Below, one piece after another: positions 1 through 40,818 of a DNA stretch of 40,818 bases (its first letter is position 1; every line of letters begins with the position of its first letter). The DNA comes from Craspedostauros australis (Eukaryota): contig JALAGF010005611.1 of assembly GCA_030167865.1 (NCBI GenBank), forward strand, positions 1-40,818, given 5' to 3'. The notes below the pieces were generated by a model. The model saw only the letters and a list, made by a program, of their open reading frames with translations. It was not told where the DNA came from and did no database searches. Both the position numbers and the translations under genes were made by a program.

Positions 1-2923
1 TGACAAAGAGTCGCTCAACATGATCGAGTCATGTTTGTTGGACACCACCATCTCCTCCCTCATGATTGTCATCTGCTTCCGATCTAATCTCGTCAACACG
101 GATGGAATCGACGGCAGTCGCGTCGATAGTGGGAATATCGACATCCCCGATTTGGACTCTTCGGGCACGTTCGGCGCGGTCAATTTAGTTGGCCAGATGC
201 TGCTGTCGATACAGAAGAAGCGACGGGAGCGCTTCCTTCGGTACGTCAATCTGGAGGTCAACAACTTGTCATTGGACAACGTGCACAGCATGCTCAAGCA
301 GCTGTTGGGAATATACAACGATGATGACCACAGTGACGGTGAACACGAGAGCAACAGAAACGACAGCAGCTACGGACTGGCAGAAATCGTCTTCAAGAAG
401 ACCGATGGCAACGTCTTCTTCGTCCAACAGTTCATCCGGATGCTCGTCAAGGACAAACTCCTAGCATACAACATCACGTCGATGAAGTGGGTGTGGGATA
501 ACGATCAGATCAAGCAGAAGACTCCAGCAACCATCAATGTGGCGGAGCTGATGGAACTGAAGCTGCAGCAGATCGACACGGCGCAGTACCTGCTGCCCTT
601 GGCCGCATGTTTGGGATCCACGTTTTCGTGGCTGCTGTTGCGGACAGTGCTGGAAGGGTTCGCAGAGGACGATGAAACAAGCGAAGTGGGTCATCGAGCT
701 CTGTACGAGTCTTTGTTTGGTGGACCGCCGCCATCAAGCGAAGCTGAATGGTTGGATATCCTGGAGACCTATGAAGACGAAGGACTGATCGAATCTCATG
801 CCGATAGCGGCAGCAGCAGTGGCTCTACTGACGAGTCCGCACCACCCGCGGCATCGCCAACACCAGCGTCCGCTGCATCGGCGTACTCCTTCATTCATGA
901 CAAGGTACAGGAGGCGGCATTGGGGATGATTTCTTCCAAAATGCACCTTCTGGAGCTGCAGCATCGCATCGGACTTATCTTAATGCATCGGTTGTCGCCG
1001 AATGACTTTGAGTCGTCGTTGTTCGTGGTGGCAAATCTTCTCAATGCCCGTCTGGATATGATCCCGCAGTATCCATCATCGTTACCAACGACGCCAAAGG
1101 CAAATGCCATCGATGTCATCGATGTCGCGCAAACGGTACGCTTCCGGATTGCAAAGCTCAATCTCGATGCTGGCATCGTTGCTGCATCTCACTCGGCCTT
1201 CCGAGCAGCCTTCAAATACTTCCAAAACGCCATCGACATGATGCCGCACAACCACTGGAAGTCGCATTACGACATGAGTCTCCAACTGTTCACGTCAGCC
1301 ACGGAGTGCGCTTACGCGAGCAACAAGTACGAGATGATGCAGAAGTATGGTCGCGTGGTGATCGAGCGAGAGAACTGCCCTCTTATCGACAAGATGAGGG
1401 TGTATCACGTGCTCATGGATGGGGAGGTGGCGATGCTGCAGCGTACCAAACAGAGCGATGTGATGAAGCTAGGCACCGAAGTGATGGCGCAGCTTGGGTA
1501 TCGGTATCCCAAGAACAATATCATGAGGCTGCTGATCGTCGTCAGAGGGATGCTCAAGCTGAAGGCATCCGCAAAGAAATGGACGATCGAATATTTGGAC
1601 TCGATGCAACCAATAGAAGATCCGATGGACGAGCTCATTCTGAAAACCATCGACAAGTACGGGTGGACCGCATCTGTTTGTGATCGAGACTTGCATCTAT
1701 TGATCACAATCGATGGCGTCAACGACGCACTGACGAAAGGGAGATGCAATATCACTCCAGCTGCTCTGGCAAGTCTTGCGATGGTAATAGGTCCCATTCT
1801 GGGAGATTGGGATTCTGCAAGGTTGTATACCGACTATGCACTCAAAATGCACCTCACAATGAACGATAAAGCATCAGCAACCCGGACTACGCTTATTTCG
1901 TACGGCATGGTATTGAACAATATCGTCCCATACGAGAGCTGCAAGCAACCATTGCTGGACGTCTATTCGGGAGGTATGGCTGCAGGAGACGTTTACGCTG
2001 CGATGTGCGTCGTCGTCTTCTACCTCGACCTGTGCTTTCTCACAGCCAAGCCGTTGGAAGGCTTGGATGCAGACTTCTCGAGATGGAAGAAAGTGTGCGA
2101 AGACTTTCATCAGCACAAGATTTCTGAACGGCTGTCCACCAGGTGGCAAATGGTGTTGACTCTGAGAGAACAATCTGATGGACGGGTCGTCCTCGTCGGT
2201 GACGCATATGATGAAATCGCGGTCATGCAACGCATCGAAGAGACCAATGACGTACCACTGGAAATGGAAATGCTTCTCACGAAACTTTTCGCTGCAGTGT
2301 ACATCGGAGATTACCATGGAGCTGCCGAGACGGCTTTGGGAAACTACGATGCCCGAGTCAAAGGGCTGCCTTCCTACATCATGACGATGCCGTACATATT
2401 CTTCTCCTCTTTTTCAGCAACGATTACTTGCTACCAAGATACGCACCTCACAAGGTCCAAGCGCAACAAGATCAAGCGGTTGGCCCAGCGATCCGGCAAG
2501 GCACTCCAAGCTGCCGTGGACGGAGGCAACCCGAACGCGGTGCATTTCCTTGCCATCCTCACTGCGGAGAGGGCTGCATGGAAGGCGCACAAGAAGCGAC
2601 GCCAAGGAGGCGCGTTCCAAGCCGCCACCAAGCTGTACCAGGATGCCATTCTGCTCTGTGCGCGGACAGGATTCCCTCAGAATCAAGCGCTGGCAAATGA
2701 ACGACTGGCCGAGCACATGCTGTTGGAACACGACACGGAAGGCGCGTCGTACCATCTTGACGAGGCAATTCGATTGTACGCGGAATGGGGTGCGGGCAGG
2801 GTGAAATCGCTGCGGGAGCGTCGCGAGCGCATTCGCCAAACAAGTGCGAGTGCTGGCACTTGCAAACAAGCTACCACAGAGTATACTCGCAGAAGAAGAA
2901 TTGTGCGCAAGTCTGATGGCTGA
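1..2923 (+). CDS. COG3899-type predicted ATPase (AAA_16/STAND-like NTPase followed by a TPR-like helical region), 5'-truncated by the window edge
   Basis: The frame is open from base 2 (D-K-E-S-L-N-M), which fits the end of the family's DDLQWAD Walker B region, so the gene starts upstream. Motifs: KTDGNVFFVQQF (GxP-like), YSFIHDKVQEAA (HD motif), LNLDAG..A...SAF..A..YF, QALANERLAEH and AIRLYAEWGA. Stop TGA at 2921-2923. Confidence 0.8.
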   Translation, partial: DKESLNMIESCLLDTTISSLMIVICFRSNLVNTDGIDGSRVDSGNIDIPDLDSSGTFGAVNLVGQMLLSIQKKRRERFLRYVNLEVNNLSLDNVHSMLKQLLGIYNDDDHSDGEHESNRNDSSYGLAEIVFKKTDGNVFFVQQFIRMLVKDKLLAYNITSMKWVWDNDQIKQKTPATINVAELMELKLQQIDTAQYLLPLAACLGSTFSWLLLRTVLEGFAEDDETSEVGHRALYESLFGGPPPSSEAEWLDILETYEDEGLIESHADSGSSSGSTDESAPPAASPTPASAASAYSFIHDKVQEAALGMISSKMHLLELQHRIGLILMHRLSPNDFESSLFVVANLLNARLDMIPQYPSSLPTTPKANAIDVIDVAQTVRFRIAKLNLDAGIVAASHSAFRAAFKYFQNAIDMMPHNHWKSHYDMSLQLFTSATECAYASNKYEMMQKYGRVVIERENCPLIDKMRVYHVLMDGEVAMLQRTKQSDVMKLGTEVMAQLGYRYPKNNIMRLLIVVRGMLKLKASAKKWTIEYLDSMQPIEDPMDELILKTIDKYGWTASVCDRDLHLLITIDGVNDALTKGRCNITPAALASLAMVIGPILGDWDSARLYTDYALKMHLTMNDKASATRTTLISYGMVLNNIVPYESCKQPLLDVYSGGMAAGDVYAAMCVVVFYLDLCFLTAKPLEGLDADFSRWKKVCEDFHQHKISERLSTRWQMVLTLREQSDGRVVLVGDAYDEIAVMQRIEETNDVPLEMEMLLTKLFAAVYIGDYHGAAETALGNYDARVKGLPSYIMTMPYIFFSSFSATITCYQDTHLTRSKRNKIKRLAQRSGKALQAAVDGGNPNAVHFLAILTAERAAWKAHKKRRQGGAFQAATKLYQDAILLCARTGFPQNQALANERLAEHMLLEHDTEGASYHLDEAIRLYAEWGAGRVKSLRERRERIRQTSASAGTCKQATTEYTRRRRIVRKSDG

Positions 2924-3083
2924 TGTGACTGTATCTATTCATGTAGGTGGCAGAGATCCTGCCTTGACACTCTAGATTCGATTTGGCCTATTTGATCCAG
3001 GCCAACCTACCTTAACGGTTTCGTTCTATCTGATGCTTCGCGGCTGGATGCAGGCTCTGCTTACGAGTACCAGGAGCGCACCT

Positions 3084-5271
3084 CTACTTGATTGACGTCT
3101 TCGAACATACCCCATCCCGTAATTCGATGATGTCGTGACGACCTTGCGTCTTCGTAATTTCCATCGCTGCTTTGCCGCTCCTATTCCTGATCCCCATGGC
3201 AGTCGCCACCTTTTTCTGTTTTGTCGACGCCTCCAGCACTCTCAGCACCTTCAACTGGCTCTCTGTACATGCCTTGTGCCATGCAGTGTCACCATCGCGA
3301 TTTTGAATTGTCGTGTCCATTCCCTTCGACTTGAGAAAGCCCCTGGTCATTGTGGCATCGCCTTTGCTGGCCGCGTGATGCAACGGAGCGTCGCCAATAT
3401 TGTTCTGGATATTGACGATTGGTAGTCCTGATACAATCAAGCGATGCATCGCGTCCCCTTGCTGGATGGCCCAAACTTGATCCAAGTGCTGGTGGGACAC
3501 GATCTCCTTTCGGATGAGGTTGTAGCGATTGGTGAAGATCGCTTTTCACACGTCGGCAAGGACGGGCAATGGCGGGTAGAAAGGTGTAACGGAGCGCTGC
3601 CGTCTTCGTTTTGGATGGTCAGATCAAGCCTAGTTTCGTGCGATCGAAGGAAACGCTCGACCTTGCACCTTGACCAGTTTTCGCACAGAAGATGAGACGG
3701 CGTGTTGCCTTGGTTGTCCTGTGCATTGATGTCTACCTCTGGTCGATGCGATTCGAGCAATGCTTGCGCGGCGGCGGTATTTTGGTTCGTGCACGCGAGG
3801 TGAAGCGCCGTTGCACCTTTGTTGTTTCGAATGCTTGCATCAAGCACAGCGAACTTGGACCGAAGAAGTCATGGCACCGCGCAGTCGTCCTGAGACTTGG
3901 CGGCAGAGTGGAGCGCCGTGTTTCCATCGGCGTTTCGAATTGTTGCATCAAGGATGCCCACAGTCAACTTCATCAACACAGCATTACGGAAGCCACGATG
4001 AGGGTTGGCCATCGCCAGATGGAGCGGTGTGTATCCATCCTGTCTTTGGAGATTCAGAGCAGTATTGCTTTCTTCGCCAGATGAATCCAGAAGGTACTCG
4101 AGCAATTGTGTATCAGTCAAGGTGCTTGCGATGTGGAATGGTGAGTTGCCTTCTCCATCTTTCGTGCAGAGGTCCATGTTGACTCGTTCCAACTCCATGA
4201 GATATAATACTTGAGAAGCGTTGCGCGATTACATCGGCAGGCCATTTGAAATGTTGAATCGCCGTCGTTGTTGTCGATGCTGAGCGCATGGTTGATCTGC
4301 CTCATCGCTAACGGGCCTCCAATCCATGCCACGGAACCCATTCGGCATGCGCGGTGAATGGTGATGTCGATGCTTGGGTCGAGTTCGGCTAAATACGATG
4401 CAACGGAGGCATCCCAGCTGGAACATGCAAGATGGAATGGTGTTTCGCCCGACCTGTTCCTTCTGTTCAGATCGACTCGCACCTTGCCTGACTCCATCAT
4501 GAGCTTGACTATGTCTCAGGGAGTCTTCTATCAGGCGGCATAGAAGGGCGTGTTGCTTTCAATTGTCGCAAATGCCGAAATCAATCTTCAGCTGGTCGTC
4601 GGTTTGAAACAAGAGGCCCGTCGCTTTGCCGTTTTTTTTTACCCGCGAGCGCAAGTAAACAATGTGGAACGGCGTTCGCCCCTGATTGTCTTGGATGTTG
4701 AGATCGATCCTGGAGCGGAGCTTGGAATGATTAGAGCTGATCAAACATTCCATGAATTCCAAGTTGCAGCGCTGGAATGCATGATGGAGCGGGGTCATTC
4801 CTTCACCATCCTTCGCATCTGCATCAATGTTGGCTTGACTTGAATTGATCGTGTACTCGATCAGCTTGATGAAACCCTCGGAGCTTTTGCATGCAATATG
4901 GAATGCTGTGCTGCCCGCTCCATTCTCGTGTTTCGCATTGACATCGATGTCGGTATCGGTCGATTCCACCAAATAGTCCACGATGTCGCTGTGCGGGCGG
5001 ATGCAAGCGTGATGGAAAGAAAGTGTTCCCCTGCTCCTCTTTTGCAGCGATGTCAGGATGCGCTCGATTCGATTCGAAGAGGTACTTGAACACATGAACG
5101 TGTCCGTCGCGGCAGGCCACCATGAGCGGCGTCCACCCGCGTGAATGCTGCTCATCGACGTTCACAAGCACGTGGTCTGATTCGACCACGTGCTTGACGA
5201 TGGGGAGGTATCCCTTGGAACATGCCCTGTGGAACGTATAGTGTCGAGTATGTTGACTGCTTGCCGCGCAT
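3084..5271 (-). pseudogene. Degenerate ankyrin-repeat protein gene (multiple frameshifts and in-frame stops)
   Basis: Consecutive ANK motifs (GWTPLMVAC, GSTAFHIAC, GMTPLHHA, GETPFHLAC, GYTPLHLA, GATALHLAC, GDAPLHHAA) are spread over at least 6 ORF fragments in different frames. Stops: TGA 4559-4561, TGA 4531-4533, TAG 4528-4530, TGA 4516-4518, TGA 3869-3871. Frame changes near 5020, 4558, 4200 and 3490-3570. The 5' boundary is approximate. Confidence 0.85.
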
Positions 5272-6089
5272 CGCCTGGAGAGGTGGATTGATATGAATGT
5301 TGCGAGAGGCCGGGTTGGCGGATGGAAAGGCGAGGGAGGGATTGGATTGCGCGGTTGAACCATTTTAGCCGGACGCGCCATACGAGCAAGATGATCAAAG
5401 ATTGGTTTCATCTGTCATTCTGCAAGTCAAAGGACGCGTGTCTGCGGATAGAACAACTTGCGTGCTCAGCTCTACTCTGCTCTGCTCTCCTCTCCTCCAT
5501 GAAGAGTTCAGAATCATTGAAATACGACCCACCATGCAGTCGGAGGGCATGGAAGCCTCGACCATTTCATGTTGCTGCCGAAGGGACAAGCGCGTGGGCA
5601 GACACGAACGAAACTGTTTGGACATGGCTGCGCTTCTGTACTTCTCACGACCATGGAGTGGTCTCTATCTCCACCTCTATCCATTGATTCAGATGCAGAT
5701 CGTAGATACAGGTGCGGTTCGTGGTTCTCTTGGTTCATGTGACCTTGTCTCGTCCGTTCGTGTGGCCTCTCATCTTGTGGTCGGCGTTTCCTTCTCTTGT
5801 TTCGTTTCGAGACGATTTTGTTCTTGTTGTGTTGCGAAATGTGAAGAGTCGTGTCAGCACCACTCGACATGATTGGCCCGCTATACACGACTTACACCGT
5901 TTGAGTTCGTCCATCCATGGCACACACAACGATGGTGTCACTGAGTCGTGCGATTGATGTTTGTTCTCTAGATACAATCAATAGATTGACAGCGACACAC
6001 GACTGAAGATGGACACGCAAACGTGATTTTGCGCTTCTCAACGCGCCGCCTCAAACGTGCTTCAAGCGCAAGATTGACACTCGCTTCTC

Positions 6090-6183
6090 ATTGGCTGCGA
6101 ACATCATCGAAGTCCTCAAACATGCGCGCTGTGATTGGCTGACGATGTCGCTTCCGAACCGGCCGATCAACGTGGCCAATCAG
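6090..6183. promoter_or_regulatory. Cluster of three CCAAT boxes (possible promoter)
   Basis: ATTGG at 6090-6094, ATTGG at 6134-6138 (followed by TGACG) and CCAAT at 6176-6180. All share a (C)AGCCAAT/GGCCAAT-like context and lie between divergently oriented genes. Confidence 0.3.
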
Positions 6184-7354
6184 AACCGTTCAACGGCCTG
6201 TCGATGGAGCACGTTTGAAATCGTATGCAGTTGCGACACGAAGACGGAAAGCGCAGATTTGACAGACTCCACGTAGATTGCAGTAGTCCTTCTACGTGGA
6301 TGGAGGCGTTGTTCTTTTGCGTGGTTGCGTGGTTGGTGAGGAAGGGGTTTGTAAATCGTGCGAAAACAACGGGTGGAGTTTTGCGGCACCGAAGCACGAG
6401 AACACGTGTAGCACCTCGTGAAGAAGGAGGAATTTGCCCCCCAAACGTACATGGTAGGATTTGTCTGTTTCTGTTTCTGTGCTGCGTGTTGCGTGGGTGA
6501 CAGCGTGTTCGTTGTTACTGTTGTGTTCGTTGTCGGCGACAGAAGCTGATCCCGTGGGTGTGTTTGTGTGCGATTCGCAATCGCGCTCACGCTCGCGGGC
6601 AAACAAGGACACCAACAACAGCACACGCGCAATTTGATGAAAGTCAACGATGGCGACGGGAAACAAAAGTGCCAAACCCTGCGCAGGACTTCTCGTTTTT
6701 TGGCGCCTTGTGATTGCGACGTCCTCCAAACGCGCACTCGCTTTGCTCACAAGAGAGAGAGAGAGCGCTGGTGGGCTGTGGACAACTCGATTGATTGATT
6801 GGACGATCCTGATTGCGAACGTGAGGCCAAACCTGAGCACAAGGAGAGCCCCAGCGAAATTGACCAGCATCAAGGATCTCCCTCTTCTCGTTTCGAGGAA
6901 GGCGCAAAGTCGCAACAAGCGGAGCAACAAAAGCCGGAACAGAGACATCGACCTCTTGCATCTTGCTGCTCTGCAATCTCGGAAGGCCAGCAGTTGACGG
7001 AACCACAAGTCTGCGCACATCGGCCAGCACAGAGACAGCCATCACACCATCGGAACTGCCCCTCGCTCCATCCCCCTTGCCTCCTCTTCCCATAAACCCA
7101 GCTCGGACCATAGCCACCAACTCACACCCAGCAACGCCCCAAAGGCATTTACGAACGACATTCGCATAGACAGGAACCAGGAGACTAGACAGAGAAAGCG
7201 AGAGAGCAACGATGGTTGCCCTCAAGCTTTAATTCGTCTGGACGCCAGGACCGTCGAAGTGTAGCAATTCATACAAAGCTAACCTTGTAATTGAATTCAC
7301 AACAGAGAAGTAACCACTAGTTACCAAGCAACAACAACAACAACAAGTTCCGAG

Positions 7355-9689
7355 ATGACACCCTTTACCACCAATCAACGAAAGCAACAACAGCAACAAG
7401 ACCAACACAAAGAACGACAACATCGCCAACAGACGCACGCATCTGAAACACGCACCCACCTGTGCGGCCAGCGTCAACCTGAACACAAGCAGAAGCAGAA
7501 GCACCAAAATGAAGAACCAACTGCGCACAGCAGCGTCAACGTCGCCGAGCTTCGGCGAACTCTCGACGCTTGCCTCCAGTGGAGTGACTTGAGTGGGCCT
7601 TGCCACACTCACAACATCCCCCACAACAGCACCACCAGCAGAAGCGACGAGCCAACCGCCAACGACCCTGACGAGCACGATGCAGCAGAGGACAGCATCG
7701 AGCACTTCGTGGGAGTCGCATTTCACTGCGAGCAGCATCAGCCTGCCCACCAATCCTCTTCCCCGGCCGTCGCCGCCGCCCCCACAACGAGGTGGAACAC
7801 CGCACTTGACATCCTGCGACGGCTGCCACACACGCCCTCCAACCACCAAGCACGATGGTCGCAGCAGAACGATCCTCTGGGGCGGCTCCTCATCTGCCAG
7901 CTTCTGGCGAAGAATCCTCCACTGGAGATCATCGAGGAGGCCATGGACACCTTCCCGGACAGCCTGCGATGCAACCCAGGCGCATTCTTCACGGCTTGCC
8001 GAGATGCTTCCCCCGACGTCCTGGCTTTCCTCATTCAGTACGAATCAGCCGGATGCTGTGACTCCTCCGCGTGTCCCTACCCCTGGATCCTTTCCGACAA
8101 CGTCTCAGTTGAAAACGCGAAGGTCATCGTCGAGGCTTGTCCCGAGGGCATCCTCATGCCATCGCGGTACCTCGACGACTGCAGTCCGTTGGATTACGTC
8201 CTCATGTCAGATGAAATGATCCAGCAGCGCACGGTCGACGTCACCCTCTGGAACAAGTTTAAGCTATTCCTCGTCGTCGCCCAGTGCCTGAGGACTGCTC
8301 AGCGACGCACCCCCACTTCGGCATCGCCCGCATCGCATCCATCAGGATCCTCGCAGGCCGACACGGCAGCACCAACAACTAACGCCCCAAAGAGTGACGC
8401 GCCAGCGATCCTCCACAGGAGCAAGCACCCAATGCCAGTCCTTCTGGATCTGATTCTGTCTCGTTCTGGAGGTAAGTTTCATTCCTTTGTCGCAAACGGC
8501 ATGATTCAGTTGTCCGGATGGCAGCCAGCCTTGCTCTCTCTCTCTCTCTGTCATCTTCGCCCTGTCCAATCTTTCCGCAGAACATACTCAAACGTGCAAA
8601 TATCCACATTCATCTTCCACAAATATCGCAAATCAACATGTTGGTTCCGACTCTCAACAATCCAACTCGGAACGGACCGACATATCAAATGATTCGCATG
8701 ATTTTGGGAATTTAATGACGATGCGCTGCGTCCTTCATCCATGTTCCTTCGTATGTAACATCGGCTCGTACATATCATCAATACGCGATGCTGTGCGGTG
8801 ATATTGACTGATCACGACGATGGCAACGATATCATGCCACTGCCCTATCATTTCTTGCCACCGAGCAGAGATCTTTGGCAACGAACAGAAGGCTCAGCAC
8901 ATCCTTTGGATCTTGCACCAGCTCCGATGGACGGACGAATGGTTGTTCCAGCAGCAGTGCTGCGACAGGACCAACACATTCCCCATCCACCATGTCCTTC
9001 TCACCAAGTGCCACGCCCGTGGCATGAGGGGGCTCTGCGCCGCACGCGAGCTCGTCAAGGTCATCCTCGAGGCTGACCCAGAATCCGCAAGCAAGAAGGT
9101 CTGCGGCCGCTTCGCACTCCACATGGCTTTGGAGAATGGCTGGCCATGCCACGACCTCCTTTTGGCTGCGCACCCTGACGCGCTGAACCAGCCAGATCCC
9201 AAGTCGGGCCTCTTCCCGTTCCAGACCGCAGCCCTCTACGACTGGTGTCGTGGAGTGCAGCCACAGATGGACGACTCTTCCGAAGACAGCAGCAGCATCT
9301 ACGTCGACGACGACATGTTCGACGAGATTGATGACGACAGTGATGAAAACATTGTCGTTGTCGATTTCGTCGGTTATGCCGGCTTCGAAGCAGATGCTGA
9401 CGTTGACGATGAGGATGAGCACCTACCCGTGACGTACGGAGCGGATTTCGACATGGGCGAGTCATGGATGGAGTCCGACGACGAGGACGACTTCGATGAC
9501 GACAGCGTCGCAAGCAACTACGACGACAATGATCACAGCATCAACGATGCCCCCGTGGTCAATGCCAACCCATTCGGACAGCTCGACATCGCCTTCGAAC
9601 TGCTGCGTGCCAACCCTCAACATGCATTCGCCATGCGCGCGGATGACAGACCACCAATGGGCGGCACGCAAGTCGGAGTGCGAAGTTAA
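7355..9689 (+). CDS. Hypothetical protein, two exons (7355-8471, 8869-9689), with degenerate ankyrin-like helical repeats and an acidic tract
   Basis: Donor G|GTAAGT at 8472 and acceptor GCAG|AG at 8868 join ORFs 7355+ and 8820+ in frame (…SRSG-E-IFGNEQ…). Motifs LLAKNPPLEII…FPDSL, ALHMALENG, PDPKSGLFPFQTAA and IAFELLRANP resemble a diatom-typical degenerate ANK-like family. Confidence 0.75.
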
Positions 9690-10456
9690 GCCATCGAACT
9701 AACACACCCCATCGCACCAAGAAGACGACCACGCACATGCGCACACCCCGATCAGACCGAAACGACGAACTCGACCACGCAAGTGGCACAACACCGCTAT
9801 TAAAAGTACCAATATCACGTGCATGTATGCAAAACCAAACACATCCCTGCCGACAACACGCAACATCCATCTCACCGTGTCGAAAGCCACATCGAAGCAA
9901 ACGGATCGCAACGAAATGAAATGAAACAGAGCCATTCCAAAATACAAACACATGCACGCCCATACAGACGGACGACCATTTTGGAAAGCAACAACACAAA
10001 GACAAGATCCGTTCAGTCGTCGCGCGCGAGATGAAGGTAAGTACAACTCAGCCCCCGGACCAAAAGAAGCAGATATCGAGTACTCGTGGCAAGACAATGC
10101 CGTGTGACACAGCCAAGGAGCAGTTGGAGACGAAGTGTTTGAAGGAGGAAGACGAAGAGGAGTTTGACTGACATCAACAGTGTTTCCATTGTAGGCTATT
10201 CTGTGATAGTAACGTTAGAGTAGAGCATTTCATTCTGCACGCAGAATGTGTTTTGTGGACCTTTTGCGGACAACCCAACACTACAAATCGGCGATCCGCT
10301 TCTGCCGGATCTCCCTTGCGACGACACAGACAGCACGTGCCTTTGGTGTCATCCACCCTGCTGGAGTTACTTTCGTGGCAGCACCGCAAACGAGAGCATG
10401 GCATGCGCAGCCGTTCGTCAATGCAGAACGCAATGCGAGCAATCTGGATGGCTTCA

Positions 10457-11641
10457 TCAAAGACTGGAGAGCGGAATTTGGAGACCGCCGACGATACCGC
10501 CATCCACGTTGAGGATGACGCCAGTGCACCAAGAGCCAGCACGAGATCCGAAGTAAAGACAGGCTCCTGCCATATCGTCCTCGTTTCCCATCCTCCCCAA
10601 CGGGATGGACGACGCCACCTTCGCCTCATCGGGGCCCCACGATTTCAATCCGGCTGACATGCGAGACGGCACGAAACCTGGGGCTACACAATTGACGGTG
10701 ATATGCTTGGGGGCGAAATCTGCCGCGAATTTGCGAGTGAGCTGATGCACCGCTGCCTTTGAAATGTCGTACGCATGGGTCGGTGCCTCCTGCGACACTA
10801 TCCCGACCACGCTGCCGATGTTGATGATCCTAGCGGGATCGTTGGACGATCCTGCCGCTTCCAACATCGGGAGGCAGGATCGTGTGAGGTAGAACATGCC
10901 CTTCACGTTCTGTTTGAATCGGCATGTGTGCCGTCGTTGTCGTCGTTGTTGCAATCCAGAAGAATCGTTCAGTGTGCATTGATTATGTGTTGTTCACGCG
11001 ATGTATTGCGTATTGCACGGTCGCAGTGTGACGGCAGTTTGGATGGATAGCAATTCAAATTCAACAACGCAATCGAAGAGAAAGAGAATGACGACTTGCA
11101 TGATGAGATGAAGTTCTGCGGTTGCACCGGTGATGACGGTGATGGCATCATGGTCGATTGCCACACAAAAGATAAGTCCATGATTCGCTCTTCTGTCAGA
11201 ACAGACATTCTACCACACTCCACCGCATCACATCACGTGATACACCACATCATATGACACGGCGACACTCACCAGATCCAACACCTTATCCATGCCCCAA
11301 TTCGTTCTCGATTTGCGTTCCAACGGCTCGCCCCACGAAGTGCCTGCATTGTTGACGAGGATGTCCAATCGATTGTTGAAGACGGACGCAACATGCTCGG
11401 TCAGCTCGTCGCATCCCTCTCGTGTGCTGACGTTGGATGCCACGAAGTGCGGGCAGTTGATCGTGGCTGCGGCCGCGGAGCATGCTTTCTCATCGCGGCT
11501 GGTGATGAGCACGTTGGCACCGGCATTGACAAAGCCCTTGGCGATCATGAGGCCGACTCCTCTCGAACCGCCCGTCACGAGCACGTTCTTTCCGCTGACG
11601 GAGAACAGCGACCCGATGCTCGATGATGCTGCAGCGGACAT
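10457..11641 (-). CDS. Short-chain dehydrogenase/reductase (classical SDR; RhlG/FabG-like), two exons (11641-11273, 10909-10457), about 273 aa
   Basis: Motifs TGGSRGVG (Rossmann), NNAG, catalytic YDISK and C-terminal TGVILNVDGG. A phase-0 intron (GTGAG at 11272 … CAG at 10910) gives the spliced sequence DKVLDL|NVKGMF. Confidence 0.92.
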
Positions 11642-12156
11642 GATTGATCAATTGGTGGGGACTGGGCGGATATGACGTTGATGAGTGTCAGTGTGGTCGA
11701 GTCGCTGACATGGGTCGTATGGGATCAATGAATGTTAGAGTCGCGCCGTCACGTTTCAAGAAATGAAGATGCTGCTCTTGTTGTTGGTGTGTGTGTTGCC
11801 TCTGTTCTTGTGTGTTCACGCTCTTCGTCTCTTCTTGGCTCTTTCTCCACGCTCATGTCGGATAGGTATCTTTTGACCAATTCGATTCCATCAGCCCGAA
11901 CCGAGAAACGATCCTCGATGATGTGCACCACTTGATGCCAACACACCATGCGCCGCATGCCACGCATCAAAGCTGCTGTTCTGGTCTGTCCATGACAATT
12001 CGAAGTCGCAATCCGAATCGCTGGGACCGAACGACAACAAACAGAGAGGTAACACTCCGAAGCATTATATTATACTCTCATCCACTCTCTCTCTCTCTCT
12101 CTCATTGTATATCTGGAGAGACATTACTCTATATACTTCAGGGTACAACGTTTTCC

Positions 12157-12921
12157 ATGCATCCGAGTATCGCGCTGCGCCACAGTCTCATGAGGATCAA
12201 CCCACGCTCTTGGGCTGCCGCTTCGTCTGTGTTTTTGCTTTCCGGAGGCGTCGCAGTCGCTGTCGCAGAAGCCTTCAGCATGTCATCCACCATGAAGGCC
12301 ACCGACGTGGGAGGCGCCCAGATGATTCCCGTCGACGTGACCGTCGGCGTCATGGAGGGCGTGGCCACCACGGGCAAAGACATGATCGCATCGAACAGCA
12401 AGGAGTTCGGGTCGCTGGCATTCGTCGTGCGGCGTCCCGGGTGATCCTTGTGCCGTGAGCATGGACAGCAGCTGTCCCAGCTCGCGGCAGAGAAGCCCAG
12501 CGCGTTGGATGGGTTCGGGATGTTCGGCATCATCAAGGAGACCGGCGTAGACGACGAAGGTCTCAAGGAGTTCTACGACCAGTACTTCTCCTATCCCCTC
12601 TACCGCGACGTGGACAACGAGGTGTACAAGGCTCTCGGCAGCCGCAGCATCTTTTCCAGCTCCACCACCTACAATCCGTTCAAGCTGTACAGGGCGTTCA
12701 ATAACCTCAAGCTCCGGTTGAAGGAAAAGAACGTGGAGGGCAACATGAAGGGTGAAGGGCTGGTCGCCGGTGGTCTCATCCTCTACGACAAGGCGGGCAA
12801 GCCGGTCTTTGTGTACGAAGAAGAGACAGGCTCGCCGATCGAGATGGACCAGGTCAAGGAGGCCTTGGAGGCTGTCAAATCCAACAAACCGATCAAGGGA
12901 GATGCAAGCACAGAGCTGTAG
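12157..12921 (+). CDS. SELU: Selenoprotein U / peroxiredoxin-like 2A family (AhpC-TSA_2) with Sec at TGA 12442-12444; probable signal/plastid presequence
   Basis: ORFs 11923+ and 12448+ are in the same frame, separated by a single TGA that lies in the family motif VRRPG-U-SLCREHG (UxxC). Downstream motifs YPLYRD…YKALG and GEGLVAGG…F…EETG fit the family. Start is ATG 12157 or 12190; a hydrophobic stretch ends at AEA|FS. Confidence 0.9.
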
Positions 12922-13104
12922 AGGACTGCAGAGAACTGGCTCTTGCAGTCGGTGGCGTGCTTCGCCGCCGGGCTTGTCTTGCTCTCTGGTGAACCGGATG
13001 CGACTGCCGGTATGCGCTCGTGTTTGTGGCAACACGGTAACAAAGAGTGCACAATGGGATCACACGCAATTCCTCATCTGGTGCAAAAACGAAACGAAGA
13101 CAGA

Positions 13105-13193
13105 GCACTGTTGAATGACAGAGATCAATCGGACTGTACCCATCTACCAAGATGGCTACGTACAGGCAGCTTGGTTTCTTGACAATACAATGC
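13105..13193 (+). promoter_or_regulatory. Candidate SECIS element (3'UTR of the selenoprotein)
   Basis: Core A-TGAC (13115-13119) faces TGAC (13180-13183). It closes a 9-bp stem AGAGATCAA/TTGGTTTCT, with upper stems CTGTAC/GTACAG and CCATCT/AGATGG and a lower helix GCACTGT/ACAATGC. The canonical unpaired AA is absent. Confidence 0.6.
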
Positions 13194-13727
13194 ATTGGCC
13201 CTGCGTTCCGTGGACTTTCTTTGCAGCAGCAGTTGATTCCTATTCGTATCATAAGTAGCATACGCACTTGGCACTTCCAACCCTGTGATGGGCTGATGGA
13301 TTCCTCAAGGAGGAATGATGGAGGAATCAATGGACAAATCAGATCCGTAGCATGTCTCTCCATTGGCGCGGGCTGTTCAAAGATGACATTGGCGCATTGG
13401 CACGGAAATTATGGCTAGAAGTACAAAACAACAAGAGCGTACAGGAATAGAGCATCCGCAGATTAGAGTGATTTTTGTGTTGCTCCAGGTATTGGTATGA
13501 TAGGTAGTAGCACAAGAGCACATGAGACTGTCCCTCGATGCCGCCAACACTCGCCCATGCACGAGCACCCCATAACCGTAGATAGTCGCTCAGAAGCTTG
13601 CAGTCGGGATACTCGCAAAGCCTTTTTGTGCTTCACAACCTCAATGAGAAAGCACATTGCGCATCAGTGATGCTTCACCGTCCTTTCGACGACCAAGGGA
13701 GAGGCTAATTACGAGCACCCCTCCGCT

Positions 13728-14426
13728 TCACAGAATGATGCATTCGCTTTGAAATGTGCACACTGCCAGAAATTTCTGCGCCATCGTCAATCCGGATCTC
13801 CCCTTCTCCCATGCACGTACCACATCGCCTGCAGTGTTCCATTCCAAGGCCAGCCCTGCATCCTTCGAGCACGGCCGCCCCGTCCTCATGTCCACGACCA
13901 CGATCATCGGAATGTACGTGACATTCAGTAACGTGTACAGTATGTTGCTGGATCGCATCACGGCAAAGCCCGTGCCGTTGCGATAGGCGCGAGCCTCCGG
14001 GGAGAGGTTGGCTGCTGCTGAGCCGGCTCCACTGTTGTTCTCCATGTCGTTGCTGTTGCTGGTATTGCTGCTGTTCTGCGCAGCACTGCTCCTGAGACCG
14101 CCCCCTTTCGCGTTCTGCACCAAAATGACGGCCACCGATTGCTGGAATGCATCATCGGCGACACGACGCCGCAGCGTGAGGGAATGCCCTGAGTACGGCT
14201 CTTGCACGAAGAGGAAGCAGACGAACCGCCTGTGGCCGATGTGATCGAGGAAGGCCACCAACGAAGGCGGCACCTGCCCGTTCTCAAGCCGGTGCTTGCC
14301 CCTGCGATTGTGCAGGACCGTGTTCGATTGACGGATGTATTCCTCGTCCAGCGCATGGTGCTCCAGTAGAGCGACGTTCTGGGATTCGATCATTCGCATG
14401 ATGCCCACCAACCGTTGCTGCGGCAT
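13728..14426 (-). CDS. Hypothetical protein with a degenerate thioredoxin/nucleoredoxin-like fold and C-terminal CaaX box (CIIL)
   Basis: Long ORF; the likely start is GCAACC-ATG at 14426 (an upstream in-frame ATG is also possible). Patterns FVCFLF..P.S…VAVILV and LLNVTYIPMIVVVD..TGR….DAG resemble nucleoredoxin Trx domains without CxxC. Ends SECIIL*. Confidence 0.6.
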   Translation of the reverse strand: MPQQRLVGIMRMIESQNVALLEHHALDEEYIRQSNTVLHNRRGKHRLENGQVPPSLVAFLDHIGHRRFVCFLFVQEPYSGHSLTLRRRVADDAFQQSVAVILVQNAKGGGLRSSAAQNSSNTSNSNDMENNSGAGSAAANLSPEARAYRNGTGFAVMRSSNILYTLLNVTYIPMIVVVDMRTGRPCSKDAGLALEWNTAGDVVRAWEKGRSGLTMAQKFLAVCTFQSECIIL

Positions 14427-16585
14427 GGTTGCTGGCGGAGACGTATCGTGCGTTGAACGTGAGGGTACGACTAACAGATGTGGGTGTATCGGTATCTTGG
14501 GTGCAAGATCGTGGCTGCGCAAGAGTTGTACGAGGATGTCGCTGTCTTGCGAGTGTGCTGGTTGGGACAAGTGGATGTATAGTACTGGTATGGCGGGGTA
14601 GACCGTGTGGAATGTGCGCATTCCTTCGCTTTCGCGGAGAAACGATGCCGTTGCCGCAACCGTCACCATTGTCGCCATCTTTGTTGCTTGCGTTTTGATG
14701 CTCTGTGCACGACCATCGTTTCGGCCTTTCTGGGTTTCATTCGAATGTGTCGAAAAGATACCACCCGCCAAAAACAGAAAAGGCGTGTCGGAAGCGACAG
14801 AAGTGATGGGAACAAACCGAAGCACCGAACCTTCACTGGTGCCGCCACCTCTCCATCGGCTTGCGACTATGACAGCATCTCATTCATTTTCGCACGCCTG
14901 AATGTCACAGCACCGAATCGCCTTCGATTTGTCATTCCTGCCCCAAGATCTATTACACCGAGACAGCGAGAGTCAACGCAAGAGCTGAGAGAACTACAGA
15001 AACAGGGTCTCCAATCGTCAACGTTGTCAGCATCATCCTTCTCCAATCACCCTTCACTCTTTCACTTTCCCGCTTGTCACTTCGCCACTTTTTGGCGGGA
15101 TCAACGAATCGCTCTGTGCTTCATTTTCTGTTCTTTGTTGCAGAGTGTAGCAGAGTGTGGCAGAGTGTGCAATCCAGAGGTGCTTGCTCCGGCCAATACC
15201 AGTACCGTGGACCTTGCTTGCTTCAATTTCACGTCTGGACTACCTCGCCCAAGCATGTGCGCAGCAGCCAACAGAGCATGATGCTATACATGTGTTGTAC
15301 CAGCCACGAGCCACTGCGTACAAGAGCTGATGTGTTCCCAACAGCAGCGAAGCGACGATCCTTTGCATCGCTGAGGGATGGATGACGACGCCAGCCTTGG
15401 TGACTGACATCATCGTTTTTGAGATCCTCCAAGATTAATAGCTCGATCTGTGCAATGGTAAACGAAGCGACAATCCTCAACGAGTTCGGTCTTCGCCTCC
15501 AGCACCCAAAGGTTCGCGTGCTGAGGTAAAGGCTTTTCTGCCTGTGTGCGTTGTTCTGCATGACGATGGTGGCCGTGGCTGGACCCTTTCGGCCGGCACG
15601 GAATCGGACCCCCTCGATAAGTCTGTGAAGTTGTTGGCTCCTCTATCATGTGACGCATCTGCGCAACCGAAACAAAACATGATGACATGGTCGATCAGGA
15701 ATGACGTGAAGGGTGGTTGATAAGTGAGTCATTCCACGGCTTCTCATTCACCATGCATGTGACAGCGGAAGGCAGCAGAACCTCCATGTCGTCGAAGCGT
15801 CCAATGACATGCGAAACGCTGTGACGATGCTCTGCAAACGCGATTTGGCTCACGCCCATCGGCAACATCCATCAACCGAAATATCATTCTCCTCATCCCT
15901 GGCGGTGAACATCAGAAGACGTGCAGGACGTCGAACAGTAAGCCAAGAGGGCAGACTCGTCCAGGAGAAGTCCGCAACCCGAACGCATCAAACTCCCAAT
16001 CCAGGAAGTGGAACCATACTCGCGATCATGCGCCCGCACTGCTTGGATGATCGTGGGGCTCAGCTTTTGGTGGAGAATTCCGACATGCTGATGACAACAG
16101 AGGACGACAGCACCGGAGAACAATCGGCAGCCAGACCAATAGTGGAGAACTGCGGCAGCAGCGGCAGAAACCGCAGCAGCGCAGGGCACAATTCCTCAGA
16201 CAGACGACCCTCACGGATGGAGGAGAACTTGTTCAGAGCGCGGTTTCTCATGGCAAACCGTGTTCGCACTCGCGCTGGAGCCTTCCACGCGCACGAACTA
16301 CCAAAGTATGTGTGTGCTCTCAGCTGTCACAACTACACAACGTGTCGGTGCGAGTTGGAAAGCATCGCGATCCCAAAATCGTAACGGCAGGACGCCGCGT
16401 CCTACAACTCATCACACAACGCAGAGGGAACAATCACAACGCGCAACCTCACAAACTCACAAACTCATAATCGCAGAAACGAGCAAATCCGTAAGCAGAC
16501 ACAACAATAACAACAACTGTACCAGCGAACATTCATCAACACGCACATCACACACAACACACACAAGCAGCAACAACGAACTGAC

Positions 16586-17455
16586 ATGAATCAACACACC
16601 CATAAAAGCCAACTCCAAGACTTCGGAACCGTCAGTTGCACCATTGCAACGACGTCCCCAGCGATCCTGGCATCGCCTCAAGAAAATCGGCCCGGTCTCG
16701 TCGACGAAGACATGCCATCGTCAGACGCACAAAGCACCACATCCACAAGCACGAAGATGGACAATCTGAAGAGCGCGTTGCATCTCAACGCGACGGGCGT
16801 GCGTCACCTTCGCAACAAGCAAGATCAGCAGGCTCTGCGATGTCTGACGGAATCGCTGTCCCTGCTCAAACGGAATCTCTCGCAATCGATGGGCCAAGGC
16901 CAAGACGTCATGATCGCCAAGCTCATGTCCAATCCATCGCAGAGACTGATCGACGCAGACTTCATCCCGCTCGAGGGACTCATCGATCAAGATTGCTTCG
17001 TGTACAGCGACACCGTCATGTTCTCCACCCCGAACAACTTCGAAGACGTCCAGCACCTCCTGCATGTGTACATCGCAGGGATTATCCTCAACATCTCGCT
17101 AGCGTACCATCGACGAGCCGCGGTCGGCAGCATGCCGTATCTGCAGAAGGCCATGAAGATGTACGAAATGGTCATCTCCCTGTGCTCGAACGAAGCCGAC
17201 GAACAGGGTCTGGCGTTGCTCTTTCGATTGGCAGCAACGAACAACATCTCGCAGATACGATACACCATGTTCGGTTGCTGCTCCAGCCAAGGAGAGGCAG
17301 ATCTGCAGTCGCCGGCAACGTTCGAGCATCTCGGGAGCTTGTGGAATCTCGTGGAAATGAGCTTCCTCCAGGGCAACATTCCACTCCACGTCTTCGACGG
17401 GCTGGTGTTCAACATACTCCTTTCCAGATATCCGAGCATGGCCGCGGCTGCGTGA
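16586..17455 (+). CDS. Diatom-type hypothetical TPR-like protein ending in AAAA
   Basis: 289-aa ORF with coding-like codon use. Motifs LNATGV..L….ALRCL..SL, IILNISLAYH, LQKAMKMYEM, LAATNNISQI and C-terminal MAAAA*. Confidence 0.75.
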   Translation: MNQHTHKSQLQDFGTVSCTIATTSPAILASPQENRPGLVDEDMPSSDAQSTTSTSTKMDNLKSALHLNATGVRHLRNKQDQQALRCLTESLSLLKRNLSQSMGQGQDVMIAKLMSNPSQRLIDADFIPLEGLIDQDCFVYSDTVMFSTPNNFEDVQHLLHVYIAGIILNISLAYHRRAAVGSMPYLQKAMKMYEMVISLCSNEADEQGLALLFRLAATNNISQIRYTMFGCCSSQGEADLQSPATFEHLGSLWNLVEMSFLQGNIPLHVFDGLVFNILLSRYPSMAAAA

Positions 17456-19076
17456 TCATCCATCTTAGCAACGATCATGTAGTGCTATTGCTACTTCACT
17501 CTACAATTCTCTACCTCGACACCGATTCACCATAAACATAGGACAAGCAGCAGCACGTCGCTGCGCGCATCAAATGCACATACAAGTACTCTACACATAA
17601 ATATCTCAAAACTCATTCATACACACACGCATGTTTGCACACTATACATTCATGAATCCATCAATCCACTGGTGAGGGCGGAGCACACGTCCTCTTCGAA
17701 TCTCCGCTTTGTCATTGCACCTCGTTCACAAGATTCGCAGAGCTTTTCTGCAGAGTGGTACACCACGCAACTGATGCAACAGCGCCGTTACCATCATGAT
17801 CTACGGACACGAGGACCGGCTTTGGCTTGGCAACAAAAACCTCTCTCCGCAGAAAGGAAAGGGAGATTAGAACGAAGTGGAGGAAACCAGTGCACCAAGA
17901 TTCAACGATGCGCAGGCTGATTGCGTCCCACTTATGCCTCTGCATATCGGATGAAAGGAGCGCACCTCTTGTACCCCGATGCCATTACCCTGTTGCTGTA
18001 GTGTCGGGTTGTCGATCTGTCGAGTTGTTAAGGTGCTCCATGAGCACTGGAAATGGACCAGAAACGGCCTATCTTGGCTCTGTCGAAATGATCGATTCCA
18101 ACTCATCCCGCTCTCCAAGGGCGAGGCTTCGAGTTCCGCACACGTGCGCACGTGCAGGCACACATCAGCCCCGCGAACCTTTCCGTCAAGTCTCCAATCC
18201 TCTTTCTGCCATTTCGCGAAGGCTCGCCGCTGTGTGAGCAGCAGAAGCTTTTGTCTGCCTGTCTTCGGTACCATGATAATGGATGGCGAGCAATGAACCA
18301 CATCATGGTTGCCATCGCAATCGCCATCGTCTTCCCCGTCTTACTCTCTCCTTGCCGCTGCTGTCGCCATTCATTCAGCAAATTGGCTCTCGTGTGTATG
18401 GTATGGTACGTGTTACTATGGTGCACTCAGCAATCGTGTTGGTATTCGTGGGTCTCCTTTTGAATCTCCACCCGCCTCCTTCCCATCCCTCTGCGCACCT
18501 CGTTCCGCACCTCCCTGCGCAACGACCAGCCGACGAACATTGGATCGAAATACACCAGGACTGATCGCTTTCTTTGCTGCGTGCCGGACAAGCACCCATG
18601 CCATACTTCGCGTCATGGAGACATGTGATGGCGCTTCGCTTGCTTGGTTGCTTCGGAGCCTTCGTGTTTGTGCCTTTCTGCGTTCTCCAGAATGTCGGCG
18701 CTGTCAGAACATCATGCGACGCCAACTGACGTCCCATCTCTCAGAAAAGGTATCTTTGGTGTTTCGGCGAACCGTTTTCCGCTCGATCTGGTCGATACTT
18801 AGTCATACGAGTCGATCGTGTCATTGTTTGTGTCGAGAATTCGTCTCGCGACATTTGTTGGCCAAGAAATCGTGGGGGGTGGAAAACAGGAACCACCTCC
18901 AACCCAACCATCAACCATCCACCATCCACCACGATGATGTCATGAGAGAGATTACGAACAGCATTGCCGCCAACGCCAACGCCAACGCCGCCGCCACCAT
19001 CCTCATGCTCATGGAGCTCATCTTCCTCACAGCTTGTCCACCATCACCGTTCGAGAAAGAACCCGCATCGACGACC

Positions 19077-20039
19077 ATGAGACGACCCCAACGACAATTG
19101 CTGCCAAGAACGTTGCATCGGACTACAGGGCGAGTGCAGCAACTGCTCAGCTTGGCAGTGGTGCTCTTATGCTTAATCTCCCGTTGCCAATCACTTGATG
19201 TCCGCAGCACGAGCAGCGGCTACGCCCGCAACAGCGACATGAGCAGGACCATACGATGGAGTCCTTCCTTCGTGGATCTCCGAGGCGTTTCGCAGTCCTA
19301 CCCCGACACGCTGTGGCGCAAGCTGACGAGCAGCGTTCCACGCAGAGAATTCGCGCTTGACGATGTCAGCATGTCCATCCCGTCGAGCCTGCAGCTGGTG
19401 ATCGGCGCATCATCGAGCGGTAAATCAACGATACTGCGCTTGCTTGCGGGCGCCGAAACGCCTGTGGCTGGCGAGGTGTTCATCGGGACGGAAATACAAG
19501 ACGTCCTGCCTGCTCGGCCGATACTGCTGGATACAAAGCCAGAATTCGACAATCGCCGAACTTTGAAGACCATCCTTCAAGAAGCCATTCCAAAGAATTC
19601 TCAGGTGCCATCGACTTTGTGTGACGAGGTGGCGGGGGAGATGCTCGAAGTGTTTGGTTTGCCCGCCGCGGCTGTCAGCGGCGAGACTCCATCATCTCTG
19701 TCACCCTCACAAGCTTTCCAATTTCGTTTGGCTGAGGCATCCTTGATGAGCATATTTGGAGGAGATTGGCGCCCACCCATCGATCATGACGACGGGATGC
19801 AGAGCGATGTCATCCTTCCGGCGCCCATTTTGCTGCTGGACGAATGGATGGACAAGGAAACGAGTTCGGTCATCCAGAAGGTGCAGACCTCCGCACAAAA
19901 GCTGGCTAACCTTGGTGGCGTGATCATTAGCGTGACGCACAAGCCGGAGTACTACCGCCAATCGGCTGAGAGCTCCATGCCGGAAGCCATCACCATGTGC
20001 AGAGGTTCTATCTTGAAGGGTAGACAAGGTGGGACTTGA
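19077..20039 (+). CDS. Stand-alone ABC-type ATP-binding protein with an N-terminal signal-like peptide
   Basis: Motifs FALDDVS, Walker A GASSSGKST, Walker B ILLLDE and H-loop SVTH; the signature is degenerate (LSPSQ). Likely start ACC-ATG at 19077, followed by LLSLAVVLLCLISRCQS. Confidence 0.8.
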   Translation: MRRPQRQLLPRTLHRTTGRVQQLLSLAVVLLCLISRCQSLDVRSTSSGYARNSDMSRTIRWSPSFVDLRGVSQSYPDTLWRKLTSSVPRREFALDDVSMSIPSSLQLVIGASSSGKSTILRLLAGAETPVAGEVFIGTEIQDVLPARPILLDTKPEFDNRRTLKTILQEAIPKNSQVPSTLCDEVAGEMLEVFGLPAAAVSGETPSSLSPSQAFQFRLAEASLMSIFGGDWRPPIDHDDGMQSDVILPAPILLLDEWMDKETSSVIQKVQTSAQKLANLGGVIISVTHKPEYYRQSAESSMPEAITMCRGSILKGRQGGT

Positions 20040-20436
20040 TGACACGTTCGTCTCTGCTCTCTCTATACTTGAAGACTTAGGTTGGCGTGATTTTTATCAT
20101 TGGAGTCATCGGAATCAGACATTGACGAAACTGTCGCGCCAAAACAACAACAACATGCGGTCATCGTTGCGATGTCTCTTTTTGATCGGAGGGAGGTGTC
20201 TCCTCCGTTCGCCGCTCACCGTTCACAGCACACCACAAACCCAACGCACCAACGACCTCATCATCTCCATCGATCGCCGCTGCTGTGCACAATAGAAGTG
20301 ACAGAAGCAGGATCGATTGCACAAGGATTGGTATGGACATCAGTGCCAAGATTGGCCCTCGCGTGTTTGCACCCACGAAATCACACAAGGAAGACAACAT
20401 CAGACAAAGTCGGAACAAAAGAAGGCATACCACACA

Positions 20437-22430
20437 ATGACCAAACTTGAGGACTTCATGGAGGCTCATCCGCACGGGACCACCCTGATGGCCAGGAACA
20501 CTGCGGCCAACCATAAGATCTGGGGTGAAGACGGGGAGTACGGCTACAAAGATGTCGATCCCAACATCTGCGATGGTGATCACTGCCCGTACTACGAATA
20601 CCATCATGATGCGACGCCGGAAGGTGCCCAAGAGACGCCCATCCACATCCTCATTGCAGCATACCGAGATCAGCTCTGTTCCAGAACATTGCACAATCTT
20701 TTCAGTGAGTGTACTATTAATGATCGAGCACAGCAGTGCGCTGTCGTGAGAATACCACGGAAGTTCTCCATTTTGCTTTGTGCTGAAGAATGCACGACAA
20801 GGTGTTGATTGATGCTTGTACCATCATTGCACAAGATTCTCACAACCCATACAAATTATCATTCCATCTCCCATCACTACCGCCATTATCATTCCGATTG
20901 TCCCGATCGGTGCCGACAACCAAAATAATCGTGTGTAATCATAACCATGATCACGATCACAACCAAATCAAATCATACACCGGAACAATTGGTTGACTGA
21001 CAGCCAGGGCAAAGAATTCAGACCGAATCTTCGTACGTGTCATCGACCAAACGCAACCAGGCAGCGACCTGGCGGACGATGAAGGGTGCTGGAACAGATA
21101 CTGCAGCACGTACAACACCAACTGCAACGAATTCAAAGATCACGTCCAGATCGTCCACGTCGATTCCTCCAAGTCAAAAGGACCCACCGACGCGCGCAGC
21201 AAGCTGTCGGCGATGGTGCATTGGGATTACCAGCACCGCCGCGCTGACAATGACGGTCCTGAGGGGCTGGACTTCCATCCTGTCCAATCGAACGACTTCT
21301 GCATGCAGATTGATTCTCACATGGACTTTTCCGATGAATTCGACACAGGGTTGATCGCGATGTTCCACCGCGCCGAGAACGACAACGCCGTGCTGTCGAC
21401 GTACGTGGCATCGATGGAGCAGAACAACCAGGATGTCCGAGTCGTTCCCAACCTCTGCATGGTCACCTTCACGTCGAGCATCCGAAATTGGGCGACGAAA
21501 GAATGCAAATACCTTTCCAAGCCCAAGCTGACAAATGGGATGTGGGGTGCCGGGCTCAGCTTCCACCGTTGCCACGCCGAGCTTGCTGTACCGGTCGATC
21601 CTTATCTCGACGGCGTGTTCGATGGCGAAGAAGGAAGCCGAGGTTTGCGATTCTTCACGCACGGCTACGACATCTACACACCAGATCGGGTGCTCGTGAC
21701 GCACGACTACGAAGGTCATCAGAGCAATCCGGTTGTGCACACGTGGAGAAAGAGGGGTGAGCACATCGTGGAGAAGGACTGGAAATGGTTCAGCGACATC
21801 GAGAAGTGGAGGCCCAACGTGCGCGTGTTTGGTACGCAGCGAGTCAACCTGCTTCTGGGTATCGGGATCGACGAGGACGACATCGCTCAGGCGAATGCGG
21901 ACGAGATCATGCTGATCCGAACCAGCCGGTACGGCCTGGGCAACAAACGAACGCTGGAGCAGGCTACAGAGTTCTCAGGGATCAACCTGAAGGAGAAAAG
22001 GATGGAGGAGAACAAATGCGGGAACCTCAAGTGGGTACCCTACGATGACAACCCTGCCGATGAAGTCCCGAGCAACCTGATGCGACCGTATGCCGGGGAG
22101 GCATTGGACGACACTGCCCAGGACAGCTTCGCGCTCAAGGTGGAGAGGGATGGCTACCCGAACCCCTGGCGCAACCCATCATCCTTGAGGCAAGGTGGCA
22201 AAACGGACGCGGTAAACGGAAGTGGAAGTGGAAATGGAATGCGATCGGTACCTCGACTTGATGCCGCAGCGATGGGCAATACGAAAGCAATCGGGCAAGG
22301 GGACGATGCATTGGCATCCAGCGAATGGCTTGTGCCGATACTGATCGTTGCTTCGGCTCTCCTCGTCGTTGCCCGATGCTTTGGAAAGGACCTCTTCAGG
22401 CCATCGAAACACGAGAGGCATAACAATTAG
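20437..22430 (+). CDS. GT60-like (Skp1-hydroxyproline GlcNAc-transferase / 'GlcNAc' family) glycosyltransferase, exons 20437-20704 and 21004-22430; N-terminus uncertain
   Basis: A phase-1 intron (GTGAGT at 20705 … CAG at 21003) gives IAAYRDQLCSRTLHNLF-T-RAKNSDRIFVRVIDQ. Further motifs GPTDAR, MQIDSH (DxH), VLSTY, WGAGLSF, VPVDPYL..VFDGEE and FTHGYDIYTP. C-terminal hydrophobic segment WLVPILIVASALLVVA. Confidence 0.85.
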
Positions 22431-22494
22431 ATCCTGCCGCGGTGCGATGCATTCTTGCAGCCTCACCGGATCCAGAGTCACACCCAAAAGCAGA

Positions 22495-22519
22495 AAGAGA
22501 GAGAGAGAGAGAGAGAGAG
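22495..22519. repeat. (GA)n microsatellite
   Basis: About 12 AG units downstream of the glycosyltransferase stop. Confidence 0.85.
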
Positions 22520-24639
22520 CCGTTGGTGGGGCGAGCGGGACGAGGGCACCACTTGTTTGCGTGGTGTGGTACGACCAACGATCTGCGATTGCTGCAGATA
22601 TGCCACGAATGCTTTGGGGCAGATGTCGTGCGGTCAGTGGGCAGTTCCTACCCGTCGAAGTTAATCATGACGGGTTTCTGTCAGGACGCTGCAGGGGAAC
22701 ATCCTTCGCGCCGGTCCTTAGGATCTTCCTTCCCTTTGCTCCATCCTCTCGCACAGGCGTTGACACGGCATGGGTAGCTCGTACAAATACAGACACCTGA
22801 TTACCGCTTTCACCGGTCAAGGAACGATGATTGTGGACAGTCGTCTTCTTTTTGATGGCCGTTGTCACGGAAGTACATTCATTCCACACAATCGGAACAA
22901 CGTGTCTTCACAGCGAACGCACAAGGTATGGAAAAGACCGCCGACAGCGCTGACGTGAGCATCGGAGAAGGAATCCAACGACGGAGTACGCGTGGACGAC
23001 CGCGCAAAGGTTCTGCCCAAATGATGAGGGTTGGTTCGTGCATAGAATGATGTCTCTTCCTCGGGATTCGAGAAATGGCGCGGCGTGGTCTCACTCCCAG
23101 ACATTCATACCATGTTCAGCCCCTCCGACATTTATCTCCAACAGGAACTAGGCAATAGCGCGTGTATCACTCCTGTCATCGCCGGCAGTCGTACCTCAGC
23201 CCAAACGAAGCCGACATCAGCGCGAACCATGGGAGGCCACCATCCATGACCGTTTTTGTCTACCCAATGACACCAAAAGCTACCGCTCCGTTCCGCACCA
23301 TGTGGGGAATGCTCCGCATGAGACGGCACCATCTTGGTAGCAGCAGCTCCTCGTTCTCGTGCTCGTACGATCTTCAGGTACCAAAATGGCATCGCAGCTC
23401 GCAGACATGAAGTTGTGATCGCATCCGTAGATCGTGCTTGTGGCTCGCAGTTCGCAGTTCGTATTCGTGATGCGAATGATAACAGGATTGGCAGCGCAAC
23501 TGGAGGCAGACGTTTTGGACACCAGCGCGAGATTGCTGTTGCTGCATCATGATTACACTGATACAGTCTTTTGGCGCACGAGTTGAGCCTTTGTCCTTCA
23601 CGATGTTCGTTCCTCCTGCTCAAATGTCGGCCCGGATCAGATCCGCCCTTTATCATACCTTCCTATCGCAGTTGCATGAGAAACACCGAGCCATAATCAT
23701 CTGTTTACCTCGGCCTTCCTCGTGAACAATAGCAGCCGACGACGCTTTGGAGAGACATCATCATCGTTGGTGGTGCGGATTCATGAATGGAAATCATATC
23801 AAGACACAGGGCTGATGCCACTCACACACATGGTTGAACCAAAGAATTATGAAATGACAGGTCGTTAATGTTTCGCCCAACTGATACCATGTTCCGACGA
23901 AGATGTTATGTCGGGAGGTTAAGATGGAGGAGCGCAAATCACCTTTGAGTCCCTTGTGCAGTTGGAGAAGCGTGTAAGATATAGAGAATAAATGACCCTT
24001 CGACACCAATTGTGGTTGTTGACAAGTCACAAACTCTCGAGGAACGCGAACATCGATCTTGCCAGGAATTCCACGAAGCACCAACACACATGCGTACCCG
24101 GTGCTGCAGAGTCGTGGCGTGCTCAGCCCCATCCAATGCACACAGGAACATGGGAACGAGATGGGCAAACTCCGCTGTCGTGTGTGTTTTCTCGTCTTCC
24201 GCACTGTACGCTTCACGCGACAGGCAGCGGATTCCTTCCCATCACCGTTTTCTTCGGCGATGTTTCTGTTTCCGGTCGATGTCTCATTCTCGTTTTCTGT
24301 GGGACAGCCGTCGTTGTTTTTGTTGCCGCCAGCGTTCTGGTGCTGGTTGTTGGTCTGTGTCGATGGCGTGCTCGGCAGTTCCCTTTGTTGCCTCCCCCAC
24401 AAGAGAAACAGAGAGGAAGTGTGTGGGTGCGTGTGCGTGTGCTTGTGAGAGAAAGAGAAGCGGAGAGCAGGCGCATCTCATGCCACAAAATCAAAATCCA
24501 CGCCAAGCTCACGCCACGCTCGACCCAAAACTTAAACCGACACATCCAGTCAACCAATTAATCACCCATCAAGAGTCAATAGCCAGACCAACGATCTCCC
24601 TTGCCACCACAGCAACCAATACGAGACGATACAATCACA

Positions 24640-25059
24640 ATGACGATCGAAGACGCCGGAGTGCCTATTGAGATCCTCATCCCGTCCTCATCATCCCACT
24701 CGATGAACAACAACCTGTTGTTCCAGAAATCAACGTCGTCCATGGAATCATCATCGTCGTCAGGATGCTCCTTCGCTCCAAGGCGGCCGCTGCCTTCGGG
24801 AGGAGGCTCTTTGACACGCAGCGATAGCTGCATAATATCCGTGGAGCAATCCACAGACCCAGGTCACCGCCGACGAGGAAGTCTTACATTCTCGGCAGTG
24901 AGCCGTCTGCGAAGGGCCGGATCAAGCCGCACTCTGGGCACCGCCATGAATGCAGACAACTGCGGCAGCAGTCGCAATGGCGGCGCTTCCACCACCGATT
25001 CTCGTGATTGCGAACCACGCATGCCACCACGATCTCTGCAGAGAACGAGCCCAAGATGA
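24640..25059 (+). CDS. Small Ser/Arg-rich hypothetical protein
   Basis: ACA-ATG start after a CA-rich leader; 139 aa. Ends with D..PRMPPR, a motif type I associate with small low-complexity diatom proteins. Confidence 0.45.
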   Translation: MTIEDAGVPIEILIPSSSSHSMNNNLLFQKSTSSMESSSSSGCSFAPRRPLPSGGGSLTRSDSCIISVEQSTDPGHRRRGSLTFSAVSRLRRAGSSRTLGTAMNADNCGSSRNGGASTTDSRDCEPRMPPRSLQRTSPR

Positions 25060-26460
25060 CGACCGCATCTGCAGCAGCAAAAACAACATCGAGATGCACG
25101 AGCATCTGCCCACGGCATGGCATCACATGACATGACGAGGCTTGGATTCTACAAATACTCTGTGGTTCTGCTGTCGGTCATTGACAGCAAATGAGAAACA
25201 CAGATTGGTCGGCGAAGAAGCCTATCCGACAGGAAAGAAAGGAGAGACCGGGCGTTCACTTGCGACGCTGCGCGACGTTCTCTACCTCACTCGCTCATCA
25301 TTGTAACATGAACTGCCAAAGCCGGGATCGGGGCCCGCGCTGGGACCTCAGGATCAGCAACTGCGTTTCTGTCGTTCCAATCACGGCACCTCCGGAAGCT
25401 CCATTCTACTACCCAACCATCCCTCACTGTTCTACGAGCTGTCACCATTCCCAAGGTCCACAGAGCAAGAGAACTATAGTTGTACATAGACACACTTCAT
25501 ACAAACGCACACACAAAGCATCACTGGTCACTTGTTCCCTTGTCCCTCTCTTGTTAGATTGGAGTTCACGGATTACTCTATCCTTTCCGAGTGGAGTCAC
25601 CAGTCAATCAATCAATTCTGCGCTGCGCCAGGGAATGGACTTCACCTGAATCTGCAATCACCTACGCCATAGGCTCACACAGCTACGAACAGGTATGTCT
25701 GAGATTGTTCAGGCTGGGCCGCCGGAACACGAAGCGCACCTCCCAAGTCACCTCAGCTTTCATCACTCGAACTATGCACGAGTATCGGTACGGCAGAGAA
25801 TAGAGGAGTCACCTCTATGATTTGATGCCGCCTCTTCTTCGCTTCGCGCATCAGCAATCGGTTTTGGGTTGCGCTTGCGGTTGTTGCTGGATCTGGTTTG
25901 TTGGTCATCGGCACAGATTGTGCACAATTTGCACCAAACTACAGACGCATTGCATCGCTGCCGCACCCGTCGGTGCCTGGCTCACGACGTGCAACTCAGC
26001 GTGGCTCTGCTTTCCTGATTGTGCGGTGTGGGCGGTTACCAACGAACGATTACACGCATGGTCACATGGCTGGGTGGTTTGGTCTTGGTGCGATGGTGAG
26101 ATTATTCGCGCCTCCGCCTTCCGTTTCTTCCTGTTTCGATCCAAATTGTCATGAGATTAACTCTCATCTACCTGTTGGAACATTGTAGATTGTGCAAATG
26201 GTGAAATAGCATCGCAAAACCGTCTTGGGACTGCCCATCGTCAGTCTTGACAACCTCAAGATAGACTTGCCGAACGCGTGTACCGTTTTTGCAAAGAGCT
26301 ACTTCGCTTTGTTTCCCGATTATCCGACGAAGGTCAGACGACCACTAACGAAGATCTCGAGTTTTTGTTGATGTGTCAAAAAATCCACCGACAGAGGAAA
26401 CCACCGCCAACACCACCCAAACGAGGCGAAGACTCGGGCTTTCCTTGTTGAGAGATCCCC

Positions 26461-26530
26461 CAACTCAACTCATCACCGCTCAACTCAACTCAACTCAACT
26501 CAACTCAGCTCACCACAACTCACCACAACA
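26461..26530. repeat. (CAACT)n pentanucleotide microsatellite upstream of gyrA
   Basis: CAACT x2 at 26461-26470, x5 at 26481-26505, then degenerate copies. Confidence 0.85.
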
Positions 26531-26749
26531 TTCAACACTCAGCATCGATACGAAGCAACACAACGGAAGCCCCTTGGCGGACGACAAAGAGCGCGAGAGT
26601 CTGAATCCCATAGAGGTGTACTATACGAGTCGATCTGGGCCATATATTCAGCAATCGATAAGATCAAGAAAGAAAAGAAGGAAACAGACGAGTGTCGATC
26701 TGTTCGTTGCATTGGCCCATCTCTGTCAACCATTGACATCAACATCACC

Positions 26750-27661
26750 ATGATCGTGAAGAATACGAGAAAGCGTGCTCATTCTGGGCACCGTTTCCAC
26801 GGGGTGTCCGCGATGATGCTCTTGTGCCTTTCAAGTTTTTGCGTCATGTCGACAGTGGCATTCTCACCTCGGCTGTCGTCAGGTCTGGCAGCCAGAACCA
26901 TGGAACAACGGCAACGGCAACAACAGAATCTGCAGCAAGAGCACTATCCAAGCAGCGTCGCCATCAATACTGGACGCCATCCACGGACTCTGCTGCGCAA
27001 ATCGCTAGACGACGACGACGGCGACGACGATGTAGATCTGCTTACCGCCGAGGACGGCGTCGATGAGGAAGACTTCAGTTTCGCTCCCGTCGAGAGCTTC
27101 GAATCTGAAGCCGATGTGGCGTCAGCTGCTAATGAACTCGCGGCTGAAACAGGCGGCAGCAAAGTGGAATTGCAGAAGGAGATCGAAACGTCCTTCCTGC
27201 AGTACGCGCTGTCCATCATCCTTGGCCGCGCACTCCCGGATGCCCGCGATGGTCTCAAGCCCGTGCACCGGCGGATATTGTACGCCATGCACCAGCTGTC
27301 GTTATCTCCGAGCGGTCCGCACAGAAAATGTGCGCGTGTGGTCGGCGAAGTGCTGGGCAAGTACCATCCACACGGAGACATGGCCGTCTACGATGCCCTG
27401 GTGCGCATGGCGCAGGACTTCACCACCAACTACCGTCTCATCGATGGGCATGGAAACTTCGGCTCCGTCGATGCGGATCCAGCCGCCGCCATGCGTTACA
27501 CGGAATGTCGGCTGACGCATCTGGCCACCAACGCCCTGTTGGCTGATATCAACGATGATACTGTGGATTTCAATGCCAACTTCGATGGCAACGAGGTCGA
27601 GCCCAACGTGCTTCCAACGAAGCTGCCCCTCCTGCTCCTCAACGGCAGCTCAGGCATAGCT

Positions 27662-27693
<32 letters not shown>

Positions 27694-30103
27694 TCTCAGA
27701 GAGGTCATGAATGCTTGCATCGCACTTGTGGAAGGCAGGATGGACCCCACCAAGGAGATCAGCGACGATCAGCTCTTCCGCATCGTGCCAAGTCCCGACT
27801 TCCCAACGGGCGCCTACATCATGGGGACTGACGGTGCCAAGCAGCTCTACTCCACCGGAAACGGTGGCATTGTCATGCGAGCCGTCACCAACATCGAACA
27901 GCTCGCGAAGAAAGGCAAGGGGCAAGCAAGAACAGCGATCATCGTGACCGAGCTCCCGTACCAGGTCAACAAGGCAGCGTTGCTGGAGAAGATTGCAGGC
28001 TTGGTCAACGACAAGAAGTTGGAAGGCATTTCGGATCTCCGAGATGAGTCCGATCGCGAAGGCATCCGCGTGGTGCTGGAGCTGAAGCGCGATGCCATTC
28101 CCGACGTCGTCTTGAACAACCTCTACAAGAAGACATCCCTGCAGACATCCTTCTCTGGAAACTTCCTTGCCTTGATGGATACCAAGGACGATGGATCGTC
28201 CCTCACGCCGCAGAGATTCACGCTGCGTGAGGCGTTGGACTGCTTTCTCAACTTCCGTTTCAAGACCATTCGGAGGAAGACGAGCTACCAGCTGAACAAG
28301 GTGGAGAATCGTGCTCACATCGTGGCCGGTCTGCTGAAGGCACTGGCGAGGGTGGACGAAGTCATCGAGGTTGTTCGCAGCTCGCCTGATCAGAAGACGG
28401 CCAAGCTCCGAGTGATAGAGGAGGGTGGCTTCCTCGAGCTTTCCGAGGAGCAGGCTGACGCTGTGCTGCGATTGCAATTGGGCCAGCTGACACGTCTCAA
28501 CGGCGACAAGCTCAAAGCGGAAGCGGAGGACTTGCAGCGACAGGCCAAGGACCTCAAGCGCTTGCTGGATGTCGACAATGCAGTTTACGACGTCATCATC
28601 AACGAGTCCAAGGAACTGGATGCCAAGTACGGCGAGGAACGCAAGTCGCGCATCCAGACGGACGGCGGTGGCGAAGTCGACGAGCTCGACATGATCAAGA
28701 ACTCTCGTTCTGGTAAGTTTGAGTTGCGTTCGTCATGGATGGAGCTTTATCATTGTGCTGCGCTGTGTTGCGCTGCTGGTGCTGCTGAATTATTTTTGCG
28801 TCGTGCTTTGTATCATGCCTTGTATCGTACGTTGAACTATGGTATTATGCATGCATGAGCAAAGCGATCCAGGATTGGATCGCAACGGGTGCTCATACAT
28901 GTAAATGCTCGTGACCTTCTGCAATCTGACTTGTGCACTCTTTCATCTAACACTCCGACCTTCACTCCATTTCCATCTATCTGGCTCGTCCTCTCTTGTG
29001 CTTTCGTTGATGCGATGCCGCCTGTTCGTACCCTTGCTGCGCGAACGTGCCGATGCTGCGTTTTCGAATATTCTCGCCATTTTGCATTATCACCCCACGC
29101 TTTTTGTGCAGTGATCGTGATGACGCGAGGTGGATACATCAAACGCATGCCATTGAAGACCTTCGAGCGCCAGAACCGTGGAACCAGAGGCAAGCGAGGG
29201 ACATCGTCGACTGGCAACTCATCCGATGACGAAGTCGCCCACTGCTTCACCTGCAACGATCATGACACCCTCCTCATGGTGTCGCAGAGCGGCATCGCCT
29301 ATGGTCTGCGAGCCTACCGCGTACCCGTCGCAGGACGGGTTGCGAAGGGACAGCCCATTCCATCGGTCCTCCCAATACGAATGGATGACACGATCACTTC
29401 GATCATGCCCGTCGACGACTTTGCGGACGATGAGTACGTCATCCTGACCACTGAGAAGGGATGGATCAAGAAGACGCCGCTGAAGGCTTTCGAGAAGATC
29501 AACAACCGAGGTCTCACCATCGCCAGGCTGGAACCAGGCGACCGCCTGAAGTACAGCAAGCATTGTAGAGACGGAGATGACATCCTCATGGGAACAACCT
29601 GCGGCAAGGCAACTCGATTCTCGTCAGCCGATGTGCGTCCGACCAAGAGAAGCAGCCGAGGCGTGCGAGCGATGAGGCTGAGGGAGGGTGATACCATCGC
29701 CGACATGAACGTGGTAACGGGCAGGAACGACGAACCCCCCAACGGCGCTACGGCCCCAGACGGAGAGGAGTACGTGATGTGCATCACGGCGGCCGGATAC
29801 GGCAAACGCACACGGACCAGCGATTTCAACACGAAGCAGCGCGGTGGCATGGGCGTCTTGGCGCTGAAGTTCAACGCGAAGCGGGAAGGCGAGGATCGCG
29901 TTCAGAGTTTCTGCGTCGTGAGCGGCGACGATGAAGTTTTGCTCATCACCGCGCAAGGCGTCATGGTGAGGCAGAAGGTCTCGAGCATCCCCATCCAAGG
30001 CCGTGCCGCCACCGGCGTTCTGGTGCAGAAGGTCGATGAGGGAGACAGCATCTCCAGCATCAGCCTCGTCCCCAAGAGCGCCTACGAAGACAGCGACGAC
30101 TAA
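26750..30103 (+). CDS. gyrA: DNA gyrase subunit A, organelle (plastid-type) targeted; exons 26750-28712 and 29112-30103
   Basis: Motifs [23 protein letters not shown], catalytic [22 protein letters not shown], GyrA-box-like QNRGTRG and C-terminal beta-pinwheel repeats. Phase-1 intron GTAAGT 28713 … GCAG 29111 gives [13 protein letters not shown]. Signal peptide plus STVA|FSPR presequence. Confidence 0.96.
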
Positions 30104-30641
30104 GAGCAGGGAAAGTCATCAGTAACTGTAGTACGCATTGCATACTTGTTAAAGCCGAAACAAAACTGGCGGAGTAGTCATCATGGAGGAGGGTGTGATG
30201 GAGAGAAGACGAGAGAGAGTGGGTTGAAGCAATGCGCTTTCCTCTTGTATCAATACGAGGTATCTTTCTCTCTAGCTTCGATCTCAGTTTATTTCACGAT
30301 GTGGCGCAACCGACTCGCTCGACCAACGTTTTTCATGACGTGTTGAGTTGGCTCTGTGTTGTTCCTCTTTTGGCCAGTTTCGTGGATGTCGGCCACTGTT
30401 CGTGGCGTCATCGTCAACCGTGGAACCGAGACAGATGATGTTGAACACATGCTCGGTGCATGGATGAACAACGCAGCAACGCCGGAACACAATACAGAGT
30501 CAGCGACACCAGGTCCATCGACATCGAACAAGACGTCGTCGGAGAGAGCTGCTACGAGAACGGAGAGCCTCGCCGCACATCCAATCCATCCATCCATAGT
30601 GATCAACTGACAAGGAAGCAAACAGCACGACCGCGACGACG

Positions 30642-32117
30642 ATGATGAAGAGCATCGGCCTCGCAATTGCGTTCGCTGGCACCGTCGGCGCATGGACGGT
30701 CCCGCAGCAGTTGCGATCGGCCTCCGTCCAGCTGTTCAACGTGCCGCCACCGGCCGAGACAGACATCGAGGCCTTCAAGGAGTACGCCTCGAAGCAGTCT
30801 CCCCCGTCCAGCTTCTTCGAGCTGCAGAAGGACTGCATCCGCGCGGCAAAACTCGCCGTGCGCGATGGATACCAGCTGCTGGAGGTGGAGTTCCCACCGC
30901 TGCCGGCCAAGGTGCTGGAGATGGACGACGTGTCGGCGTACGATGTGGCGCAAGCCAATCTCAAGCTGGCCGTGGAGTTCGCACGCGGTTTCACCGCCGA
31001 GAACAAGAACGTCGCCATCATGCTGCCCGATGAGTCGGAGGCCATCATTTCGGTGGAGCGCCTCACGGGTGCGGAGGATGCTAAGGCAGTAACGCAGGTG
31101 GAAGCTGGTGTCACCGTGACTTCGTTGCGACGCAGTGACGAGGACGATAATCGTGTTGTGAAGGTACGAGTATGCCGCGCAGCAGAGAATGGATCAACTG
31201 GTGTGCTTGTTGATTCATTGATGGGTGGATGGGCAGGTGCCACGGGATATCTGTGGCTTCGCAACACAACATTGCTATGCAATCAGTACTCAACGAGAGT
31301 GAGATTGACGAAAAGGTTCACTCTAATTCGAATTGGAGGCTCTCTGTAGGATGATCATCGCGATTGAAAATGTTGCCCACGCCAACACTCACGCCGTGAA
31401 TGTTTATGGCTTGATTGAGCGCGAAACTCAATGTGCATTGAACTCACTCATCACATCTATCACCTTCACCAACCATCAACCATATCGAATTTAATCCGAC
31501 AACGACGACGGCGACGACAACAACAACAGCCGGAACAAATCTTGCTGAACCTGTTCGGCAACGGCAACCGTGGCGACATCAAGCCAGTCAACGGCACCGA
31601 CGTGTACATCTGCCTCGTCGCCAGCGCGCAGGAGTTGCCCGACATTGAGGAGCTGTACCGCGTCGTCAAGGACGACGGCGTGCCCATCATCCTGTACAAC
31701 CTCAAGCTCGACGTCCTTCGCGGCGATCTGGGCGCCCCGGCCTTCCCGCCAAAGGAATTCCAGGACCGCTTCTTGAGCCGCGTCAAGCCAGTCTACTACC
31801 TGCGAACACGTCAGTACTCGCGCAGCACGCCCAATCCGCCATTCCTCGTCAATTATCAGGGATGCTTGTTCCGCGCGTATCCGGGACAGTTCCAGACGCT
31901 GTTGGATACCGGCACGGGCAGCTACCGCCGATTGTTGGGCAGCGATGTGCGACCTGCTCTGGGCGAGTTCAAGGAGGAGCTGACGCAGGCGTTGCGAGAT
32001 GAAGGCGTCCTGCCGGCCACGGAAGGCAAGACGTTCGACTTTTTGCGCACCGGATACAAGACCACCACGTGGTGGGAAGAAGAGCGGGCCGAGGCCAGCA
32101 TGGATTGGAAGACCTAA
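30642..32117 (+). CDS. LPA3: DUF1995-family plastid protein (LOW PSII ACCUMULATION 3-like); exons 30642-31163 and 31530-32117
   Basis: Motifs A..DGYQLLEVEFPPLP, D…AN..LA, PIILYNLKLDVLRGDLG…FPPK….RFL….PVYYLR.R.YS and NYQGCLFRAYPG.FQ. Phase-0 intron GTACGA 31164 … ACAG 31529. Presequence AGTVGA|WTVP. Confidence 0.85.
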
Positions 32118-32751
32118 ACGTGACTGAGCCTGAGAGTATGGCGAACTGGCGTTCTCATGGGCATGCATCGCTTTGCTCTATGTATCTGTCCTACTCTATA
32201 AACGCAGGTATTTCGTTTGAGCACCGAACCTGAGAGCACGCAGAACATTCTACCACAGTATCTGCAGCAAGTCTTCGCGCTCCTCCGGCTGCAGATGTTG
32301 GCGAATTGCTCAATTGTCCCTCCGTGTCTTCAATAGATGCAAGAGGCCAGGGCTCACCGTAGCTGAGAGATGTAAGACTTGTGCAAGTCTCTTGCATTGG
32401 TGGTTAGAGATCATTGCGGTGTCGCGGAGGAGTTCTGATGGTGTTGTTGTGTTTGTTGCGTTGTTCACCAAAGAACACGCAAATGCGTCAACAACGACAA
32501 ATACGCTGCTGCGACGAAACAAGACCAAATCAAACGAGGCGACCACGTTGAAGACCCATGTCATTCAATCCAATGGCGTCGCTTCTGATGCCACATCTAT
32601 GATTTCTGACTCGTAGATTCACCACGATCTAGTATACAAATAAATCACATCCATTACTAGAGGAGAGAGAAGTACAACATCATGCTTTGTTGGTGCTTCC
32701 GACACACCATTCTAATGCCAGCCGGTCCTTCTGTTGCTCGACTCGTCGTCG

Positions 32752-35700
32752 TCACTGTTCCTGACCCGGTGGCGCTTGCCGAAGGTGCCGCTGCTGGTAA
32801 GCCCAAGTGAGGTAAGACTCCACCTCCCAATGTCCCTTCGAAGTTGCCAAATCCAATGGTGTGCTTCCGTCATTGTTCGTGATGGTGATGTCAGCCTCGA
32901 AAACCTCAACGAAATCCCGCACGACATTCAACTGTCCCCAACAACACAAGATGTGCAGTGCTGTGTTGCCAGTTGTATTGACCGCGTTGATGTCAACTTT
33001 CTTCCGTGCGGCCAACGACTGAGCGAGATTCCAGTACCTTTCCAAGCATGCCACATGGATCATGGTGGCCCCATCAATGTCTTGAGCATTGGCGTCCGCA
33101 TTTTCACGATCCACCAAGTACTCTGCCACTTCTTGTTGCCCTGTTGCACATGCGAGATGCATTGGCGTCTGCTGCTGGTTGTTTCGGATGTTGATATTGG
33201 CATTCGTTGCCTCGACAAAGAATCGGACACCCCTGAGGTCTCCGTAGAAAGACACAACATGGATTGGTGCGTTGCCTTGCATGTCATTGGCGTTCACATC
33301 TGCACCCAGTTGTCCAACCAAGATACGCACTGCCTCCAATCTCCCGTGAATGCATGCAAGGTGGAGTGGCGTCTGTTGTTGGCCGTTTTGGATGTTGACA
33401 TCCCCTGTTCTCGGGTTCAATATCAACAAGTGCGAAATCGCATCAGCGTCAGCACCTGGGCTGTCACAATACAGGTGCAAGGGCGTGTTACCTTGCGCAT
33501 CTTGGGCATTCCGATCGGCGCCCATTTCAGCAACCAAACAAGGGATTGCACCGTATCTGCGATACATGCATGCAACGTGAAGTGGCGTCTGCTCCAGGTT
33601 GTTTCGAATGTTGATATCGGCATTCCTTGCTCTCGTCAAGAATCTGATGGCCCTGAGGTCTCCGCAGGAAGACACATAGTGTAATGGGACGTTGCCCAGT
33701 GTATCTCCTGCATTCACATCAGCACCCATTTCATCAACCAAGCAGCGCACTGCCTCGAGTCTGCCACATACACATGCAAGGTGGAGTGGCGTCTGTCCGT
33801 TGTTGTTTCGAATGTTGAAATTTGCCCAAGCAATATGCAGGGACAGCAAGGTTTCACGATCAGGATCACGATCAGGATCACGACCACTCATGTTCCTGCA
33901 GAGGCAATGCAAGGGTGTGTTGCCCTGTGTGTCTTGGACATTCACATCAGCACCCATTTCATCAACCAAGCAGCGCACTGCCTCGAAGCTCCCCTGAATG
34001 CATGCAAGGTGGAGTGGTGTCTGTTGTTGGCCGTTTCGGATGTTGACATCTACTTCAGCATTGTGCAAGGACAGCAAGGTTTCGCGATCAGGATGATGAT
34101 CACTCCCATTCTTGCAGAGGTAATGCAAGGGTGCGTTGCCCTGTGCGTCTTGGACATTCACACCAGCACCCATTTCATCAACCAACCAGCGCACTGCCTC
34201 CATTCTCCCATATTTGCATGCAACGTAGAGTGGTGTTTGTCCTTTGTTGTTTTGGATGTTGACATCTGCTCCAGCATTTCGCAGGGACAGCAAGGTTTCG
34301 CGATCAGGATCACGACCCATCATGTTCTTGCAGAGCTCATGCAAGGGTGTGTTGCCCTGTGTGTCTTGGACATTCACATCAGCACCCATTTCATCAACCA
34401 ACCAGCGCACTGCCTCGAAGCTCCCCCAAATGCATGTAAGGTGGAGTGGTGTTTGTCCTTTGTTGTTTTGGATGTTGACATCTGCTTCAGCATTGTGCAG
34501 GGACAGCAAGGTTTCGCGATCAGGATCACGACCCATCACGTTCTTGCAGAGCTCATGCAAGGGTGTGTTGCCCTGTGCGTCTTGGACATTCACATCAGCA
34601 CCCATTTCATCAACCAACCAGCGCACTGCCTCGAAGCTCCCATATGTGCATGCAAGGTGGAGTGGTGTCTGTTGTTGACCGTTTCGGATGTTGAAATCTG
34701 CTCCAGCATTTCGCAGGAACGGCAAGGTTTCACGAGGATGACGGCGATCAGGATGATGATCACTCGCATTCTTGCAGAACTGATGCAAGGGTGTGTTGCC
34801 CTGTGTGTCTTGGACATTCACATCAGCACCCATTTCATCAACCAAGATACGCACTACCTCAAAGCTCCCCTGACTGCATGCAAAGTGGAGTGGTGTCTGT
34901 TGTTGGCCGTTTCGGATGTTGACATCTGCTCCAGCATTTCGCAGGAACAGCAAGGTTTCGCTAGGATGACGGCGATCAGGATGATGATCACTCGCATTCT
35001 TGCAGAACTGTTGCAAGGGTGTGTTGCCCTGTGTGTCTTGGGCATTCACATCAGCACCCATTTCATCAACCAAGATACGCACTACCTCGAAGCTCCCCTG
35101 ACTGCATGCAAGGTGGAGTGGTGTCTGTTGTTGGCCGTTTCGGATGTTGAAATCTGCTCCAGCATTTCGCAGGAACCGCAAGGTTTCGCTAGGATGACGG
35201 CGATCACTCGCATTCTTGCAGAGCTCATGCAAGGGTGTGTTGCCCTGTGCGTCTTGGACATTCACACCAGCACCCATTTCATCAACCAAGATACGCACTG
35301 TCTCCAATCTCCCATATTTGCATGCAAGGTGGAGTGGCGTCTGTTGTTGGCCGTTTCGGATGTTGAAATCTGCTCCAGCATTTCGCAGGAACCGCAAGGT
35401 TTCGCTAGGATGACGGCGATGAGGATGATGATCACTCGCATTCTTGCAGAACTGATGCAAGGGTGTGTTGCCTTGTGCGTCTTGGACATTCACATCAGCA
35501 CCCATTTCATCAACCAACCAGCGCGCTGCCTCGAAGCTCCCCTGAATGCATGCAAGGTAGAGTGGTGTCTGTTGTTGGTCGTTTCGGATGTTGAAATCTG
35601 CCCCAGCATCTCGCAGGAACAGCAAGGTTTCGCGAGGATAACGGCAATCACTCGCATTCTTGCAGAACTGATGCAAGGGTGTGTTGCCCTGTGCGTCTTG

Positions 35701-37893
35701 GACATTCACACCAGCACCCATTTCATCAACCAACCAGCGCACTGCCTCCAACTTCCAATGCATGCATGCAAGGTGAAGTGGTGTCTGTTGTTGGCCGTTT
35801 CGGATGTTGAAATCTGCTCCAGCATCTCGCAGGAACAGCAAGGTTTCGCGATGAGGACGGCGATGAGGATGATGATCACTCGCATTCTCGCAGAACTCAT
35901 GCAAGGGTGTGTTGCCCTGTGCGTCTTGGACATTCACACCAGCACCCATTTCATCAACCAAGAGACGCACTGCCTCGAAGCTCCCCTGAATGCATGCAAG
36001 GTAGAGTGGTGTCTGTTGTTGGTCGTTTCGGATGTTGACATTTGCTCCAGCATCGCGCAGGAACAGCAAGGTTTCGCGAGGATGACGGCGATGAGGATGA
36101 TGATCACTCGCATTCTTGCAGAACTGATGCAAGGGTGTGTTGCCCTGTGCGTCTTGGACATTCACATCAGCACCCATTTCATCAACCAAGCAGCGCACTG
36201 CCTCCAACTTCCAATGCATGCATGCAAGGTGAAGTGGTGTCTGTTGTTGGTCGTTTCGGATGTTGAAATCTGCTCCAGCATTGTGCAGGGACAGCAAGGT
36301 TTCGCGATGATGATGATGATCACTCGCATTCTCGCAGAGCTGTTGCAAGGGTGTGTTGCCTTGTGCGTCTTGGACATTCACATCAGCACCCATTTCATCA
36401 ACCAAGATACGCACTACCTCAAATCTCCAACATGTGCATGCAATGTGGAGTGGTGTCTGTTGTTTTCTGTTTCGGATGTTGACATCTGCCCCAGCATTGC
36501 ACAGGGACAGCAAGGTTTCGCGATCAGGAGGACGACAATTCACGTTCCCACAGAGCTCATGCAAGGGTGTGTTGCCCTGTGTGTCTTGGACTTTCACATC
36601 AGCACCCATTTCATCAACCAAGATACGCACTGCCTCCAATCTCCCATATTTGCATGGAACGTGGAGTGGTGTCTGTCCTTTGTTGTTTTGGATGTTGACA
36701 TCTGCTCCAGCATTTCGCAGGGACAGCAAGGTTTCGCGATCAGGATGACGCCCACTCGCATTCTTGCAGAGCTCATGCAAGGGTGTGTTGCCCTGTGCGT
36801 CTTGGACATTCACACCAGCACCCATTTCATCAACCAACCAGCGCACTGCCTCCATTCTCCCCTGAATGCATGCAATGTGGAGTGGTGTCTGTTGTTGGTC
36901 GTTTCGGATGTTGAAATCTGCTTCAGCATTATGCAGGAACAGCAAGGTTTCGCGATGAGGACGGCGATGAGGATGATGATCACTCGCATTCTCGCAGAAC
37001 TCATGCAAGGGTGTGTTGTCCTGTGCGTCTTGGACTTTCACATCAGCACCCATTTCATCAACCAAGCAGCGCACTGCCTCGAAGCTCCCATATTTGCATG
37101 GAACGTGGAGTGGTGTCTGTCCTTTGTTGTTTTGGATGTTGACATCTGCTCCAGCATTTCGCAGGGACAGCAAGGTTTCGCGATCAGGATGACGACCCAT
37201 CACGTTCGTGCAGAGCTCATGCAAGGGTGTGTTGCCCTGTGTGTCTTGGACATTCACATCAGCACCCATTTCATCAACCAAGCAGCGCACTGCCTCGAAG
37301 CTCCCACGAATGCATGCAATGTGGAGTGGTATCTGTTGTTGGTCGTTTCGGATGTTGACATCTGCTTCAGCATTTCGCAGGGACAGCAAGGTTTCGCGAT
37401 CAGGATCACGAGCCATCACGTTCTTGCAGAGCTGATGCAAGGGTGTGTTGCCCTGTGTGTCTTGGACATTCACACCAGCACCCATTTCATCAACCAAGCA
37501 GCGCACTGCCTCGAAGCTCCCACGAATGCATGCAAGGTGGAGTGGTGTCTGTTGTTGGTCGTTTCGGATGTTGACATCTGCTCCAGCATTTCGCAGGGAC
37601 AGCAAGGTTTCACGATCAGGATCACGAGCCATCACGTTCTTGCAGAGCTCATGCAAGGGTGTGTTGCCCTGTGTGTCTTGGACATTCACACCAGCACCCA
37701 TTTCATCAACCAAGATACGCACTGCCTCGAAGCTCCCACGAATGCATGCAAGGTGGAGTGGTGTCTGTTGTTGGCCGTTTCGGATGTTGACATCTGCCCT
37801 ACCATTGCGCAGGGACAGAAAGAATCGAATTCTTGCCACATCTCCCCATCTGCATGCAAAATGGAGGTCAGTGTCACCACCTACATTTGCCAT
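32752..37893 (-). CDS. Giant ankyrin-repeat protein (about 47 ANK repeats, about 1713 aa from ATG 37893; may extend to ATG 38250 with a signal/anchor peptide)
   Basis: Uninterrupted ORF of alternating QQTPLHLAC..G.FEAVR.LVDEMGA and GNTPLH.LC.N…RETLL.L.NAGA repeats, with a diverged C-terminal cap GSTPLDLA…GH..V..YL. Confidence 0.92.
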   Translation of the reverse strand: MANVGGDTDLHFACRWGDVARIRFFLSLRNGRADVNIRNGQQQTPLHLACIRGSFEAVRILVDEMGAGVNVQDTQGNTPLHELCKNVMARDPDRETLLSLRNAGADVNIRNDQQQTPLHLACIRGSFEAVRCLVDEMGAGVNVQDTQGNTPLHQLCKNVMARDPDRETLLSLRNAEADVNIRNDQQQIPLHIACIRGSFEAVRCLVDEMGADVNVQDTQGNTPLHELCTNVMGRHPDRETLLSLRNAGADVNIQNNKGQTPLHVPCKYGSFEAVRCLVDEMGADVKVQDAQDNTPLHEFCENASDHHPHRRPHRETLLFLHNAEADFNIRNDQQQTPLHIACIQGRMEAVRWLVDEMGAGVNVQDAQGNTPLHELCKNASGRHPDRETLLSLRNAGADVNIQNNKGQTPLHVPCKYGRLEAVRILVDEMGADVKVQDTQGNTPLHELCGNVNCRPPDRETLLSLCNAGADVNIRNRKQQTPLHIACTCWRFEVVRILVDEMGADVNVQDAQGNTPLQQLCENASDHHHHRETLLSLHNAGADFNIRNDQQQTPLHLACMHWKLEAVRCLVDEMGADVNVQDAQGNTPLHQFCKNASDHHPHRRHPRETLLFLRDAGANVNIRNDQQQTPLYLACIQGSFEAVRLLVDEMGAGVNVQDAQGNTPLHEFCENASDHHPHRRPHRETLLFLRDAGADFNIRNGQQQTPLHLACMHWKLEAVRWLVDEMGAGVNVQDAQGNTPLHQFCKNASDCRYPRETLLFLRDAGADFNIRNDQQQTPLYLACIQGSFEAARWLVDEMGADVNVQDAQGNTPLHQFCKNASDHHPHRRHPSETLRFLRNAGADFNIRNGQQQTPLHLACKYGRLETVRILVDEMGAGVNVQDAQGNTPLHELCKNASDRRHPSETLRFLRNAGADFNIRNGQQQTPLHLACSQGSFEVVRILVDEMGADVNAQDTQGNTPLQQFCKNASDHHPDRRHPSETLLFLRNAGADVNIRNGQQQTPLHFACSQGSFEVVRILVDEMGADVNVQDTQGNTPLHQFCKNASDHHPDRRHPRETLPFLRNAGADFNIRNGQQQTPLHLACTYGSFEAVRWLVDEMGADVNVQDAQGNTPLHELCKNVMGRDPDRETLLSLHNAEADVNIQNNKGQTPLHLTCIWGSFEAVRWLVDEMGADVNVQDTQGNTPLHELCKNMMGRDPDRETLLSLRNAGADVNIQNNKGQTPLYVACKYGRMEAVRWLVDEMGAGVNVQDAQGNAPLHYLCKNGSDHHPDRETLLSLHNAEVDVNIRNGQQQTPLHLACIQGSFEAVRCLVDEMGADVNVQDTQGNTPLHCLCRNMSGRDPDRDPDRETLLSLHIAWANFNIRNNNGQTPLHLACVCGRLEAVRCLVDEMGADVNAGDTLGNVPLHYVSSCGDLRAIRFLTRARNADINIRNNLEQTPLHVACMYRRYGAIPCLVAEMGADRNAQDAQGNTPLHLYCDSPGADADAISHLLILNPRTGDVNIQNGQQQTPLHLACIHGRLEAVRILVGQLGADVNANDMQGNAPIHVVSFYGDLRGVRFFVEATNANINIRNNQQQTPMHLACATGQQEVAEYLVDRENADANAQDIDGATMIHVACLERYWNLAQSLAARKKVDINAVNTTGNTALHILCCWGQLNVVRDFVEVFEADITITNNDGSTPLDLATSKGHWEVESYLTWAYQQRHLRQAPPGQEQ
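33802..37773 (-). repeat. Tandem array of 18 near-identical coding units (11 x 216 bp + 7 x 228 bp)
   Basis: Counted from the translation: 11 x 72 aa + 7 x 76 aa = 1324 aa = 3972 bp, which matches the coordinates. Near-invariant DNA blocks such as CAGCACCCATTTCATCAACCAA recur in each unit. Confidence 0.95.
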
Positions 37894-38735
37894 GTTCACA
37901 GTAAAGTTGATGCCTCTGACTTCCGATGCTGCAAGAAAGGACAAGCATTGAGATACGCTGGTGAGCACGATGACGAACCTGTGCTCTAGTATGTTGCACA
38001 GGTACGAGTGTAAGTAGAGGTGCGTTTCATCAGAGCATCGAGGTGTTCCTGCCAACGGTGGGGTGCAAGCATGTCGTACCGGCAGTGTTGACACAAAATG
38101 AGGTTGGGCGAAGTTGTTGGCTTTTTTGTGGGATTTGACATCGCTCCAAGGATCCCACGCAACCTGGGAAGGAAGAGTGACACCAACAAGGATCGCAATG
38201 CAAGAAGAGGCCAACACCGCTGCTCCTACCATCAACAGCACCATCTTCATCGAATTGTCATGAAACAGTGCTCACCTGTTGTTGTTTTGTTGTGGTTGTG
38301 CTTCACAGAGTTGCGTGTTCGATGCAATCTATTCTGCTGGATTCCATTTGTATTGGTGTGCTCTCTGGTGTAGCTCGTACTACCTCCAGGTCGCAGTTGA
38401 TGCACTCACGATAACACTAGTTGTGGAGTTTTGACCCCTTGTTGCCACTGGTTTGCTCGCTTTTGGGAGAATCGGCGATTGGATATTTAGAGCTATTTCG
38501 TGTTTGCTCTCGCTGATCCGTCTTCTACGTCACAGGGAACGGATTCCACGTCATGAAAAACGAGTCACAACAGAGGAAGAGACATGGTGTGACTCTTCCT
38601 CCACAAGACAAGATGATGACTGCGCGCGGCGACAACAGAATGTGCCAGGCCAGGACAGCCAACAGCAGCCTGCATTGACCGATCTCACGATGGAAACCAA
38701 CAAAATCCAATGGCCTCAGAATTCGACGAAGGGCA

Positions 38736-40578
38736 TTGACGAACGAAACAGCAACAGCACAAGCTGTAGCCGCTGATGTTGACATTGGCGATCCCAAATG
38801 CAAAGACACATCCTTCCTCACCATCAATCCAAATGACATCAATACTGTCAACCGCAGCGAGCTGGATCCCAATGCAGCGAATCGCGGTGAACTCCCAGAG
38901 GACATGGATGCCAACAGCATCAGAGAATCCACCTTTGTCAACATGTTCCGCGGTTCCGCCAACTATATCGCCAACCATCGCAACACCCTGGTCGTCTTCC
39001 ACATTCCGGGCGATCTCATGGAGGGTCAGGACACCAACTTCCTGCGGGACCTCATGAACGACATCGCATTGTCGTGGTTGCTGGGCATCAAGATCGTCAT
39101 CGTCGCGGGATGCCGCTACCAGCTGCAGCAACGTATCGCAGGGCAGGATCGACATCATGGCGTGACGGTCGCGGACCGTGATGCGCTGCGTGTGGTCAAG
39201 GAGGTGGCAGGATATATCCGCTATGAGATCGAACGTCAACTGGCACGATCTTTGCGCATGCAGGGTGCCAACGACTCGCGCACGCCAAATCAGACCACGC
39301 AGTTCGATTTGGACTATCCATCGAATGGCAATGGCAACTACCAGCAGCAGCAGTATTTGCAGTCCTCGCCAAATGGATCCTATCAACAGCAGTCACAGCA
39401 ACAGCAGAACTTTGGAAGAACGAGTCAGAATGGATACAGGAATGAAGCTCTGGGCAGAATGGGCAACCGCATGGACACTCAACACACAATGAATCCATTC
39501 AGCAACCCCAATGATCACAGCTACAGCAGTGATGGAAATGTGGTTTCTGGGAACTTCTACACAGCCCAGCCAATGGGCATCCTGGATGGCGTCGATTACA
39601 AATCCACAGGATTCGTGCGTCGTGTGGAGGTGGAGAAGATCCGCCAGGTTCACAACTCCCGTGATATCGTCCTGCTCACAACATTGGGCGTCAGCCCCAG
39701 CGGCGAAGTCTTCAATGTCAATTCGGAAAGTTTGGCAGTGACGGTCACGGGTGCCATGGATGCCAGCAAGATCATCTTCTTCACAGAAGGCGACATGCAG
39801 CTGCGGCACAACATCCATGGCAAGCAGATCCATCATCTGCGTGTCAAGGACGCCCACAACCTGCTTCGACACCGCACCGTCGACATCCGCAAGCGTGGTC
39901 TCGTCACCTTGGGCGAGAGCTGTCCTCAGGAAAGCGCCAAGCGCAACAAACTCATCAAGATTGGAAGGGTCCATGCATGCACTCGAGCAGGGCGTCCGAC
40001 GTGCGCACATTATCTCGCTGCGGCACGGGGCATTGCTGCACGAGCTGTACACGCGAGATGGCAGTGGCACCATGCTCTCCCGCGACCTCTACGACGGCAT
40101 CCGCCAGGCCAAGGTTGAGGATGTCAGCGCCATCCACGAGCTCATCACACCGCTCATCCAGATGGGAAGGCTGGTGGATCGGCCAAAGGCCGTGCTAGAA
40201 AAGTCGGTACCCTCTTACCACGTCTACACGCGCGATGACCTCGTCGTGGCATGCGGGCAGCTCAAAATGTTCGAGAACGGGTTTGCTGAGATCGCTTGCC
40301 TTGTCGTGGATCGCAACTACCGCTCGCGAGGACATGGCGATGCCATGCTTGGCTACCTGGAACGTCTGTGTCTGCAGAAGGGGGCCTCCTACGTCTTCGT
40401 CCTCAGCACGCAGACGATGGAATGGTTCATCGAACGCGGATTTGACGAGGTCGATGTCAGCAGGTTGCCGCCCAGCCGTCAGGCTGTGTACAATGCCAAA
40501 TGCGACAGCAAGATTTGCATGAAGAAGATCACCGGCGTTCGGGATTTGGATGCCTCCGAAATGTGGTGGAATAGATAG
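38736..40578 (+). CDS. argA: N-acetylglutamate synthase (amino-acid N-acetyltransferase, AAK + GNAT domains), with an apparent frameshift near 39966-39969; pseudogene or sequence error
   Basis: First frame: FVNMFRGSANYIANHRN, DIAL…LGIKIV.V.G, VVSGNF, DGVDY..TG.VR, SPSGEVFN. A second frame continues: GVRRAH, GALL.ELYTRDGSGT, EIACLVV…YR..GHGD, FVLSTQT..WF.ERGF. The frames switch at LIKIG|SMHAL. Start unclear: TGA in frame at 38676; first downstream ATG at 38904. Confidence 0.88.
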
Positions 40579-40818
40579 ATAACACACATAGGGCATAGTG
40601 GATACAATGGGCACAATGCATAGTCGTATGTAATGTATTATAGGAGCTGCACTAGCACATCACAACACAGCATAGTATAGTATACGAGCATTGTATGGTG
40701 TGTATTCGTTGCACTCTGCTCTACTCTAATCTGGTCTACCAATACATGACGATTGTGCTAGTGGCAGCGCCGTCGGCAGGGCACGAGCAGAGATGAATGA
40801 TCAGAGGATGCATCGTTG

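Follow-up and report, generated by a model that had tools for sequence, protein, structure and literature searches.

Described ankyrin-repeat systems and the diatom locus

Giant ankyrin proteins are known in several forms, among them ankyrin-R and ankyrin-B with their domain of 24 ankyrin (ANK) repeats, NOMPC with 29 repeats, and the latrotoxins with their ANK domains. All of them are extended solenoids whose inner side forms a groove, and their old and diverged repeats stand beside other domains. In fungal NLR proteins, internal repeats are classed as showing high internal conservation (HIC) when their identity exceeds 85% over 100 aa or more (Dyrka et al. 2014, PMC4986451). These include tandem ANK repeats subject to concerted evolution and shuffling, with a nonsynonymous excess mostly on the concave face, and in Pa_3_8560 of Podospora anserina, an NLR with HIC ANK repeats, all selected sites but one lie on the concave face (PMC4986451). 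Among stramenopiles, candidate receptors have been put forward in brown algae, which combine fast-evolving LRR or TPR repeats with ROCO or NB-ARC and undergo exon shuffling (Zambounis et al. 2012, PMC3341825). In diatoms themselves, the ANK proteins dAnk1-3 are thought to make protein-protein contacts at a membrane surface (Heintze et al. 2022, PMC9894196).

The locus described here lies in a window of 40,818 nucleotides (the whole stretch of DNA that was analysed) and resembles each of these systems in part. Like ankyrin-R/B, NOMPC and the latrotoxins, its product would form a long solenoid with an inner groove, but the array is young (pS between repeat units 0.088), contains ANK repeats only and is headed by a hydrophobic N-terminal segment. 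With the fungal repeats described in PMC4986451 it has in common tandem ANK repeats, concerted evolution, shuffling and a nonsynonymous excess that falls mostly on the predicted concave face, whereas it has neither NACHT/NB-ARC nor an N-terminal effector domain, its units each join two repeats (34 + 38/42 aa), and the degree of conservation among them is lower. The parallel with fungal NLR repeats drawn in the original prediction is apt as to the repeats, while the protein is not an NLR, since NACHT/NB-ARC and all other non-ANK Pfam domains are missing. As with the brown-algal candidates of PMC3341825, we deal with a fast-evolving stramenopile repeat protein that is a candidate for recognition, but one encoded by a single ANK ORF that lacks introns and any signalling domain. 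Contacts at a membrane surface, as proposed for dAnk1-3 (PMC9894196), are conceivable for this diatom protein as well.

A single open reading frame of ankyrin repeats

The minus-strand reading frame is unbroken over 5.5 kb and 1832 codons, without internal stop (Table 1). Its product holds ~47 ankyrin repeats, which reach the C-terminus and are preceded by a non-ANK stretch of ~95 aa; 44 TPLH-like motifs were found by motif match, in addition to TDLH, TMIH and TALH, which were read by eye. Pfam Ank_2 (PF12796) matches the ORF with an E-value of 2.4e-264 and 855.4 bits (cut-off 27.3) and Ank (PF00023) with 826.4 bits (cut-off 21.1), scores which, together with the ~33-aa helix-turn-helix repeat of TPLH type, place the protein in the ankyrin family. 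The best sequence matches among solved structures were giant solenoids of the ankyrin-R/B, NOMPC and latrotoxin kind, namely 7ptx_A (E 5.8e-55), 4rlv_A (E 2.9e-51) and 5vkq_A (E 5.3e-45). No NACHT, NB-ARC, TIR, HET, kinase or other non-ANK signalling domain was detected by Pfam in the 1832-aa ORF.

An antisense ORF (33781-37989) is equally open and matches no Pfam family; as the Ank families are found on the minus ORF and none on the antisense one, the minus strand is taken as coding. A simulation of stop-codon retention, in which the 335 differences from the unit consensus were treated as independent random hits, left 0 of 5000 frames open; it was dropped as uninformative, because the codon-aligned antisense frame also gave 0 of 5000 and yet is actually open.

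Nowhere is the protein more hydrophobic than at its N-terminus, where the Kyte-Doolittle mean over 19 residues reaches 2.66 (aa 4-22), and this hydrophobic segment probably tethers the protein to a membrane. A stop codon lies in frame 7 codons 5' of the ATG. Should aa 1-119 stay untranslated, M120 offers an alternative start.

Table 1. Features of the ankyrin gene (positions within the window; residues of the 1832-aa product)
Feature	Residues	Positions	Strand	Basis
Whole ORF, ATG to stop	1832 aa	32752..38250	minus	Translation, Pfam
Hydrophobic N-terminal segment, VLLMVGAAVLASSCIAILVGVT; candidate signal anchor or signal peptide	aa 4-25	38176..38241	minus	Kyte-Doolittle
First, capping-type ankyrin repeat, MANVGGDTDLHFACRWGD...	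aa 120-150	37801..37893	minus	Read from translation
18 tandem double-repeat units	aa 151-1474	33829..37800	minus	Tandem Repeats Finder, unit alignment
12-nt tandem duplication (RDPDRDPD) in the helix 1-helix 2 loop of the unit 18 B repeat		33854..33883	minus	Tandem Repeats Finder
Three diverged double-repeat units, u19-u21 (pairs VC, MY, IH)	aa 1475-1682	33205..33828	minus	Motif match, alignment
Four more diverged ANK repeats, ~20-aa tail and stop codon		32752..33204	minus	Translation

The array of double-repeat units

Tandem Repeats Finder reported a period of 216 nt in 18.0 copies (33869-37822, 86% matches) together with a higher-order period of 444 nt in 9.3 copies. The 18 tandem ankyrin double units of 72 or 76 aa that had been predicted were borne out (33829-37800 in the register adopted here), the shorter length occurring in 11 of 18 and the longer in 7 of 18. 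Each unit joins an A-type ANK repeat of 34 aa to a B-type repeat of 38 or 42 aa, which makes 36 repeats in the 18 units. Their description as almost identical in DNA was too strong: pairwise identity between units ranges from 79.6 to 96.5% at the DNA level, with a mean of 87.6%, and averages 75.0% in protein (59.7-94.4), reaching at least 85% in 9 of 153 unit pairs, and 24 of the 76 codon columns are free of any variation. The 85% level of HIC repeats is reached locally, by units 1 to 3 (91.7% over 144 aa) and units 12 to 14 (87.8% over 148 aa), and the other 14 shifted unit comparisons stay below it, at 68.8-83.8%.

The variable pair and its codons

The two residues that follow the TPLHxxC motif of the A repeat are, from unit 1 to unit 9, IR, IR, IR, KY, IQ, KY, TC, MH and IQ, and from unit 10 to unit 18, MH, IQ, KY, SQ, SQ, TY, IW, KY and IQ; the motif match reproduced exactly the series of the original prediction, including VC, MY and IH in the diverged tail. 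The multi-base codon changes it had named (ATT-CGT, AAA-TAT, ATG-CAT, AGT-CAG and ACA-TGT) are likewise present in the unit alignment. These columns, 20 and 21, have the highest entropies of all 76 (2.06 and 2.29 bits), and of the 75 pairs of neighbouring columns none exceeds them in nonsynonymous divergence (pN 0.463; global pS 0.088). The claim of strong variation right after TPLHLAC thus stands for the most variable adjacent pair, but other sites vary too: the largest single-column pN belongs to column 29 (helix 2; I/C/W/L), and variation extends over columns 9, 17, 22-24, 29, 51, 54 and 56-66, being strong at 9, 51, 54, 56-58 and 64-66. Residues 15-17, which adjoin the pair, co-vary with it.

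From unit to unit, synonymous divergence (pS) amounts to 0.088 and nonsynonymous divergence (pN) to 0.134, and the global ratio of 1.52 is not significantly above 1 (bootstrap interval 0.88-2.79). The ratios given below (omega) come from fewest-mutation, tree-free counts among recombining paralogous repeats of one gene and are crude. The synonymous rate would predict 1.82 nonsynonymous steps at the pair, where 10 are needed (omega ~5.5, Poisson P 2.2e-5), and over the six A-repeat columns that correspond to the binding face of DARPins there are 16 against 5.29 expected (omega 3.0, P 1.3e-4). The remaining 52 columns, by comparison, give an omega of 1.02; the face columns of the B repeat are without excess (0.91), and the B-repeat loop reaches 2.15 within a (CNT)n-like stretch that is prone to slippage and of uncertain alignment. 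A trait of HIC repeats, the nonsynonymous excess at binding-face positions, is therefore present here among recombining paralogues within one gene. Old, functionally fixed differences that are protected while gene conversion erases the synonymous ones nearby can likewise raise omega above 1 at the pair.

Position of the variable residues on the ankyrin fold

The surface mapping was made by sequence alignment, the structure models having too low pLDDT. In a phmmer alignment to the DARPin chain 6mol_A (E 2.1e-53), columns 20/21 fall on positions 13/14, at which the internal repeats of the DARPin differ among themselves, in agreement with the expectation that the pair occupies the positions at the end of helix 1 randomised in DARPins. 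Columns 7, 9, 10 and 12 align with positions 33, 2, 3 and 5, a numbering that presumably follows Binz et al. 2003. The A repeat varies, as DARPins do, in columns 7, 9, 10, 20 and 21 (positions 33, 2, 3, 13 and 14), whereas position 5 (column 12) is an invariant Gln; in the B repeat, variation at positions of this type is found at 13 and 2 only. In contrast to DARPins, the diatom array is natural, comprises ~47 repeats of alternating types and varies additionally at 15-17, at 22 and in the B loop. The expectation that all variable sites share one surface holds in this alignment for 13/14, 33, 2 and 3, which would lie on the DARPin-type face, but not for column 29 in helix 2, which helical-wheel reasoning places off the canonical binding face.

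As for the discarded models, one for which 15 overlapping stretches of four units each, all from the array protein, had been aligned had a mean pLDDT of 32.6 and was unusable, as was a single-sequence model of units 7-10 (pLDDT 43.3), in which the helix-turn-helix rhythm alone was discernible.

Recombination among units and diversification of the binding face

That the repeats have been reshuffled, as had been suspected, is evident from the units, which are mosaics: all four gametes occur at 465 of 861 informative site pairs, the minimum number of recombination events (Rm) is 19 in 228 nt, and in many units the nearest neighbour of the A-half differs from that of the B-half. Divergence at the pair is weakly coupled to that of the flanks (Mantel r 0.27). 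Seven unit pairs have A-half flanks less than 4% apart, and four of them are unlike at the pair (mean difference 1.57 of 6 nt). By and large, the pair varies independently of its flanks. Both the low synonymous divergence and the mosaic units would be accounted for by unequal crossing-over together with gene conversion over short tracts. Slippage in the His/Arg/Pro/Asp loop is directly evidenced by the duplication in unit 18 (period 12, 2.5 copies, 100% match). Silent donor cassettes were sought by comparing units 8-9 with the 40-kb window (blastn), and none of the 24 HSPs lay outside the ORF, so that these 40 kb hold no cassette system.

The reading we prefer, with a probability of about 0.55, is that of a lineage-specific, concertedly evolving giant ankyrin binding protein whose binding face has been diversified unit by unit. 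A real and intact diatom gene would encode a solenoid of ~47 ankyrin repeats, the central 36 of which would have been amplified recently as 18 double-repeat units and held similar by unequal crossing-over and short-tract gene conversion. Amino-acid differences would gather or persist mainly at the target-binding positions of the A repeat, from 13/14 into 15-17 and at the hairpin tip (33, 2 and 3), as well as in the adjacent loop between helices 1 and 2 of the B repeat, so that one long groove would present a different small patch in each unit and its specificity would be diversified. The data show the structure of the gene, the anatomy of its repeats, the nonsynonymous excess at the pair, the mosaic units and the lack of other domains and, among the matches listed, of close relatives. 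The varied residues may be supposed to touch a ligand, and we infer that they arose by selection for diversity, beyond the mere retention of old differences. If true, the evolutionary device known from fungi, in which repeats stay alike within a protein while their residues of contact vary strongly, would extend beyond that group.

The same data bear on another account, unlikely though to be taken seriously, according to which the protein is a scaffold of fixed specificity under concerted evolution: it would bind one long partner or several constant ones, in the manner of ankyrin-R/B and other adaptor ankyrins, old face residues would be kept by purifying selection and the rest, synonymous sites included, homogenised by gene conversion, and the pair would look hypervariable in the absence of an arms race. 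Weak coupling between pair and flanks is what would be expected if flanks homogenise around protected codons, and the extreme mosaicism of the units fits as well. Moreover, the recurrence of dipeptides follows duplication history, the nearest duplicates retaining the same one (IR in units 1-3, MH in 8 and 10, SQ in 13 and 14, KY in 4 and 6). Were the differences to prove fixed, the array would be a useful case from nature of a scaffold evened out by gene conversion while the residues that set its specificity are protected. On the opposite side, an omega of ~1 over the non-face columns is easier to reconcile with a recent array in rapid change than with an old one under constraint. The search for relatives also weighs on this scaffold, as set out below.

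Relatives of the protein and its possible role

When units 8-9 were compared with 1.84 billion representatives, no relative above 48% identity appeared among the best 150 of 203,132 matches, the weakest of which scored 286 bits; short fragments that hold a single unit or two would score less and may thus exist unlisted. The whole protein, and its C-terminal 358 aa compared with longer proteins, retrieved generic ankyrin proteins only among the matches listed, none above 48% identity. Metagenome contigs yielded seven loci of 27-35% identity and no close relative, viral contigs no relative, and the ESM Atlas no usable match for aa 1-125. Diatom proteomes were included in the databases searched, and on these comparisons the array protein is lineage-specific. 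A conserved adaptor should have diatom orthologues, and none exceeds 48% identity among the matches listed, which argues against the scaffold of fixed specificity. Large ANK adaptors are nevertheless common, and at the silica deposition vesicle diatoms employ cytosolic ANK proteins as adaptors (PMC9894196). By their description there, however, dAnk1-3 have no transmembrane segments and are widespread in diatoms, whereas the array protein has a strongly hydrophobic N-terminal segment and no close relative among the matches listed.

For the diversified binding protein that we favour, non-self or partner recognition is one candidate role among several. Diatoms live in close dealings with bacteria, viruses and parasites, and also have to recognise their mates; to our knowledge, almost nothing has been learnt of what makes such interactions specific at the protein level, a role for which the array protein is a concrete candidate. 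A bolder proposal, which we regard as doubtful, is a membrane-anchored diatom receptor, other than an NLR, made of the ankyrin array alone, in which the hypervariable patches of each unit (residues 13-17 of the A repeat, hairpin tip and loop of the B repeat) would be reshuffled by intragenic recombination, so that new targets among bacteria, viruses, parasites or mating partners come to be recognised. Such a receptor would be an algal parallel to the allorecognition by HIC repeats in fungi, one that does without a NOD module.

As a sub-case of the preferred reading, an immune or allorecognition receptor proper, that is, a sensor of pathogens, symbionts or mating/self, would be consistent with the signature shared with the Podospora NLR ANK repeats (PMC4986451) and with the restriction of the protein to its lineage. 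A further point in its favour comes from the one public sequencing run found to contain the locus (X1), in which a second variant of the C-terminal region (33146-33316) differs at 16 of 171 nt (9%), possibly as a paralogue, possibly as a divergent allele. Such a receptor is nonetheless rather improbable, as Pfam detects no NOD, TIR, HET, kinase or other signalling domain in the protein. A missing upstream exon is unlikely, because the DNA upstream of the ORF is occupied by a plus-strand amino-acid-kinase/GNAT gene (AA_kinase/GNAT); the minus-strand ORFs there match no Pfam family. Nor was any precedent for such an array in diatoms found in the literature on diatom ankyrin repeats, selection, expansion and recognition, surveyed at the level of listings.

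Integrity of the array and identity of the window

It is very unlikely that the array is an artefact, with units mis-assembled in number or order, or a neutral, decaying one that drifts without function. The short-read contigs of X1 stop short of spanning the array, so that unit number and order rest on the assembly, and an omega of ~1 in most columns would be in line with drift. Against this, all 18 units are distinct (80-96% identical), differ in length by multiples of 3 nt and lie in an intact frame of 1832 codons; contig 1 of X1 matches 32000-33135 with 0 differences, which independently confirms the unique C-terminal part; and the omega of 5.5 at the pair goes beyond neutral drift.

A TALE-like modular code, in which the dipeptide of each unit would read a single element of some polymer, for instance DNA or RNA, had also been suggested and is the least credible of all, for what speaks for it is a formal resemblance (an A repeat of 34 aa, a pair at 13/14 and 8 recurring dipeptide types in 18 units), while the fold is that of ankyrin (Ank families alone, with DARPin and ankyrin structures as matches), residues 15-17, 2/3, 22 and the B loop vary besides the pair, the recurrence of dipeptides tracks duplication history and the 444-nt period, and a membrane-type N-terminal segment would ill suit a nuclear DNA reader.

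The diatom origin that had been presumed agrees with the surroundings of the gene: a neighbouring DUF1995 gene has its best named homologue in Cylindrotheca closterium (79% identity), followed by other diatoms, and the neighbouring genes indicate a pennate diatom.

Structure of the ankyrin protein

About 47 ankyrin repeats were counted in the ankyrin ORF, 44 by matches to a TPLH-like motif and three by eye. Each of the 18 units of the array (u1-u18) opens with a 34-aa A-type repeat and closes with a B-type repeat, either 38 or 42 aa long, the unit measuring 72 aa in eleven cases and 76 aa in seven, and Tandem Repeats Finder also reported a higher-order period of 444 nt. After the array come three diverged units (u19-u21) and then four more repeats. 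Only ankyrin families exceeded the Pfam cut-offs (Ank_2, E 2.4e-264), and no NOD, TIR, kinase or other non-ankyrin domain was found by Pfam in the ORF.

An in-frame stop lies seven codons 5′ of the ATG. The reading frame is open through the 119 codons ahead of the first repeat, which are probably translated, since such an open frame would be unlikely by chance (a rough estimate), and M120 is a possible alternative start codon. Hydrophobicity along the protein peaks in a segment at aa 4-25 (Kyte-Doolittle 2.66), and a second, weaker segment lies at aa 91-109 (1.49). Out of frame with the main start, and overlapping it, lies a short upstream ATG (ATGACAATTCGATGA), which may open a tiny uORF. The simplest explanation for the long plus-strand frame opposite the array is that it arises incidentally from a repeat unit without TTA, CTA and TCA codons.

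Features of the ankyrin locus and its surroundings
Feature	Positions	Strand	Remarks
Ankyrin ORF	32752-38250	minus	stop-free, 1832 aa; holds the whole array
Array of 18 double-repeat units	33829-37800 (aa 151-1474)	minus	36 of about 47 repeats
216-nt period (Tandem Repeats Finder)	33869-37822		18.0 copies, 86% matches
Antisense codon-aligned open frame of the array	33781-37989	plus	1402 codons, no Pfam family
Upstream ATG, possible uORF	38251-38290	minus	
Amino-acid kinase and GNAT ORFs	38679-40578	plus	overlapping, in different frames
DNA_topoisoIV domain ORF	26372-28858	plus	gyrase A, first part
Gyrase C-terminal beta-propeller repeats ORF	28859-30103	plus	gyrase A, second part
DUF1995 gene	30603-32117	plus	two ORFs (profile 1-75 and 77-196), gap of about 70 nt
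Second ankyrin coding region	3084-5414	minus	unrelated to the array

Variation between units

The units had been described as almost identical in DNA, which was too strong: identity between them ranges from 79.6 to 96.5% (mean 87.6%), and protein identity averages 75%, reaching ≥85% in only 9 of 153 unit pairs. Strong variation at the residue pair A13/14 (columns 20/21 of the 76-column codon alignment) was borne out, as the dipeptides following TPLHxxC and their codons are exactly those of the original prediction, both columns head the 76 in entropy (2.06 and 2.29 bits) and together they rank first among 75 adjacent pairs for divergence (pN 0.463). Other sites are variable too: the highest single-column pN belongs to column 29 (I/C/W/L), and columns 9, 17, 22-24, 51, 54, 56-58 and 64-66 vary as well; 24 of the 76 codon columns are invariant. 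Moreover, changes at the pair are accompanied by changes at residues 15-17 (WKL alongside MH, WRF alongside TC), so that the variable patch really comprises positions 13-17.

Between units, pS was 0.088 and pN 0.134, a ratio of 1.52 that is not significantly above 1 (column-bootstrap interval 0.88-2.79). Because the units recombine, codon steps were counted without a phylogeny, by linking the distinct codons of each column in a minimum spanning tree with synonymous paths preferred. This came to 18 steps for 49.9 synonymous sites and 87 for 178.1 nonsynonymous sites, and the expectation for each column group was derived from the synonymous rate of the same count. The pair carried 10 nonsynonymous steps versus 1.82 expected (omega 5.5, P 2.2e-5), as a site under diversification was predicted to do, and the other 52 columns 44 versus 43.21 (omega 1.02, P 0.47). 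The six DARPin-type columns (after designed ankyrin repeat proteins) showed 16 steps versus 5.29 in the A repeat (omega 3.0, P 1.3e-4) and 5 versus 5.5 in the B repeat (omega 0.91, P 0.64). A further excess in the B-repeat helix1-helix2 loop (22 versus 10.25, omega 2.15, P about 1e-3) is doubtful as a signal, because this loop is a slippage-prone stretch built from CAT, CGT, CCT and GAT codons, in which unit 18 carries a 12-nt duplication by slippage, and the alignment there is uncertain.

Position of the variable sites

AlphaFold models were too poor for mapping (pLDDT 32.6 from a self-repeat alignment and 43.3 from one sequence alone). In the usual DARPin numbering, columns 20/21 are positions 13/14, and columns 7, 9, 10 and 12 positions 33, 2, 3 and 5. 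Sites were mapped by phmmer alignment to the DARPin chain 6mol_A (E 2.1e-53), where columns 20/21 match the two residues past TPLHLAA, at which the internal repeats differ, and columns 7, 9, 10 and 12 match hairpin positions that also differ between repeats. Position 5 is an invariant Gln in the diatom array. Column 29 corresponds to position 22, in helix 2, and a helical-wheel argument suggests that it faces away from the groove, which would leave one strongly variable site outside the canonical face. The predicted location on the ankyrin binding surface would therefore apply to the pair, judging by this alignment, but not to column 29. One strongly variable site of Podospora ANK repeats is likewise reported to lie off the canonical face (PMC4986451).

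Evolution of the array

When informative biallelic sites are paired, all four gametes occur in 465 of the 861 pairs, with a Hudson-Kaplan minimum of 19 events within 228 nt, and the two halves of a unit often have different nearest relatives. The pair shows only weak coupling to its flanks (Mantel r 0.27, P 0.004) and, among seven unit pairs with A-half flanks <4% different, differs in four. No unit-like DNA was found elsewhere in the window, all 24 blastn HSPs falling inside the ORF.

The protein databases searched included diatom proteomes. For the whole protein, its C-terminal 358 aa against longer proteins, and units 8-9 against 1.84 billion representatives (best 150 of 203,132 matches at E ≤ 1e-3), the matches listed were all generic ankyrin proteins with 23-48% identity, and fragments with just one or two units could score below the weakest of them. 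Metagenome contigs gave seven loci with 27-35% identity, viral contigs gave no match, and literature searches yielded no paper reporting an array of this kind from diatoms. A public sequencing run containing part of the locus (X1) yielded a 1355-nt contig without differences to the unique 3′ part over 32000-33135, and two 171-nt contigs over 33146-33316, one equal to the window (depth 9) and the other, with 16 differences (depth 15.7), a divergent allele or paralogue from the same culture. These contigs are short and do not span the array itself.

Interpretation

We favour, with a probability of about 0.55, a lineage-specific ankyrin solenoid that would have been amplified recently and would evolve concertedly, probably tethered to the membrane, and whose binding groove would be diversified unit by unit. 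The main competitor, somewhat unlikely, is a constant adaptor in which old, functionally fixed specificity residues have been shielded from gene conversion. An immune or allorecognition role, as a particular case of the diversified solenoid, seems improbable; it is suggested by analogy with fungal NLRs carrying high-internal-conservation (HIC) repeats (Dyrka 2014), whose defining NOD domain is absent from the diatom protein. The DNA upstream of the ankyrin ORF belongs to the plus-strand amino-acid-kinase/GNAT gene. An artefact or a decaying gene is highly unlikely. Least likely of all is the suggested TALE-RVD-like code, because the closest duplicates have the same dipeptides (IR in u1-u3, MH in u8/u10, SQ in u13/u14, KY in u4/u6), and the few recurring types therefore reflect duplication history.

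The diversified solenoid would resemble fungal HIC ankyrin repeats in its putatively hypervariable contact residues, and differs from HIC-repeat NLRs in its double-repeat unit, its candidate N-terminal anchor and its lack of a NOD module. It would represent HIC-type ankyrin repeats with hypervariable putative contact residues in a stramenopile alga.

Neighbouring genes

The kinase/GNAT gene and the ankyrin gene are transcribed divergently, about 430 nt apart, and the former looks like an N-acetylglutamate synthase/kinase-type gene broken by an intron or a change of frame. The other genes nearby encode gyrase A, a DUF1995 protein, a GlcNAc transferase and an ABC ATPase. What separates the two adjoining stop-to-stop ORFs of gyrase A, at about 28859, may be one in-frame stop, a very small intron or an error, and a short intron could account for the split of the DUF1995 gene. 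Among named homologues of the DUF1995 ORF, that of Cylindrotheca closterium ranks first (79% identity), ahead of Bacillariaceae, Pseudo-nitzschia, Fragilariopsis and Seminavis, so that the window comes from a pennate diatom. The second ankyrin coding region has 25-35% identity to the array units (tblastn) and is broken up among five or more overlapping reading frames, either through short introns or through frameshifts.
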